The translations under genes were made by a program, and so were the position numbers. A stretch of 64,000 bases of DNA from Micrococcales bacterium. GTDB taxonomy: Bacteria > Actinomycetota > Actinomycetes > S36-B12 > UBA10799. Shown piece by piece: positions 1 to 64,000 of the stretch (position 1 is its first letter; each line of letters opens with the position of its first letter). Under the pieces are notes generated by a model, which had not been told where the DNA came from, ran no database searches, and saw only the letters and a list, made by a program, of their open reading frames with translations. The stretch covers positions 113,396 to 177,395 of the forward strand of contig JADJCR010000008.1 of the NCBI GenBank assembly GCA_016703125.1, given 5' to 3'.

Positions 1-2
1 TC

Positions 3-107
3 ATCAGCGGCATCTTCGCGATCGTCCGCAAGCAGGTCCTGTGGGGCGTGGTGCTCATCGTGGTGGGCCTGCTCGTCGGCCCGGGTGGGGTTTCGCTGTT
101 CACGTGA
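3..107 (+). CDS. 3' end of a membrane protein gene (partial, runs off the window start)
   Basis: Open frame from the window edge to TGA at 105-107. Hydrophobic tail IISGIFAIVRKQVLWGVVLIVVGLLVGPGGVSLFT. No family call possible. Confidence 0.4.
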   Translation: MSGIFAIVRKQVLWGVVLIVVGLLVGPGGVSLFT

Positions 108-115
108 CGCCGCGC

Positions 116-585
116 TGAAGGCGGGAGAGGTTCGGGCGTTTGGGAGCGATCCAACCGGTGCTTTTCGCTCCCCGGTGTTGGCGGGGGTCACCGGCGGCGC
201 CGGCCAGCCGTAGGCGGGAGAGGTTCGGGCGTTTGGGAGCGATCCAACCGGTCCGTAACGCTCCCGGGTGTCCGTTTCGCTCCCGGGTAGGGCTCAACTC
301 TCCCGGATGAGGCTCGCACCTCGTCGAGCGGCACATCGGGGTCGGCCAGCTGAAGCCGGGAGAGGTTCGGGCGTTTGGGAGCGATCCAACCGGTGCTTTT
401 CGCTCCCCGGTGTTGGCGGGGGTCACCGGCGGCGCCGGCCAGCCGTAGGCGGGAGAGGTTCGGGCGTTTGGGAGCGATCCAACCGGTCCGTAACGCTCCC
501 GGGTGTCCGTTTCGCTCCCGGGTAGGGCTCAACTCTCCCGGATGAGGCTCACACCTCGTCGAGCGGCACATCGGGGTCGGCCAGC
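116..585. repeat. Tandem duplication of a 235-bp unit (116-350 and 351-585) carrying four copies of a 39-bp hairpin-forming core
   Basis: Core GCGGGAGAGGTTCGGGCGTTTGGGAGCGATCCAACCGGT at 121, 214, 356 and 449. The two units differ at only about 2 positions by eye. Each unit ends with a copy of the last 37 nt of the reductase gene (314-350 and 549-585). Confidence 0.9.
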
Positions 586-1763
586 CGTCCCGCATCCACC
601 TGCCGACCCGACAGGATCAGTCCGCGGATCGGATCCACCACGTCCCACACGTTCACGTTCATCCCCGCCTTCACCCGCCCGTCGTCGAGCCAGAAGGTGA
701 TGAACTCGCGAGCCAGCTCGTTGCCGCGGACCACGACGTCCGATGTCGCCGCGTCCGCGTGCCCCACGTACTCCATCCCGAGGTCGTACTGGTCGGTGTA
801 GAAGTACGGCAGCCGGTCGTACGCCGCCTCGATCCCGAGCATGCTTGCCGCTGCCACCGCCGGCTGGTTCAGCGCGTTGGCCCAGTGCTCCACCCGGATC
901 CGCCGACCCAGCACCGGGTGGAACGCGTTGGCCACGTCCCCGGCTGCGAACACATCGGCGTGACTGGTCCGCAGGTGCTCGTCGGTGAGGATGCCGTTGT
1001 CGACGTCCAGCCCGGCGGCCTGCGCGAGTTCGACGTTGGGGGCGATGCCCACTCCGACAACAACTGCGTCGGCGGCGATCACCCGGCCGTCAGCCAGGCG
1101 CACCCCTCGCACGGTGGCGTCACCTTCGAAACCCTCGACACCGGTGCCCAGTTCCAGGCGGACCCCGTTCTCCCGGTGCAGATCCGCGAACACGGCCGCC
1201 ATCCGCGGACCCAGCACACCGGCCAACGGTAGGGGTGCGGCCTCGATGACTGTGACATCTACCCCGGCTCTCCGGGCGGCTGCAGCCACCTCAAGCCCGA
1301 TCCAGCCCCCGCCGACGACGGCCAGGGCTCCCACCTCGTCGAACAGAGCGCGGATTCGCTGTGCGTCCTCGAGGGTGCGCAAGTAGTGGATGCCGGCCAG
1401 GTCGGCACCGGGAGCCTTCAACCGGCGCGGGCGGGCGCCGGTGGTGATCGCGAGCTTGTCGAAGGCGACCTCGGTGCCATCTGCCAGTGAAACGACATGC
1501 CGGGCCGGATCCAGCGCGACAACAGCGACCCCGAGCCGCAGGTCCACGTCGTGCTCGGCGTACCACTGCTCCGGGTGTACATGGACGTCCACGTCGTGCT
1601 TGCCCAGCAGGATCGCTTTCGTCAGCGGAGGGCGCTCGTACGGCCGGGACGGCTCGTCGCCGATGACCGTCACCTGGCCTTCGAAGCCGCTGTCCCGCAG
1701 ATGTTCGGCCGTCTTGGCGCCTGCGAGTCCGGCGCCGACGATGACGAAGTTCTGTGCGTTCAT
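549..1763 (-). CDS. FAD-dependent pyridine nucleotide-disulfide oxidoreductase (ferredoxin/rubredoxin reductase type)
   Basis: ORF 549..1787. Start moved to the ATG giving MNAQNFVIVGAGLAGAKTAE (GxGxxG dinucleotide fold). Second NAD fold ALAVVGGGWIGLEVAAAA. Tail motif FAAGDVA. Confidence 0.85.
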   Translation of the reverse strand: MNAQNFVIVGAGLAGAKTAEHLRDSGFEGQVTVIGDEPSRPYERPPLTKAILLGKHDVDVHVHPEQWYAEHDVDLRLGVAVVALDPARHVVSLADGTEVAFDKLAITTGARPRRLKAPGADLAGIHYLRTLEDAQRIRALFDEVGALAVVGGGWIGLEVAAAARRAGVDVTVIEAAPLPLAGVLGPRMAAVFADLHRENGVRLELGTGVEGFEGDATVRGVRLADGRVIAADAVVVGVGIAPNVELAQAAGLDVDNGILTDEHLRTSHADVFAAGDVANAFHPVLGRRIRVEHWANALNQPAVAAASMLGIEAAYDRLPYFYTDQYDLGMEYVGHADAATSDVVVRGNELAREFITFWLDDGRVKAGMNVNVWDVVDPIRGLILSGRQVDAGRLADPDVPLDEV

Positions 1764-1802
1764 GGGCGCGACGCTACCCGCGCTCACGCGAAGGTGCGAG
1801 AG

Positions 1803-2850
1803 CTAGCCGTACGTGAGCGCCTGGTTCAAGGCATCCGGCGTGAGCAGCCGGTCGAGGAGACCGTCGGCGAGTCCGAGTACGCCGGAATCGCCAGCCAAAT
1901 CGCTGGCAGTGATCTTCAGGTCCCGCATCGCCAGCGGCAGCGAACGGGAGTAGATCCGCTCGCGCACACCGGCCAGCAGGTGCTCCCCGGTGTTGGACAG
2001 TTGCCCACCGATCACGACGATGGCCGGGTTGAGCAGGCCGACCGCATCGGCTACGGACGAGCCGAGCACGCGGCCCGCCTCGCGCACCAGGCGGGTGGCG
2101 ACCGGATCGCCGTTCTGCACCGCGGTCACGACGTCGTCGACGGTCTGTACGGATCGACCGGCCGCGATCAGGTCCCGGATGATCGCCCAGCCCCCCGCGT
2201 ACGCCTCGACGCAGCCGAGTTGACCGCACCGGCACAGCGGTGGCTCGCCGTCCGCCTCGACGTCGGCGCGGATGTGCCCCAGGTCGCCGGCGGTGCCCTG
2301 CGCCCCGCGCAATGTGCGGCCGGTGGCGATGATCCCGGCGCCGATGCCGGTCCCCACCTTGACGAACAGCAGATCGTCCACGTCGTGGAACCGTGCCGCG
2401 CGTTCTCCGATCACCATGGCGTTGACGTCGTTGTCGACGAACACCAACGGGCCGAAGCGGTCACGCAGCCGGTCCGGGATGCACGTGCCGTCCCAGCCGT
2501 TCATGATCGGGGGGCTCACCACGGTGCCGGTGGCGGACTCCACCGGGCCGGGCACCGATACCCCGACCCCCCACTGCGGCAGTCGCTCGTCACGCAATTC
2601 GGCGAGTCCGGCCTCGACGGCGGCGAGGACCACGTCGGGTCCGTCGGCGATCGTGATGACTTCGTCTCGACGGCGCAGAACGCGGCCGCTCAGGTCGGTG
2701 GCCGCCAGCCGCATCCCCGATGCGCCGATGTCGGCGAGCAAGAGTTGCGCACGATCGGAGTTGAAGGCGAAGCGGGCGGCCGGCCGCCCCCGTGCCGACG
2801 AGGTGGTGCCCGCGGCGACCAGCAGGCCGGCCTCCACCGTCTTCCAGGCC
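1803..2850 (-). pseudogene. ROK-family regulator/sugar kinase lacking its N-terminal winged-helix domain
   Basis: ROK body is present: LLLADIGASGMRLAATD, FVDNDVNAMVIGE and the CRCGQLGCVEAYAGG zinc motif. Upstream of ...EAGLLVAAGTTSSARGRPAARFAFN the frame runs into the opposite-strand sugar-binding gene, so the HTH is missing. Confidence 0.7.
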
Positions 2851-3705
2851 ATGGAAGAGGGCATCAACGCCCAGGCGCAGGAGAGTGGCGCCCAGGTCGA
2901 GATCCAGGCGGCCACGAGCATCACCGACACCACCGGCCAGGCCGAGAAGCTCACGACCATGTCGCAGCAGGACTTCAACTGCTATGTCGTCAACCCGATC
3001 TCCGGCACGAACCTGGTGCAGGCGCTCGCACCGGTGGCAGCTGAGGGAACCCCGATCGTCAACATCGACAGCCCGATCGACGCCGACGCCGCGCAAGAGG
3101 CCGACATCACGCTCGAGACCTACATCGGCACCAACAACGAAGCCGCCGGTGGCAAGGGCGGCGAGTACATGATCGAGCAGATCACCAGCGGGCAGGTGGC
3201 GCTGGTAGGCGGTATCGCCGGCGACGTGACCAGCCAGGCCCGCCTCGACGGCTTCACCGCCGCGGTGGACGGCACCCTGGAGATCGTGCAGACCGTCGCC
3301 GCGGACTGGGAGCGCCAGAAGGCACTGACCGCCGCGACCGACATCATGCGCGCCAACCCCGACCTGAAGGGCTTCTTCGCCGCGAACGACGACATGGGCC
3401 TCGGTATCGCTCGCGCTGTCGCCAACGAGGGCAAGACCGGTGAGATCGCCGTGATCAGCGTGGACGGCAACGAGGACGCGCTGAAGGCCGTGGAGTCGGG
3501 CGACCTGACGGCCACCGTGGCCCAGTACCCGTACGAGATCGGAGCGCTCGGTGTGCAGGCCTGTGAAGCCGTGCTGGCCGGTCAGGACATCCCGACGAAC
3601 ATCGAGTCGCCCACCGCTCTGGTGACTGAGGAGAACGCCGCTGAGGCGATTGCCGCATTCCCGGCGCCCTTCGAGGAGTACCAGAACCCGCTGGCCGGGA
3701 GCTGA
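2840..3705 (+). pseudogene. Ribose-type periplasmic sugar-binding protein of an ABC transporter, missing its signal peptide and N-terminal segment
   Basis: Recognisable type I periplasmic-binding fold from ...TVFQAMEEGINAQAQESGAQVEI onward, with VNPISGTNLV, IVNIDSPI, GFFAANDDMGLGIA and VISVDGNEDALKAV. No signal peptide or lipobox upstream; that space is occupied by the ROK gene on the other strand. Confidence 0.7.
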
Positions 3706-3711
3706 TCGACG

Positions 3712-4692
3712 ATGTCGACCGTCTCCCCCACGGCGGAGGTGGACGAGGAGCGAGCCGGCTGGACCAGCCGGCTCGCCTCGGCCCCCTGGCCGGAACTCGC
3801 AGCCCCGATCGGGCTGGTCGTGCTCGTCGTGATCTTCGGACTGCTGGACTCAACGTTCGTGTCCGGCGGCAACATCGAAGCGATGTTGCAGGCCAGCGCG
3901 ATCCTGGTGGTGCTGGCCGTGGGGCAGACCTTCGTGGTGGCCACCGCGGGGATCGACCTGTCGATGGCTTCCGTGATGACCCTCGGTGCCATCGTGCTCG
4001 GTCTGACCTTGCAGGCCACCGACAACATCGCACTGGCCATCGTGGCCGGCATCCTGGCCTCCGGCGCAGTGGGCCTGCTCAACGGCACCATCATCGCCAA
4101 GGGCGGGATCACCGACTTCATCGTCACGCTGGGCACGCTCTCTGCGGCCTCCGGCCTGGCGCTGATCATCTCCGATGGCAAGCCCATCCCCGTTCTCGAC
4201 CGGTTCATGCTCAAGCTCGCCTCCGGCGGGGTCGGGCCCTTCAGCTGGTCGGTGATCGTGGCGGCGATCGTCGCCGTCGTGGCTCACATAGCGCTGTTCA
4301 ACAGCCGTTTCGGACTGCATGTCCTGGCAACCGGTGGTTCCGACGAGAGTGCCCGGGCAGTGGGTGTGCGTACCGCCCGGGTGAAGATCGCCGTCTACAC
4401 CCTCAGCGGTCTGCTCGCCGGGGTCGCCGCGGTACTGCTGGTGGCACGCGTCGGCGCCGCTGAGCCGGCCAGCAACACGAGCTTCTTGCTGAACTCGGTG
4501 GCTGCGGTCGTCCTCGGTGGTGTGAGCCTGTTCGGTGGCCGCGCCACGATCACCGGCCCCGTCATGGGTGCCCTGCTGCTGACCGCACTGGTCAACGGAC
4601 TGACCCTGCTCGGGCTGTCGCAGTTCTATCAACCGCTTGCTGTCGGCATCGTCGTGGTGCTGGCCGCCCTGCTCACGAGGTTCCAGAAATGA
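3712..4692 (+). CDS. Sugar ABC transporter permease (ribose/RbsC-like)
   Basis: 326 aa, multiple hydrophobic spans, typical motifs GIDLSMASVMTL and GGRATITGPVMGALLL. Directly follows the binding-protein gene. Confidence 0.85.
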   Translation: MSTVSPTAEVDEERAGWTSRLASAPWPELAAPIGLVVLVVIFGLLDSTFVSGGNIEAMLQASAILVVLAVGQTFVVATAGIDLSMASVMTLGAIVLGLTLQATDNIALAIVAGILASGAVGLLNGTIIAKGGITDFIVTLGTLSAASGLALIISDGKPIPVLDRFMLKLASGGVGPFSWSVIVAAIVAVVAHIALFNSRFGLHVLATGGSDESARAVGVRTARVKIAVYTLSGLLAGVAAVLLVARVGAAEPASNTSFLLNSVAAVVLGGVSLFGGRATITGPVMGALLLTALVNGLTLLGLSQFYQPLAVGIVVVLAALLTRFQK

Positions 4693-5471
4693 CTGAGACC
4701 ATGACGCAACAGGCGGTGCTGTCCGCCAGTCACATCCGCAAGAGTTTCGGCAACGTGCATGCACTCAAGGACGCGTCCCTGACCATGCAGCCGGGCGAGG
4801 TCACCGCGCTGATCGGCGACAACGGCGCCGGGAAGTCGACGCTGGTGCGCTGCATCTGCGGCATCCACCTCGCCGACGCCGGGACCGTCGAGGTGCAGGG
4901 CCAGCCGGTCCGCTTCAGCAACCCGGAGCAGGCCCGCGACGCCGGTATCGAGACGGTGCACCAGAACCTGGCACTCGTCGAGGACCTGACGGTGTGGCAG
5001 AACCTGTTCCTCACCCGGGAGAAGACCCGCGGCATCGGCCCGTTGCAGCTGATGAACCGGCGGGCCATGGCCACTCAGGCGACGGAGATGATGTCCACCC
5101 TGGCGATCAACGTGCCGTCGGTGAAGTCGCGGGTGCGCCGACTGTCCGGCGGGCAGCGGCAGGCAGTCGCCATCGCCCGCGCTGCCGGCTGGGGGTCATC
5201 CATCGTCATCATGGACGAACCCACCGCCGCTCTCGGTGTGCAGGAGACCGCACGTGTGGAGGAACTCATCCACGACCTGAAGTCCCGGGGCATCTCCATC
5301 ATGCTGATCAGCCACAACTTCGACCAGGTCCTACGCCTGTCCGATGCGGTGACGGTCATGCGCTCCGGGCGCACCGTCGCCACGCGGCGGGCGGCGGCCA
5401 CCCATGGCGACGAACTGGTCGGCCTGGTCACCGGCGCGGTGCCCGCCGACCCCGAATTCCAGACCCCCTGA
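4689..5471 (+). CDS. ABC transporter ATP-binding protein (single nucleotide-binding domain)
   Basis: Walker A GDNGAGKST, signature LSGGQRQAVAIARA, Walker B IVIMDEPTAALG. Start overlaps the permease stop by 4 nt. Confidence 0.9.
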   Translation: MTETMTQQAVLSASHIRKSFGNVHALKDASLTMQPGEVTALIGDNGAGKSTLVRCICGIHLADAGTVEVQGQPVRFSNPEQARDAGIETVHQNLALVEDLTVWQNLFLTREKTRGIGPLQLMNRRAMATQATEMMSTLAINVPSVKSRVRRLSGGQRQAVAIARAAGWGSSIVIMDEPTAALGVQETARVEELIHDLKSRGISIMLISHNFDQVLRLSDAVTVMRSGRTVATRRAAATHGDELVGLVTGAVPADPEFQTP

Positions 5472-5481
5472 AAGGACCACC

Positions 5482-6330
5482 ATGAACCCCCTGGGCCTGC
5501 ACGCCCTAGTGTGGACCGGACAGTGGACCCCCGAGTCCGCCCGGTACGCCATCGAGAGCACCAAGCGGATCGGCTTCGACCTCATCGAGATCCCGATCCT
5601 GGAGCCCGAGCACTTCGACATCGGGATGACCCGGCAGCTGCTGGCCGACAACGACCTGCAGGCGGCCTGCTCCTTGGGTCTGTCGGAGGACACCGACGTG
5701 TCCAGCCCGGACCCGGTGATCGTCGCTCGCGGCCGGGACCGCCTGGCCGCAGCGGTGGACGTGGCTGCCGGCATCGGCGCCGGGAACCTGTGCGGTGTGC
5801 TGTACTCGCGGCTGGGCAAATACCCCGAGCCACTGAGTCCGGCCGGCCGGGAGAACGTCCTGGCCAGCATCGCGTGGCTGGGCGAGCGCACCGCGCAGGC
5901 CGGGTTGCCCACCTCGCTGGAGGTGGTGAACCGCTATGAGACGAACGTGGTCAACACGGTGGCCGACATGGTCGTGCTGCTCGACGAGGCAGGGGTGGAT
6001 CTGGGCGTCCACCTCGACACCTACCACGCGAACATCGAGGAGAACGGGTTCTTCGAGCCGGTGACCGCTGCCGGCGACCGCCTGGGTTACGTGCACATCG
6101 GGGAGTCGCACCGCGGCTACCTGGGCACCGGCACCATCGACTTCGCGACGTTCTTCACAGCACTCAAGGCCAGCGGCTACTCCGGCCCGGTCACGTTCGA
6201 GTCCTTCTCGTCGGCCGTGGTGCACCCGGAACTGAGCAACTTGCTGGCCGTTTGGCGCAACCTGTGGGACGACAGCGAGGACCTCGCAACTCACGCCTAC
6301 CAGTTCATGGCCGATCACTTGCGCTCATGA
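5482..6330 (+). CDS. Sugar phosphate isomerase/epimerase, D-tagatose/D-psicose 3-epimerase-like TIM barrel
   Basis: ATG at 5482 preceded by AAAGGA. Metal-ligand-type motifs LEVVNRYE, HLDTYHANIEE and HIGESHRGYLGTG. Confidence 0.8.
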   Translation: MNPLGLHALVWTGQWTPESARYAIESTKRIGFDLIEIPILEPEHFDIGMTRQLLADNDLQAACSLGLSEDTDVSSPDPVIVARGRDRLAAAVDVAAGIGAGNLCGVLYSRLGKYPEPLSPAGRENVLASIAWLGERTAQAGLPTSLEVVNRYETNVVNTVADMVVLLDEAGVDLGVHLDTYHANIEENGFFEPVTAAGDRLGYVHIGESHRGYLGTGTIDFATFFTALKASGYSGPVTFESFSSAVVHPELSNLLAVWRNLWDDSEDLATHAYQFMADHLRS

Positions 6331-7706
6331 ATGTGTTCCTCGGCATCGACCTGGGTACGTCCGGTCTCAAGGTGTCCGCTGTCCATGAGGACGGCGTGGT
6401 CGTCGCCGAGGCCGAGGCCGCGTACCAGGTCGAACACCCACTGCCGGGGCACGCGGAGATCGACCCGCAGGCCTGGACCCAGGCACTGCAGCAGACCCTC
6501 GGGCAACTGAGCCGGATCCGGTTCCGCAGTCTCGCGATCGCCGGGCAGATGCACGGACTCGTCCTCGTCGACGCCGAGGGCGCGCCCTGCCGGCCGGCGG
6601 TGCTGTGGCCGGACCGGCGGGCGGAGACGCAGTTGCCCGCCTGGCGTGCTCTGTCGGCGGACCAGCGGACCCGCTTGGCCAACCCGCTGACGCCGGGCAT
6701 GGCTGGACCTATCCTCGGATGGATCCAGCAGCACGAGCCAGTGACTCTGCAAGCCGCGCAAGCGATGCTGCAGCCGAAGGACTACGTGCGTTCCGGGCTG
6801 GCCGGCGGTCTTGTGGGCGAGCGCAGCGACGCCTCGGCCACGCTGCTGTGGGACATCCCGGCGGACGCGTGGGCCGGCGACGTCGTCGAGGAGCTCGGTC
6901 TGCCCGGCCACCTGCTGCCGCAGGTGGTGCCCAGTCACGAGGTGGTGGGTACCGCTGACCTGCCAGGGGAGCCGGCGGTGGTCGCCGGGGCCGGTGACAC
7001 CCCAGCCGCGCTGCTGGGCAGCGGCGGACTGGCGCCCGGTGAGGTCCAGGTCAATCTGGGGTCGGGCGCGCAGATCCTTGTCGGCATCGACTCCCCACAT
7101 CCGATCGCCGACCCGGTCACCCACGTGTACGCCGACGCGGGCGAAGCCTGGTACGGCATGGTCGCGCTTCAGAACGGTGGCCTCGCCCTGAACCGGGTGC
7201 GCGAGTGGTTGCAGATGCCGTGGGACGAGCTGTTCGCCGCCGCCGGCGCGGTCGCCCCAGGGGCTGGCGGGGTCAGCGTGGTCCCCTACCTGAGCGGTGA
7301 GCGTGGCGGTGTGGCCTCGCCGACCAGTCGCGGCGCCTGGCTCGGGCTGACCGATGCCACCACCAGCGCCGACATCGCACGCGCCGCAGTCGAGGGGATG
7401 GTCTTCGCGATCCGGCAGGGGATCGACCTGCTCGGCGGTGCGCCCCGGCAGATCCGCGTGACCGGTGGTGGTGCCCGCAACCCACTGGTGCCGCAGATGC
7501 TGGCCGATGTCACAGGCGCGCAAGTGCACGTGTTCCCCGACCGCAGCGCGTCCGCCCTCGGTGCGGCCATGCTCGCCGCGGCCGGGGTGGGGGTGGTGGT
7601 CCCCTTGGTGCGCGAGGAACCGGTCAGCTTCGCCCCGCGCCGGGAACCCGCCCTCCGCGCGGCCTATCGCCGCTGGCACGACCGTCTGGCCGCCGCGGAC
7701 CTGTAG
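6327..7706 (+). CDS. FGGY-family carbohydrate kinase (xylulokinase-like)
   Basis: MNVFLGIDLGTSGLKVSAV N-terminus and GAGDTPAALLGSG. ATGA start/stop overlap with the isomerase gene at 6327-6330. Confidence 0.85.
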   Translation: MNVFLGIDLGTSGLKVSAVHEDGVVVAEAEAAYQVEHPLPGHAEIDPQAWTQALQQTLGQLSRIRFRSLAIAGQMHGLVLVDAEGAPCRPAVLWPDRRAETQLPAWRALSADQRTRLANPLTPGMAGPILGWIQQHEPVTLQAAQAMLQPKDYVRSGLAGGLVGERSDASATLLWDIPADAWAGDVVEELGLPGHLLPQVVPSHEVVGTADLPGEPAVVAGAGDTPAALLGSGGLAPGEVQVNLGSGAQILVGIDSPHPIADPVTHVYADAGEAWYGMVALQNGGLALNRVREWLQMPWDELFAAAGAVAPGAGGVSVVPYLSGERGGVASPTSRGAWLGLTDATTSADIARAAVEGMVFAIRQGIDLLGGAPRQIRVTGGGARNPLVPQMLADVTGAQVHVFPDRSASALGAAMLAAAGVGVVVPLVREEPVSFAPRREPALRAAYRRWHDRLAAADL

Positions 7707-7714
7707 CTCGCACC

Positions 7715-8740
7715 TCAGGGGCCGACCGCAACCCGCAGGCTGGCCCACCCCTCGCGCTCCAGAGGCTCGATGCCGGCGAGGAGGTCGGCGATGTCCGGCA
7801 GGCGGTCTGCGGCGTCGACGGTCTGACCCGCGGCGCTGAATGCCTCAGCCACCTGCTGCCAGGCGTCCCCGATGGGCTCGAATCCGGATCCGATCTGGGC
7901 CAGCCCGGGATCGCCCATGATTCCGGCGGCCTCGGCCAGGAAACGCCCGTACATGTACCGGAACATGCCGCCGCCGGTCCCCCCTGTGGAGTCAATGAGG
8001 ATGAACGCCTCTACACACGCCCGCTGGATCTGCTCCGGGGTCAGCGCCTGCGGCCACTCGCGCACCCGTTTGGCGGCGGTGGCGATGCCGCGCACGCCCA
8101 GATTCGCGATGGGCGGCTCGAGCATTCCCCGCACGACCTCCCGGATCGCTGTGCGCGTCTCGTCAGTGGTCGGCGGGCGGGCTTCGGCGAAGTCCCACGT
8201 CCACCACACGTTGCGGGGCGGAAAGGGCTTGTAGGTTGAGCTCCGGGCCATTGCGATCTCGTCCAGGGACACCGGGTGCAGGTTCATGTCGCGGTCGGCG
8301 ACCAGCACCTGCCTGTCGGCGTCCCACCCGCACACCACGACCACGTGCCCGCCGAAGTGGTACTCCTCAGGGAAGTCGAAGTAGGGCAGGAACCCCATGT
8401 CCACCCCGATCATCACGGGCGTTCCGCTCTGCAACACCCCGACCAGCGCCCTCTCGGCCTTACCCCGGCTCGACGTCGTGAACTCCTCGACGCTGACGCC
8501 GGTGCGACTGCCCGCGGTGCGGACAAGCCCCAACTCCCCGGGACGGCCGACGTTGGCGCGGCCGCCCAGGAACGGCGTCTGCCCCTTCATGTGCCAGTAG
8601 ACGAAGCCGACTCCGGCTCCGAGGCCGAGCAGCAGATCCTCGCTGACCGGCTGGCCGTGGAAGTCGTAGATGTGGCGCATCGACCCTGTGACGCAGTGCA
8701 GCGTCTCGAAGGACCGGAAACCCGGAAAGGCGGTTGGCAT
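7715..8740 (-). CDS. BtrH N-terminal domain / DUF4872-type protein
   Basis: From MPTAFPGFRSFETLHCVTGSMRHIYDFHG, with GFVYWHMKG and HFGGHVVVVCGWD. Start taken at the internal ATG, since the upstream ORF extension looks non-coding. Confidence 0.65.
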   Translation of the reverse strand: MPTAFPGFRSFETLHCVTGSMRHIYDFHGQPVSEDLLLGLGAGVGFVYWHMKGQTPFLGGRANVGRPGELGLVRTAGSRTGVSVEEFTTSSRGKAERALVGVLQSGTPVMIGVDMGFLPYFDFPEEYHFGGHVVVVCGWDADRQVLVADRDMNLHPVSLDEIAMARSSTYKPFPPRNVWWTWDFAEARPPTTDETRTAIREVVRGMLEPPIANLGVRGIATAAKRVREWPQALTPEQIQRACVEAFILIDSTGGTGGGMFRYMYGRFLAEAAGIMGDPGLAQIGSGFEPIGDAWQQVAEAFSAAGQTVDAADRLPDIADLLAGIEPLEREGWASLRVAVGP

Positions 8741-8803
8741 GGCGATCAACTCCGCACACAGGCTACGCCTCCGGTGTGACGATGAGAGGGAAAGAGGAGC
8801 CAC

Positions 8804-9069
8804 ATGGATCCCATCGCCACAATGGTCACCAGCCCGGTCGATGACGGTCAGATCGAGGTGTTCAGTTCTGGCCGGGGCCCTGCGGTAACGCCGCGGCCGC
8901 GGTGGCAGTTCTGCCATGCCGGCGGACCTCGGCCTCCCAACCGTGATCGACGACCTCGCCGCGGTGATGCCGGATGCCGACGTAGAGTTGATCCCCAGAC
9001 TCGGCCACGATGCCCTTGCCCAGAGCTCCGCGCCTCCTCGTGGACTCGCTGGTCCGGTTCCTTCGGTGA
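8804..9069 (+). pseudogene. Alpha/beta-hydrolase remnant (internal deletion plus frame changes)
   Basis: The N-terminal piece MDPIATMVTSPVDDGQIEVFSSGRGPAV is joined to a C-terminal piece DLGLPTVIDDLAAVMPDADVELIPRLGHDA. A tail ...LLVDSLVRFLR* lies in a third frame. The catalytic core is absent. Confidence 0.5.
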
Positions 9070-9108
9070 GTATTCCCCTCCCGGACCCGGTCGGAGTAGG
9101 GTCTGCCC

Positions 9109-9468
9109 ATGCGCCGCCTGTTGCTGATGCTCCCGATCGCTGCCCTCGCCATCCTGTTCATGCCCGCCAGCGCCTCGGCCAAGCCGGTCGTCCATTGCGA
9201 CAACGTGCGCGCCGACATCGGCAGTAAGACCTACGTCCTGGCCATCAAGGTGAAGGTCCGCGGGCTGCCGTGCTCCGCCACCAAAGCCTTCTGGAAGTCC
9301 TTCGCGACCGGCGAGACGGGCGATGCCACGACCGAGGACTTGCGCGTCGGCTGCAAGGACGGCTCCAAAGGGCAGCAGAAGGCGGCCGCCAAGCGGGGCC
9401 GGATGGCCTACTCATGCACCAGCAGCAACGGCAAGATCAACACGAAGGCGTGGGTCCTCGGGGGCTGA
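9109..9468 (+). CDS. Small secreted Cys-containing protein (paralog of 16803..17156)
   Basis: Signal peptide MRRLLLMLPIAALAILFMPASASA. Shares C..V, V.GL.C..AKAFW, CK.GSK, RMAY.C and the identical C-terminus TKAWVLGG with the 16.8 kb copy. Confidence 0.75.
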   Translation: MRRLLLMLPIAALAILFMPASASAKPVVHCDNVRADIGSKTYVLAIKVKVRGLPCSATKAFWKSFATGETGDATTEDLRVGCKDGSKGQQKAAAKRGRMAYSCTSSNGKINTKAWVLGG

Positions 9469-9507
9469 TCCCACCGCCCTCCCGGGTAGCGCGTAACCCC
9501 CGCCCGG

Positions 9508-10419
9508 TCAACGCCGGAAAGCCCCGAACAACCCCCGCCGCCCCGCGGGTTCCTCGCACGCATCGCACTCCTGCGTCGTCACCTGCGGCACCGGCCCTGC
9601 CACTGGATCGGTCACCGCACGTTCCGCAGCCAACAGCGCCGCGCCATACGCGCCCATCAACTGCGGGCGCGAGGGCATGTGCACGTCCAGCCCGCTCTGC
9701 TCGGCAAGCAGTGCCACGATCGCGGAGTTGCGCGCCACCCCGCCGGACAGCAGCAGCGGCGGCACAAGCCCGACGCTGCGTGCCATCGCGAGGATGCGGG
9801 AAACCAGGCCCGCATGCAGACCCAACAGGATCCGGTCGACCGTCTCCCCGTGTGCGACCAGCGAGATGATCTCCGACTCGGCGAAGACCGTGCACGTGGA
9901 GGTGATCCGCACGGCGTCCGGCGCGGACAGTGCCGTCGGGCCGAGGTCGTCGAGCTCCACGCCGAGCCGCCCGGCCGTGTGCTCCAGGAACCGTCCGGTG
10001 CCCGCGGCGCACTTGTCGTTCATGGCGAAGTCGATGGGTGAACCGGTCGGACCGATGCGGATCACTTTGCTGTCCTGCCCGCCGATGTCGATCAGCGTCC
10101 CGGCCATCCCGGTGTCGGCGAAAACGCCCCGCGCGTGGCAGGTGATCTCCGTGATCGCGCGGTCGGCCGCGGGCACGAGTTTGCGCCCGTAGCCAGTGGC
10201 GAAGACCGGAACCTCCGCGCCCATCCCGCGATCCGTCCGGAACGCCGCCACCGTGTCCCGGGTCTGGTTCTCCACATGCGGTGACATGGCGGCCAGTGTC
10301 CACGCGACGATGCGGAGGTCGGCGTCCACGGCCACCGCCTTGCAGGTGGTGGACCCTGCGTCGATGCCCAGTGCGACGATCGGCACGTCCGATTCGACGA
10401 CGAGGTCCACCTCGCTCAC
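9508..10419 (-). CDS. BadF/BadG/BcrA/BcrD-type ATPase (activase of 2-hydroxyacyl-CoA dehydratase/benzoyl-CoA reductase type)
   Basis: Acetate/sugar-kinase-fold motifs GIDAGSTTCKAV, DIGGQDSKVI and MNDKCAAGTGRFLE. Last gene of the three-gene operon. Confidence 0.85.
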   Translation of the reverse strand: MSEVDLVVESDVPIVALGIDAGSTTCKAVAVDADLRIVAWTLAAMSPHVENQTRDTVAAFRTDRGMGAEVPVFATGYGRKLVPAADRAITEITCHARGVFADTGMAGTLIDIGGQDSKVIRIGPTGSPIDFAMNDKCAAGTGRFLEHTAGRLGVELDDLGPTALSAPDAVRITSTCTVFAESEIISLVAHGETVDRILLGLHAGLVSRILAMARSVGLVPPLLLSGGVARNSAIVALLAEQSGLDVHMPSRPQLMGAYGAALLAAERAVTDPVAGPVPQVTTQECDACEEPAGRRGLFGAFRR

Positions 10420-11759
10420 AACCCAGCCTCCATCATCTCCACGAACGCCTCGATGCGCCCCGCGGTCTGCTCGTCGGCCCAGACCCGGGCGTCGTTGTGG
10501 TCGGCTTCCAGCAGCATCGCGGGCACTCCGGCCTCGCTGACGATGCGGTCGCGTTCATCGAGTTGACCCAGCGAGTATGGCTTGCAGGACCGGTCGGAGT
10601 GCAGGATCACCCCGTCGAGGTCGAAGTCATCGATCATCCGCCGCATCCCGGCCAGCTTGTGCGCGGTGGACCGGTTGAGGATCGGATGAAGGTAGGTGCG
10701 CGCCGCGGAGGCCATCGCGTCGTCGGGATCGAACATGTCCGCCAGCTCGGCCCACGCGTAGGTGTAGTTGGAGGCCACAACGTTGACCCCGAGCGCGGCC
10801 AGGGACTTCGACAGCCGGCTGATCCGGTACCAGACCGGCAGGTTGTCCCACAGCACCCGGTGCCGCTCGTCCTTGATCGCCCCGACGCCGGCGGCGATCC
10901 GGTCGTCGAGTTCGGCCAGGACCTTGCGGTAGTACGCGGTGGTCTCCGGCTGCCCGCGCATCGCCACGATCGGCCCCATCAGCAGGAAGCCGTCGAACGC
11001 GGTCATCGGTGCTGGCCGGTGCTGGCTGCGGTCGAGGATCTCGCACCACAGCCGGGATGCGGCTTGCGCCTCCCGCGTGGTCCGCCGCAACGTCTGGTCG
11101 GTGAGGTCGTGGCCGGCCACCCGCTCGGCAACCGGCACCAGTTCCTCCTCGAGTTGCCGGCGCACGTACTCGACCTGGTGTTCGTGGGCCTGCTCGTACA
11201 GGAACGGGGTGTCGACGACCACCAGCGGCACGCCGAAGTGGTCGGCCAGCACCTCGTACCAGTACTTGACCGTCTGGCAGATGTTCGTGCAGCAGAGCAG
11301 CAGATCCGGCGGCGGCAACTTGCCGACCGGGGTGTTCCCGGTGGCGATGGAACCGAGGTCGGTGCGCACGTAGGAGCACAGGTCCTTGCTGTAGCCCTCG
11401 TCCTCTGCGGCCTGACACAATTCCGCGCCCATCTTGCGCGCCCCGCACAACGCGGCGTGGTTCTCGGGGTAGATCAGCACGTACCCCAGCGCCTGCAGTA
11501 CCTCGGCCGGTGCGCCGGACGTGACCCATGCGACCTTGTGCACCCCGGGGGCGTACCGGGCTTTCAGGTAGTTCGCACTCATCAACTCCTTGACGTTGGC
11601 CAGTGTGCGCGGCGGCGGGTTCATCGGGGAGTCCGGCCCGGGCGGGTGACTGGCCATGGCCCGCTCGTCGCGCATCCGCTGCACGCGCAGCACGTTGCGT
11701 CCGACCAGGTCGTAAGCGATGGCCGACCGGATGCGCGGCATCGGCAGCGGCGTCTTCAT
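10416..11759 (-). CDS. 2-hydroxyacyl-CoA dehydratase family subunit
   Basis: Start at the MKTPLPM ATG (11757-11759), which overlaps the stop of the upstream subunit (ATGA). Motifs VAWVTSGAPAEVLQALGYVLIYPENHAALCGA and LLLCCTNICQTV. Confidence 0.8.
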   Translation of the reverse strand: MKTPLPMPRIRSAIAYDLVGRNVLRVQRMRDERAMASHPPGPDSPMNPPPRTLANVKELMSANYLKARYAPGVHKVAWVTSGAPAEVLQALGYVLIYPENHAALCGARKMGAELCQAAEDEGYSKDLCSYVRTDLGSIATGNTPVGKLPPPDLLLCCTNICQTVKYWYEVLADHFGVPLVVVDTPFLYEQAHEHQVEYVRRQLEEELVPVAERVAGHDLTDQTLRRTTREAQAASRLWCEILDRSQHRPAPMTAFDGFLLMGPIVAMRGQPETTAYYRKVLAELDDRIAAGVGAIKDERHRVLWDNLPVWYRISRLSKSLAALGVNVVASNYTYAWAELADMFDPDDAMASAARTYLHPILNRSTAHKLAGMRRMIDDFDLDGVILHSDRSCKPYSLGQLDERDRIVSEAGVPAMLLEADHNDARVWADEQTAGRIEAFVEMMEAGL

Positions 11760-12829
11760 CGCGCCACCTCCAGCGTCTCCACGAAGGCTTCGATCCGGCC
11801 CACGAGTTGGCCGTCCACGTCGCCACCGCCTTCGTGCTCGATGTACAGCAACGGCACATCCAGGCCCTTGCGCAGCGCCGGCAGGTAGAACTGCTCGGGT
11901 TCGCAGAAGGGCGGCGCGATTGCCAGCACCCCCCGCGCCCCGGAGTTGGTGACCAGATCGCGCACGCGGCGCACCCGGTCGGCGATGGGGTCGGCGCGGG
12001 TGGGGTCCACGGGTCCCTCCAGATATGCCTGCGCCAGGCGTCGCCACGGGTCTGCGCCGTCGGTGGCGGGCAGGATGCGCCGGCTGCCGGTGCTCAGGTC
12101 GTCGGTGGCGATGTACGCACCCGCGTCGTTGACGATGTCGAGCAGATCGGGCGGGTCGGCCATGATCCCGCTCAGCACGATGGGCAGGCCGGTCCGCGCC
12201 GCCTCACCTCGCGGCAGCCCCGCCACGAGTTCCACGAAGTCCTCGGGCAACAGGTACTCCCGGGTCCGCACGGCGGCGTAGAACTCCCGGTCGGTGAGGG
12301 CCGTCCGGTTGGCGTACAACTCGCGCATCGCGTGGTCGGCAGCGTCCTCCATCGCAAACGCCGCGGCCCAGTCCTGGGTCGACGGTTCGTGCCCCCCGGC
12401 CGCCACCAAGGAGTCTCCGAGTCGCTGGTATTCAGCCACCAGGTAGTCCGCATCCACGGGTCGCCGCGTGCGCGGGGCGTAGAGGGTCAGGACCGGTGGG
12501 CGGTCGGTCACGAAGTCACGCAACACCGAGCCGAGCCCCTGGAGGGCATCGCACCCGTGTGGCACCAGCACCGCGTCGACGGACCGGAAGCCGCCATCCA
12601 AGAGGAACGCGGCGCCCCGGGTGACGATCGAGCAGGCGTAGGCCTGGAAGTGCACTGCGCCCGTATCCGTACCGGCAGCGGGCGCCCACACCTCCATCGG
12701 GTGGAACCCGTGCGCGCGGATCAGGGCCCGCGGGTAGTGGTAGGGAAGCGCCGCGAGGACCCGCAAGCCCTGGCCGCGGGCGCGCTCCAGCGTTTGCAGG
12801 CGGCTCGGAACGGTTGCCGTAGAGGTCAT
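11756..12829 (-). CDS. 2-hydroxyacyl-CoA dehydratase family subunit
   Basis: 357 aa. Motifs LPYHYPRALIRAHGFHPMEVW and FQAYACSIV. First gene of the operon. Confidence 0.8.
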   Translation of the reverse strand: MTSTATVPSRLQTLERARGQGLRVLAALPYHYPRALIRAHGFHPMEVWAPAAGTDTGAVHFQAYACSIVTRGAAFLLDGGFRSVDAVLVPHGCDALQGLGSVLRDFVTDRPPVLTLYAPRTRRPVDADYLVAEYQRLGDSLVAAGGHEPSTQDWAAAFAMEDAADHAMRELYANRTALTDREFYAAVRTREYLLPEDFVELVAGLPRGEAARTGLPIVLSGIMADPPDLLDIVNDAGAYIATDDLSTGSRRILPATDGADPWRRLAQAYLEGPVDPTRADPIADRVRRVRDLVTNSGARGVLAIAPPFCEPEQFYLPALRKGLDVPLLYIEHEGGGDVDGQLVGRIEAFVETLEVAR

Positions 12830-12947
12830 GTCGTCCTCCTCGAGGAGACCCTCACCTTCTGTTCTAGTACGCCCGCAGGATGGATGGGGGCTGAACGCCG
12901 GGACCTCACTGCGCGTGATCGAGGCCGGACGTGCCTACGATGCTCGC

Positions 12948-13466
12948 GTGCCCCGAATCGTGCTCACAGTCATCGGCGACGACCGCGCTGGTCTGGTGGC
13001 GGCTTTGTCGGAAGTCGTCTCCACCCACGATGGCAACTGGGAGCGCAGCCAGTTGGCCGAACTGGCAGGCAAGTTCGCCGGGATCGTTGTGGTGTCGGTG
13101 CCCGATGAGCGCGTCGAGGCCCTGACCGCAGCGGTGCGGGCGCTGGATGGACTACTCGATGTGTCCGCGTACCCCGCGTCCGGTCGCGCGGACAACAGGC
13201 CCGAGCAACTGCTCACCATCGACCTGCTGGGCAACGACCGGCCGGGGATCGTGCACGAGGTCTCTTCGGTGCTGCACCGGCACGAGCTCTCCATCGAGAT
13301 GATGGAGACGCATACCCGTGAGGCGCCCATGGCCGGCGGACAGCTCTTCGAGGCGCACATCGTGGTCAAGGTCCCGGCGTCGGCCGAGCCGGAAGCACTA
13401 CGGGCCGACCTCGAACGGCTGGCCACCGAACTGCTGGTGGACATTGCGCTGTCACCTGTCGAGTGA
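12948..13466 (+). CDS. Tandem ACT-domain protein (GcvR-like small-molecule-binding regulator)
   Basis: GTG start giving VPRIVLTVIGDDRAGLVAALSEVV. Second ACT unit LLTIDLLGNDRPGIVHEVSSVL. Divergent from the dehydratase operon. Confidence 0.7.
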   Translation: MPRIVLTVIGDDRAGLVAALSEVVSTHDGNWERSQLAELAGKFAGIVVVSVPDERVEALTAAVRALDGLLDVSAYPASGRADNRPEQLLTIDLLGNDRPGIVHEVSSVLHRHELSIEMMETHTREAPMAGGQLFEAHIVVKVPASAEPEALRADLERLATELLVDIALSPVE

Positions 13467-13537
13467 CACGAACGCTGGCCAAGGCGCGGGAACCCCTGAC
13501 AGGATGGGCGCCTGACGCACCACCGGGAGGCCCTGTC

Positions 13538-14677
13538 ATGACGTTACGAAACCGCTTCAAGACCCTGCTGTGCGGTGCTGCTGCCGGCACCCTGATCGCC
13601 ACGGCCGTGATCGCCGCCCCACTGCCTGCCCAAGCAGCGAAGGCGAAGAAGGGTGGGGAGCTCACGGTCATGACCCAGAACCTCTACCTCGGTGCCGACC
13701 TCTTCCCCGCCATCGAGGCGGCCTCCCAGGGCACCACGGCGTTCCTGCTGGCCGCGGCGAAGGTCTACCAGGAGGCCATGGCCTCGGACTTCCAGACCCG
13801 TGCTGCCGCGTTCGCCAGGACCGTCAAGGAGCAGGAGCCCGATCTCATCGGCCTGCAGGAGGTGACCAACTGGATCACGACCCGCAATTCCGAGGGTCCG
13901 GCCCTGCAGAGCCAGGACTTCTTGAAGATCGTCAAGAAGGCGCTGAAGGCCGAGGGACTGGCGTACAAGGTCGTCGGGATCTCCGACAACGCCAGCCTCG
14001 GGCCGTTCCCCTACATCGACCCCGCGTCGTCCTGTGGTGAGCCGTCCGGCCTGCTGCCCTCCGGGTGGCCGTGCACCATCTCCATGAAGGACCGCGACGT
14101 CATCCTCGTCAACACCGAGACCAAGGGCCTGACGTACACGAAGAAGTCCGTGAAGTCGGGCAAGTTCAAGGCCCAGCAGACCTATGTCATCGCCGGCCAG
14201 ACGATCTCCTTCGGCCGTGGTTGGGTGTACGCCGACATGACCTACAAGGGTGCGAAATTCCGATTCGCGAACACTCACTTCGAGGTCGGCGGGGAGTCCG
14301 AAGCCATCCAGGAGAAGCAGGGCAAGGAGTTCGTCAAGCTGGTGCAGAAGGGAGCCGGGACGGTGGTGGCCACCGGCGACTTCAACACCGATGCCTACGG
14401 CAACTACTCCCCGAAGACCTACAAGATCCTCACGAAGTCGTACTTCACCGATTCGTGGAAGCGCAAGCGTGACGGCAAGGGCTTGAGCTGCTGCCAGAGC
14501 GCGGACCTCTCCAACCCTGTCAGTGAGAACGACACCCGCATCGACCTGGTACTGACCCACGGCAAGGCCAAGGGCAAGGGGAGCGTGAACACCAACATCA
14601 GTCTGTTCCGCGCCACCCCTGCCCCGCTGTGGGAGTCCGACCACGCAGGGGTGGTGGCCCGGTTGAAGGTGTCCTGA
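13538..14677 (+). CDS. Secreted endonuclease/exonuclease/phosphatase (EEP) family protein
   Basis: GGGAGG RBS followed by ATG at 13538. Signal peptide ...AAPLPAQAAKA. EEP motifs VMTQNLY, IGLQEV, ATGDFN and ESDHAGV. Confidence 0.8.
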   Translation: MTLRNRFKTLLCGAAAGTLIATAVIAAPLPAQAAKAKKGGELTVMTQNLYLGADLFPAIEAASQGTTAFLLAAAKVYQEAMASDFQTRAAAFARTVKEQEPDLIGLQEVTNWITTRNSEGPALQSQDFLKIVKKALKAEGLAYKVVGISDNASLGPFPYIDPASSCGEPSGLLPSGWPCTISMKDRDVILVNTETKGLTYTKKSVKSGKFKAQQTYVIAGQTISFGRGWVYADMTYKGAKFRFANTHFEVGGESEAIQEKQGKEFVKLVQKGAGTVVATGDFNTDAYGNYSPKTYKILTKSYFTDSWKRKRDGKGLSCCQSADLSNPVSENDTRIDLVLTHGKAKGKGSVNTNISLFRATPAPLWESDHAGVVARLKVS

Positions 14678-14682
14678 CTTCT

Positions 14683-14719
14683 TTACCTACGCTTGCGTAA
14701 GTTACGCTTGCGTAGGTAA
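14683..14719. promoter_or_regulatory. Composite palindrome (two TACGCTTGCGTA half-palindromes inside a longer inverted repeat) between the EEP gene and the hydrolase gene
   Basis: TTACCTACGCTTGCGTAAGTTACGCTTGCGTAGGTAA lies 6 nt after the EEP stop and ends 10 nt before the ATG at 14730; the AAGGAGGG RBS overlaps its last bases. Noticeably less GC-rich than its surroundings. It could be an operator, a terminator hairpin, or both. Confidence 0.5.
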
Positions 14720-14729
14720 GGAGGGAAGA

Positions 14730-15581
14730 ATGACGAAGACCGTCATCCTGCACGGCGATGACCTCGCCTACGAGTTCCACGCGGGCACGGGTATCCCCCT
14801 GCTGCTCGTCCACGGCGTCGGCTCGTCGACCGGTACCTGGGCCGATCTCATCGTGCGGTTGCGCGACGCGGGCCGGACCGTAGTGGCCGTGGACCTGCTC
14901 GGTCACGGGGAGTCCGGCCATGGCAATGGTGACTTCAGCCTCGGATCGAACGCCTCGCGCCTGCGGGACCTGCTGGATCACCTCGGCATCGCGCGGGTGC
15001 ACCTCGTGGGCTATTCGCTGGGCGGTGGGGTGGCCATGCAGTTCCAGTACCAGTTCCCGCAGCGTGTGGAGTCCATGACGCTGGTCTCCAGCGGCGGCCT
15101 CGGTGCCGAGGTGAGCTTGGGCCTGCGCGCTGCCAGCCTGCCCGGGTCGGAGGTCGTCTTCCGGATGATCTCCAGCGAACATGGGCTCGCGTGGCTCCGG
15201 CGTGCCACGCGCGGGCTGGTGGCGACCGGGAGCATGAGCACCGGCATGGCCGACAAGACAGTGGAGAAACTGCAGCGGCTGCGCGAAGATGGCCGGCGCA
15301 AGGCGTTCCTGGCCACGGTGCGCAGCGTCGTCGGGCCGCAGGGTCAACTGGTGCGTGCCACAAGCCGGTTCGGTGCGGTGACCGATCCCTCGACGGTGCT
15401 CATCGTCTGGGGCGACGCCGATGCCACGTTGCCCATGTCGCACGGCCTGCAGGCGCACGAGTTGCTTCCGGGCAGCGGTTTCGTCGCCGTCCCCGGAGCC
15501 GGCCACCACCCGCACGTCGACGCGCCCGATCTGGTGGGTGAGTCGATCCTGCGCCATGTTCTGGAGGTGGAGGGTGGCTGA
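14730..15581 (+). CDS. Alpha/beta hydrolase
   Basis: LLLVHGVGSS, nucleophile elbow GYSLGGGVA, C-terminal AGHHPH. Confidence 0.8.
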   Translation: MTKTVILHGDDLAYEFHAGTGIPLLLVHGVGSSTGTWADLIVRLRDAGRTVVAVDLLGHGESGHGNGDFSLGSNASRLRDLLDHLGIARVHLVGYSLGGGVAMQFQYQFPQRVESMTLVSSGGLGAEVSLGLRAASLPGSEVVFRMISSEHGLAWLRRATRGLVATGSMSTGMADKTVEKLQRLREDGRRKAFLATVRSVVGPQGQLVRATSRFGAVTDPSTVLIVWGDADATLPMSHGLQAHELLPGSGFVAVPGAGHHPHVDAPDLVGESILRHVLEVEGG

Positions 15582-16797
15582 GTGGGCGTCGGCCGGCCGG
15601 ATCGCCGGCCACGGTCTGGGAACGGTCGTGGATGTGGTCGCAGGGATGCACGATGCGATCGTGCAGCGGGTCGAGGAGACACTGCCGCCGGTTGCCGCCG
15701 AGGTGGCGGGACTGCACCGGGGACACGCGGCACGGGTCTACCAGCGGGTGGGGGCGGCGCACCGGCGAATTCCCGAGGTGCTCGGACAGATGGCGCCCGA
15801 GCGGGCTGAACCGGTCACCGGGTCTCGCGCCGGCCAGGTGGTGCTTCCCCTGGTCCACGGGCTGTGGGGCGACCATCTCGCGGGCGCCGATGAACCCCTG
15901 ACGATCCGCATGGCCGTGCGCCGGGATGGCCGTGACGTGCGCGACATTGCCGGTGCCTTCCCGGAGGCCAGCGAGCACCTCGTCGTGTTCGTCCACGGCT
16001 TGTTCGAGGACGAGCGGGCATGGGACTGCGAGGACGGCAGTTTCGGATGCCGGCTGGAACGCGACCTCGGGGTGACGTCACTGCACATCCGCTACAACTC
16101 CGGCCTGCGGATCAGCGAGAACGGGCGCTTGCTCAGCGACCTGCTGGACACCGTCGTCGGTGACTGGCAGGTGCCGATCGCGTCCATTGCCCTGGTCGGG
16201 CACTCGATGGGAGGCCTGGTCGCCCGCAGCGCCGCCCACCAGTCGCAGGACCGCGACTGGCGGCCGTTGCTGGCCACGGTCGTCACCCTCGGCACGCCGC
16301 ATCTCGGCTCGCCGGTGGAGAAGTCCGTCCACGTCGGGGACTGGGTGCTGCGCAGTGTGCCGCAGACCCGCCCGCTGGGCCACTTCCTCACCCGTCGCAG
16401 TGTCGGTATCAAGGACCTGCGCTACGGCGCGCTGGTCACCCAGGACTGGGACGGGCACGACCCCGACGAGTTCCTGCGCGACCGGTGCACGCAGGTCCCA
16501 CTGCTGGACGACGTGACCTACTACTGGGTGGCCGCCACGATCGCTCAGGACAGCAGTGGCCCCGCGGCCCGCATGTTCGGCGACGGGATGGTCCGCCAGG
16601 CCAGCGCCTCCGGCCGCGGCGAGGTTCGACGGATCCCCTTCGACATGGGGGTCACCGTCGGCGGGGTGAACCACCTCGCGGTCATGCGTGACGATGCGGT
16701 GTACTCCCATCTGGTGGAATGGCTGGACCCCGACGCCTTCGGCCGGCGTCTGGGCCGTTCGTCTGATCTGCGGCCAACCGCAGGCGGTGTACGGTGA
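15556..16797 (+). CDS. Alpha/beta hydrolase (lipase/PGAP1-like)
   Basis: VVFVHGLFEDERAW, nucleophile elbow LVGHSMGGLVARSAA, LGTPHLGSP. The start is uncertain; the first in-frame ATG overlaps the end of the previous gene. Confidence 0.7.
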   Translation: MFWRWRVAEWASAGRIAGHGLGTVVDVVAGMHDAIVQRVEETLPPVAAEVAGLHRGHAARVYQRVGAAHRRIPEVLGQMAPERAEPVTGSRAGQVVLPLVHGLWGDHLAGADEPLTIRMAVRRDGRDVRDIAGAFPEASEHLVVFVHGLFEDERAWDCEDGSFGCRLERDLGVTSLHIRYNSGLRISENGRLLSDLLDTVVGDWQVPIASIALVGHSMGGLVARSAAHQSQDRDWRPLLATVVTLGTPHLGSPVEKSVHVGDWVLRSVPQTRPLGHFLTRRSVGIKDLRYGALVTQDWDGHDPDEFLRDRCTQVPLLDDVTYYWVAATIAQDSSGPAARMFGDGMVRQASASGRGEVRRIPFDMGVTVGGVNHLAVMRDDAVYSHLVEWLDPDAFGRRLGRSSDLRPTAGGVR

Positions 16798-16802
16798 CCG
16801 CC

Positions 16803-17156
16803 ATGCGCCGTCTGACCGTGGTTCTCATCGCCTCCGCCTTCGCCGTGCCCGTCATGGCTGCACCCGCTGCAGCGGCCGGTTTCCAGGACTGCAGCAACGT
16901 CAAGGCGGCCGCCGGCCAGCGGATGGTGCTGGCCACGAATGTTGAGGTGAAGGGGTTGAGTTGTGCCGAGGCGAAGGCGTTCTGGACGTCGTACGTCTCG
17001 ACCGGTGAGGTCCTCCCGCCCAGACTCGAGGCCCTCCGCACCAAGTGCAAGCCGGGTTCCAAGTCCGCCCGCAAGAAGGCGGCCAAGAAGGACCGGATGG
17101 CATATGTCTGCAAGGACGGGGGACTTGTGACGAAGGCCTGGGTGCTGGGCGGCTGA
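16803..17156 (+). CDS. Small secreted Cys-containing protein (paralog of 9109..9468)
   Basis: Signal peptide MRRLTVVLIASAFAVPVMAAPAAAAG. Same Cys spacing and the same KAWVLGG C-terminus as the 9.1 kb copy. Confidence 0.75.
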   Translation: MRRLTVVLIASAFAVPVMAAPAAAAGFQDCSNVKAAAGQRMVLATNVEVKGLSCAEAKAFWTSYVSTGEVLPPRLEALRTKCKPGSKSARKKAAKKDRMAYVCKDGGLVTKAWVLGG

Positions 17157-17209
17157 CAGCCAGTCCGGCGGCCCCGTCATCCGTTCGGCGGCACGGGCGT
17201 TTGCGTACC

Positions 17210-19042
17210 ATGAGGAATCGATTTCGGAGGGAACGACTCGTGTTACGACGGTTCGGCATCGCCGCCACCCTGATCCTGGCCACTGTGGGCTTCGTGCCGG
17301 TGGCCCCGGCATCGGCGGCCGGTTACACCGTCAACAGCAGCGGTGATGCTGGCGACGCCAACCTGGCCAACCCCGCGTGCGCCACAGCAGCGAACGTCTG
17401 CACCTTACGGGCGGCCGTTGAGCAGGCGAACTCCTTGCCAGGCGCAGATGTCATCACCGTGGGGGCGAGGACGATCAGCCTGGGGTCGGCCCTGACCATC
17501 ACGAGTAACCTCACAGTGCAAGGCGCCGGTGCCGAGAGCACGATCCTTACGGGCAGCGGCAGCCACGTGATGATGTCGGTGACCAACGGCAGCGTGACCA
17601 TCAGCGATATGACGATCACGGGCGCGACCAGTGTGGGGGGCGCGCAGGCGGTCAACCAGACCGGCGGGGTCGTGACCCTGGACCGCATGCGCATCTCCGG
17701 CAACAACGCCTCCAGCCTCGGTGGCACCTACGGGCCGGTCTACGTCCAGAACGCCACCATGACGGTGCGGGACTCCGAGATCTCCGGCAACACGGCCACC
17801 AGCACCTCCGGCTCGGTGTACGGCAGCGGACTGGCGGTCTACGCCGGCACCGTCAGCGTGGTCAACTCCACGATCGCCGACAACACGGCCAATGGCATCG
17901 ACTGGGCTTTCGGCGGCGGGGTCTGGGCCGGCCAGAACAGTGGCGTCACTGTCACCGCCTCGACGATCGCGGGGAACAGGCTGAACGCCCCGAATCTGCG
18001 CGGTGCCGCACTCTTCCAGCACACCGGCGGCAGCGGCAGCGTGGAGGTGGCCGATTCTGTCATCGCCGATCCCAGAGGCGTGACCAACTGCGGGTCGGGC
18101 GGGAAGCTGCCCGCATTCCTGGCCCGCAACCTCCTGGATGACACCTCCTGTGGTGCGGCATCGGCCACCCGCACCATCGCCAACGCCCAACTCGGTGCGC
18201 TGGCGGACAACGGCGGCCCCACGCATACCCGGGTGCCGACGGCCACGAGCCCGGCCATCGATGCAGCGTCGGCGTGCGCGAGTGCCGCCGACCAGCGCGG
18301 CCAGGCCCGCCCGATCGCCGCCGCTTGCGACCTCGGCGCGGTCGAGGTCGGCTCCGACCGGGAGGCCGCGGTGTCGGTGTCCAACAGCGCGCCGTCGGCT
18401 GGCTCGGACATCGTCGTCACTGCAACCGCGCGCAACAAGGGCGCCGATGGCAGTACCGGCACCTCCTTGGTGGTGCAGACGGCTGGTGCCCAGATCCTGT
18501 CGGCCAACGGTGGGTCCTGCAGCATCGCCGGTGACGCCGCCACCTGCCTGGTGGGTTCCATCGCCTCCGGGTCCGCGGGCGAGGTGCTGCTGACGGTGCG
18601 CATGCCTGGCTCCGGGACCGTCCCCATCACCGCCTCCGTCGGTGGTGATCAGCCCGACCCGGTCGCGGCGAACAACACCGCGAGCACATCCGCAACGGTG
18701 CCCGGGGCTCCGGTGCTGGCGGCGTGTTCCCTCACCCGTTCCGGGACAGGCAGGGCCGACGTCCTGCGCGGCACCGCTGCCAGCGAGCGACTGCTCGGCA
18801 AGGCCGGCAACGACAAGATCCTCGGGAAGGGCGGCGACGACTGCCTCGAGGGTGGCAGGGGCAACGACCGCATCAAGGGCGGCCCCGGCGCCGACCGCAT
18901 CTCCGGGGGTGGCGGCAAGGACACCATCCGCTCGAAGGACGGCTCAAAGGACCGCGTCGACTGCGGTGCCGGCCGCGACACTGTCATCGCCGATCGCAAG
19001 GACTCGGTGGCGCGCTCCTGCGAGCGGATCCGTCGCCCCTGA
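17210..19042 (+). CDS. Secreted right-handed beta-helix repeat protein with a C-terminal RTX-like Gly/Asp repeat region
   Basis: Signal peptide ...VAPASAAG. CTLRAAVEQAN motif and repeated G/N/T-rich beta-helix turns. Tail GKAGNDKILGKGGDDCLEGGRGNDRIKGGPGADRISGGGGKDTI. Confidence 0.7.
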   Translation: MRNRFRRERLVLRRFGIAATLILATVGFVPVAPASAAGYTVNSSGDAGDANLANPACATAANVCTLRAAVEQANSLPGADVITVGARTISLGSALTITSNLTVQGAGAESTILTGSGSHVMMSVTNGSVTISDMTITGATSVGGAQAVNQTGGVVTLDRMRISGNNASSLGGTYGPVYVQNATMTVRDSEISGNTATSTSGSVYGSGLAVYAGTVSVVNSTIADNTANGIDWAFGGGVWAGQNSGVTVTASTIAGNRLNAPNLRGAALFQHTGGSGSVEVADSVIADPRGVTNCGSGGKLPAFLARNLLDDTSCGAASATRTIANAQLGALADNGGPTHTRVPTATSPAIDAASACASAADQRGQARPIAAACDLGAVEVGSDREAAVSVSNSAPSAGSDIVVTATARNKGADGSTGTSLVVQTAGAQILSANGGSCSIAGDAATCLVGSIASGSAGEVLLTVRMPGSGTVPITASVGGDQPDPVAANNTASTSATVPGAPVLAACSLTRSGTGRADVLRGTAASERLLGKAGNDKILGKGGDDCLEGGRGNDRIKGGPGADRISGGGGKDTIRSKDGSKDRVDCGAGRDTVIADRKDSVARSCERIRRP

Positions 19043-19075
19043 CAGCCCGTCCAGGTAAGGGCGTTAGTCATTCGT

Positions 19076-19118
19076 ACAGCGGGGAGCGATGCAACCGGTC
19101 CTTTTCCCTCCCCGCTGT
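19076..19118. terminator. Hairpin between convergent genes; its loop is related to the 39-bp repeat core at 121-487
   Basis: ACAGCGGGGAG ... CTCCCCGCTGT gives an 11-bp stem. The internal GGGAGCGATGCAACCGGTCC matches the repeat core GGGAGCGATCCAACCGGTCC at 19 of 20 positions. No U-tract follows. Confidence 0.5.
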
Positions 19119-19140
19119 CCGCATCACTAACGGATCCGGC

Positions 19141-21726
19141 TCAACCCGTGTTCTGCAGACCCGCCGCCAAGCCGTTGACGGTCAGCAGCAGCAACCGGCG
19201 CCACTCATCCCCGCCGCCGGCACGCACATGGGTCAGTGCGGCGAGTTGCAGTTCCGACAGCACGTCCACGTACGGCGCGCGCATGGCGATCGCCGATCCC
19301 AGTACCACTTTGCGTTCCAGCAGCCGGTCCTGCTCGAGGACCTGCAGAACCAGGGACACGGTGAGGTCCATCTCGGCCAGGATGCGATCGGTGATGTCCG
19401 TCCGGCCGCCCAACGCGAGGAACCGTGCGGCCAGGTCTCGGTGGCTCTTGGCCAGGCTCATCTCGGCGATGTCGATCAGCGAGGTGAACAGTGGCCACTG
19501 CGCGTACGCCAACCGCAGCAGGTCGAGGTCGTTGACGGCGGACAGACCCGTGCCGAGGCCGTACCAGCCCGGGATGTTGGCCCGCGTCTGCGACCACGCG
19601 AACACCCAAGGAATGGCCCGCAGGTCGGACAGTTCACGGCCCGACGTCGCGGCACTCCGGCGCACCGGCCGGGAGCCCATCCGCAGCTCGCCGATCTCCT
19701 CCAAAGGGCTGGCTTCGGCGAGCACGTCGGCGCAACCGGGCGTGCGCACCAGGTCCCAGTAGGCCGCCCGGGAGGCCTGCGCCAGGTGTTCACCCAGTGC
19801 GGCGAACCGGGTGGCCGCCTCGGCGTTGTGGTGCTCGACCTCCGGTGTGCCGGCCAGGAGCACGGCAGTGGTCAGCCGTTCGAGGTGCCGCTGCGCGATG
19901 GTGGTGTCGGCGTACCGCGCGAACACCACCTCCCCCTGTTCGGTCACCTTGAGCCGGCCGTCGACGCTGCCCGGTGGCTGCGCGATGATCGCGCGGTGCA
20001 ACGGCCCGCCACCACGGCCCAGCGAGCCGCCGCGGCCGTGGAACATCGTGAGCGCGATGTCGTGGTCGCGCGCCCAGGCGACCATGGCCGTTTGGGCCCG
20101 TGCGAGCGTCAGGGTCGCCGCGGTCGGGCCGACGTCTTTGGCGGAGTCCGAGTACCCCAGCATCACCTCCACGCGGCGGTCGGTGCTTTCCAGCCATTTC
20201 TGCGTGGAGGCCATTTCCAGCCAGTCGGCGAGCACCTTGTCCGCCGCGGCCAGGTCGGCTCCGGTTTCGAACAGCGGCACGACATCCAGGCGCAGGGGTG
20301 CGGAACCGACCGCCAGCCGGGCCAGCGCGCGCACCGCCACCAAGTTCGCGGCGGAGTGCGAGAACGACACGATGTAGCGTCCGCAGGACCTGTCCCCCCA
20401 GCGCTGCTGCAACCAGGACATGACCCGCAAGGTGTCCAGCACCTCACGGGTGCGCTCCTCGCGGGGCGCGACGTGGTCGGGCCACCCCTCGCGGGCCAGC
20501 CGGTCCAGGAACGCCGCGTTCTCCGCCGCCCCTTCCGGCGCATCGGGCACCTGTGCGAGCAGGTCCACCAGCGCCGCCCGGTGGACGTCGGAATGCTGCC
20601 GGACCTCCAACTCTGCGAGGTGGAAGCCGAACGTCTGCGCATACCAGATGAGGTGCTGCAGTTCGCCGTGGGCCGCCCGGCGGGCACCTCCCTGCGCGAG
20701 GGAATCCTGCACCACCTGCAGGTCCGCGGTCAGCTCATCGGCGTCGCGGTAGGAGTACTCGGCGCGTCCTGCCCGCGTCGCGCGCAGACGTTCGGCGATG
20801 ACCAGCATGCGCTGGCGGTGGGGTTCCCCGGGTGAGCCGGTGCGGATCTCGGCGAAGCGCTGCGGCATGGCTACCGCGTCACGGGCCAACGCATCCGTCA
20901 GCGCCCGCGACGGCGGGGTGTCGGCCTGGTCGGCGGTCAGCGTCCTGCCGACCCGCTCGACGGACACCTGCAACGCGGACAGCGCATGGTCGGCTTGCAC
21001 GGCCAGGGTCTGCCGGGTCACTTCGGCGGTGACATACGGGTTGCCGTCCCGGTCCCCGCCCACCCACGAGCCGAACCGGACAAAGGCAGGCACCGGGGTC
21101 GGAACGGTCCCGCTGCGCTGCCCGATGAGTGCATGTTCGGTGGCCCGGTACAAGCGCGGCACGGCGCGGATGAGGGTCTGATCGAAGACCGTCATGATCG
21201 TGCGGACCTCGTCGAGGGGCTCGGGCTGGGTCATGCGCAGCGCGGAGGTGTGGTGCAGCAGTTCCACCTCCTCGAGGAGTCGCCGGTGGGCGGCGTCCTT
21301 CTCCTCCGGGCCGAGCCGCGGATTCTCCAGTCGCTGGAGCTGTTCGGACACCCGGCGCAGCGCGGTGGCGATGGCGCGGCGGCGGGCCTCCGTCGGGTGT
21401 GCGGTGAGCACCGGGTGGATCCGTAGACCGCCGAGCCGGTCCTTGATCCCGGCGGCTGCCGACACCGCCGGCCACAGATCCTCACCGGCGTCGGGGGCGT
21501 TGAGCAGGCGAACCCGGTGTCGCTCGTCGGCGAGGTTGACCAGGTGTAGGTGGACCGTCAAGGCGTCGGCCAGCCGGATGGCCTCCTGCGCGGTGGCGGG
21601 CGGCTCGAACCCTCCCCTGTGCATGGACGCGACCTGCGCGGCCACGCGCTCGAGACCGGCCTCGCGCAGCACCTGCTCGTGCACACCGGTGAGTAGGTGG
21701 AGTTCGCGGGTCAGTTGGCTGTCCAC
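19141..21726 (-). CDS. ppc: Phosphoenolpyruvate carboxylase
   Basis: 861-aa single ORF with a GTG start. Hallmark motifs VLTAHPTEARRR, LGYSDSAKDVGP, FHGRGGSLGRGGGP and the C-terminal ...LQNTG. Confidence 0.95.
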   Translation of the reverse strand: MDSQLTRELHLLTGVHEQVLREAGLERVAAQVASMHRGGFEPPATAQEAIRLADALTVHLHLVNLADERHRVRLLNAPDAGEDLWPAVSAAAGIKDRLGGLRIHPVLTAHPTEARRRAIATALRRVSEQLQRLENPRLGPEEKDAAHRRLLEEVELLHHTSALRMTQPEPLDEVRTIMTVFDQTLIRAVPRLYRATEHALIGQRSGTVPTPVPAFVRFGSWVGGDRDGNPYVTAEVTRQTLAVQADHALSALQVSVERVGRTLTADQADTPPSRALTDALARDAVAMPQRFAEIRTGSPGEPHRQRMLVIAERLRATRAGRAEYSYRDADELTADLQVVQDSLAQGGARRAAHGELQHLIWYAQTFGFHLAELEVRQHSDVHRAALVDLLAQVPDAPEGAAENAAFLDRLAREGWPDHVAPREERTREVLDTLRVMSWLQQRWGDRSCGRYIVSFSHSAANLVAVRALARLAVGSAPLRLDVVPLFETGADLAAADKVLADWLEMASTQKWLESTDRRVEVMLGYSDSAKDVGPTAATLTLARAQTAMVAWARDHDIALTMFHGRGGSLGRGGGPLHRAIIAQPPGSVDGRLKVTEQGEVVFARYADTTIAQRHLERLTTAVLLAGTPEVEHHNAEAATRFAALGEHLAQASRAAYWDLVRTPGCADVLAEASPLEEIGELRMGSRPVRRSAATSGRELSDLRAIPWVFAWSQTRANIPGWYGLGTGLSAVNDLDLLRLAYAQWPLFTSLIDIAEMSLAKSHRDLAARFLALGGRTDITDRILAEMDLTVSLVLQVLEQDRLLERKVVLGSAIAMRAPYVDVLSELQLAALTHVRAGGGDEWRRLLLLTVNGLAAGLQNTG

Positions 21727-21950
21727 ACGCAGCAGTGTGGCAGCGATCGCCCGGGCTTGACCCGGTTCGATGGTGGGTAACCTGCGTCAATTCAGTTGAC
21801 CGTGGTTACCCAACATCCCCGTCACCACCCTGGGACGAACTGCGCAGCATCGCGGCCGCCCGTGCCGCCCCCCGGCCGCGGGCTTCGCGGAGGTTCGCAT
21901 GTCGTGGTGAGTCACGTGTCCGGTGCGTCCGCCCCGGTACCGTGATCGGC

Positions 21951-23099
21951 ATGGGTGCACCCGGACGTGCGGACCTCAGTCGCATCATCGCCCAAGCGTT
22001 CGAGCCGACCCTGTTCGCGGACACCCCATTCCAGGCCGAGTTGTTGATGTCCGACGTGCTCGGCGGAGTCTGGAAAGGCGTGGATCACTCGCCCACGGAC
22101 GCCGTCGTGCAGTTCTCGACGCAATTGGCCGGGGATAGCGCGAGTCTTGGGGCATTGAGCCGTGCCGTGCTGGAGGTCTTGGCGTTCATCGGGCCGCCTG
22201 AATCGGCTGAAGCGATCAGTGCGCTCGCGCTGAGGAGCACCGGCACGGCCCCGCGCTGGCTACCACTGCTGGACAACGTCGCCTTGCTCGAGATCGTCAC
22301 CAGCGAGGACGTCTTCGGTGACCAAACGAACTACATCATGCAGTTCGGGTATCGCGATGGTGGGCGCGTAGTTGGCTGTCACATCATCATCGCGATGGTG
22401 GACCACAACCTGCATCTGATGAAGGATGCGTTCATCGTCGAGGGGCCCACGTTCGAGCAGTTGACGGCGGTCTTCAACTCGGACCCCGACCTCTACGTGC
22501 TGCCAGTCCCCGATCTCGCGTATGTGGCCGGGGCCATCACCCGGGCGATGGACAGCACGGACTTGACGGTGGATGTCGGCGAACTGCTCGGGGAAGAGAC
22601 GGCATCGACGTGGTACCTGCTGCGCTCCCGGGTCCGGCGTTGCCTGCCCGCACCCCGGGACGCTCCCAAGCCGCACCCAGCGGCCGAGCGCGACAAGGAT
22701 CGCCGGGCGTTCCTGCGGGCCAAGGTCACCAAGGACTTCCTGGCCACCGAGGTCGAAGGGCAACTGCCGGATCCCCAGATGGTGGACCTGTTGGCGCAGT
22801 TGTTCATCGATTTCGCGTGCGACCTGCGGGGTCGCCCGGAGGTCTGGTCACCGACCACCGTGGAGATGTTCCTGTGCGATTTCGCACCCTCGGTGGTCTG
22901 GCAGGCCGATCACATTGCCTGGGTGGCGCCGACGCTCAGAGTGTTCGTCGAGTGGGCTCAGAAGCGGCGCCCCGTCGTCATCCGTGGCCGCCACGCGACC
23001 CAGGAGGCCATCGACCAGTTCGCCGGGGACTTCATCCACGGTGCACGCCGTGCTGCGCTGGGCGTGGCTGTCGCGGCGCAGATCTCCGAGGAGCAGTAG
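21951..23099 (+). CDS. Hypothetical protein
   Basis: Coding-like composition from the MGAPGRADLSRIIAQAF ATG at 21951. No motif I can assign. Confidence 0.55.
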   Translation: MGAPGRADLSRIIAQAFEPTLFADTPFQAELLMSDVLGGVWKGVDHSPTDAVVQFSTQLAGDSASLGALSRAVLEVLAFIGPPESAEAISALALRSTGTAPRWLPLLDNVALLEIVTSEDVFGDQTNYIMQFGYRDGGRVVGCHIIIAMVDHNLHLMKDAFIVEGPTFEQLTAVFNSDPDLYVLPVPDLAYVAGAITRAMDSTDLTVDVGELLGEETASTWYLLRSRVRRCLPAPRDAPKPHPAAERDKDRRAFLRAKVTKDFLATEVEGQLPDPQMVDLLAQLFIDFACDLRGRPEVWSPTTVEMFLCDFAPSVVWQADHIAWVAPTLRVFVEWAQKRRPVVIRGRHATQEAIDQFAGDFIHGARRAALGVAVAAQISEEQ

Positions 23100-23182
23100 C
23101 CACCAATCCACAGAAGTGACATTCCGGTACTGAGACGACTAGGCTCAGGCAGACCTCATTGCCGGCGGCTTCGGGAGTCACG

Positions 23183-24052
23183 ATGGAGACCACACTTCTG
23201 CCCCTCGCCCTCGGGTTGATCATGCTGGGCCTCGGGCTCAGCCTCACCACCGACGACTTCGCCCACGTGGCGCGTCACCCCAAAGCGGTGGCGATCGCCC
23301 TGGTCTGCCAGATCCTCGTGCTGCCGGTCATCTGTTTCGGGCTGGTGAAGTTGTTCGGCCTGCCGCCGATCCTGGCCGTCGGCATGATGCTGCTGGCCGC
23401 CTCACCCGGTGGCACGACCGCCAACCTCTACAGCCACCTGTTCCGCGGGGATGTGGCCCTGAACATCAGCCTTACGGCGATCAACTCGGTGCTTGCCGTG
23501 TTCACGTTGCCGATCGTGGTGAACCTGTCGATCGCGTACTTCGCGCCGGACGGTGACCGGGTCGGGCTGCAGTTCCAGAAGACGCTGGAGGTCTTCGCCA
23601 TCGTGCTGCTGCCGGTGGTCATCGGCATGCTCATCCGACGCTGGCGCCCGGCGTTCGCGGATCGCATGGACAAGCCCGTGCGCATCGGGTCCGCGGTGAT
23701 CCTGGCGCTGGTGATCGTGGGCGCGGTGATCAGCAACCTGGAGATCCTGCGGGCGAACTTCGCGTCGCTGGCCGGCATCACCATCGTGTTCTGCGCACTG
23801 AGCCTCACCATCGGCTACGTCGTGCCGCGCATGTTCCGCGTCACGGAGGGCGAGTCGATCGCGACCTCCTTCGAGGTGGGCATCCACAACGCGACGCTGG
23901 CGATCGTCGTCGCCCAGTCCGTCCTGCTGAGTACCGAGATGTCCCTGCCCGCGGCCATCTACGGCGTGCTGATGTTCTTCATCGCGGCAGCCTTCGGTTT
24001 CCTGATCAAGCGCCGTGCGGATCGGCGATCCGAAACCCCGGTTCCGGCTTGA
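23183..24052 (+). CDS. Bile acid:sodium symporter (BASS) family transporter
   Basis: METTLLPLALGLIMLGLGLSL..., LLAASPGGTTANLYSHL, about 9 hydrophobic spans. Confidence 0.8.
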   Translation: METTLLPLALGLIMLGLGLSLTTDDFAHVARHPKAVAIALVCQILVLPVICFGLVKLFGLPPILAVGMMLLAASPGGTTANLYSHLFRGDVALNISLTAINSVLAVFTLPIVVNLSIAYFAPDGDRVGLQFQKTLEVFAIVLLPVVIGMLIRRWRPAFADRMDKPVRIGSAVILALVIVGAVISNLEILRANFASLAGITIVFCALSLTIGYVVPRMFRVTEGESIATSFEVGIHNATLAIVVAQSVLLSTEMSLPAAIYGVLMFFIAAAFGFLIKRRADRRSETPVPA

Positions 24053-24072
24053 ACCTGTGCCAGCCTGAGTGC

Positions 24073-25278
24073 TCAGTCCCGGCGGTGGTAGTTGTGGGCG
24101 GTCGTTCTGTGCTGGGTCCCTAGCGGGCTGGTCCACACCAGGTCGTGGCGGGGCGTGCTGGGATCGTGACGGACCTGCCAGGCGGAGTGGGTCTTGATCC
24201 GGTGGTGGTGCCGGCACAGTCCGGCGAGGTCGACGGCGCGGGTCTTGCCCCTCGGCCACGGGACGATGTGGTCGCAATCCAGGTACTCGGCGCGGCGGTG
24301 GCAGCCGGGGAAGCGGCAGGTGAGGTCGCGGGCCTTGACGGCGTTGCGGATGCGCTCGGGGATGCGGTAGGTCTCGGCGTTGAGATCCACCAGCCGCCCG
24401 GACAGCGGATCGGTCACCAGGCGCCGCCAGCGGGCATCGGGGGAGAAGCAGAGGCGGCGTGCCAGTTCGGACGGGATCGGGCCGAGTTGCTTGGTTTCCG
24501 CGCCGTACTCGTTGTCGCCAATGAGGGTGTCGGCGGGGATGACGACGTCGACGCTGACCTGAAACGTGCAGTGCGCCTCGAGGAAGCCGGTCAAGGCATC
24601 CGCGCGACGCTGGTCGCGGGTGCGGGCGTCTCCCTGACCGTGGGGGTCGGGGCAGTCCGGTGAGTCGGCGAGCGCCTCGAGGGCCTGCATGAACGCCTCG
24701 GCGACCTCGGCAGACAGGTAGGCGCACACGTCGGCCATGCCGTGGCCGCGCGGGATGATGCTGACCCCGCGGTTGTCGAGTGCGCGCTTGCGAAGGGTGT
24801 CGTCGGGGTCGTGGTCGCAGGTGAGTCCAAGCAAGTACTTGCGCAGTTGATGGGGGGTGTGGTCTTCCGCGTACTCCAGCGCCAGCAGTTCGAGGTGCTC
24901 GCGGCGCGGGTCGGGTATCTCGCGCAGTTCGTCGATGATGCGCTGGGCCTTGGTCCAGTCGATGCGGCCCTCGGCCAGCGCGGCCCATACCACCTCGCGG
25001 GAACAGAGGTGGACGCTGTCATCGGTGAGATGCTCCGCCGAGCGCGGCGACATGGCCAGCGTGACAGCGACCGTTTCCGCCGACCCGGACATGGAGTGGC
25101 TCGCAGCACGGATGCGCGCGTCGAGTTCGGTGATGACGGCGGCCTGCCGGGCCTGCAGCCCGCGCATCTCGCCACTGACCGCCTGGAGTTCATCCACGAG
25201 CTCCTGGTCGCCGAGGGCCCGTGCGTCCGCGAGCGCGGTGCTCACGGACGGGAACGGGTCTTCGGGGAGTTCGGGCAT
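24073..25278 (-). CDS. HNH endonuclease with a DUF222-type N-terminal region (actinobacterial 13E12-repeat type)
   Basis: C-terminal CRFPGCHRRAEYLDCDHIVPW...LCRHHHRIKTH HNH motif. The long helical N-terminal region is typical of this family. Confidence 0.85.
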   Translation of the reverse strand: MPELPEDPFPSVSTALADARALGDQELVDELQAVSGEMRGLQARQAAVITELDARIRAASHSMSGSAETVAVTLAMSPRSAEHLTDDSVHLCSREVVWAALAEGRIDWTKAQRIIDELREIPDPRREHLELLALEYAEDHTPHQLRKYLLGLTCDHDPDDTLRKRALDNRGVSIIPRGHGMADVCAYLSAEVAEAFMQALEALADSPDCPDPHGQGDARTRDQRRADALTGFLEAHCTFQVSVDVVIPADTLIGDNEYGAETKQLGPIPSELARRLCFSPDARWRRLVTDPLSGRLVDLNAETYRIPERIRNAVKARDLTCRFPGCHRRAEYLDCDHIVPWPRGKTRAVDLAGLCRHHHRIKTHSAWQVRHDPSTPRHDLVWTSPLGTQHRTTAHNYHRRD

Positions 25279-25335
25279 ACCTCAGTATAGAACACATGTT
25301 CGAACCGGGCAAGAACCTGTGCACAGCTGGGTAAT

Positions 25336-25539
25336 CTAGAGGTCGGGGATGTCGGACGGGTCGGGCTCTCGTGCGGGTCCCATATTCGGTTCCGGAATGT
25401 CCGTCAGATCCGCGTCGGAGAGTATCTGCTCATCGGTGGTGGGCCCGGATCCCTCGCCGGGTATGTCCGTGTCCAGCAACGAATCATCGGGGATCTCGCC
25501 CGTAACCGGGACTGCGGAATCAGAGTTTGGATCGCTCAT
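25336..25539 (-). CDS. Hypothetical small acidic protein
   Basis: 67 aa, rich in D/E/P (MSDPNSDSAVPVTGEIPDDSLLDTDIPGEG...). Only codon-composition support. Confidence 0.35.
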   Translation of the reverse strand: MSDPNSDSAVPVTGEIPDDSLLDTDIPGEGSGPTTDEQILSDADLTDIPEPNMGPAREPDPSDIPDL

Positions 25540-25590
25540 GGCTGCGATGTACCCACCAGCGGCTGGATCAACCGCCGGGAACCTCCCCGA

Positions 25591-25749
25591 TCAGTTCTGG
25601 GAGAAGGGCTTGACGCGGCTACCGTCGGCCGCGATGGGGGCGATGGTCGAAATGCGATCAGGCTCGACGTCGTCGACAAGATGCGCGACGAATGCCCAAG
25701 TCCGATGCAGAACCTTGCGTCCTGGCCGAATCCTCACATTGCTGTTCAT
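25591..25749 (-). CDS. Hypothetical small basic protein (52 aa, not in the ORF track)
   Basis: Hand translation MNSNVRIRPGRKVLHRTWAFVAHLVDDVEPDRISTIAPIAADGSRVKPFSQN, preceded by GAGGTGAGGTGA. Confidence 0.35.
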   Translation of the reverse strand: MNSNVRIRPGRKVLHRTWAFVAHLVDDVEPDRISTIAPIAADGSRVKPFSQN

Positions 25750-25868
25750 CAGTTCACCTCACCTCTATCATATCGACGAAAACCGGCTCTGTCTGAAGGG
25801 GATGACGAGTGATTCCTCTCACACAGGGGGAATCGACGACGATATCCGTTGAACCTCTCCCCCATGGG

Positions 25869-27047
25869 TCACCCTAGCAGCACTCGTCGCAGGGCCTTGC
25901 GCAGCAGTTTCACGGTCCGGTGGGCGTGCTTGCGCTCGATCTCGCAGACCCGCGCTTCTTCGGGATCGTCGGTCTCGGCGCGAGACTGCCGCCACGCGAT
26001 CTCCTGCTCCTCGTTCCAGCGGATGAGTTCCAGCAGCAGGTCGGGATCGTTGCCGCAGATCTTGGCGGCGTCCTTGGGCCGCAGCGCGCCCGGGCGTTCG
26101 GCATCCAATTGCAGGATGCTGAGCATCGCCGGGTGGATGTCGTCGTCCTCCTCGGGTTCGTCCGCCGAGGGCTCTCCCACGAAATGCCGGCCCCCGACCC
26201 GCTCGACCAGGTCCGCTTCCTGCTTCGCGACTTCATCGCACATGTGGGTCAGCAGCGCCTGGAACTGCGTCGGCGCGAACGGCCAGCCCAGCAGTCCGGC
26301 AGTGGCGATCACCGTGGAGTTGTGCAGGATGAACTTGACGCCGTCGACGGCCCGGTTCAGGCGGTCGACCTCCCGCAGCGCAGCGTCGTGGTCGGCCACG
26401 TCCTTGGCCATTAGCGCGAACAGGCGGATCATGGGGCTGCCCTCCTGCGTGCGGACGAAGAGCACAGTGCGCCCGGTGCGGATGGGGATGTCGCCGTCGT
26501 CATCGCGGTCCGGCACCTCGTTGAGGATGTGGGACAAGGTGTGCTCAACGAGCCCGTCCAACGCCGCCCGGCTGTCCGGGAAAGTCGCCGGTGATTCCGG
26601 TTCAACTTCGCCCGCAGTGGCCGGGAACGGCTCGGAGTGCCACGCGAGGCCGTCGCTGCGCAGGTACGACGGGTGCAGGATGCCGAACACCTCGCGCATC
26701 GCCGCGACCGCCATGCTGGCCGCCTGGTCCACATGCGTGAGGGGCAACTGGATCCAGTAGTTGGGAATCTCGTCGCAGGGCCTGTTGAAGCCCACCTCAC
26801 GCAGGCGTTTGCGGCCGGCTTTGGCGAGCTTCCAGACACCATCCAGGACGCGGTTGCTCGCTGCCTCCAGCAGGACCTTGTCGCCGGCACGCAGTGCCTG
26901 GACGTACGGTGTGGGGCTCTCGGAGTCGAGTTCGAGGTGGACGCTCTGACCCTCCTCCAGGCGGTCCAGGGTCTCGGCCAGGCACGCCCGGTAGTCCTTC
27001 CACGCCGCCTCGATCATGGCGTCCAGATCAGGCGTCGGATCGCTCAT
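25869..27047 (-). CDS. Hypothetical protein, possibly YbjN/T3SS-chaperone-like fold
   Basis: Start at the MSDPTPDLDAMIEAAW ATG (27045-27047) preceded by GGAGGTGG. The rest of ORF 25869..28061 is antisense to the opine dehydrogenase gene. The family call is from memory of similar actinobacterial proteins only. Confidence 0.5.
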   Translation of the reverse strand: MSDPTPDLDAMIEAAWKDYRACLAETLDRLEEGQSVHLELDSESPTPYVQALRAGDKVLLEAASNRVLDGVWKLAKAGRKRLREVGFNRPCDEIPNYWIQLPLTHVDQAASMAVAAMREVFGILHPSYLRSDGLAWHSEPFPATAGEVEPESPATFPDSRAALDGLVEHTLSHILNEVPDRDDDGDIPIRTGRTVLFVRTQEGSPMIRLFALMAKDVADHDAALREVDRLNRAVDGVKFILHNSTVIATAGLLGWPFAPTQFQALLTHMCDEVAKQEADLVERVGGRHFVGEPSADEPEEDDDIHPAMLSILQLDAERPGALRPKDAAKICGNDPDLLLELIRWNEEQEIAWRQSRAETDDPEEARVCEIERKHAHRTVKLLRKALRRVLLG

Positions 27048-27275
27048 CTGGCCACCTCCTTCCCCGTTTCTCACACTTCCAAGGTACGGGTGGTGTAACA
27101 TTTCCGGGGGGCGAATGGACGGCTTGCGCCCGCCTGCTCCCTTTGCGCCGATCAACCCGACCAGATCACCCGTGAAGGTGACTGCGTCGTCCGGCGCGCG
27201 CACTGTGGCCGCGTGAAGAATGGTCCATGGGTGGATGCGGAGCAGACGGGCGCACGGAGTCCCTATCGTGTGGGC

Positions 27276-28354
27276 ATGTCCAAGCGCAAGGTGACGGTTC
27301 TCGGGGGCGGCAACGGCGGGCGCACGGCGGCCGCGGAGTTCGGCCTCGGCGGCCACGAGGTGACGCTTTACGAGGTGCCGCAGTTCGCCGCGGGTCTCGA
27401 CGCGATCGCCCGGGCCGGACACATCGTCGCCCACGGTGAGATCCAGGGCACGGCGCCGGTCCGCGTGGAGGCCGACCTGGCGAATGCCGTCGCCGGATCC
27501 GACGTGGTCTTCGTGGTCGTGCCCACCAACCACCACCGGGCGTTCGCGCGGATGCTCGCACCGTTGCTGACCGACGGCGCGAACGTGGTGCTGATGCCGG
27601 GGCTCGCTGGGTTCGCTGGAGTGGCCCAGCACCTGAACGCCGATGTGACGGTCTCGGAGATTGCAGCACTGCCGTACGCCACCCGGATCACGGGGCCCAC
27701 GGAGGTCACCGTGTTCGGCCGGCGCCGGATCGTGTCGGTCGGCACGTTCCCCGCGCAGCGCACCGACCGGGTCGCGGCCATCCTTGACGATCTGTACCCG
27801 GGCATCGACGTGATGCCCAATGTCCTGGCCGCCGGCCTGAGCAACCCCAACCCGACCCTGCACTGCTTGGGAGTGCTGCTGTCCGCCAGTCGCATCGAGT
27901 ACAGCCACGGTGAGTTCTACTACTACGAGGAGGGCATGACCCCGCACGTCTGCCAGGCCATCGAAGCGATCGACGCGGAACGACTGGCCATCGGCGCGGC
28001 CTTCGGCATCGACCTGCTGAGCCTGATCGACACCTACCCGGTGATGGGTTACGGCCCGCAAGGCGACAGTTTCTGGTCGGTGATCCGGGGGTGGCGGCGC
28101 TGCACGGGATCAAGGGACCGTCGCAGGTCGACTCCCGCTACCTCACCGAGGATGTGCCTGTGGGTCTGACGATCTACTCTCAACTCGGCCGGCAGGCCGG
28201 GACGGAGCCGGTCCTGATGGAGTCGGTGATCAACCTGCCCTCCGCGCTGCTCGGCACCGACTTCGCCGAGGACCGCCGCACCCTTGAGCGCTGCGGGCTG
28301 GCCGGGATGGACCGTGACGCGATCCTGGAGTACGTGACGACCGGTGCGAGGTAG
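27276..28354 (+). pseudogene. NAD/NADP octopine/nopaline (opine) dehydrogenase family protein, one frameshift as assembled
   Basis: MSKRKVTVLGGGNGGRTAAAEF Rossmann start. The frame breaks at the G5 run 28087-28091. The continuation ...AALHGIKGPSQVDSRYLTEDVPVGL is in ORF 28091..28354. Confidence 0.75.
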
Positions 28355-28413
28355 CTGCCCGCCCACGCCGAAACGGCCCGTGCCCACAGGCGACGGACCG
28401 CTTCGGGCGGGGT

Positions 28414-29127
28414 TCACGGCCGCACGGCTGGGGCCCGGAAGCCCTTGACGACCATCCAGGAGCCCAGCGACAACTCCCACGCCGCGACGGGCAGGGTGGC
28501 CAGGGCCGACACCAGGGACAACTGCTCGTTGTAGCCGAAGAACGTGGCGATGTTGGCGGCCAGCAGCAGCGGCGCTCCGATCAGCCCCACCGTGGGGATG
28601 ATGCGCGGCACCAGTCCCGAGCGGTACATCAGGGTTCCGAGCAGGAGCGCGTTGATGGAGGCCATGAACCCCGGGCCGAGCAGGAACGTCCAGTCCCGCA
28701 TCGCCACCAAGGCCTGCCCGGTGGTGACCAGCGCCGGGTCGGCGGTCGAGGCGTCCTGACGCAGGGTCACCACGGCCAGCAGGCTGACGACGCCGATCGC
28801 GATGATGGCCGCTTCCATGAGCCGGGAGGCGACGAAGCCGAGCGCGAAGCCCTCGTGCTGGCGCTTCACCACGCTGAACAGCGCGACGGCGGTCCCGACG
28901 CATGCCACAGCGTTGACGAGGTCGAGGAAGCAGCCCAGCAGCACGCTGGAGTCCGAACCGGCCCCGAGGATGAAGTCGGGGTTGTCCAGCACCGGTCCGA
29001 GGAACACCAGGGCCGGGATGGACGACGCGAAGGTGAGCAGGTAGAAGACGCCGGCCACGAAGGCGGTTCGCCTCGTGGGGTCCGTCGTCGTGGGTGTGGT
29101 GGTGAGGGTCACTACTGAGGTGGTCAT
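28414..29127 (-). CDS. DUF4386-type membrane protein
   Basis: 237 aa, FVAGVFYLLTFASSIPALVFLGPVLDNPDFILG and multiple TM spans. Confidence 0.7.
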   Translation of the reverse strand: MTTSVVTLTTTPTTTDPTRRTAFVAGVFYLLTFASSIPALVFLGPVLDNPDFILGAGSDSSVLLGCFLDLVNAVACVGTAVALFSVVKRQHEGFALGFVASRLMEAAIIAIGVVSLLAVVTLRQDASTADPALVTTGQALVAMRDWTFLLGPGFMASINALLLGTLMYRSGLVPRIIPTVGLIGAPLLLAANIATFFGYNEQLSLVSALATLPVAAWELSLGSWMVVKGFRAPAVRP

Positions 29128-29128
29128 G

Positions 29129-29377
29129 TCACTGTCCTTTCGATGTGCGCGCCGCGCCGACCCGGTTCACCGAGACCAGCGCGAGGCCGGTGTCTCGAAG
29201 CTGGTGCAACAGGCCTTGCAGCGCGGCTTGGTCGATGACGACACCGCGGAGCACGGTGGTGCCGTCGGTACAACGGGTGAACGTCATGTCGTCGAACCGG
29301 GTGGCCCACCGGGGGTCGAGATGGCCTTGCAGGCGGATCTCGTACCAGCGGGCCTCGCTGCTACCGGTGTGGTTCAT
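29129..29377 (-). CDS. Hypothetical 82-aa protein
   Basis: MNHTGSSEARWYEIRLQGHLDPRWATRFDDMTF... Sits between the LuxR regulator gene and the DUF4386 gene on the same strand. Confidence 0.5.
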   Translation of the reverse strand: MNHTGSSEARWYEIRLQGHLDPRWATRFDDMTFTRCTDGTTVLRGVVIDQAALQGLLHQLRDTGLALVSVNRVGAARTSKGQ

Positions 29378-29507
29378 GACGCTCCTCCGGTGGTGGCTTC
29401 CGGGTCCCGCCGGGCGGCGGTCCTTCGGCTTGACAGCACGCTAAGAAGCGCAATGGTGAGCGCACATCACATCGTGTGGTGAACCTGGTGGTGATCCTGC
29501 CCGGGGC

Positions 29508-32123
29508 TCAGAGCACGCCCAGTTCGGCGGCCCGCCGGACCGCGGCGCGCCGGCTGGTCACGTCGAGCTTGGCGTAGATGTGTTTGGTGTGGGTGCGCAG
29601 CGTGTTCAGGGAGACCACGAGGTGGTCGGCGATCTGCGGCCCGCTGAGGTCGGTGCCGAGCAGTCGCAGGACCTCTGCTTCGCGTTCACTGAGCGGCTCG
29701 GCCAGGCCACTGCTGAGGGGTGCCTGGGGTGCCGCCAGCAGTCGGCGCGGGAAGGGCCAGCGCGGCTGGCGTTTGGTCACGGCCCGCAACAGGGCCTCCA
29801 GTTTCTCGCCCCCGTTGATGAAGGTGCGGGCGTAACCCTCCGGTTCGGCCAGTCGCAGTGCCCGTTCCAGGGGTTGCGGGTCGCGGTGGGCCAGTGCCTG
29901 CAAGATGAGGATCTCGATGATGCTGCCGGTCCGACCGCCGGCCTCGGCCGACGCCAGCAGCCGCTCGAGCAGCTCCGACCCAGCCAGTTCGTCAGCGTCG
30001 GCGAGCAGCAGTCGGGCCAGGGTGATGTGCTCGCATTCCCGGGCGTACGCCACGTCGTCGTCCGCGCGCAGGCCCGCCCGGCGCACCCATGCCCGCGCCT
30101 CGTCGAGCCGGCCCTGGGTGATCAGCACCCGTGCTCGCAGCGCCCCCACCGGCCGCACCTCGGGGGAGTAGTCACCGGCGTACACCCGCTCGGCCTCGGC
30201 GAGCAGATCTGCTGCGCCGCGCAGGTCGCCTTCGGCGTGACGGATGCCGGCAAGCGCCACCAGGCGGCGATACGGGTACTGCGGCAGCCCCATCGGGTCG
30301 CCCAAGTGCTCGGCCCGGTGCAGGTGGTCGAGGGCGGCCGGCAGGTCGTCGCGCTCGCACGCGATCTGTGCGAGCCCGACGTACATGTCGGGGGTGCCAC
30401 GCAGCGGGATCGGGGAGTCGCTGGTGAGCAGGAGCGCATGCTCGTAGGTGCGCGCTGCCTCGTTCAACCGGCCCTGGGTGATCAGGATGTCCGACAGCGC
30501 TATCGAACAGCCCAGGACGTCGGCGATGTGGCCCGCGCTGAGCAACTCGTCGACGGCCGCCGAGTAGGTGCGCTGGGCCTCGGTCAGGTCCCCGCTCGAC
30601 CAGGAGGAGAGTCCCTGCAGTGCGTACGCACCGCCGCGCGTGAGGTGATCGTCAGCGGCGGCGCGTTCAACCGCCCGTGCGGCGTGGTCGACGGTACGTG
30701 CGCCATCGCCGCGCACCAGCGCCAGGGCGGCCCGGTACAGCTCCAGTTCACCGGGTAGGCGGGCGAACTCATCGTGGTCGACGACCGAGATCGGATCACC
30801 GGCGTCCAGCGCGCGTTCGATCCCCCGCAGCCGGTCCTCGATCGCGTCGAATTCCGAACGGGCCATCAGGACCCCCACTAGGCCCATGGCGAGCACGGGT
30901 CTGGACTGCAGGACTTCTTTGGGCAGCGCGTCGAGGTACTGCAGCATGACGGCATCCTGCCGGTCGCGGCGCAGGGCTGGGAGGGCCAACTCCATCAGGT
31001 CCGCTGCGCGTTCGGCATCTCCAGCCGCCAGCGCGTGCCGGACGGCCGGCACCGGCTCGCCAGCGTCGTCGTACCAGCGGCTGGCCCGGCCGTGCAACTC
31101 GCGCACATCGTCGGGGTGCTCGTCGAGCAGATGTGTTTGCAGGACCTCGCCGAAGAGGTGGTGGTAGCGGTACCACTGCCGGGTGTCGTCGAGCGGCACC
31201 AGGAACAAGTTCGCGCGGTCCAGCGCCTGCAGGGTGCTCCTTCCGCCGGCCTGCCCGGTGACGGCGTCACACAGCGGGCCGCACAGGCGGTCCAGGATCG
31301 AGGTCCGCAGGAGGAAGTCGCGGATCTGCTCGGGCTGGCGTTGCAGGACCTCCTCGACGAGGTAGTCCACGACGTACCTGTCGTCGCCGGTGAACCCCGC
31401 CACGAACCTGGTCACATCCTCGCGCCCCTGCAACGACAGCGCCGCCAGTTGCAGCGCCGCGATCCAGCCCTCCGTGCGTTGCTCGAGGGCCTCGACGTCT
31501 GCGGGATCGAGGTCCCGACCGGTTGCCGCGCCGAGGTACTCCCCCGCCTCCTGCGGGCTGAACCGCAGATCGGCGGCACGGACCTCGACCAGCTCGCCAC
31601 GCGCCCGCAGGCGCGCCAGGGGCAGCGCCGGGTCCGCGCGGGTGCTGATCACAAGGTGCGCCTGTGGCGGGAGATGTTCCAGAAGGAACGCCATGTCCTC
31701 GTGGATGCCCGGCCCGTCGGCCAAGTGGTAGTCGTCGAGAACCAGGTGGACATCGTGGGTGAGTTCGCTGAGTTCGTTGACCAGGGTCGTGAGGATCGAC
31801 TCCATCGCAGGCTGCGGGGACTGCAGCAGGGACGCCGCGCTGCGGCCCATGTCCGGGTCCACTGTCTGCAGGGCAGCGACCACCTGGACCCAGAAGGTGG
31901 TCTGCGCGTCATCCCCCGCGGCCAGGGACAGCCACGCGACCTTGTGCCGGGTGGCCAGCCAGGATGCGAGCACCGTGGTCTTCCCGAACCCGGCCGGCGC
32001 GCTGATCAGGGTCAGTCGGGCCTGGTCGCCGGGCCTGAGGATGGCGTCCAGTCGGGGCCTGGCGATGTTGCCGGGACGCGGGCGAGGTGCGTGGAACTTG
32101 GTCCGGACCAGGGAATGTGCCAC
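29508..32123 (-). CDS. LuxR-family transcriptional regulator, MalT-like (AAA/STAND NTPase, TPR-like region, C-terminal HTH)
   Basis: Walker A SAPAGFGKTT, Walker B LVLDDYH. C-terminal LSEREAEVLRLLGTDLSGPQIADHLVVSLNTLRTHTKHIYAKL. Confidence 0.9.
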   Translation of the reverse strand: MAHSLVRTKFHAPRPRPGNIARPRLDAILRPGDQARLTLISAPAGFGKTTVLASWLATRHKVAWLSLAAGDDAQTTFWVQVVAALQTVDPDMGRSAASLLQSPQPAMESILTTLVNELSELTHDVHLVLDDYHLADGPGIHEDMAFLLEHLPPQAHLVISTRADPALPLARLRARGELVEVRAADLRFSPQEAGEYLGAATGRDLDPADVEALEQRTEGWIAALQLAALSLQGREDVTRFVAGFTGDDRYVVDYLVEEVLQRQPEQIRDFLLRTSILDRLCGPLCDAVTGQAGGRSTLQALDRANLFLVPLDDTRQWYRYHHLFGEVLQTHLLDEHPDDVRELHGRASRWYDDAGEPVPAVRHALAAGDAERAADLMELALPALRRDRQDAVMLQYLDALPKEVLQSRPVLAMGLVGVLMARSEFDAIEDRLRGIERALDAGDPISVVDHDEFARLPGELELYRAALALVRGDGARTVDHAARAVERAAADDHLTRGGAYALQGLSSWSSGDLTEAQRTYSAAVDELLSAGHIADVLGCSIALSDILITQGRLNEAARTYEHALLLTSDSPIPLRGTPDMYVGLAQIACERDDLPAALDHLHRAEHLGDPMGLPQYPYRRLVALAGIRHAEGDLRGAADLLAEAERVYAGDYSPEVRPVGALRARVLITQGRLDEARAWVRRAGLRADDDVAYARECEHITLARLLLADADELAGSELLERLLASAEAGGRTGSIIEILILQALAHRDPQPLERALRLAEPEGYARTFINGGEKLEALLRAVTKRQPRWPFPRRLLAAPQAPLSSGLAEPLSEREAEVLRLLGTDLSGPQIADHLVVSLNTLRTHTKHIYAKLDVTSRRAAVRRAAELGVL

Positions 32124-32197
32124 CGCGGCTCCCGTCGTGTCTTGACAGACGATGCGCCGAGCCTAACGGCGTTGTGGCAGGGGCGGCAGCGCGGGTT

Positions 32198-32345
32198 TCA
32201 GAATCCGTTCTCCGCGCTCGCGTCAGGCCTGCGCCGGTCCACCAGCCACGCCTGGAAGATCCCCGTCAGGTCCACGCCGCTGACCTCTGCGGCCAGCGCT
32301 TCGAACTCCTCCACGGTGGCCGTGCCCCACCGGTGCTCGCGCGGG
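32198..32345 (-). pseudogene. C-terminal fragment resembling an M1-family aminopeptidase
   Basis: ...REHRWGTATVEEFEALAAEVSGVDLTGIFQAWLVDRRRPDASAENGF*. There is no upstream body for it, because the OYE promoter and gene follow immediately. Confidence 0.4.
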
Positions 32346-32387
32346 CGATCTGCCGGCTGGAGGTCCCGGTCGGGGCACCTCCGTAGC

Positions 32388-33473
32388 ATGGGCCACATGC
32401 CCAACCCCATTGACCCTCTGCGGCTTGCCCATGGCCGGGCGTGGCGCAACTCCCTCGCGCTGGCGCCGTTGACCAACTGCCAGAGCCACGCAGATGGCAG
32501 CCTGTCCGACGACGAGATCACCTGGCTCACCGCTCGCGCAGAAGGTGGGTTCGGTCTGGTGATGACGGCGGCTGCGTTCGTCGCTCCGGCGGGCCATGTG
32601 TGGCGCGGGCAGTTGGGCGTCGCCTCCGACGACCACCTACCGGGACTGCGCCGCCTGGCCGAGGGAGTGCGTGCGGCGAATGCCTGCAGCGCGGTGCAAC
32701 TGCACCACGGAGGTCGACGGGCGGAGCGGGCCATCACCGGAATGGCAGCCCAATGCCCGTGGGACGATCCCGCCCACGACGCGGTGGCCATGACCGGTGA
32801 GGACGTCGAGGCGACCGTTGCGGACTTCGTGGCGGCAGCCGTGCGAGCCGAACACGCCGGCTTCGATGGCGTGGAACTGCACGGTGCGCACGGCTACCTG
32901 CTGGGACAGTTCCTCGACTCGACACGCAATCACCGCACCGATGCGTACGGCGGATCGCTGGACAACCGGTTCCGGGTCGTCCAGGAGGTGATGGAGGGGG
33001 TTCGCGCAGCCACGGGGGAGGACTTCCAACTCGGGTTGCGACTGTCTCCGGAGGGTTTCGGGATCCCTCTGGCCGATGGTCGGGAGTACGCGCGGCGGGC
33101 TCTCGACTCTGGTCTACTGGACTACCTCGAACTGTCGCTGTGGGACGTCTTCATGGGGCCGCGCAGGGGAGGCGACGGGCTGCTCATCGATCACTTCGTG
33201 GATCTGCCGCGGGGATCGACGAGGTTGGGCGTCGCGGGCAAGGTGCTGTCCACCACGGACGCGCAGTGGTGCCTGGACAAGGGTGCGGACTTCGTCTCCG
33301 TGGGCCGCGGCGCGATTGTCAACCACGACTTCGCCGCACGGGCTGTCGCCGATGCGTCGTTCAGCGCACGCCCCCTCCCCGTGTCGGTCGAGGTCCTGCG
33401 GCAGGAGAGGGTCGGGCCCGCGTTCCTGGAGTACCTGATCGAGACCTTCCCGGACGTCGTCGCGGTGCCCTGA
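32388..33473 (+). CDS. NADH:flavin oxidoreductase (Old Yellow Enzyme family)
   Basis: LAPLTNCQSHADGSLSDDE, QLHHGG, GFDGVELHGAHGYLLGQFL. Alternative ATG at 32397. Confidence 0.85.
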   Translation: MGHMPNPIDPLRLAHGRAWRNSLALAPLTNCQSHADGSLSDDEITWLTARAEGGFGLVMTAAAFVAPAGHVWRGQLGVASDDHLPGLRRLAEGVRAANACSAVQLHHGGRRAERAITGMAAQCPWDDPAHDAVAMTGEDVEATVADFVAAAVRAEHAGFDGVELHGAHGYLLGQFLDSTRNHRTDAYGGSLDNRFRVVQEVMEGVRAATGEDFQLGLRLSPEGFGIPLADGREYARRALDSGLLDYLELSLWDVFMGPRRGGDGLLIDHFVDLPRGSTRLGVAGKVLSTTDAQWCLDKGADFVSVGRGAIVNHDFAARAVADASFSARPLPVSVEVLRQERVGPAFLEYLIETFPDVVAVP

Positions 33474-33477
33474 CGGC

Positions 33478-35023
33478 TCAGTACGCCTCGTAGAGACTCG
33501 TCGCGATCTCGCCCAGATCCTCGTTGGCCGCGAACACGCCTTGGATGTCGTCGAACATGGCCTGGTTGACGATGATCGCGATGGCGAGCTTACGGCCGGA
33601 CTGGGCCTCGATGTAGCCACCGAGGGCCTTGGTCTCGACCCGCAGCCGTTGGTTCAGCAGATCCTGGTCCCCGAGCGTGCCGGTCTTGGCGTACACCTTG
33701 CCCGCGGCCGGGCTGTCGGTCTGCACGGTGGCCACCGACCCGTCGACACCCATGATGGGCATCGCCCCCATCCAGCGCTGGGCATCCGGACGGTCGTTGA
33801 AGACCTTCATCAACTGTGCGACCGAACTGGCGGTGACGAAGTTGCCGGGCAGCCCGGAGCCGTCCACAAGGGACGCCTGCTTCGGATCGACCCCGGCCGC
33901 ACCGAGCACCTTCGCCACCTCCGGGAAGCCGTCGTCGCAGTCCCTGCTGCCGATCGATGCGGCGAGCAGGCACACCTGGGTCTGGGCGCCGCGGTTGTAG
34001 CTCACCTTGAGGATGTAGGTGGCGTTCTCCTCCAGCGGCAGTCCCTCAAGGTTGGCGACCTCGGGCAGTTCGGCGACCTTCGTCGGGGCGGGCAGCGTGC
34101 CGCGCGGATTCGGTGCGGTCGGGTTGGACGCAACCGTCACGCCCGCGCGCTGCAGGGCTTCGATGAATGCGGTGCGGGCGAAGCGGGGCGGGTCGTCGAA
34201 GTGCTCCACCTTCAACTGCGGATCGGCGTCGGCGGCGATGGTGCCGCGCAGCACGATGGTTCCGTACTCGGGGCTGGTGATGTCGATGCCGCCGTCCTCA
34301 CCGGCAGCCACCGTCGTGACGCGGTTGACCACCCGCCAGGGCGCCACCTCCGGCCGCATCCGGACCGCGGCGGGTTCACCGACAGCGCCGGGTGTGGTGA
34401 CGACGTCGATGAGGTTGTTGTTGATGATGATCGGCGACACTGGGCCGTCGTTGATGCCCAGGTTCTCGGTGGCCCAGAGGCGGTCGTCGATGACGACGTC
34501 CCCGCCGACCCGGTCGATGCCGGCGGCCTTCACCTGCTCGGCGAGGTCGTCGAGACCGGCCAGCGGGTCGTTGTCGGCGATGGTCGCGCCGGGCAGCACG
34601 TTCGCGTCGTTGTGGTCCATATTCGTGAACACGACCTGCCCGTCCGGACCGGTCTGGCCGCCCATGAGGATGTCGCCCTTCGCGACAAGTACGAGGTCGC
34701 CGTCCAGCGTGCCGCCATCGACCTGGCCCTGCCGCACGACGGGCGTCGTGATCTTCGAATCGGGGCCGAACTTCAACCATGCGGAGCCGACGCTGTAGGT
34801 CTTCGTCACCGAGGCGGGCTCCAGCAGGGACGCGGCGTTGTAGTCCACGAGCGCCTCGCCGGACTCTGCGTCCTCCACCCGGATCGCCCAGGTCGCCCCG
34901 CGTAGGGCGCGGACTCCATGATCTGCACGGCGCTGTCCGGCAGCCCGGGATCGCGGTATCCGAGGTGCCGGACGAACAGGCGGCCAGCGGGAGCAGGGCC
35001 AGGCCGATGAATGCTTTGCGCAT
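33478..35023 (-). pseudogene. dacB: D-alanyl-D-alanine carboxypeptidase/endopeptidase (PBP4, S13 family), N-terminal region frameshifted as assembled
   Basis: Body is ORF 33478..34878 (PASVTKTYS active-site SxxK, DGSGL, KTGTL). The lipoprotein signal MRKAFIGLALLPLAACSSG starts at 35023 in another frame. LPDSAVQIMESAPYAG lies in the third frame. The breaks are at C/G runs near 34896-34899 and 34944-34949. Confidence 0.75.
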
Positions 35024-35073
35024 GTGAGTCGCCTTCTTGGTGAATGTCCTCGAAGGGCTGATGCTAGTGGGTC

Positions 35074-35394
35074 TCAGTAGCCCAGCACTCGCGCGAGGAT
35101 CATCAGCGCGGCCGCTACACCGAAGAACACCAACCACGGCCACGTCTTGCGCCACCGTTCGGAGCGCCGGGCCCGCTTCGCGCGTTTCACCGACTCACCC
35201 CTGCCCTGCAGGTCGGCCCGGTCCAACTCGGCCCAGCGTTCGCGTTTGGCCTGCAGGTCCCGCTCGCGCGCCGAGGCCTCGCGCTGCGCCGCGTCGTTGA
35301 CCCAGTCGTCGTCGAAGCTCACAGAACCAGCGAAACACAGGCGGCGCGCTCGCACCAGGCGGTCACGGGGCGAACCGGCGCTGCAGGTCGGCAT
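35074..35394 (-). CDS. Hypothetical protein with a charged region and a C-terminal TM anchor
   Basis: ...RERDLQAKRERWAELDRADLQ...WPWLVFFGVAAALMILARVLGY. The start is uncertain; a GTG giving VSFDDDW at 35322 is possible. Confidence 0.45.
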   Translation of the reverse strand: MPTCSAGSPRDRLVRARRLCFAGSVSFDDDWVNDAAQREASARERDLQAKRERWAELDRADLQGRGESVKRAKRARRSERWRKTWPWLVFFGVAAALMILARVLGY

Positions 35395-35638
35395 AGGGCA
35401 TCGCGCCGTGGAGGAAGCTCAGCGTGCCGGTGTCGAGCAACTCCCGGGCTGCGCGTTCCCAGCATGCTCAGCGAGTCCTATGGTTCGCGCTCGCGACAGT
35501 TGGTTGATATCGCACGAACGGCCGTCGCTACAGCGCGGGAGCGGTACCTGCTCCTGTCCCGCTGGCGTACTCTGGAGGTGCGCCCTGAAGGCCGGGAAGT
35601 CCCGGCTCCCGACCGCGAACGCGGGGCTGGGAGGGATC

Positions 35639-36811
35639 ATGAACGCTTCGACGACCCGAGTTGCCGTGGCCCTGGCCATCGCCGTCACACCGGCGGTCGG
35701 CGTTGCTCCGGCAGCGGCGGTCCCGGTCACCATCACCGTCCACGAGACCGGCCTGGAGTCCCTGAATGCGGTGTCCCGCACGGGTCGCTACGTCGTGGGC
35801 TCGGAGGTGCTGTACGGGCGCCCGCAGTTGCGAGACCTGGCCACCGGTACCCGCGTGGCGCTGTTGCCCCAGAAGGCCAGCCGGCCATCGTTGAGCGACA
35901 ACGGCCGGTACGTGGCGTACACGCTGCCGGTCGGCGAATGGGGCCGTCAGAAGGTCATGCTTTTCGATCGGCGCAAGGCAACGACCACCAACGTCACCCG
36001 GCGCTCGGACGGCGCACTTCTGAAGCCCACTTGGCGCAGCCGCTGCACCCTGGCGCTGTGCGAGGAGGACCAGAAGTTGCGCTACTCGCCGCAGCTGGCC
36101 GGCGGCCAGATCTCCGGCAACGGCCGGTACGTGGTGTTCAGCGCGAACTTCCGCAAGCCGGGCAAGATCGACGTCTACCTCAAGGACCTGCGCACCGGCA
36201 AACTCACCGTGTTCAAGGGCGCCGGTCGGGTGCACCTGGCCGAGGGTGACACCGAACAGCTCCAAGCTCCGTCGGTATCCGAGGACGCCCGCACGATCCT
36301 GATCCCGGGCAGGCTCGAGTCGTACGAATCGGGGAACACGTGGCAACCGGGCCGGGCCGTGTTCGACCGGACGCGGCTCGTGGATATCGGCGGGGTGGGC
36401 AACACCATGACCCGTGACGGTCGCACCATCACCATCAACGGCTCGTTCTCCGGTGCGGATGAGGGGACCCCCATCGGGGTCGTCTGGTACGACGTGGCGA
36501 CTGCTACGAGCATCCCGGCGGACCCACCCACGATGCGCTTGAATCTCGGGACCTCCTCGCGCGACGGGCGATACGTGGTGTGGAAGGCGAGTATGGCCGA
36601 TCCCTTGCAGATCCGTGATCGCACCGCGGCGGTGAGTTACGACCTGCAGGCGGCGCTGACGGCTGCGGGCTACGCGGTGAACCCCTCGGCCGGTGCCCCG
36701 GGCAGTTTCGTGTGGGGCTACCCCGATACCGCGGCCGCCATGAGCGGTGACGGGCTTGTGGCCTTTGTGGACACCAGTGCCGGCATCGTCGCCGTCACGT
36801 GGACGCCGTGA
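35639..36811 (+). CDS. Secreted protein with TolB/PD40-like beta-propeller repeats
   Basis: GGGAGGG RBS and ATG at 35639. Signal peptide ...PAVGVAPAAA. Recurrent S.(D/N)GRYVV(F/Y/W) blades: SRTGRYVVGS, SDNGRYVAYT, SGNGRYVVFS, SRDGRYVVWK. Confidence 0.7.
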   Translation: MNASTTRVAVALAIAVTPAVGVAPAAAVPVTITVHETGLESLNAVSRTGRYVVGSEVLYGRPQLRDLATGTRVALLPQKASRPSLSDNGRYVAYTLPVGEWGRQKVMLFDRRKATTTNVTRRSDGALLKPTWRSRCTLALCEEDQKLRYSPQLAGGQISGNGRYVVFSANFRKPGKIDVYLKDLRTGKLTVFKGAGRVHLAEGDTEQLQAPSVSEDARTILIPGRLESYESGNTWQPGRAVFDRTRLVDIGGVGNTMTRDGRTITINGSFSGADEGTPIGVVWYDVATATSIPADPPTMRLNLGTSSRDGRYVVWKASMADPLQIRDRTAAVSYDLQAALTAAGYAVNPSAGAPGSFVWGYPDTAAAMSGDGLVAFVDTSAGIVAVTWTP

Positions 36812-36894
36812 GACATCGCCAGCCGCGGGGTCGCGGTGACCGAATCCCGGACTGGCCCGGTGACGTGCAGCGGTTTCGCGCGTAGCGTGCGGGC

Positions 36895-37773
36895 ATGGCT
36901 GAGGGCCACGCGCCGTGCGCGCGTACGGTCGAACTGCCCGAACTGCGCATGCGGGTGGTCGAGGCGGGTGCGGGCGAACCAGTCCTGCTCCTGCACGGGT
37001 TCCCGCAGGACTCCCGGGAGTATGCCCGCGTCATGGACCACCTGGCCGGAACTGCGCGATTGATCGTCCCGGATCTACGCGGGGCAGGTGGCACCGGCGC
37101 ACCTGCGGGGCGTTACGACCTCGCCACGATGCAGGGCGATCTGCTGGCACTGCTGGATGCCCTCGGACTCCAGCGGGTGGCAATTGTCGCGCACGACTGG
37201 AGCGCGCTGGTGGCCTTCCTGTTCTGCTTGGACCATCCGGAGCGCGTCTCGCGGTACGTGGCGCTGGCCGTGCCGCCGCCGTACCTGCGGATGCATCCCG
37301 CGATGGCGCGCTCCATGCCCCACCTGTGGTTCCAGTACGCGCTGGCCACGCCCGGGCTTGGGGCGCGTCTGCTCTCCGGTGGCCGGCAGCGGCTCCCGCA
37401 CTGGCTCTTCCGCACGTTCACTGCGCGGCCCGACTCGATCTGCGCCGCGGATGCCGCCGCGTACTTCCGTGCCTTGCGCGACCCCGCACGAGCCCGCGCT
37501 GGTTCGGCTCTGTACCGGCAGTTGATCGTCCCTGAGTTCTTGCGGATCATGCTGGGGCGGCACCGTGGTCGGGTGCTGGAAGTGCCGACCCTGGTGCTGT
37601 TCGGGGAGCAGGACGATGTGATCCCCAGGGCGATGCTGCAGGGATTCGATGCGGACGCCCGGGACCTGACGATCGACTTCGTACCCGGCGCTGCGCACTA
37701 CATCGTGGATGATGAACCCGCGGAAGTTGCCCGGCGGATCGCGCAGTTCCTGGCCCTGCCGGCAGGGGTGTGA
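36895..37773 (+). CDS. Alpha/beta hydrolase (epoxide-hydrolase-like)
   Basis: LLLHGFPQDSREY and VAHDWSALVAF. Confidence 0.8.
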   Translation: MAEGHAPCARTVELPELRMRVVEAGAGEPVLLLHGFPQDSREYARVMDHLAGTARLIVPDLRGAGGTGAPAGRYDLATMQGDLLALLDALGLQRVAIVAHDWSALVAFLFCLDHPERVSRYVALAVPPPYLRMHPAMARSMPHLWFQYALATPGLGARLLSGGRQRLPHWLFRTFTARPDSICAADAAAYFRALRDPARARAGSALYRQLIVPEFLRIMLGRHRGRVLEVPTLVLFGEQDDVIPRAMLQGFDADARDLTIDFVPGAAHYIVDDEPAEVARRIAQFLALPAGV

Positions 37774-37776
37774 CGG

Positions 37777-38475
37777 TCAATCCGCGGCGGTCCGCGCGAG
37801 TCGCCACAGTGCCAGCGCCACCCAGGCCAGCCAGAAGAACAGCAGCAGTCCGTACACGGCGTAGGCGGGGCCCAGCACCGGTCGGAACAACTCAGACACG
37901 ATCCCGATAGAGCCGGTGACGGCGCCGAACCATGCCAGGGGCTTGGAGAAGACCCCCCGCAGCATCACCAACGAGATCAGGAGCAACCCGAGGGTCTGCA
38001 GCACCCCGATGACGGCCGGCACGTCGTTGAGGGCGATGAGCAGTTCCGCCCCGGCCACGTAGGGTGCCCGCTCCGCGGCGGTCGTCGCCGTCGCGTAGTG
38101 ATCGCTGAGCAGGACCATCGCCGGCGAACCGCCGCCGGTCGTCGGCCAGGCCATGGAGATCGCCCAGGACGACACCGCGATCATCCCTGCGACGGCCGCG
38201 TAACTCTTGCCTGTGCCGCGGACCGCGACGGCCAGGGCCAGGAAGACGACCATGAGCAACAAACTGGGGGCCACCCACAGCACCTGCATGATGATGTACG
38301 CCGTCCGGTGCGCGTGGACGTACTCGAGAGTGGCCGCACCCCCTTCTGTGGGCGGTGTAGCCGTCACGGTGACCATGACCAGGGCCGCGGCGTACAGGAC
38401 GACGGCGATACCTGCCGCAACCGCGCCCAGGCGGTACAGGGTGTTCCACGTGTTCCCTGGATGCTGGTCTGACAT
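37777..38475 (-). CDS. Membrane protein, DUF4386-like
   Basis: Start at the MSDQHPGNTWNTLYRLGAVAAG ATG. About 6 hydrophobic spans, with an architecture similar to 28414..29127. Confidence 0.6.
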   Translation of the reverse strand: MSDQHPGNTWNTLYRLGAVAAGIAVVLYAAALVMVTVTATPPTEGGAATLEYVHAHRTAYIIMQVLWVAPSLLLMVVFLALAVAVRGTGKSYAAVAGMIAVSSWAISMAWPTTGGGSPAMVLLSDHYATATTAAERAPYVAGAELLIALNDVPAVIGVLQTLGLLLISLVMLRGVFSKPLAWFGAVTGSIGIVSELFRPVLGPAYAVYGLLLFFWLAWVALALWRLARTAAD

Positions 38476-38605
38476 GCGCCCACCCCACCTCACGATCGCC
38501 CTGACCCCAGCCTGCCCCCAGCGGTTTCCGCGAGGCCCGCCGGGTGTCGGTCACGGACCGCGAGCGAGGTGCGATGATCGCGCTGACGAGAGGGTGGGGG
38601 TGGCA

Positions 38606-40659
38606 ATGGCGGAGTCAACCGAGACTGCCTCGGTGGCGATCCAGGCGGTGCTCGCCGCGATGGCCGGCCCGGAGGCGTTACCGCGCCCTGGTCAGGTGGA
38701 TGCGGTGTCCGCGCTGCTCGGCGGCGCCCAGCGGGTCCTCGTCGTCCAGGCCACCGGGTGGGGGAAGTCGGCGGTGTACTGGGCGGCCACGTTGGCGCGT
38801 CGCGATGCTGGCGCCGGGCCGACGATCGTCGTCTCGCCGCTGTTGGCGCTGATGCGCGACCAGGTGAAGGCCGCCGAAAGCATCGGCATCCAGGCCGCCA
38901 CCGTGAACTCGTCGAACAAGAGCGAGTGGGACGTGGTGTTCGATCGGCTCGACCGCGACGAGATCGACGTGTTGCTCGTGTCGCCGGAGCGGCTGTCCCA
39001 CCCGCAGTTCCAGGAACGCGCGATGCCGGTCCTGAAGTCGAGTGGGTTGCTCGTCATCGATGAGGCTCACTGCATCTCCGACTGGGGGTTCGACTTCCGC
39101 CCGGACTACCAGCGGATCGCGCGCCTGCTGCTCGAACTGGAGTCGGACACCCCGGTGCTTGCGACGACCGCCACCGCGACCTCCCGGGTGGTGGCCGACC
39201 TTGCCGAGCAACTCGGTCCGACGACGACCGTCATCCGCGGTCCTTTGGCCCGGAAGTCCCTGCAGTTGGCGGTGATCCCCCACTTGAACTACGGCCGTCG
39301 CTTCGCGTGGGTCGACGAGTTCCTCGCGCAGTCCCAGGGGTCCGGCATCATCTACGGACTGACCGTTCCGGTGGTGGAACAGTTGGCCGCGTTCCTTCAG
39401 GAACAGGGCCACGATGTCGAGCCCTACACCGGTAAGACACCGCCTGATGTGCGCGAGCAGATCGAGGCGCGGCTGCGGGCCAATTCGCTCAAGGCTGTCG
39501 TAGCGACGTCGGCGCTGGGGATGGGCTACGACAAGCCCGACCTGGCGTTCTGCATCCACGTGGGATCACCGGACTCGCCGGTCTCGTACTACCAGCAGGT
39601 GGGCCGCGCCGGCCGGGCTCGACAGTGCGGTGGGCGTGCTGCTGCCCGCCGGTGAGACCGACCAGCAGGTGTGGGACTGGTTCGCCACGGCCACGCTGCC
39701 GGACCCCGAGATGGCAGACCGGCTCCTGGAACTGCTGCGCCAACAGCCCCTGAAGACGACCGAGTTGGTCGATGCCCTGGCCCGCTCGAAAAGCAAGGTC
39801 GAGGTGCTGCTCAAGCAGTTGCGCGTCGACGGTGTCGTGGATGTGCAGGGCGGGCGGTGGATGGTCACCGGCAAGCGGTGGAGTTTCGACACCGACAAGT
39901 ACGACCGCCTCGTGGATGTGCGCCGCCATGAAGCCGGGATCATGTCGTCGTACGCCTCCGGTGCGCAGTGCCTGATGCAGTTGCTCACCACGGCGCTGGA
40001 CGATCCTGCCTCCCAACCGTGCGGACGGTGCTCGGTGTGCACAGGTGAGTTGCCCCCATCCGGGCCGGACACCGGACCCAGCACGCGTTGAGCGGGTGTA
40101 CGAGTCACTGCGCCGGCGCCCGGTGCGGATCACCCCGCGGAAGTTGTGGCCCTCGGGGTCCGGCCGATTGGGCAAGATCTCGGGCATCGCCACGGGCCGG
40201 GCGGTCACCGGCATGGACGGCGGAGTTTTTCCGGAGTTGTTGGACGAGGTGTTCGGCCCCGATGCTCCGCTGTCCGAGGAACTTCGGGCCGCATTCGGTC
40301 AACTACTGGCCCGGTGGCGCCGGGAGGACATGCCGCCCGTGACCGCTATCGTTCCCATCCCCAGTGCCAGCCACCCGGTGCGGGTGCAGGAACTGGCGGA
40401 ACTCGCGTCGGGGCAGTTGGGTCTGCCGGTCGTTGAGGTGTTCAAGCGGCCCGCCCAGGTGGCGGAGCACGTCGAGGGATCCGGTCGACTACGGCAAGTG
40501 ACCGGTCGCCTGGAACTGCAGCAGTCCCACGGGATCGGTGGAACGGTGCTGCTGGTCGATGAGTACAGCCGCAGCAAGTGGACGCTGACGCAGGCGGCTG
40601 TTGAACTGGTCGGCATCGGGGTGGACGAGGTCGTTCCGCTGGTGGTTGTCGGGGTGTGA
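38606..40659 (+). pseudogene. RecQ-family DNA helicase with a C-terminal phosphoribosyltransferase-like (ComF-type) domain, two frameshifts as assembled
   Basis: Motif I QATGWGKSAVY, DEAH box VIDEAHCISDWGFDFRPDY, ATTATAT, YYQQVGRAGR. The frame breaks near 39613-39617 and 40050-40085. The C-terminal piece (ORF 40045..40659) has IVPIPSASHPVRV and TVLLVDEYSRSKWTL, which look PRTase-like. Confidence 0.75.
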
Positions 40660-40666
40660 CCACCGG

Positions 40667-40783
40667 CTATCCCTCGAGGATGGCTTGGATGGCAACAGCA
40701 TCGACCGGCGATTCGTGTGCCAGGGTGTTCCAGACGATAACGGGGTCCACGACCTCGTACTTGTGAGCGATGAGGTTGCGCAT
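40667..40783 (-). pseudogene. C-terminal stub of a HepT (DUF86) type toxin
   Basis: MRNLIAHKYEVVDPVIVWNTLAHESPVDAVAIQAILEG keeps the Rx4HxY motif (RNLIAHKY). The upstream 35 codons of the ORF are low-complexity, and the N-terminal half of the fold is missing. Confidence 0.5.
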
Positions 40784-40796
40784 ACCCCCGTCGTGA

Positions 40797-41048
40797 TCAG
40801 TAGTCGAAGCGTGCGAAGTCCCGGTACGGGCGGTCGTAGCCCGAGTCGAAGCACGGGCACCAGTCGTCTCGTTGCTGGTCTTTGTCATGCCAACTCACCA
40901 GGGTTACCGGCGTGCTGGGTGGCAGTTCCATGAGGGGCAGCGTCGCCTCGAGTCGCCGCTGCACCACGTGGTGACCCTCAGCGTCAGGGTCCTGGTAGAA
41001 CACCGGGCCGGTCGGTCCGACGATGAGGTTGGGGTCATGGGTCCACAT
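40797..41048 (-). CDS. Hypothetical 83-aa protein
   Basis: MWTHDPNLIVGPTGPVFYQDPDAEGHH... has G/C-rich third positions. No recognisable motif. Confidence 0.35.
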   Translation of the reverse strand: MWTHDPNLIVGPTGPVFYQDPDAEGHHVVQRRLEATLPLMELPPSTPVTLVSWHDKDQQRDDWCPCFDSGYDRPYRDFARFDY

Positions 41049-41059
41049 CTTGAATCTCG

Positions 41060-41203
41060 TGACGGACTTCGGCGTGCTCGACCTGACTTTCTCGCCTGCT
41101 CATCAGGGTCGCTTCCCTGGACGACATCATCGAGTCCAAGCGTGACAAGGATCTCCGGGCGCTGCCCTACCTCGAGTCACTACGAGACGTGCGCGATTCC
41201 TAG
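41060..41203 (+). pseudogene. Possible C-terminal stub of a small nucleotidyltransferase-fold (MNT-like) protein
   Basis: ...IRVASLDDIIESKRDKDLRALPYLESLRDVRDS* resembles the V.VASLEDLI.MK...KDL.DL..L tail of such proteins. No start codon or body. Its TAG shares the CCTAGG at 41199-41204 with the jetD stop. Confidence 0.25.
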
Positions 41204-42355
41204 GTTGTCCCCGCGACCCGCGCCACCTCATCGCGCACCTCGCTGAACCGGATCCGCTCCTGCTCCAGCCGCACATGGTCGCCGTACACGTTCTGCCGCA
41301 ACGCGTCGTAGAGGGCCTGCTCATCGGGGAGCAATTGGGGCAGTTCGCGGGTGATCTGGGTCTTCTCGCTCACCCACATCTCGCGGTGCGCCTGCAACGT
41401 GGCCAGGTCCATGAGGATGCTTTGCGTGTGCGGGAGGTGGGCGCGGAACCGGTCGAGGATCGCCAGGCCGTGGGTGTCGAGGTCGCCGGTGTAGACGACC
41501 CGCCGCGCGGACAGGCCCGCCAGGAGTTCGGGTGCCTCGTTGCCCGCACCGAAGACCACTAGCGCGTCCGGGGCTGGTGGGAACGCCAGGAAGTTGGTGA
41601 GGTTCTCGGTGACGAACACGGTGTGCGCCGGGGGACACAGGCGCAGGAAGTCCGGCGCTGGCAGGGCCATGTCCCGCACGCCCGGCAGGAGGCACAGGGC
41701 GTCGTCGAGGACCCGGAAGCGCACGGTCGCCGGCGCGGTGAGGAAGCCGTAGCGCCGCTCGAACCAACCGGGTCCGGCCGTGGCGCGGCCGGGGACCAGA
41801 TCGCCGAGGACGCGCTTGTGCTGCTCCATGATCTTCGTGTGCACGCCGGGGATGTCCGTCTGGCGCAGGTAGATGCGGGGTCGGGGTGGGCGTGCAGCCA
41901 GGCTGCGGCCGACTGGATGGCAGCCCAGTCGTCGCCGATCTCGAGCAGGTGCAGGGGATGCCGGGCAGCCCAGTCCAGGTTCTGCGGGGCCGTCGCAGCG
42001 ATGAGTTGGTCGAAGCGCGCCGCCTGCCGGGTCCGCCGGATCAGGGTCAGCGCGTCCTGCGCGGTGTCGATCCACACCGCGACCGGCAGCGACTGCGTGC
42101 CCAGGACGCGATGGCCGATCGCTTGGGTCTCGATGCGCAGATCGGTGGCCCGCATGAGGGTCGCCGCCCAGTCCCGCACTGCCTCCCAGTCCCGGGAGAG
42201 GTCGGCCGCCCGGGGCCGCCGAAGGGGGATGCGCAGCGGGAACTCGACGCCGGTGTGCCCCGGGACCCGGCCCTGCAGCAGGCGGCCGGATTCCCACTGT
42301 TTGAGGAGGATCCGTGGATGTCCGCGGGGGTGGTCCAGGTCAGGGACCCTGCCAC
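41200..42355 (-). pseudogene. jetD: Wadjet JetD (DUF3322 plus DUF2220/Toprim), two frameshifts as assembled
   Basis: Three frames. The GTG start ..LTWTTPADI is in the frame of ORF 42047..42475. RILLKQWESGRLL...FPLRIPLRRP...WLHAHP is in ORF 41559..42737. PRIYLRQTDIPGVHTK...VFVTENLTNFLAF...YTGDLDTHGLAILDRFR is in ORF 41200..42297. The length, 1156 nt, is not a multiple of 3. Confidence 0.8.
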
Positions 42356-45300
42356 GGGTGCCTGCCTTCGCGGTACTGCTCGATCGTGAGGTTGCGCAGC
42401 TTCGGAGGTGACGCCGCCCTCGTTGGGTGAAGCCGACGGGGCGACGTACGGCTCGATGATGTGGATCTTCTGCATCGGGTGACGACCAATAGTTGCAGGT
42501 CCAGTCGCCGGAACAGTTCCAAGCCGAACCGCGCGGACTCGTCGGAACCGCGGCCGAACGCCTCGTCGATGACCACGAACCGGAAGCTACGGGTCTGCCG
42601 GCCGCTGACCAGGCCGAACTGATAGGCGAGGCTCGCCGCCAGGATCGTGTAGGCCAGTTTCTCCTTCTGGCCGCCGGACTTGCCTCCGGAGTCCGCGTAG
42701 TGCTCGTGTTCGGAGTCGTCGGCGCTGAGCCGCTCACTGGCGGCGAAGGTGAACCAGTTGCGCACGTCGGTCACCTTCGCGGTCCACCGCTTGTCCTCCG
42801 CGGTGCGGCCCTCCCGGCCCTGTAGCCGGCTGACGATGTCCTTGACCTGCAGGAACTTCTGCTCGGAGTAGTGGTCGTCGGCAGACCCAGTGACGGTGTC
42901 CTCGGTACAGGCGCGCAACTGCTGGCGGAACTCCCGGACGTCGGCGTCGGTGGAACCGGTCGGCTCCAGGCGGATGTAGGTGTGCGGCTGGTACGGGATG
43001 TCGCGCAGGGACGTGTTGATGTCGCCGATGCGGCGCTTGATGTCCTCCCGGGCCACCTCCAGCGCGGTGCGGAACCCGACCACCTCCCGGATGGCGTGGG
43101 TGTTCAAGGCGCGCTTGAACGCGTCCTCGAAGCGGGGCAGGTCATCGTCGAGGAGCCGCTGCAACAACTCGCGGTACTCGTGGCCGGCCTCCACCGCGGT
43201 GTCCATGTCCTGGGTCTGCAGTGGCCACCGGTTCCGGAACTCGCCCATCGCCGCCACGATCGAGGTGTTGAGGCGCTTGGCCCGCTCGTCGAGCCGGTCG
43301 ATGGTGGTCTGCAACTCGAGGCGGATCGTGCGCTCGGCGCTTTCGCAGGTCCGCACCTGCAGGTTCTCCGGCTCGAACGGCTGCACCAGCCCGCGCTGCT
43401 CGGGTGTCGCCAACGGCTGCTGCGTCAGTTCCTCGAGGTCCTGTTCGTCCTGTCCGATCCGGTCGACCAGTACCGCGTCCTGCGTTTCGAGTTCGATGCG
43501 TGCGGCCTCCAGGGAACGCAACTCGGTCAGAACCTGTTCGAGCCGCTGGTTGAGGTGCTTGAGGGTGTCGTTGGACTCCCGAAGAAGCGCCAACTGCTGG
43601 CGCACGGTCTCCAAGCGGGCCGCGTCGTTCTGCCAGTCCAGCGAGGACCACGCGCGGCGCTGCATCAGCACGGCGATCTGCTGGGCGCGCACGTCCAGGG
43701 AGCGCTGATGGGCGCGGATCCCCTCCTGCTCGTGCGCCTGCCGGTCCACCAGCGCCGCCGCCTCGGAACGCTGCCGCTCCATCGTCTTGCGCTTGGCGGT
43801 GTTGTCCCAACCGAGGACGTACCAGCGGCGATCACCCAGGCGCCGCCGGTCGTCCTTCTCGTGGCGCTCCCCGCCACCCTTGATCTGACCGTTGCGGGTC
43901 AGCGCCCGCCGCTCGATGCGGAACTCGTCGGGGGAGGTCGCGCACACTACGTCGAAGCGCTTCTGGACCTCCGCGCCGAGCCAGTCGCTGAACACCGTGC
44001 CCGGGCGCACCTCGAGCTTGTGGACCAGCGAGCGCGGGTCGGTGACCGCCGGCACCCGCACGCCCTCGCGGACCCGGTAGTAGACCAGGCGTCCGCGCAG
44101 GTCGGTCTGGTCCACCCACCCGGCCACGGCCGCGTAGTCCTCGTCGCGCACCAGCAGCGACAGGGCGAAGCCGCGCAGCAGGCGCTCGGCGGCCGGCTCC
44201 CACGACTCGTCGGAGACCCGTAGCAGCTCTCCGGCGAATGGCACGTCCGCCGGCTCCAGCCCGGTCCCCTCGCACAGCCGGGCGCGCAGGAGGATCATCG
44301 TCTGGTCGATGCTGCTGCTGCGGTCGGCCAGGCCCTTGAGCTCGGTCTCGATCTCGTCGAGCCGGGTCCGCGCGTCGCGCAGGGTCACCGACTGCTCCGT
44401 GGCGGAGTTCTCCAAGCGGTCACGCTCCGCGGTGAGTTCTCCGCTGAGGGCGGCGAGCTCCTGCTGCTGGTGGACCAGCGACTGCTCGTCGGTGGCCGGT
44501 GCCACTCCGACCTGCTGGCACAAGCCCACGTAGTGCGTGTGCGCCTCCCGTTTGGCGTCCCGGCCGGCTGTCAGGTCGGCGATGTCGGACTGGAGTTGCT
44601 CCTGCCGCTCGCCGCCGTTCTCCCGGATCGCCGCGTGCAGTTCCTGCTCCTCGCGCTGCGCGCAGCGCACGCTCTGCTCGGCGGCGGCCTTGCGGTTCAG
44701 CAGTCCCTCCCGCTCGCCCTGCCGGCGGGCGATGCGCTCAGTCAGCAACTCGGTCCGGCGCAAGGCGAAGTAAGGGGACAGCGCGTCGCGGACCGCCCGG
44801 GTCTGCTCGGCCTGCGTGGCCACCGTGTCGTGGTCGTCGAGCCTGGCCGCCAGCGGGGTCAGCGCGTCGACCTGCTGCCGGGCGTCGACCACGAGGTCGT
44901 GAGCGCGGTTCAGGTCCTGGAAATGCTTGATCAGCGCCTCGATGCGGGCATCGACGTCGGCGGGTTCGAGCATGTGGGTGCGGACGAACTCGGTCAGATT
45001 CCCTACCGACTTCATCGACACCGTCTGGTGGAACAGTTCCAATGCCTGCGGGTGAGTGATCCCCAGGCGGCGCCGGAAGTCGGCGCTGTACTTGCTGAAA
45101 CTGTCGTGCATCGTCGTGTCCCGCTCGCGCAGGTGCCGGCGCAGGTTGGACAGATCGCTGCCCACGTCCCGGAAGTCCCCAGTGATGCTCAGCGCCGTGC
45201 CCGACACCGCGTAGATGCGTGACGGCTGGTCGGCACGGTCCTTGAACCAGAAGACCTGCGCGACGGTGACGGTCTCCTGCAGGGCGGTGTTGGCGAACCG

Positions 45301-45657
45301 GGCGAGCAGCACGCTGTAATTCCCGGTGCCACGCAGCGCCACGGGTTTGGCGACGCCGCTGGACTCGGTGCGCTCGGCCTTGAAGTGGCCAAGGACGTAC
45401 GACGAGGTCGTCCGCTCTCGGTACTCCGCGCCGGCGGCCTTGTTGTACGAGACCTTCCCCGGCGGCACCAGCAGGGTAGTGATGGCGTCGACCAGAGTGG
45501 ACTTGCCCGAGCCGATGTCACCGGTGAGCAGGGTGTTGTCCCCGTCGAGGTCGAGAGTCCAGACCCGCTCGTTGAACGTGCCCCAATTGAAGATCTCGAG
45601 GCGTTGCAGGCGGAAGCCCGTTGTGGCCGCGTCGTACAGGTCGAGTTCGAGTGTCAT
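42340..45657 (-). CDS. jetC: Wadjet JetC (SMC-like ABC ATPase); the last ~60 codons show frame discontinuities
   Basis: MTLELDLYDAATTGFRLQRLEIFNWGTF, Walker A GDIGSGKSTLVDAI, long coiled coils, signature SGGQKEKLAYTILAA, Walker B FVVIDEAF. After LQLLVVT the expected P.QKIHIIEPYV is in another frame (ORF 42047..42475). KLRNLTIEQYREG returns to the main frame. Confidence 0.85.
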   Translation of the reverse strand: MTLELDLYDAATTGFRLQRLEIFNWGTFNERVWTLDLDGDNTLLTGDIGSGKSTLVDAITTLLVPPGKVSYNKAAGAEYRERTTSSYVLGHFKAERTESSGVAKPVALRGTGNYSVLLARFANTALQETVTVAQVFWFKDRADQPSRIYAVSGTALSITGDFRDVGSDLSNLRRHLRERDTTMHDSFSKYSADFRRRLGITHPQALELFHQTVSMKSVGNLTEFVRTHMLEPADVDARIEALIKHFQDLNRAHDLVVDARQQVDALTPLAARLDDHDTVATQAEQTRAVRDALSPYFALRRTELLTERIARRQGEREGLLNRKAAAEQSVRCAQREEQELHAAIRENGGERQEQLQSDIADLTAGRDAKREAHTHYVGLCQQVGVAPATDEQSLVHQQQELAALSGELTAERDRLENSATEQSVTLRDARTRLDEIETELKGLADRSSSIDQTMILLRARLCEGTGLEPADVPFAGELLRVSDESWEPAAERLLRGFALSLLVRDEDYAAVAGWVDQTDLRGRLVYYRVREGVRVPAVTDPRSLVHKLEVRPGTVFSDWLGAEVQKRFDVVCATSPDEFRIERRALTRNGQIKGGGERHEKDDRRRLGDRRWYVLGWDNTAKRKTMERQRSEAAALVDRQAHEQEGIRAHQRSLDVRAQQIAVLMQRRAWSSLDWQNDAARLETVRQQLALLRESNDTLKHLNQRLEQVLTELRSLEAARIELETQDAVLVDRIGQDEQDLEELTQQPLATPEQRGLVQPFEPENLQVRTCESAERTIRLELQTTIDRLDERAKRLNTSIVAAMGEFRNRWPLQTQDMDTAVEAGHEYRELLQRLLDDDLPRFEDAFKRALNTHAIREVVGFRTALEVAREDIKRRIGDINTSLRDIPYQPHTYIRLEPTGSTDADVREFRQQLRACTEDTVTGSADDHYSEQKFLQVKDIVSRLQGREGRTAEDKRWTAKVTDVRNWFTFAASERLSADDSEHEHYADSGGKSGGQKEKLAYTILAASLAYQFGLVSGRQTRSFRFVVIDEAFGRGSDESARFGLELFRRLDLQLLVVTRCRRSTSSSRTSPRRLHPTRAASPPKLRNLTIEQYREGRHPWQGP

Positions 45658-46226
45658 GCCCGGCTCCCCGCGACGAGGTACTGCTGCAACTGCTCGTGGA
45701 AGTCCGCCAGCCACTGGGCGTCGACGAAGGCCTTGATGATACGGCGCACCTCGTAGGTGTGGGGCTGGTCGCGCAGGGAACGGGTGAACCCCAGTTCGGC
45801 GAGCTTGCGCAGATCAGCCTCCACCTCGTCGGCCAGTTTCGCCTCGTTGGAACGTGCCGGGTGGTAGGTGCGGACCAGTTCCACGGCCTCGTCCCGGGTG
45901 ATGATCAAGCGGGTCTGGTCGCCTTGGCCGTCCAACTCCAGCAGTCGTCGGCGCAGCAGCACGATCAGCAGGCTCACCCGGTAGGTCAGCGGCCGGCGGG
46001 AGACGAGCCGCGGCAGGTCGGGTCCGTCCGGATCGGCGGGTGCGTTGCGAAGGAAGGCGTAGCCCTCGGACTCGTCGATCATCACCTCGACGCCGAGCGC
46101 CGACAGGTGGTCGCGCACCTGGTTGGGGATGGTCAGCAGGGCGTTCCACGCAGCCGGGTGCGAGTCGGCGTAGACGACCCCTTTGAGCAGCGGCACGGCC
46201 GCCTCGGCGATCCTCGGCTCATCCAT
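45654..46226 (-). CDS. jetB: Wadjet JetB (DUF4194)
   Basis: 190 aa, LLKGVVYADSHPAAWNALL...GVEVMIDESEGYAFLRN. Overlaps the jetA stop and the jetC start. Confidence 0.85.
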   Translation of the reverse strand: MDEPRIAEAAVPLLKGVVYADSHPAAWNALLTIPNQVRDHLSALGVEVMIDESEGYAFLRNAPADPDGPDLPRLVSRRPLTYRVSLLIVLLRRRLLELDGQGDQTRLIITRDEAVELVRTYHPARSNEAKLADEVEADLRKLAELGFTRSLRDQPHTYEVRRIIKAFVDAQWLADFHEQLQQYLVAGSRA

Positions 46227-47655
46227 CGGCGTTCCTCACGAAGATCACGGTGGGAATGTCCGCCGCCACCTGCCGGTCGTCTGCTGTCCAGGAGATTGTC
46301 TCGGTGCCGTCGTCGACAAAGGCACCCCGCGGGTCGTCGTCGGCGAGTTTGAGGTAGTTGACCAGTTCGGCCAGGCCCTGCGGCAGCCCGTGGGTCTCGA
46401 TCACCCCGCGCAGCGTCACCTGGTCGGCGTCCTGCAGCGATTCGTCGATCGCGCTGCGCAACCGCGTCGTGTCGACCATGAAGTAGTTGAACAGGGCGTC
46501 GAGCTCGACCTCGTCGTCGGCCTCGACCACCTCCACCTCCGCCAAGTGCACGGGGTCAGAGGCGTCGTGCAGGGGCCTGGACATGGGCATCGACACGTCC
46601 GCGCGCACTCCGGGGATCTCTGCGAACGCCCCCGGAGGGTGGCCGTCCCGGACGTTCAGCGCAGCCGCTTCGATCTCCCTGATGAGTTCGGCGATGCGGC
46701 GGTTCTGCAGGTAGGCCTGGTCGTCGAGGAAGCGCCGCAACTGCCGGGACAGGTGCGCGACGGTGCGCTGCACGGCGTCACCGGCCTTCAACCAGTCGCT
46801 GACCACGTAACGCATCTGCTGGTCGGCGCCGTTCAGGGCGGGTTGGGCCAGGACGGATTCCAGCATGCGGTCGAAGTCGTCCTGCCTTTGCGAGGACATC
46901 AGGAAGTTCCAGAACGCCGCGAAGCTCACGCCCTGGTCAGAGTCGGCGATCGCGTCGCGCTCCCCGAGTACCTGATCCAGCAGTTGCCCACGCGGACCCT
47001 GCCAAGCGGCGATCTTCTCCCGAACGGTGCGGTCCAGCATGCGAAAGTTCTCCTCGACCTCCCTGAAGTCGCTGAGGAGGGCGCGCGCGGTCGCGGTGAA
47101 CTGCTGGTAGCGGTCACGCAGGCCGGTGTCATCCAGCATCTGGATCTCACCGGCGCGAATCCGCTCGATCTCCGCGTCGATCGCGTCGCGGCGCTGCTCG
47201 AGGGCCCGGATGCGCTCGGCCGGATCGGCCTGCGTGCCCTCGACCATCTGCTCCAGCAGCGCGTACATCGTCATCAGGCGCGACTCGGTTCCGACGAATG
47301 ACCGCTCGCCCAGCGACCCGAGCCACGCCAGCGCCTTCTCCGCCGCCGGGGTCAGGTCGAAGTGGGGCACGTCGGAGTTCTCCGGATAGAACTTGCGCAG
47401 CCAGCCGCGCTCAGGCGCCGACCAGTCCGCGAGGTAGGCCAGTGCGTCCTTCGGGTACGCGCCGGGGTCCTCCAGTCGGAGCCGGTGCAGGTCGTCGTCG
47501 AGCGCCTCGGCCAGTGCGGTCCGGGAGATGGTGCGGGCGTTCTCCGCCACGAAGATGCGGTGCAGGACGGTCGCGACCAGGGGGGCGTTGTCCGCCCTCA
47601 GCAGTTGCCAGGCAGGGTGGTGCTGGCGCAGTGCCACGAGGCCGTCGTGGTCCAT
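46219..47655 (-). CDS. jetA: Wadjet JetA (DUF3375)
   Basis: Start taken at MDHDGLVALRQHHPAWQLLRADNAPL. YLADWSAPERGWLRKFYPENSD...GTESRLMTMYALLEQM. Confidence 0.85.
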   Translation of the reverse strand: MDHDGLVALRQHHPAWQLLRADNAPLVATVLHRIFVAENARTISRTALAEALDDDLHRLRLEDPGAYPKDALAYLADWSAPERGWLRKFYPENSDVPHFDLTPAAEKALAWLGSLGERSFVGTESRLMTMYALLEQMVEGTQADPAERIRALEQRRDAIDAEIERIRAGEIQMLDDTGLRDRYQQFTATARALLSDFREVEENFRMLDRTVREKIAAWQGPRGQLLDQVLGERDAIADSDQGVSFAAFWNFLMSSQRQDDFDRMLESVLAQPALNGADQQMRYVVSDWLKAGDAVQRTVAHLSRQLRRFLDDQAYLQNRRIAELIREIEAAALNVRDGHPPGAFAEIPGVRADVSMPMSRPLHDASDPVHLAEVEVVEADDEVELDALFNYFMVDTTRLRSAIDESLQDADQVTLRGVIETHGLPQGLAELVNYLKLADDDPRGAFVDDGTETISWTADDRQVAADIPTVIFVRNADG

Positions 47656-47809
47656 CGGCACCCCCTTCGGAACCGTTTGAACGACCGTAACCGACGGGTG
47701 CGACAGGATCGGGGAAGGGACCGGGGGTGGTGTGGGCAGGGCACGGCTCTTGCGTCGCAGCACACCGGAGATGTCAGACCCGGATTGCACAATGACGTGG
47801 GGAGGTCAG

Positions 47810-49960
47810 ATGACCAAGAAGCCGGCGGTTCCGGATCCGGGCAGTGTCACGTTCGCACCGTTGGGTGCGGAGTCCGGGAGTGCGGCAGTTGAGGTGCGGT
47901 CGGAATCTGGACTGGCTGACGTGGTGGCCTGGATCCAGTCGCCGCATCGCACCACTCCGGTCGTGCTGGTGACGTCGGGGTGGATGATGCTGAGCCGTGG
48001 ATCGATGCCGAGGAGTTGGCCGCCGCGCGGTCGGATGCCAGCGTGTATGTGATCCGGCGGACCAAGCTGACGTGGCTGCTGGCCGACTACGTGCCGGCCA
48101 ACTGGGAGGTCTACGGCGGAGGGGGCCGGGTCTACCCGCCGCGTATTGACCTGAAGGGGAACCCGTTCGGGGCGCCACTTGTGCTGTGTCAGGGCAAGCA
48201 GGAGGCGGGCAAGGCGACGGGCGCGCTCATCGACCACCTGCGCCGCTCCGTGGAGCCGAAGCGCAAACAGCGTCCTCCGCTGGCTCCCGTGCCCCCGCGT
48301 CCAGCCGCCCCACCACTTCAGGCCGCGACGAAGCCCAGATCGGGGGTCGCCCGGATCGCGACGCCGGGCGACGCCGAGGCGATGGCAGACCGCCTCCAGG
48401 ATCCGAACCGTCGGTTTCCCGTCGTTGTGGTGACGAACGCGACGGGCGAGGCCCCTATCTGGATGCCGAACGCATCGCCAGCGACCTCGATGGACTGGTT
48501 GAGGTATGCCGGCTCATCCAGGGCGAGGCGTCGTGGGCGTTCACGGGTGCGATGCCAGACCGGCTCGGGGTGTTCGGCGGCGCGGCGCGGGTCTATCCGG
48601 TTGAACTGGACTGGCTGCAGGACGAGACGAGGGCGCCGCTGAAGTTCTGCTGGGACGGGATCGGTGCGCGGCGGATCACCACGGAGGTGATCGAGGCGGG
48701 CCTGTCGGCTGCCCACGCCGCCGGGTTGTTGACGCCGGCGGCACCCCGGGCGAAGGCCAGACAGTGTCAGGCGATCGTCGAGGGCCCCATGGGCGAGTTC
48801 CACGTCCTGCTGAAGGTGCCCGATGGTGGGCAGGCGGTGGCGCTGGCCGCGACCATCCGCCCGGGCGTCGCGGCTGATCGGCTGGTGGTCAAAGGACAGC
48901 GTCTGTCGGGGTACCTGGACGGCAGGGGCGGGCCAATCAGTCAGTTCCAAATCGCCGAGATCCCCGATGATCCGATGCAGCGCGTCAGGTCGGCCTACTC
49001 CGATGGCTCGGTGGTCCTGGCCAAGGTGGTCGAGGTCGGGGAACTCAGTGCCAAGGTGGGTTTGCATCCCGACGTCGAGATCTGGCTGCTCGGAGAGATC
49101 ACCGGCCCGCCGCTGAGCCGCATGATCGATGCTGGCGACGTCGTCGCTGTTCAGATCCACGCCGACGGTGACACGCTGGAGTGCCGGTTGCCGGACACCG
49201 ACGAGTCGCCCGTGCCTGCGGTCCCGGTGATTCCCGGTGGTCCGCCCTGGCTGGTTCCCGAGGACCTGATCGAGGACGAGGAACCGGCGGAGGCGGTGGC
49301 CCTGGAACCGCTGGTTCTTGAAGAGGTGGTGGCTCCGGCACCGGTGAGGTCGCCGACTCCCGATCCTGCCAGGCTCGGGCAGCTGCAGGCCGCCAACCGT
49401 GAGCGCACTCTGCTGGATACCCGCCTGGCGAAGGCGGAGGCTGAGCTGGCCGCAGCGAAGGCCGAAGCTGCCCGGCTGCGCCGCAGCCTGCGCGACGCTG
49501 ACAAGAAGGCCAAGCAGGCGATCAGGCGTGCCCAGGAGATGGACGATCGAGCGCGTGGAATGGGGGTGTTCAACGATCCGGGCGAGCAACTGCGGCACGA
49601 GATCCGGCTGCAGTACCTGCATCGAATTCCGGAATCTCAGCGGGCGGAACTGCCACTCGCGGAGTATCGGCTCGGGCCGAGATTCCTCGATTCGCTGGAT
49701 GACCTCAAGGGCGTGACGCGGGACAAGGCCGTGGATGTGCTTGTCGAGGTGCTCACCGGGCTGGTGCGATCGATGCCCGGCCGCCAGCTCCATCCATGGC
49801 GGGCCGGACCTGCCGGACCGCAGCAAACCCGGGCCGACGGGGGTGCCGCGTGGAGGTGCAGCCTGCAGGTGAACACCCGTCGGCGCGGCGGCTGAAGTAC
49901 TGGCAACTCCCGGGCGGGACGGTGGAGTTCGACTCGGTGGGCGCACGACGAGGAATCTGA
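47810..49960 (+). pseudogene. Large multidomain protein of unknown function (tandem duplicated N-terminal domain, OB/S1-like segments, coiled coil, conserved C-terminal tail), at least 3 frameshifts as assembled
   Basis: GGGGAGG RBS and ATG at 47810. The pieces lie in ORFs 47732..48052, 47980..48642 and 48186..49895, plus a tail to TGA at 49958-49960. The breaks sit at G/C runs 47977-47980, 48452-48455 and 49876-49878. Confidence 0.65.
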
Positions 49961-50023
49961 CCTTGGTGCGTCCGTGTCGTAGGCCCATGTTTCAATCGGG
50001 CTCCAGTCGGCGGAAGGGGAGAC

Positions 50024-51134
50024 ATGGCCAGGGATCGCGAGTCGTACGAGGCGGTACTGCAGGCGGTCGGCGTGTGCGTTGCCGCGCGGATCCCGTTCCT
50101 GTTATGGGGTGATCCGGGGGCTGGGAAGACGGCGGTGATCGAGTCGGCAGCGGGCAGCGGGTGGCATGTGGAGACGTTGATCTGTTCGCATTACGAGCCG
50201 TCGGACTTCGCGGGGTTGCCGGTGGTGAACGGGGACCGGGTCACGCTGGCTCCGCCGGGGTGGGCGGTGCGGTTGTCCGAGGAGCCGAAGCCGTCGATCG
50301 TGTTCTTCGACGAGTGGACGACCGCGTCCCCGGCGGTGCAGGCGGCGCGTTGCGGCCGCTGACGCATGCGCAGGTGGGGTGTTGCAGTTGCCGGATCGGG
50401 TGTCGTTCGGGGCGGCGGCGAACCCGGCGGATGTGGCGGCGTCGGGTGGGAGTTGGCGCCGCCGACGGCGAACCGGTTCGTGCATCTGGAGTGGTCGTTG
50501 CCACTGGATGTGCACACGGAATCGATCGTGACTGGGACTGGCCGGTGCTGCCGGTGCCGGAGCGACCGGCGGACCTCGACGGGTTGGCCTCGGCGCAGGC
50601 AGTCTGGTGGCCGGGTTCCTGCGCACCCGGGGCGGGCAGTGTCGTCGATCCCGAAGGATTCGGCCGGCCGCGGGCGGGCGTTCCCGACACCACGGACGTG
50701 GGATTACGCGGCGCAGTTGCTGGCGATCGCGGAGCATGCCGGGTGCCGGCGAGGAGGTGCGGCGGTTGCTGGTGTACGGGGCGGTGGGTGCGCCGGTGGG
50801 CCATGAGTTCCTGACGTGGCGCTCGGCGTTGGATCTGCCGGATCCGGAGGAGCTGCTGGCCGATCCGTTGGGTGATGGGTTGAAGGGGCTGCGCGCCGAC
50901 CGGGTGCATGTGGCCCTGCAGGGGGTGCTGGCCGCGTACACCTCCGACCCGACGCCGGATCGGTGGACCGCGGCGATGGGGGTCTGTGTCGGGGCGGCGG
51001 CCCATTCGAGTCTGGATTCGGCGGTACCGGTGGTGCGGGCGTTGCTGCGGCCGGGGCGCCGGCCGGCGGGTGCGGAGTTGCCGCCTGGGCTGACGGTGTT
51101 CGCGCCGGCATTGCAGTTGGCCGGTCTGCTGTGA
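50024..51134 (+). pseudogene. MoxR-type AAA+ ATPase (AAA_5-like), many frameshifts as assembled
   Basis: Walker A LWGDPGAGKTAVIE, Walker B SIVFFDEWTTASPAVQAA. It continues as LLRPLTHAQVG, VLQLPDRVSFGAAANPADV, WELAPPTANRFVHLEW and so on, cycling through all three frames to ...LQLAGLL* at 51134. Confidence 0.7.
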
Positions 51135-52333
51135 TCGGAGCCGACGTCGCCGAGCGGCTGGCGGCGGCGAAGTTGTGGCTGGTGTCGCAGTCGGCAGGAG
51201 ACATGCCGTACTTGTCGACGGCGGTGTACGCGTTGGTGACGGTGCCCACGGAGCGGTGGAGCGGATGTCCACCGACGTCTACTGGCGGCTCTACGTCAAC
51301 CCGCTGTGGGTGCTGGGCGCGGATGTGGATGCGCTGGCCCGGGAGATCGCCCATCAACTGTGGCACTTGCTCGCCGACCACGCCGGGCGGCGACCGACTG
51401 CGGGTGGATGCCGCGTCTCGGGACAGGTGGAAGATGGCCGCCGACCTGACGATCGGGGAGGTGTTGCCGTTCGATGCCGGCCTGCCGCAACCCCGGCAGG
51501 TGCACCAGGCCCCGAACCGCTCGGCCGAGGAGTACTTCCGGCTGTTGCGGGCCCGGCCGGTGACGAAGCCGCCGCTGGGGCTGGACCCGGACCACACCTG
51601 TGGCAGTGGGAGTGACGGGATGGCCCGCGAGCACGACCTGCCACCGGGCGACGCGGGAGATGCCGGGGCTGTCCACGCAGGCCGCCGAGGCGATCCGCAA
51701 GACGGTGGCGATCGAGTTCCGCGAGCACTGCACCCAGTACGGCAGCATGCCTGGGGAGGGGCCGGTGGGTCGGGGACATCCTGACCCGGTGGTGCCGTGG
51801 CAGCAGGTGTTGCACGCGGCGGTGCGCCGTGGGATCGGCTGGGGCAGGGGCAGGTCGACTACACGTACTCGAAGATCTCCCGGCGCCAGCAGGCGGTGGG
51901 GCGGCGATCGTGCCGGCGTTGCGGCGCCCGCTGCCTGCGGTCGCGGTGGTGGTCGACACGTCGGGCAGTATCGACGACGGGCTGCTGGCCCAGGCGCTGG
52001 GGGAGGTCAAATCGGTGCTTGCCTCCTTGGCGGTGCCGGACAGCAGCGTGACGGTGCTGGCGGTGGACGCCGCCGTGCACACCGTGCAGCAGGTCCGCGA
52101 TGTGCGAGGTGCGGCTGACTGGCGGTGGTGGCACAGACATGGGCGTGGGGATCGCGGGGGCGTCCGTTCGCCGGCCGGCCCCGCAGACGGTCACTGTGCT
52201 CACCGACGGCACCCCGTGGCCGACGATGCCCGTACCGGTGCCGGTGATCGTGGGCGTGCTGGGCCGGCGCCGCGACCAGTTGCCCCCGACGCCGGGCTGG
52301 GTGCAGCGGGTGGAAGTAGTGCCCGATGGGTGA
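51131..52333 (+). pseudogene. vWA-domain protein with an N-terminal metallopeptidase-like domain (DUF2201-type), several frameshifts as assembled
   Basis: GTGA start/stop overlap with the ATPase gene. AKLWLVSQSAGDMPYLSTAVYAL, REIAHQLWHLLADH, WKMAADLTIGEVL, MIDAS-type AVAVVVDTSGSIDD and LTGGGGTDM. Ends VVPDG* at 52333. Confidence 0.7.
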
Positions 52334-53125
52334 CCTGCCCGGACCTGTCACTGTGACCGTGACCTGCCGGACCAGCCGGACCAGCACCAAAGGCTCGAAG
52401 CGACACCCGGTCACGCTGTTCCCGGACGGACCGTGGACACCGGGCACGACTTGGAGCAGGAGCGGATCCCGGCCGCGCTCGGCGGGTACCTGTCGTGCCT
52501 GGAACTGGCGGATGTCGCGTCGCCGGCGGTGCTCGAGTGGTTCACGCTGGAACAGCGCCTGGTCGCCCGCCCGATTCGCGCCACGCAGTCACGAGGGCCG
52601 TGGCACCCGGCCAAGAAGGCCCAGTGTTGCGCGCGCCGGGGGTACAAGACCGCGCAGGACGCTGCCGCCCACGCCCGGGACCCGAAACATGTGGCGCTGA
52701 CCCACGGCGCGCACGCATGGCAGGTGGTGGCGCTGTGCCGCGGGTTCGCGCCGGAACCGGCCCCGGAGATGCCCGGTGAACCTTGGACCGCGATGTGGGA
52801 GTGGGATGCACCCGGACGAGGTCGACCGGATCAGCCTGGAGATCGACGCCGACGACCCGTTGCCGGTGCAGTTCTACCTCGGTGTGATGGCGCGCAACCC
52901 TGAGCCTGACATGGATCCGCGACACGATGCGGGCGGTGCACCTGGAACCTCGCTCGATCACCTACCTGGCGTGGAGTTACGGCAAGGCCGACCGGGCCGA
53001 CCTGACCCTGCGCCCGCTGGCTGCGCACCGGGATCATGGACCGGCTGGCGCAGCGGCTCATCAGCAGCCCCTACGACATCGGTGACGTGGAGGCCTCGCC
53101 GCGCACTGGGCGATCAGCCCGGTGA
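52326..53125 (+). pseudogene. Cys/His-rich protein of unknown function, several frameshifts as assembled
   Basis: ATG overlaps the vWA gene end by 8 nt. VTVTCRTSRTSTKGSKRHPVTLFPDGP, then VDTGHDLEQERIPAALGGYLSCLEL...KKAQCCARRGYKTAQDAAAHARDPKH (ORF 52433..52903), then later pieces in the other frames. The 3' end is uncertain. Confidence 0.5.
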
Positions 53126-53180
53126 TGGCCGGCGGGGAGCTTGTGAAGTGGTACGACTCTGGTGGCCCCGCCGGTAGCGA

Positions 53181-53443
53181 TGCTCACCGGGCCGGAAGTG
53201 GACCACCTGGCCTACCCGCCCACACCGCCGCGATGGCAGACGCGGGCGCGGCTTCGGGACGAGTTGGAGGATAGGGGGGTAGCCGGAGTGAACGGGATCA
53301 CCGAGGAGGAGTTGGCGCTGGCGTTGGTGCAGTGGGGGAGCGTGGGGAGAGCGGTGAATGGGCTCGAGTCGGCAGGGGATGAAGAGTGGACAACCGCAGG
53401 CCGGCGTGCCGAACTTCCGTGGCCGCCCTCCATTTGGCCTTGA
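53181..53443 (+). CDS. Small ORF, 87 aa, paralog of 61653..61875
   Basis: MLTGPEVDHLAYPPTPPRWQTRARLRDELEDRGVAGVNGITEEELALALVQWGS... Similarity to the second copy begins exactly at the ATG, and the differences are mostly synonymous. Confidence 0.55.
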
Positions 53444-53722
53444 GTGACCGGATGGGCGGGGCCCTGACTCTGAAGAGGTCCAGATGACCGTCCTGGGGTT
53501 GACCCGCGGCTGGAACGCGATTGTGACGATGGTGCGGGGGCTGGGGCTGGTTTGTGGTGATGGTGCTGGGTGCAAAGGGGTGGGGACCGCGCACCTTCGT
53601 CGCATTGCGACGGTGGTGCCCGGCACCTTCGTCGCAAAGGCGCGGCTACAAACGGAACCGCTGCAGTGGCATCTCAGCAGAAGCCGGCTGGTCCGGCCGT
53701 CACCACGACAACCCCAGCAGAC

Positions 53723-56479
53723 TCAGACCAGGCCGTGACGGGCGCGGCTGGCCTGCTCCTGGGCGCTGAACTGGTTGAAGCGCGGCAGGAACTTGTCCCA
53801 CTCGATGATGTGCGAGTCGATCTCGGGACCGTCGATGCACGCGTGCTTGCGCACGGGCTTGCCGTCGATGAGCACCGGCACCATGCAGGCGCCGCACATC
53901 CCGGTCGCGTCGACCATGATGGAGTTCAGGCTGGCCACGCAAGGGGTCTCGTAGCCGCGGCACAGGTCGCTGACCGCACGCATCATCAACGGCGGGCCGA
54001 TGGTCACAACCTCGGCCACGCGCCGCCCTTCCGCCCGTGACTGTGCCTGCAGCATCTCCTCCAGCGGCCCGGTGACGAAGCCCGGAACGCCGAACGAGCC
54101 GTCGTTGGTGGTGTAGACGACGTCGAGCCGGTCGCCGAACTCCGCCTGCAACAGCCCGATCCGCTCGTAGGCTTGCGCCCAGAACATGAGATCGGCGCTG
54201 CGGAACCCGGAGATCAGCGTCACGTGGTTCCCGACCCGCAGGTGCTCGCGCATGATCGGATAGACCGGCGGCAGGCCCAGGCCACCGGCGGTGAAGACCA
54301 CCGTGGCGTCGGGGTCGTGCGCGTGGACGTCGCTGGGGCGCCCGAGTGGACCGGCGATCCCCGTGAAGGCGTCGCCCACGGCCATCCGGTTGATCTCGAT
54401 GCTGCTCGTGCCGACCCCCTGCACGACCAGGCAGATGCTGCCCTCCTCGGCGTCCCAGTCGGCCAGCGTCAGCGGGATGAGTTCGCCGTCGGGCTGCGGG
54501 AGGACGCGCACGAACTGCCCGGCCCGCGCCGACCTGGCGATCAGCGGTGCGCGGACGGTGAACTCGACGATGCCGTCGCTGAGGTCGGCCTTCCCCAGGA
54601 TGGTCGCCTCGGTGGCGGCGAGCTCGGTGTAGGCGCTCGCGCGTTGCACGGATTCCCGGATGATCTGCGGGGAGAGGTCGTCGATGGCGAGGATCTCCCG
54701 CGCGGCGGCCTGGCCATCCCCGGCCGCCAGGATCGCCGTCGACCCCCCACGGGCGGCGTCGCCGCCGGTGTACACGCCGGGCAGCGTGGTCTCCTGCGAG
54801 CCCTTGTGGTCGAGGTTGATCGTGCCCCAGGCCGACGTCTCCAGCCGCGGCTCGGAGTCCTTGATGATCGGATTGGCCGCGTTGCCCAGGGCCATGATGA
54901 CGAGATCGGCGCGCCTGGATGCCGTGCGGCCGGTGGACACCGGGCGGCGGCGGCCGGAGTCGTCGGGCGCCCCGAGCTCCATCTGGTCGAGGACGGCGGT
55001 CGTGACGAACCCGCGGTCATCGCCCAGGAACTCCACCGGTGAGCGCAACTCCTCGAAGACGATGCCCTCCTCGAGGGCGTGGTGCTGCTCCTCGACCCGC
55101 GCAGGCATCTCGGCCTGGGTGCGGCGGTAGACGATGGTGACGTGGCCGCCGAGCCGGCGGGCGGTCCGGGCGGCGTCCATCGCGGTGTTGCCGCCGCCGA
55201 TGACCAGGACCTGCTTGCCGTCGGTTGGCGGTAGCGGGGTCTCGTAGTCGGGGCGCAACCCCTGCATCAGGTTGACCCTGGTGAGGAACTCGTTGGCCGA
55301 CATGACGTTGAGCAGGTGCTCGCCGGGGATGTTCATGAAGCGGGGCAAGCCGGCGCCGGTACCCACGAAGATCCGCGCGAATCCGGCGTCGCGCAGGTCC
55401 TGCAGGGTGGCGGTCTTGCCGACCACGAAGTTCATCACGAACCGGCCGCCCAGCAGCCGGATCTTGGCGACGACGTCGTCGATCAACTCGTTGGGCAGAC
55501 GGAACTCGGGGATGCCGTAGCGCAGCACCCCGCCGAGTGCATGGAACGCCTCGAAGACGGTGACCGGGAACCCTTGCGCGGCGAGCAGGTAGGCGTTGAT
55601 GAGCCCGGACGGCCCGGAGCCGATGATCGCCACCGGCGGGTGGGTCGCCCGTTCCCACGGGTCGCGCACCCCGGCGAACCGGCGCTGCGTCGCCTCCGGG
55701 TCGACCAGCTTCTCCCGCTCCGGCAGGTACCACTCGAGCTGGCCGATCGCGATGGGCAGCTTCTGGATGCACGCCCCCTGGCACTGCAGTTCCTGCGGGC
55801 ACACCCGGCCGGTGACGTCGGGCAGCGGGTTGCTGGACTCCATCAGCTCCAGCGCCTCGCGGAACTGGTTCTTGCCGATCAGCTCGATGACCTGCGGGAT
55901 GTGGATGGACACCGGGCAGCCACCCGTGGGTTCCCGGCACCCGGCGAGGAACTCCCCGAGCTCGCACGGCTTCTCCTCGCACTGCTTGTCGCGCAGCACC
56001 TCGAGCCACACCAGCAGGTCCACCTCGCGCTGGGTGTAGCCCTGCTCCAGGTAGCCGAGGAAGCCGCGGTTGACCAGGCCGAAGTCCACGGCCCGGCTGT
56101 CGGCGTCGCGGACGTAGGGCTCGATCGCGTTCTGGGCCGGCCACCCCTGCGACAGCCCGGCGAACATCGGGTAGCGGTCCGACAGGTGGGCATCGATGGC
56201 CCGGATGAACTTGCGCTTGCCCGACAGGGGCAGGTTCCACACGAACCGCATCACGACCGTGCTGCTGTCGTCGCCGCGCAGCAGCATCTCCCACAGGCTG
56301 CGGGTGAACTCCTCACCCAGGTCGGGCTGCTGGAACTCCCAAGCCACCGCCTGCATGCCTTCGGAGATGAACACCTCGCGGAAGGCCCGCGGATCGCTCT
56401 GCAACCGCCTGCGCAGCAACTCCACCTGGTGGTCGAGTGTGCTGGTGGCGCCGCCGGCCTGGTCGAGTTCGGCGGTCAT
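53723..56479 (-). CDS. Fused NfnB/GltD-like (Fe-S, FAD/NAD(P)H) and NfnA/PyrK-like (FNR-type, 2Fe-2S) oxidoreductase with an extra N-terminal domain
   Basis: 918 aa. Cys cluster CEEKPCELGEFLAGC...GGCP...CPQELQCQGAC. GltD-type VAIIGSGPSGLINAY and VLVIGGGNTAMDAA. C-terminal PyrK/SudB-like GQFVRVLP, TAGGLGLPPV and MVDATGMCGACMV. Its ATG overlaps the PFOR stop (ATGA at 56476-56479). Confidence 0.8.
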   Translation of the reverse strand: MTAELDQAGGATSTLDHQVELLRRRLQSDPRAFREVFISEGMQAVAWEFQQPDLGEEFTRSLWEMLLRGDDSSTVVMRFVWNLPLSGKRKFIRAIDAHLSDRYPMFAGLSQGWPAQNAIEPYVRDADSRAVDFGLVNRGFLGYLEQGYTQREVDLLVWLEVLRDKQCEEKPCELGEFLAGCREPTGGCPVSIHIPQVIELIGKNQFREALELMESSNPLPDVTGRVCPQELQCQGACIQKLPIAIGQLEWYLPEREKLVDPEATQRRFAGVRDPWERATHPPVAIIGSGPSGLINAYLLAAQGFPVTVFEAFHALGGVLRYGIPEFRLPNELIDDVVAKIRLLGGRFVMNFVVGKTATLQDLRDAGFARIFVGTGAGLPRFMNIPGEHLLNVMSANEFLTRVNLMQGLRPDYETPLPPTDGKQVLVIGGGNTAMDAARTARRLGGHVTIVYRRTQAEMPARVEEQHHALEEGIVFEELRSPVEFLGDDRGFVTTAVLDQMELGAPDDSGRRRPVSTGRTASRRADLVIMALGNAANPIIKDSEPRLETSAWGTINLDHKGSQETTLPGVYTGGDAARGGSTAILAAGDGQAAAREILAIDDLSPQIIRESVQRASAYTELAATEATILGKADLSDGIVEFTVRAPLIARSARAGQFVRVLPQPDGELIPLTLADWDAEEGSICLVVQGVGTSSIEINRMAVGDAFTGIAGPLGRPSDVHAHDPDATVVFTAGGLGLPPVYPIMREHLRVGNHVTLISGFRSADLMFWAQAYERIGLLQAEFGDRLDVVYTTNDGSFGVPGFVTGPLEEMLQAQSRAEGRRVAEVVTIGPPLMMRAVSDLCRGYETPCVASLNSIMVDATGMCGACMVPVLIDGKPVRKHACIDGPEIDSHIIEWDKFLPRFNQFSAQEQASRARHGLV

Positions 56480-59400
56480 CGGATGATCTCCGCGTCACAA
56501 TTGGCGCGCACCCGGTCGATGCGTTTGGCGATCTCGGGGGTGACCTCCACGGAGTCGGCAGCGCCGGGGATCATCCGGGCGATCACCCTGGCCTCACCGT
56601 CGATGACCACGGTGGTCTTGGCGAAGAACTGCGGCAGTTCCTGGTAGCAGGTCCCGCAGTCGTTGCACAAACCCTCGTCGGCGGGGTCGAGCCAGACCGG
56701 GCCGTGCGAGGTCTCGGCGGCCGGCGTCGCCTCGGCCGGTGCGGCGGTGCTCGCGTCGGCAGGCGCCAGGAGTCCCCCACCAGCCCCGGCCGGTGCCCGG
56801 CTGGACGTCGCCAGTTCGGACATGGCCCGCGCGATGTCGTCCAGCGAGCTCTCGCGGGCGGTGGCGGCCTCTTCGTACTTCGCGCCCAACTGCTCGAGGT
56901 CCGCTCGGTGCAGCGCGGTCAGTTGCGCCTCATGGACCCCGGACAGGTACTGCAGGGTCTGCCAGTACCGGCGCCGGTCCTCGACCAGCGACACGATGCC
57001 GTGCGAGCAGGCGACCTTGATCAGGTGCCGGTCGTCGTCGGTGGCGTAGATGAAGGGCAGGTGCTCGGCGCGCTGTTCGGCGGGCAACTCCACGTACTCG
57101 TCGATGGGCACAGCGCTGGCTTCCTCGTCGGGCGCCAGTTTCCGGAACTGCTTCTTGAACCGCACCTCGCCCAGCGCGAACTCGGCCGGTGTCAGCGGGG
57201 TGGTCAGCAGTTGCAGAGCGCCCTCGTCGTCGAGGTACTCAATCGTCTTGGTGGTCCACGTCTTGTCCGCATCGGGGTTGCCCTCGATGGAGAACCACTC
57301 GTGCATGGTCGAGCCGCGGCGCGGGTCGTGGACGAACAGCGGATGCATCCGGCTCTCGACGGCCATCCGCGCCCGCGCGTTCGACGACGATTCCGGGATG
57401 CCGTGCTCGGACCCGCAGGGGGTGTAGACGTTCATGACCGCCGGCGCCGTCCGGTACTCCAGGTACTCCAGGGTCGTCTGCAGGAAGTGCCCGTGGAACG
57501 CCGTGCTGGTCGAGCAGGCGTACACGTGGGGGTGGAAGGAGGCGAGCAGGGCGAGTTCCTTGCGCGCCTCGTGCTTGCCGGAGTGCGAGCCGCCGAAGCG
57601 GGCGAGGTCGGAGTCCTGCCCGGTGAAACTCGACGTGGACGCCTGGCCACCGGTGTTGGAGTACGCGCCCGAGTCCAGGACCAGCATCTTGACCGGGGTG
57701 TCGCTGGCCAGGATCCGGGACATCGCGCCGAACCCGATGTCGTAGCTGGCGCCGTCGCCGCCGATCGACAGGATCGTCGGCAGCAGGGCGAGTTCCTCAG
57801 GGCGGAACTTCTCCCATGACAGCGTGCGCAACTCGCGCTCGTGGCGTGCCGGGTCGTAGGCATCCTCGAGCTCGAGGGCGGCGATGCGCAGGGCCCGGAC
57901 GTCCGCGGTCATCTGCGCCGAAATCCCCTCGAAGATCCCCTTGGCCAGCGGGGAACTGTCCTGGAACAGACTGTTCACCCACGGGTCACTGTAGGAGTTG
58001 TAAGGCATGGTCGAGGCGTAGACGCTGCTGCACCCGGTGGCGTTCGCCACGACGACCGGGGACGGGCCGTTGCCCGTGGGGCCGCCCTCGTAGAGGTACA
58101 GCCGGGTCTCCAGCGTCGCGAGCGCGTCCTCGATCCGCCGGCACCGCTCGGCGTCGTCGACGGTGTTGAGTTTGTCGTGCAACGCCGTCACTAGTTCGTC
58201 GAGTTCCCGGATGTGCGCCCGCCGGCGATCGTCGGCCAGCGCATGGCTGGTGGCCATCACGAGCCGGATCGCGGTGACCTCACCGCAGCCGCGGCAGGCA
58301 CCGTGGCCACCGGTCGTGGAGTAGAAGTTGGCCCGGTCGAGCATGAGCCGCTTGAGATCGCCGTCGGCATTGGTCGAGTCCTCGAGGAACCGCGACGGCG
58401 TGTTCGGCAGTGTGGTCATGAACTCGAACCGGTCCTGCAGGGTCCCGAGGACGTCGGCGTCCTCATCGAGCGCGGTCAGGGCCCCGGGGCCGCACACGTC
58501 GATGCACTCCAGGCACCCGGTGCACTTCCACGGGTCGACCGTCGCCGAGAACAACGCCCCGGTGCCGGCCACCGAGCCTTCCATCGCGTCGAAGAACGGC
58601 CGTGTGCGGGCCACCGGGTAGGTGGCGAGTTTCGCGACCAGCAGGTCGAAGTTGCGCCGAAGGGTGGGCTGCCCCCAGTCGATGCCGGAGCCCACCTCGG
58701 CGACGACCTCGTCGAACGGCCGCGCGGTCTTGTCCTGCCGGTAGGCCTCGCGCACCTGCTCGGACAGGGTGTAGACGTGTGTGCGCAGCGCCTCTCGCTG
58801 CGGCTCGGTGATGTCGAGTGCCTTGATCCCGGTCAGGATCAGGTCGTGGATCTCGTGCACCACGTTGGGGATCGCGGCGTCCGGGCAGGCCAGGGCGCAC
58901 TCCATGCACCCGGTGCAGGTGGCGAAGTCGAACGCGGGCACGGTGCGCCGGAACAGGCCCTTGTCCTTGGCGGCTGCTGTTCCCGCGGGCATGAACAGCC
59001 CGGCCCCGGGTAGCACGGGCGCCTCGCCGATCGTGCCCTCGCGGAAGGGCCGCGCGGTGGCGTCCTCGTAGTACGCGGGGTCGAACAGCCCGACGGTGCT
59101 CGCGGCGGTGGCGCACATCTCGGCAGAGGGTGCCACGCTGTGCCGGATGGCCACCGGCGGGTCCTCGTCGATGGCGAGGAACAAGGGGGTGTCGTACTCG
59201 ACGACCTGGGTGGCTGCCATGCCCTCGCGGATGACCGCCATGTTGCCCTGGACGACCGCGTCGCCCTTGCCACCGAACTTCTTCACGATCTGGGCGCGGA
59301 CCTTCTCAGCGATGGCGTCCTCGGAGGCGCCGCCAGACACCCGGTCGACGTGGCCGACCACCGCGCCGATGAACGCGATGCCCATCATGCGGGTCTCCAG

Positions 59401-61536
59401 GTCCTCGGTGGGGGCGTTGCGCTTGGCCACGCTGAAGGCGTCGACGACCAGGAAGCGGATCCGCCGGTCGCGGATCGTGCGGCGGGCATGGCGGGGCAAC
59501 TCCCGCCACACGTCCTCTGGTGACAGGTCGGACTGCAGGATGAACGTGCCGCCCTCGACCAGGCCCTTCAGAGGGTTCGCGTGGTAGAACGCCCGGTGGT
59601 CCGGCGACACGACGACCTCGACGTCCTCGAGTTCGGCGTTGGTGAGCAGAACCGGTTCCGGGCTCAGCGTGATGTAGTAATTGGTGGGTGCGCCGCTCTT
59701 CTCCGAGCCGTACTTCGGCGCGGACTTCGAATGCATGCCCAGCACACCGGCGAGGATGTCGGTGAGCAGTTTGCCGGTGGCGATGGTGCCGTAGCCCCCG
59801 ACGGAGTGGAACCGGATCCGGATCGCGCTCGGCGGCAGCAGCACCGGATTGGGCTTGGTCTGCAAAGCCATCAATTCGGTCTCCGGGTAGGCCGACCGCA
59901 GCCGGTCCTGCACCTCGGCCATCTGCGCGGAGGCGCCCTTGGCGAAGAACTGCGAACCCAGGTAGATCAGGGGTGCGCTGTCCGGCTCGGCCATCTGCTC
60001 GAACGCGGCGATGATGTGGCGCGGCTGCACGTCGTGGCCGCCGAGGCCGAAGATGGCGGTGGTCAGCCGCGGTTGTGCAGCCAGTGCCGGGATGCCGTCG
60101 TGGCGGTCCTCGACGGCGTTGGCCGCTGCCCGGAACAGGGCCTGGGTGACCAGGCCGGTCATCGCGGTCTGGTCCGAGCGCTCCAGCACGGTGATCGCCT
60201 TTGCGCCTGCGATGGCTTCGATGAACTCGGCCTCCGGGAACGGTTGCAGGAGCTTCACCGACACCACGCCGACCTTCATCCCGCGCTCGCGCAGCACAGG
60301 CAGGACGGCCCGCACGTCGTCGGTGATCGAGCCGAGTCCGACCATGATGTAGTCGGCGTCCTCGCAGTCGTAGGCCATCACCGGCGAGTACGTGCGTCCG
60401 GTGAGCGCGGAGTACTCCGCCATCGCCTGCCGGGTGAGCTCGGGCACCGCGTTGGCGAAGTGGGTCCGGTGGTCGGCGGCGCCGGCCTGGAAGTCGGGCT
60501 GGTTCTGGACCGGACCGGTCAGCCCCGGGGTGTTGACGTCGACGAGGGCCGGCACGAGCTGGCGGGTGCCCTTCTCGTGGGCGTTGAGCCACTGCCGCCG
60601 CCACTGACCGTGCAACTCCTCGGGCACGAACGGCAGCGTGTGCTCGATCAGGTCGCCCGCGTTGTCGTGTTCGACCTGATCGGCGACCTCGTCGATGTGG
60701 GCGCCCAGCGCAGCCAGGTCAGCCGGCCGGAAGTCGTCGCGGTGGCGTTGCAGGTACTGGGTCAACTGGAACACGCGGCCCTTGGCGCCGAACAGCACGT
60801 CCTGCGCCACGGTCGGGCTCTTGATCCGGCCCGCGGGGTCTCCGAGGTACTCGCGGAGCAGTTCCGGTTCCGGCAGCGAGGCCTCGCTCAGCATGTGGCT
60901 GGTGGCGAACCCGTCCATGGCGTTGGCCACCGGGATCAGTGACAGCGCGGAGGTCCGGTAGCTGATCGCGGCCAGGTCGGCGGCCTCCTGCGGGTTGGAG
61001 CCGAACAGGATCGTGTAGCCGGCCGACAGCAGCGCGTACACGTCGTCGTGGCCGGCCATGACGTTCAGGGAGTGCTTGGAGACCACCCGGGCGGCGACCT
61101 GGAGCACGAAGCCCCCGATCTTCTTACCGACGGTCACGTAGTGTGACTCCATCGCGTAGAGGATGCCCTGGCTCGACGAGGCGTTGGAGATGAACTGGCC
61201 GCCGGTCAGCGCCGCCCCGAGCGCGCCGCTCTGGGCGGAGTGCTCGCCCTCTGGTTCGAAGAAGAAGGGGTGCTTGCCCCACACGTTCACGCCGCCCTCG
61301 GCCCGGGCCGCCTCGAAGAGTTCCGAGATCTCCGTCGAGGGGGTGATCGGGTAGCCGATGACACCACCGCACACATGGCGCATCACGTGGGCGATCGCTC
61401 CGTTGCCGTGGATCACCACCGGCTGCCCTGGGTAGGGCGGGTGCTCGATGGTCGGGGGGACGTCGGCGTCCCCCACCGCGGTTTCGCCGGCCGGGGAGCG
61501 CTCCTCGGGCCGTGTAGTCGTGTTGCTCTCGCTCAT
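56476..61536 (-). CDS. Pyruvate:ferredoxin (flavodoxin) oxidoreductase, NifJ-type single chain, extended, with a C-terminal ferredoxin-like domain
   Basis: Start at the MSESNTTTRPEE ATG (61534-61536) behind GGAGGGAAGGTGAGG. YPITPSTEISE; two-cluster ferredoxin domain CTGCMECALACPDAAI / CTGCLECIDVCGPGAL; TPP motif GGDGASYDIGFGAMS...LDSGAYSNTGGQ. Tail LCNDCGTCYQELPQFF. About 1686 aa. Confidence 0.9.
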   Translation of the reverse strand: MSESNTTTRPEERSPAGETAVGDADVPPTIEHPPYPGQPVVIHGNGAIAHVMRHVCGGVIGYPITPSTEISELFEAARAEGGVNVWGKHPFFFEPEGEHSAQSGALGAALTGGQFISNASSSQGILYAMESHYVTVGKKIGGFVLQVAARVVSKHSLNVMAGHDDVYALLSAGYTILFGSNPQEAADLAAISYRTSALSLIPVANAMDGFATSHMLSEASLPEPELLREYLGDPAGRIKSPTVAQDVLFGAKGRVFQLTQYLQRHRDDFRPADLAALGAHIDEVADQVEHDNAGDLIEHTLPFVPEELHGQWRRQWLNAHEKGTRQLVPALVDVNTPGLTGPVQNQPDFQAGAADHRTHFANAVPELTRQAMAEYSALTGRTYSPVMAYDCEDADYIMVGLGSITDDVRAVLPVLRERGMKVGVVSVKLLQPFPEAEFIEAIAGAKAITVLERSDQTAMTGLVTQALFRAAANAVEDRHDGIPALAAQPRLTTAIFGLGGHDVQPRHIIAAFEQMAEPDSAPLIYLGSQFFAKGASAQMAEVQDRLRSAYPETELMALQTKPNPVLLPPSAIRIRFHSVGGYGTIATGKLLTDILAGVLGMHSKSAPKYGSEKSGAPTNYYITLSPEPVLLTNAELEDVEVVVSPDHRAFYHANPLKGLVEGGTFILQSDLSPEDVWRELPRHARRTIRDRRIRFLVVDAFSVAKRNAPTEDLETRMMGIAFIGAVVGHVDRVSGGASEDAIAEKVRAQIVKKFGGKGDAVVQGNMAVIREGMAATQVVEYDTPLFLAIDEDPPVAIRHSVAPSAEMCATAASTVGLFDPAYYEDATARPFREGTIGEAPVLPGAGLFMPAGTAAAKDKGLFRRTVPAFDFATCTGCMECALACPDAAIPNVVHEIHDLILTGIKALDITEPQREALRTHVYTLSEQVREAYRQDKTARPFDEVVAEVGSGIDWGQPTLRRNFDLLVAKLATYPVARTRPFFDAMEGSVAGTGALFSATVDPWKCTGCLECIDVCGPGALTALDEDADVLGTLQDRFEFMTTLPNTPSRFLEDSTNADGDLKRLMLDRANFYSTTGGHGACRGCGEVTAIRLVMATSHALADDRRRAHIRELDELVTALHDKLNTVDDAERCRRIEDALATLETRLYLYEGGPTGNGPSPVVVANATGCSSVYASTMPYNSYSDPWVNSLFQDSSPLAKGIFEGISAQMTADVRALRIAALELEDAYDPARHERELRTLSWEKFRPEELALLPTILSIGGDGASYDIGFGAMSRILASDTPVKMLVLDSGAYSNTGGQASTSSFTGQDSDLARFGGSHSGKHEARKELALLASFHPHVYACSTSTAFHGHFLQTTLEYLEYRTAPAVMNVYTPCGSEHGIPESSSNARARMAVESRMHPLFVHDPRRGSTMHEWFSIEGNPDADKTWTTKTIEYLDDEGALQLLTTPLTPAEFALGEVRFKKQFRKLAPDEEASAVPIDEYVELPAEQRAEHLPFIYATDDDRHLIKVACSHGIVSLVEDRRRYWQTLQYLSGVHEAQLTALHRADLEQLGAKYEEAATARESSLDDIARAMSELATSSRAPAGAGGGLLAPADASTAAPAEATPAAETSHGPVWLDPADEGLCNDCGTCYQELPQFFAKTTVVIDGEARVIARMIPGAADSVEVTPEIAKRIDRVRANCDAEIIR

Positions 61537-61569
61537 GGCCTCACCTTCCCTCCGAGTATCCCACCGAAG

Positions 61570-61585
61570 CGACCTGAACAGGTCG
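61570..61585. promoter_or_regulatory. Perfect 16-bp palindrome in the PFOR leader
   Basis: CGACCTGAACAGGTCG, about 35-50 nt upstream of the PFOR start codon. Confidence 0.4.
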
Positions 61586-61652
61586 GTTGGGATGCGGTCG
61601 TCCGCCCCGGCGTTCGCTTGGCGAGGCCCCCTCCGGACCGGTCGTGACGACG

Positions 61653-61875
61653 ATGCTGGCAGGACCGGCGCAGCGTGCACTCGTTGTCCCGCTCTGGTTC
61701 GCCGCGACGAGCGCGCCGGACCATCTCGCCTACCCGCCGACGCCGCCGAGGTGGCAGACACGGGTGCGGCTTCGGGATGAAATGGGGGGACCGAGGGTGC
61801 AAAGGGGTGGCGCAACTGAGTGAGGAGGATCTGGGGCTCGCGATCGTGCAATGGGGAAGGGGGTGTATTGGGTGA
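61653..61875 (+). pseudogene. Second copy of the small ORF family (paralog of 53181..53443), one frameshift as assembled
   Basis: MLAGPAQRALVVPLWFAATSAPDHLAYPPTPPRWQTRVRLRDEMGG, then after a G-run near 61771-61775 ...DRGCKGVAQLSEEDLGLAIVQWGRGCIG* (ORFs 61587..61823 and 61675..61875). Confidence 0.5.
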
Positions 61876-62062
61876 ACGGGTTTCGCAAGCCGGTCAGGCG
61901 TAGAAGCGGGTGCCTACATCAGTCAGCGGTGCGTCACCCACTGACTGCGATGGCGACTGGAGCGAGCCACTCCGGACTCCAGGGACTCCCTTCTACAGTG
62001 GTGACAGACGCAGCGGGGAACGGGGCGAACAAGTGGTCAACGCGGACATCTTCTTGCCGTTA

Positions 62063-62080
62063 GTAATGCAATTGCATTAC
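62063..62080. promoter_or_regulatory. Perfect 18-bp palindrome, candidate PrlF/YhaV operator
   Basis: GTAATGCAATTGCATTAC, AT-rich, 32 nt upstream of the prlF ATG, with the AAGGAGAG RBS in between. Confidence 0.65.
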
Positions 62081-62111
62081 CGTAGATGTAGGTTTCCCGA
62101 AGGAGAGTCGA

Positions 62112-62429
62112 ATGCCCACCCCGATCATCGAGGCGGAGTCCACACTGACCGACCGCTATCAGACAACGATCCCTGAACCGGTTCGCCGTGCCCTCGGCCT
62201 GGGTAAGCGCGACGCTCTCATTTACACCGTGCTCGATGACGGCTCCGTGCGAATCTCCCGCGCCAACGAAGACCCCACACTTGCCCCGTTCCTCGTTCTG
62301 CTCGCAGAAGACATTGCCCTTCACCCCGAGCACCTGAAAGTCGTTCCCGATAGTCTGCTGCAACGTATCGACGACTTGGTTGGCGGAATGGACGTCGACC
62401 TTGACGCCCCGCTTGATGAAGACGATTGA
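62112..62429 (+). CDS. prlF: Type II antitoxin, PrlF (SohA) family, AbrB/SpoVT-type DNA-binding domain
   Basis: ESTLTDRYQTTIPEPVRRALGLGKRDALIYTVLDDGSVRI with an acidic tail ...DVDLDAPLDEDD. Confidence 0.85.
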   Translation: MPTPIIEAESTLTDRYQTTIPEPVRRALGLGKRDALIYTVLDDGSVRISRANEDPTLAPFLVLLAEDIALHPEHLKVVPDSLLQRIDDLVGGMDVDLDAPLDEDD

Positions 62430-62908
62430 TGGGGGCCACGGGGGTTGTTGTCAACGGGTGGGTGATCGTCGCCCACCCGTTGTTCCTCGCGCAGGTGGAA
62501 GCGCTCATCGCGCAGGTGACAGCCGCGAGGGAGCGCTACCCCGAGACATACCAGCGAAAGCCTGCGGCCAAACGGTTGGCTGCCATCCGAAAACTCGCCT
62601 TCAACGACATCCCCTCCGACCCAGGCCACGCACGGTACCGGCTGGGTAACACGATGGGGGGCGACTACCGGTTCTGGCGTCGGGCCAAGTTCTTCGAGCG
62701 GTATCGCTTGTTCTTCCGGTACCACGAGAGCGAACGGGTGATCGTCCTTGCCTGGGTGAACGATTCGTCGTCTCTGCGGGAACGCGGTTCCAAGTCCGAC
62801 GCCTACAGCGTGTTTGAAAGCATGCTGGGCCGCGGCAAGCCCCCCGCCACGTGGAAGGAACTCCTGGCTGAGTCGCAGTCAGCCGAACCCCTTGCGCCGC
62901 CGGGGTAA
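62429..62908 (+). CDS. yhaV: Type II toxin, YhaV-family ribonuclease
   Basis: VNGWVIVAHPLFLAQVEALI...FFERYRLFFRYHESERVIVLAWVNDSSSLRERGSKSDAYSVF. The ATG overlaps the prlF TGA; the ORF track uses the TTG at 62426. Confidence 0.8.
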   Translation: MGATGVVVNGWVIVAHPLFLAQVEALIAQVTAARERYPETYQRKPAAKRLAAIRKLAFNDIPSDPGHARYRLGNTMGGDYRFWRRAKFFERYRLFFRYHESERVIVLAWVNDSSSLRERGSKSDAYSVFESMLGRGKPPATWKELLAESQSAEPLAPPG

Positions 62909-63187
62909 CGCTGGATAGTCACCCCCGCCACACCCAGCAACGCGACGATGCTGCCGTGGACGTTCCGGCGGCGCACCTGATGTTCAACCCCGGAGTGCCC
63001 CGGTCATCGGCTACCACTCGTTATTGACGGTGAGCGGCCATGACCCGACCTCGTTTGTTGAGGGTGCAACGCCGTTTCTGCAGCGGTGGCGCCCCACCGG
63101 TGGGCTTGCCGATGTCGATTGATGACGCCCTGGTCAGAAGTGCATCTGAGTTCGACAAAGGTCTGGTGTTCGTCACGCCGATAGCGG

Positions 63188-63261
63188 TGGCCAGGGGCGG
63201 GGTCGAACCGCCGACCTTCCGATTTTCAGTCGGACGCTCGTACCAACTGAGCTACCTGGCC
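63188..63261 (-). tRNA. tRNA-Phe (GAA)
   Basis: Hand-folded cloverleaf: acceptor GGCCAGG/CCTGGCC, anticodon arm TCCGA-CTGAAAA-TCGGA, T arm GGCGG-TTCGACC-CCGCC, discriminator A. CCA is not encoded. Confidence 0.9.
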
Positions 63262-63284
63262 GATTGAGTCCGAGTGGACTCGAG

Positions 63285-63357
63285 CGACCCCGACCGGGCT
63301 CGAACCGGCGACCTCCGCCGTGACAGGGCGGCGCGCTAACCAACTGCGCTATGGGCC
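63285..63357 (-). tRNA. tRNA-Asp (GUC); the 5' acceptor strand reads one base short
   Basis: D arm GCGC-AGTTGGTTA-GCGC, anticodon arm CCGCC-CTGTCAC-GGCGG, T arm GCCGG-TTCGAGC-CCGGT, 3' acceptor CGGGGTC. Only GGCCCA precedes the TA at positions 8-9, so the stem pairs properly only if the C-run has one more C. Confidence 0.8.
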
Positions 63358-63390
63358 TTACTGGATCAGCGGACTGATCCTGGTACTGCG

Positions 63391-63463
63391 TGCCCCCAAC
63401 GGGATTCGAACCGGCGCTGCCGCCTTGAAAGGGCGGAGTCCTAGGCCGCTAGACGACGGGGAC
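63391..63463 (-). tRNA. tRNA-Glu (UUC)
   Basis: Acceptor GTCCCCG/TGGGGGC, anticodon arm CCGCC-CTTTCAA-GGCGG, T loop TTCGAAT. One C:C mismatch in the T stem as read. Confidence 0.85.
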
Positions 63464-63825
63464 CTGGGTCCTCGGGCCGTCTGCCGTCGAGGGCTTTCTC
63501 ATGGTACCCGAGAGGTGCACCCGCGAAACAGCCCCTCCCCGACAGTCTCGACCGCGAGGTCGGAGTCCGTTCACCGGGTTGGAGGAGCCACGCATGGTTT
63601 CTCCAACCTCGTGCGGGTTCTCCAACGCCAGGCAACAGCACGGCCGCGCCACCGCACACCCCCACCCCCTACGGTGAGCGCCATGCACGTGCGCGCAGGG
63701 ACGGTGGAGGCCCTGAGCCCTGCGCGTGAGATTCTTGAACCGTCGGCCCACGGGCAGCGCACGGTGGCGGCTGAGGGCGGTTGGTTCAAGGATGTGGTTG
63801 CGCTGTTGCGCAGGGAGTTGACGTT

Positions 63826-64000
63826 GTGAGTCTCAAGGAGTTCCTGCAGACGCGGGAGGAAGAACTGATCTCCTTCCGGCGGGATCTGCACGTCCACCCC
63901 GAGCTCTCCGCACAGGAGACCCGCACCACGGCGTCCATCGTGCGCCGGCTGCAGGTCGCTGGGCTGGAGCCCAAGGTGCTCAACTGCGGCACCGGGCTGG
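63826..64000 (+). CDS. M20-family amidohydrolase (N-acyl-amino-acid amidohydrolase/hippurate-hydrolase-like), 5' part, runs off the window
   Basis: GTG start, VSLKEFLQTREEELISFRRDLHVHPELSAQETRTTASIVRRLQVAGLEP... Confidence 0.65.
   Translation, partial: MSLKEFLQTREEELISFRRDLHVHPELSAQETRTTASIVRRLQVAGLEPKVLNCGTGL

Follow-up and report, generated by a model that had tools for sequence, protein, structure and literature searches.

A rare, mobile MoxR–vWA operon with an unfamiliar third partner beside a widespread actinobacterial multi-domain gene

Introduction

Divergent from jetA of a Wadjet locus (DUF3375, E = 5.7e-145) lies a coding block spanning positions 47810–53443 of the window, the 64,000-nucleotide stretch of DNA analyzed here. 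The block occupies one strand throughout, faces away from jetA, and begins ~150 bp from it, assuming that jetA encodes the 478 residues called in relatives. The initial annotation, which described this arrangement correctly, interpreted the block as a single five-gene operon and as a candidate conflict system centered on a MoxR ATPase and a vWA protein. Is this one system, is it intact, and does it act in conflict? Known MoxR-vWA-centric ternary conflict systems comprise VMAP, iSTAND, FtsH, and beta-propeller types (Kaur, Burroughs, Iyer & Aravind 2020, PMC7159879), and the MoxR-vWA pairs understood experimentally are all chaperones for enzyme maturation (PMC7159879).

Results

Two close relatives carry intact orthologues (99% and 88% identity), which define four genes rather than five (Table 1). 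The 87-aa ORF read as a fifth gene is the C-terminal end of gene 4, severed by a 2-nt deletion at about position 53161. The overlaps reported between genes 2 and 3 (4 nt) and genes 3 and 4 (8 nt) are present, and 63 bp without a predicted terminator separate gene 1 from gene 2 in this lineage. In two relatives (L002/L003), a TacA-like/GNAT pair occupies the gap between jetA and gene 1. The PrlF/YhaV pair, the toxin–antitoxin debris (a HepT fragment), and the tRNAs cited as defence-island context all exist; however, PrlF/YhaV does not directly flank the module on the side opposite Wadjet; together with the tRNAs it is found 8.7–10 kb away, beyond an 8-kb housekeeping operon of GltD-like and pyruvate:ferredoxin oxidoreductase (POR) genes. 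Positions 53200–53340 of gene 4 and a diverged relic of a second gene-4 copy form a direct repeat bracketing this operon (family D2, 83% over 71 nt, spacing 8518). A tblastn search with gene-4 residues 295–340 gives 91% and 61% identity for the two copies.

Table 1 Features of the locus in window coordinates.
Feature	Position	Strand	Basis or remark
HepT fragment	40667–40885		present in window
Divergent intergenic region, jetA (minus strand) to gene 1	47656–47809	.	jetA length in relatives; gene 1 start 47810
Gene 1, 718 aa intact	47810–49960	+	tblastn of intact orthologue, 47810–49942 in three frames
Gene 2, MoxR-type AAA+ ATPase, 371 aa intact	50024–51134	+	Pfam AAA_5
Gene 3, DUF2201 protein, 404 aa intact	51131–52333	+	Pfam DUF2201_N + DUF2201
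Gene 4, 371–374 aa intact, including the 'gene 5' ORF (53162–53443)	52326–53443	+	tblastn, residues 13–374 at 52343–53440
Diverged relic, 3' end of second gene-4 copy	61718–61859	+	blastn, 73.6% over 144 nt
PrlF/YhaV pair	62112–62908		present in window
Three tRNAs	63186–63463		present in window

Gene 1 carries indels in the window at 47977, 48452, 49876, 49944, and 49952, and is intact in both orthologues (P0001, 99%; P0002, 88%). Its proposed architecture is borne out at full length: two tandem N-terminal thioredoxin-like domains are followed by two S1/OB domains, a coiled coil formed by a 63-residue helix, and a conserved C-terminal alpha/beta domain. Foldseek searches with an AF2 model (pLDDT 80) matched bS1 (E = 2e-7) and calsequestrin/PDI (~1e-4). 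The repeated domain matches the PADLOC profile of HEC-07 (E = 3.6e-28, profile positions about 139–292), an Hma-embedded candidate (Payne et al. 2024 preprint, doi 10.1101/2024.01.29.577857). Like gene 1, HEC-07 consists of one large protein in which the thioredoxin-like domain has no CxxC and a small C-terminal domain bears an invariant His near the C-terminus. Gene 1 is set apart by its duplicated thioredoxin-like domain, its pair of S1/OB domains, and its coiled coil, which are undescribed for HEC-07, and the AdoMetDC-like N-terminus of HEC-07 is unmatched. By sequence, the C-terminal domain of gene 1 matched neither the HEC-07 profiles nor RelE, so that a RelE-like assignment gained no support by sequence. 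The family to which gene 1 belongs is widespread in actinobacteria (at least 290 species); its members are single-gene units with several domains and hardly ever accompany genes 2–4. The thioredoxin-like pair, held in common with the phage-defence candidate, and the S1/OB pair would provide ligand- or RNA-binding parts, and the modular C-terminal domain may be the output (effector) part.

The motifs first noted for genes 2 and 3 were all located. Gene 2 has intact Walker A (GDPGAGKT, 50108–50131) and Walker B (FFDEW, 50303–50317) motifs, and its intact orthologue scores 26.8 bits against the Pfam AAA_5 cut-off of 22; the window copy contains seven indels. Gene 3, with about ten indels, combines the expected metallopeptidase-like N-domain (DUF2201_N, 3.9e-20 in the intact orthologue) with a C-terminal vWA domain (DUF2201, 8.2e-22) whose MIDAS is complete (DTSGS 51955–51969, GGGTD 52124–52138, TDG). 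An alignment of 15 orthologues and a motif census across clades revealed that the zincin-like motif HQLWHLLADH (51352–51381) keeps three His residues and replaces the catalytic Glu with Gln. Judged by these residues, the domain looks inactive.

Gene 4, which has six indels, is a predicted zinc-binding repeat protein. An N-terminal Cys/His module (C14, H27, H41, C58, then C101, C102, H116, H122) precedes an alpha-helical repeat domain, and alignments identify seven invariant Cys/His residues, in keeping with its first description as Cys/His-rich. The AF2 model (pLDDT 88.6, pTM 0.81) returned nothing below E = 1e-3 from Foldseek against PDB or BFVD, and profile searches of Pfam, NCBIfam, PADLOC, and PHROG gave zero matches. 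The protein changes about twice as fast as the ATPase, with identities to the reference at distant loci of 28–36% for gene 4, 44–50% for gene 3, and 56–66% for gene 2. Tandem paralogues are only 28–34% identical to each other yet retain the Cys/His motif, and the family falls into 382 clusters at 50% identity.

Genes 2–4 form a conserved trio, so the proposed MoxR/vWA operon is upheld for these genes with an unfamiliar third partner. The trio occurs in about 25 of 185,579 species genomes, patchily and in unrelated neighborhoods, and is complete at 17 of 19 gene-4 loci, the other two being interrupted by contig ends. Gene order varies (g2-g3-g4, g4-g2-g3, or a divergent g4), but the genes adjoin one another in every case, also in about 20 further loci, and are usually co-oriented with overlapping stop and start codons. 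No flanking gene cluster is common to more than two closely related loci. In Nocardioides alpinus, the trio lies downstream of a gene-1 homologue 95.6% identical to that of N. zhouii, where the same position holds other genes instead, including a GAP1-N2 protein of published GTPase conflict systems. We conclude that the trio is an accessory, rare, horizontally mobile, and uncharacterized three-gene MoxR-vWA operon.

The 111 proteins neighboring the trio at 16 loci are mostly oxidoreductases, transporters, and regulators, with only a handful of matches to PADLOC models, about half of them from one locus. The defence-island setting holds for this lineage, where Wadjet, the HepT fragment, and PrlF/YhaV are close by, but as a rule the surroundings of the trio are not enriched in known defence genes. 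Genes 2–4 matched neither a PADLOC 2.0 model nor any of the four ternary MoxR-vWA types in Kaur et al. 2020 (PMC7159879). The partner set, once described as unrecognized in full, remains so for gene 4 but not for gene 1, with its HEC-07-like repeat, or for the artefactual gene 5.

The closest relative of the trio core (~42% identity) belongs to a sister clade in Streptomyces, Actinomadura, Dactylosporangium, and others, which is far commoner and makes up most of at least 583 species matches. Its uncharacterized operon encodes an LRR_6 protein, a Cys/His module plus ankyrin-repeat protein (often duplicated), MoxR, and DUF2201, in that order; NCBI names the core pair 'MoxR family ATPase' and 'VWA-like domain-containing protein'. 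The two clades share core orientation and upstream repeat-protein partners that are often duplicated, but LRR and ankyrin proteins replace gene 4 in the sister clade. A short motif, V.V.CR..H.V..P.H..E..R...A.GG....C, is carried by both gene 4 and the ankyrin protein, which otherwise give a weak hhalign match (E = 0.006, probability 6%). Of 55 sister-clade sequences, 49 keep an intact HExxH, compared with about 3 among 42 from the window's clade.

More distant MoxR/DUF2201 pairs occur in N4-like phages (Schitoviridae), in the early or replication region beside helicase and DNA polymerase, in PA5oct-like jumbo phages, and on 68 actinobacterial plasmids (Rhodococcus, Mycobacterium, Streptomyces) near ParA and other backbone genes. 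These pairs (phrog_1297 and phrog_1314) match genes 2 and 3 as full-length profiles (E = 4.8e-39 and 4.2e-41, respectively) and have the MIDAS. They differ from the trio in identity (21–39%), in an intact HExxH (retained in one phage copy and one plasmid copy), in the lack of gene 4, for which searches by sequence and fold found no phage counterpart, and, on plasmids, in gene order (vWA-x-x-AAA).

Discussion

Our analysis favors a reading in which the stretch holds two separable units, gene 1 and the trio, that are neighbors in this lineage, the trio acts in conflict, and the frameshifts are assembly errors; we give this combination about an even chance of being right. Taken singly, a defence role for the trio is plausible, and we favor, with modest confidence, a conflict-type, ATP-driven sensor/remodeller. 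The conflict reading survives as a hypothesis because the flanks are unrelated between lineages, with no synteny to core genes across genera.

Like the trio, the Kaur systems are operons in which a MoxR AAA+ ATPase and its vWA partner are accompanied by a third protein of greater variability; they are common in Actinomycetota, and their function, too, is predicted from genomics alone. They differ in domain layout, as the trio vWA is C-terminal and fused to the N-terminal zincin-like DUF2201_N, whereas theirs is N-terminal with C-terminal effector domains. The trio ATPase scores under the bpMoxR cut-off (17.5–19.7 bits vs 27), its third protein matches none of VMAP, STAND, FtsH, or beta-propeller, and it lacks an effector or effector-associated domain. 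Against a conflict role, no nuclease, pore, NADase, or other effector domain is recognizable in the trio, whose sole enzyme-like domain besides the ATPase is the apparently inactive zincin-like one.

This absence of a toxic effector would suit a different, non-conflict role in which genes 2–4 chaperone or mature a metallo- or flavo-enzyme of the cell, with gene 4 as assembly adaptor. RavA-ViaA, NorQ-NorD, CbbQ-CbbO, and CoxD-CoxE likewise combine a ring-forming AAA+ ATPase with a vWA co-factor that bears a MIDAS, and ATP-driven remodelling of a bound protein is likely the shared mechanism. FAD/NAD oxidoreductases are the commonest Pfam families beside the trio (DAO 4, Pyr_redox_2 3, and FAD_binding_2 3 of 111); the trio adjoins the GltD-like/POR operon in the window and in L013, and an FAD oxidoreductase lies 43 bp past gene 3 in L032. 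This enrichment is weak, because flavin oxidoreductases rank among the most frequent families in actinobacteria. Known MoxR-vWA maturation pairs are encoded beside their client, but the trio has no client gene conserved at its side; it also differs from the classical pairs in its extra zincin-like domain, obligatory third protein, and patchy, mobile distribution, down to presence or absence between near-identical Nocardioides loci. Gene 4 is fast-diverging and duplicated, and homologous cores reside on phages and plasmids. On balance, a maturation role is possible but unlikely.

Whether the module is alive in this genome depends on the frameshifts, which comparison with a 98.7% identical contig (L001) and an 88–94% identical short-read contig confirmed as about 27 small indels within genes 1–4. 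The flanking jetA and jetB, like the oxidoreductase genes downstream, had none. Over a 22-kb comparison with L001, we counted 41 indel events (27 in the four genes), of which 35 are deletions, mostly of 1–2 nt. True pseudogenization, with a dead module, would fit the observed restriction of indels to the accessory segments at 39.6–42.5 kb and 47.98–53.57 kb, next to 11 kb of indel-free flanks in the same assembly, and the gene-4 relic indicates that such genes do decay here. Moreover, only about a third of the events fall in runs of at least three identical bases, and G-runs explain the clustering only partly. However, neutral decay would give far fewer than 27 indels for 73 substitutions; the bias of these substitutions toward third codon positions persists, and their density does not exceed that of the intact flanks, which are equally diverged. 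All but one of the four genes are intact in L001. A strong bias toward 1–2 nt deletions is typical of long-read consensus error, so that such errors, not gene decay, most likely explain the frameshifts, and real pseudogenization is improbable.

The proposal of one operon fails even for four genes. A single defence system, with gene 1 as sensor/effector and the MoxR-vWA proteins as its regulator, would fit the short gene 1–gene 2 spacing, a second adjacency in N. alpinus (whose gene-1 homologue shares only about 31% identity), and a separation of 7.3 kb in the close relative L012, a proximity of two uncommon families in three lineages that exceeds chance. Co-location in a shared variable island explains these three cases, and in L012 the intervening genes include an SbcCD-like pair. 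Gene 1 is absent within 10 kb of the trio at all 19 GTDB gene-4 loci, including the closest (79–81% gene-4 identity), and among other clade A loci is found in L039 alone. Conversely, none of the 80 gene-1 loci contains gene 4, and a MoxR/DUF2201 pair is present at just one of them; about 15 Nocardioides species carry gene 1 in a conserved trio-free neighborhood, and N. zhouii has its 95.6% identical homologue with the trio missing. We therefore consider a single system highly unlikely.

Equally doubtful is a mobile-element function lodged in the chromosome (plasmid/phage replication, establishment, or anti-defence) rather than host defence: the pairs beside replication genes in phages and near plasmid backbone genes are suggestive, but they belong to other clades without gene 4, and no integrase, transposase, or phage structural gene is among the top 25 of 124 neighbor families at 16 loci.

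Under the favored conflict reading, the sister-clade core would probably act as an ATP-gated metalloprotease guided by its LRR and ankyrin proteins. The window's clade would be a derivative that, because it is protease-dead, must act by binding and remodelling. Gene 4 may serve as the specificity subunit, its helical-repeat surface binding a target protein; the gene 3 MIDAS would clamp an acidic residue belonging to either gene 4 or the target, and the MoxR hexamer would spend ATP to remodel or release the complex. Such a trio would sense or neutralize proteins of invading elements rather than perform housekeeping.

Gene content of the block and its frameshifts

The window has a G+C content of ~69%. 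On its plus strand between 47.8 and 53.45 kb, third-position G+C peaks now in one frame and now in another, and the motifs quoted in the initial annotation lie in stop-free segments. Intact counterparts of gene 1 are encoded on a 3.45-Mb metagenomic contig (P0001, 718 aa, 99% identical) and on short-read contigs (P0002, 88% identical). The block of these relatives holds four genes (see table) and is followed by a GltD-like oxidoreductase on the opposite strand. Five genes had been counted originally. The intact gene-4 product maps to window positions 52343–53440 (tblastn), which makes the 87-aa "gene 5" the end of gene 4, cut off by a 2-nt deletion near position 53161.

A comparison with L001, a contig 98.7% identical to the window, revealed 41 indel events, 35 of which are deletions in the window, mostly of 1–2 nt. 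One block of indels (39.6–42.5 kb) covers the DEAD-box helicase, jetD, and the end of jetC, and a second (47.98–53.57 kb) covers the four genes; jetB, jetA, and 5.6 kb of GltD-like/POR (pyruvate:ferredoxin oxidoreductase) genes have zero indels. The short-read contig L002 differs from the window at the same indel positions. The frameshifting reported earlier is thus evident, with 27 indels versus 73 substitutions within the four genes. Substitutions at codon positions 1/2/3 number 8/3/13, 4/0/7, 5/5/12, and 1/4/11 in genes 1 to 4, keeping a third-position bias, and their density does not exceed that of the intact flanks. Because neutral decay is not expected to give such an indel-to-substitution ratio, we read the indels as consensus errors of the assembly, an explanation we consider quite probable, and real recent decay in this genome as the much less likely alternative. 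G-runs are 2–3 times commoner in the module than in the flanks, which accounts for only part of the indel clustering. L001 is an error-prone long-read assembly too. Its gene 3 carries a frameshift (359 aa called, against 404 when intact), and at least one of the apparent window deletions (51247) therefore stems from an insertion in L001. Gene 1 and genes 2–4 (hereafter, the trio) are probably intact in this genome and garbled by assembly errors; such frameshifts would mislead automatic annotation. The first indel cluster also breaks the helicase gene, splits jetD between two frames, and garbles the final ~25 codons of jetC, leaving jetA, jetB, and the remainder of jetC clean; as assembled, Wadjet is without an intact JetD.

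Table. Positions of the block, its surroundings, and features in related loci
Feature	Sequence	Position (strand)	Description
DEAD/ResIII helicase	Window	38.2–40.7 kb	Broken by indels
First indel cluster	Window	39617–42477	
HepT-like fragment	Window	40667–40885	Upstream of jetD
jetD	Window	41200–42737	Two frames
jetA–gene 1 gap	Window	47656–47809	
Gene 1	Window	47810–49960 (+)	718 aa in relatives
Gene 2	Window	50024–51134 (+)	371 aa in relatives; AAA_5 (MoxR)
Gene 3	Window	51131–52333 (+)	404 aa in relatives; DUF2201_N + DUF2201
Gene 4	Window	52326–53443 (+)	371–374 aa in relatives
"Gene 5"	Window	53162–53443	Tail of gene 4
Direct-repeat copy in gene 4	Window	53200–53340	
Gene-4 relic	Window	61718–61859 (+)	Second direct-repeat copy
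PrlF/YhaV pair	Window	62112–62908	4-nt overlap
tRNA-Phe/Asp/Glu cluster	Window	63186–63463	
Gene-3 frameshift	L001	13449–13451	
TacA-like antitoxin + GNAT acetyltransferase	L002/L003	8795–9650	At the jetA–gene 1 gap
Sixth tandem gene-4 copy	L038	3779–4714	311 aa
Trio of Nocardioides alpinus	L039	3346–8236	Two gene-4 paralogues
Alternative cargo, N. zhouii	L152	14439–17977	405-aa and GAP1-N2 proteins
Clade B operon	L074	2742–8143	Streptomyces albogriseolus
HNH endonuclease gene	L195	3468–3968	Vibrio phage SBP1, N4-like
Gene-1 C-terminal domain protein	L196	1654–3486	Plasmid; 610 aa
Gene-1 C-terminal domain protein	L197	2344–3414	Plasmid; 356 aa

Gene 1 stands apart from the trio

An alignment-based scan places the gene-1 family in at least 290 species genomes; a single-sequence scan of species genomes with gene 1 gave no matches. 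The MoxR/DUF2201 pair is absent near gene 1 in 79 of 80 gene-1 loci, and gene 4 is absent from all 80. Synteny is kept within ~15 Nocardioides species, where gene 1 occupies one conserved neighborhood adjoining a large S8 peptidase, and not beyond. Elsewhere gene 1 occurs alone or with other genes, such as those for dynamin-like, PD-(D/E)xK, and HNH proteins in locus L008. It lies near the trio in three places only: the window's lineage, locus L012, and N. alpinus. In L012 it is 7.3 kb away from the trio, and the intervening stretch holds an SbcCD-like pair and an unknown gene of 750 aa. The trio of N. alpinus lies downstream of the gene-1 homologue and its 450-aa partner. N. zhouii, whose gene-1 homologue is 95.6% identical, has no trio; encoded there instead are a protein of 405 aa and a GAP1-N2 protein (PF20013) of 772 aa. 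This site looks like a cargo-swapping hot spot. Co-residence in variable islands explains the adjacencies of gene 1 and the trio better than a functional bond. Of the original reading, the coding block and the MoxR/vWA operon stand, and the apparent single five-gene system is corrected to two units side by side: a stand-alone gene related to HEC-07, and a mobile, uncharacterised trio that encodes MoxR, vWA, and repeat proteins.

The AlphaFold2 model of gene 1 (pLDDT 80), searched with Foldseek, contains two thioredoxin-like domains resembling calsequestrin, PDI, and ERdj5, two S1/OB domains that match ribosomal protein bS1 (E = 2e-7), a 63-residue helix, and a C-terminal domain. The C-terminal domain has a β-α-α-β3 topology and several His, Arg, and Glu residues that do not vary, among them the invariant H714 located four residues before the end. 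Both thioredoxin-like copies match the PADLOC models of HEC-07 (PDLC04161, E = 3.6e-28, two stretches), considering the best-scoring stretch per model, at profile positions of about 139–292. HEC-07 is reported to be a single-gene system that cut plaquing in E. coli and is built of an AdoMetDC-like, a thioredoxin-like, and a RelE-like domain (preprint doi 10.1101/2024.01.29.577857). Like the HEC-07 middle domain, gene 1 is without CxxC. In contrast, the best-scoring stretches do not reach the AdoMetDC-like N-terminus of HEC-07, and the N-terminus of gene 1 is a thioredoxin-like copy. The C-terminal domain (15 members) has no match among HEC-07, Pfam, PADLOC, or PDB profiles, and hhalign against a provisional E. 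coli RelE sequence gave a probability of 0.7%. Sequence tests of a RelE/ParE identity for this domain were thus negative or negligible; a topology-based lead remains. Gene 1 has one domain in common with HEC-07, yet it is not a HEC-07 member.

The C-terminal domain (residues about 570–716) is also the last part of proteins encoded on actinobacterial plasmids whose N-termini are unrelated. Recurrence on different N-termini is what would be expected of modular output (effector or toxin) domains.

Distribution and proteins of the trio

When 185,579 species genomes were scanned with a gene-4 alignment, 19 loci were identified, distributed over Nanopelagicales, Frankiaceae, Nocardioidaceae, Pseudonocardiales, Microbacteriaceae, Mycobacteriaceae, and Cellulomonas. 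Genes 2, 3, and 4 are adjacent in all 17 loci uncut by a contig end, in the order 2-3-4 in close relatives and 4-2-3 in distant ones; a single locus has gene 4 in divergent orientation. The scan based on gene 3 gave at least 583 species, which split into the window's clade (clade A) and a sister clade (clade B). Clade A comprises ~25 species with ATPases at least 54% identical and takes in the cultured N. alpinus and Microbacterium sp. HA-8 as well as one Chloroflexota MAG. Gene 4 adjoins the pair in every clade A locus of sufficient length, with Dermacoccus abyssi (L048) as the single unclear case. Three loci (L038, L039, L051) carry gene 4 as two tandem paralogues, 28–34% identical; a C..H..H..C arrangement is kept in five of these six copies and was not found in the remaining one, from L038.

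Genes 2 and 3 are adjacent and co-oriented, overlap by 4 nt, and encode AAA_5 and DUF2201/VWA_2 proteins. Walker A and Walker B are present in gene 2. Gene 3 scores 73.0 bits for DUF2201_N (Pfam cut-off 23.2) and 78.1 bits for the DUF2201 vWA-like domain (cut-off 26.4). The vWA domain spans residues 273–399 of 404, and DUF2201_N, at the N-terminus, is the sole other domain. Its MIDAS (DxSxS...T...D) is complete, formed by D278, S280, S282, T338, and D362, which are invariant in 15 orthologues. The zincin-like motif reads H-x3-H-x4-H (HQLWH in the window), with the catalytic Glu replaced in ~39 of 42 clade A members.

Gene 4 consists of two Cys/His clusters and a C-terminal helical-repeat domain (model pLDDT 88.6, pTM 0.81). 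Its description as an unrecognised partner is borne out by searches of family models and of solved and predicted viral structures. No family match was obtained in Pfam (E ≤ 0.1; the models covered VMAP, STAND, and FtsH), NCBIfam, PADLOC, or PHROGs, and none in phages; the fold gave only insignificant helical-repeat and tape-measure matches in PDB and BFVD. A sequence search of PDB with genes 2–4 returned a weak midasin P-loop match and nothing else useful. The gene-4 family is small yet very diverse, forming 382 clusters at 50% identity in an exhaustive profile search of 1.84 billion representatives.

A sister clade and relatives on phages and plasmids

Clade B, whose ATPase is ~43% identical, occurs in Streptomyces, Actinomadura, Dactylosporangium, and Micromonospora, and gene 4 is absent from it. 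Its operon, apparently undescribed so far, encodes an LRR_6 protein (44 of 56 loci), a ~570-aa ankyrin-repeat protein (50 of 56, often in two copies), MoxR, and DUF2201, and a short-chain dehydrogenase lies upstream in 18 of the 56 loci. The operon was seen in at least 50 cultured actinomycete species (L055–L113). The ankyrin protein and the gene-4 N-terminus have a Cys/His motif in common (V.V.CR..H.V..P.H..E..R...A.GG....C), short as it is, and hhalign between the two gave a weak match (E = 0.006, probability 6%); kinship of the two proteins may be taken as a lead. Neither the LRR nor the dehydrogenase partner proved homologous to gene 4. HExxH is kept in 49 of 55 clade B members, and also in one phage copy (HETWH) and one plasmid copy (HEVGH).

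The core proteins match phrog_1297 and phrog_1314 over their full length (E about 1e-39 to 1e-41), and the carriers are N4-like and jumbo phages. The pair of Vibrio phage SBP1 lies directly upstream of the genes for helicase and DNA polymerase. Its MoxR and DUF2201 genes are split by an inserted HNH endonuclease gene, probably the reason why phrog_1314 and many phage DUF2201 genes are mislabelled "HNH endonuclease". Relatives of the core occur on 68 plasmids, half of them from Rhodococcus.

Neighborhood in the window's lineage

The PrlF/YhaV pair named in the initial annotation is present and intact (PrlF antitoxin, E = 3.5e-34; YhaV toxin, E = 1.4e-54). A HepT-like fragment precedes jetD, and Rfam found three tRNAs and nothing else over the window. 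Just upstream of the POR start, before PrlF, lies a relic of gene 4, the 3' end of a second copy with ~74% DNA identity and not clearly nearer to any one relative. The relic and the corresponding stretch of gene 4 make up a direct repeat with a spacing of 8518 nt that flanks the GltD-like/POR operon. Locus L013 carries the entire trio on the far side of POR, where the window has the relic. The relic and the L013 arrangement suggest that trio copies have been gained and lost around this operon.

L002 and L003, 88–94% identical to the window, carry a TacA-like antitoxin and a GNAT acetyltransferase between jetA and gene 1. This pair is missing in the window and in L001, which marks the gap as an insertion site. 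A functional link to Wadjet was rejected, given that Wadjet is absent from all other trio loci and that a toxin-antitoxin pair splits jetA from gene 1 in L002/L003. A promoter and terminator scan was uninformative in this high-GC DNA.

Comparison with MoxR–vWA ternary systems

The ternary systems published by Kaur et al. 2020 (PMC7159879) combine an ATPase of dedicated MoxR clades, such as bpMoxR, a vWA protein with variable C-terminal effector domains, and a third component. This component is VMAP, FtsH, a STAND NTPase that is inactive, or a β-propeller in fusion with the vWA protein. The trio resembles these systems in its adjacent, co-oriented MoxR AAA+ and vWA genes and misses three of their four defining features. 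Its ATPase falls below the bpMoxR cut-off (17.5–19.7 versus 27 bits), its vWA protein has no C-terminal effector domain, and its third protein, a Cys/His module with a helical repeat model, is unlike any of the published third components. Gene 3 has both domains of the DUF2201 family (PF13203 and PF09967), a putative metallopeptidase–vWA family, but not the HExxH catalytic motif. The trio has no match in PADLOC 2.0, in line with the earlier remark that the partner genes were not recognised as any named defence system, and no functional studies of DUF2201/MoxR pairs, APE2220, or MoxR with ankyrin or LRR proteins or in Streptomyces were found in the literature. The trio is best seen as a variation on the MoxR–vWA ternary theme.

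Conflict system or chaperone

Several observations argue for a role in conflict. The trio is extremely patchy in distribution, and its flanks, unrelated between lineages, are common only to pairs of close relatives, with no core-gene synteny across genera. It is present or absent between near-identical loci, where the alternative cargo includes a published conflict-system protein (GAP1-N2). Gene 4 is fast-evolving and duplicating, and its relic lies 8.5 kb away. LRR and ankyrin partners occur in clade B, related cores reside on phages and plasmids, and this lineage's island contains Wadjet, the HEC-07-like gene 1, and toxin-antitoxin genes.

The defence-island setting proposed initially does not extend to the trio at large. 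Among 111 neighbors in 16 trio loci, only a handful of proteins match PADLOC (E ≤ 1e-5; raw counts), about half of them in L012, and the neighbors are chiefly oxidoreductases, transporters, and regulators (Pfam). The trio has no recognisable effector, and from its motif the peptidase-like domain looks inactive, which also speaks against conflict. The trio could instead be a chaperone, as are, to our knowledge, all characterised MoxR–vWA pairs. This rival loses weight in that the trio has no conserved client gene in cis.

A broader proposal, which we regard as unlikely, is that the MoxR/DUF2201 core and its repeat proteins form a large family, undescribed until now, of surveillance systems that depend on ATP and serve Actinomycetota and their mobile elements. 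The repeat proteins, gene 4 in clade A and the LRR and ankyrin proteins in Streptomyces and relatives, would recognise foreign proteins, and the MoxR–vWA pair would gate a metalloprotease. The window's clade would be a protease-dead offshoot acting by sequestration or remodelling instead.

MoxR–vWA pairs are, as far as we know, among the commonest uncharacterised bacterial ATPase modules, and we know of an immune role for them only as a computational proposal. The present analysis delimits a clean three-gene unit with a partner, gene 4, outside known families, and ties it to versions on phages and plasmids and to a far larger LRR/ankyrin operon, which hundreds of cultivable actinomycetes carry. 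Cultured carriers exist (N. alpinus CGMCC 1.10697 and Microbacterium sp. HA-8 for the trio, many Streptomyces for clade B), so whether these modules are chaperones or immune sensors is directly testable.
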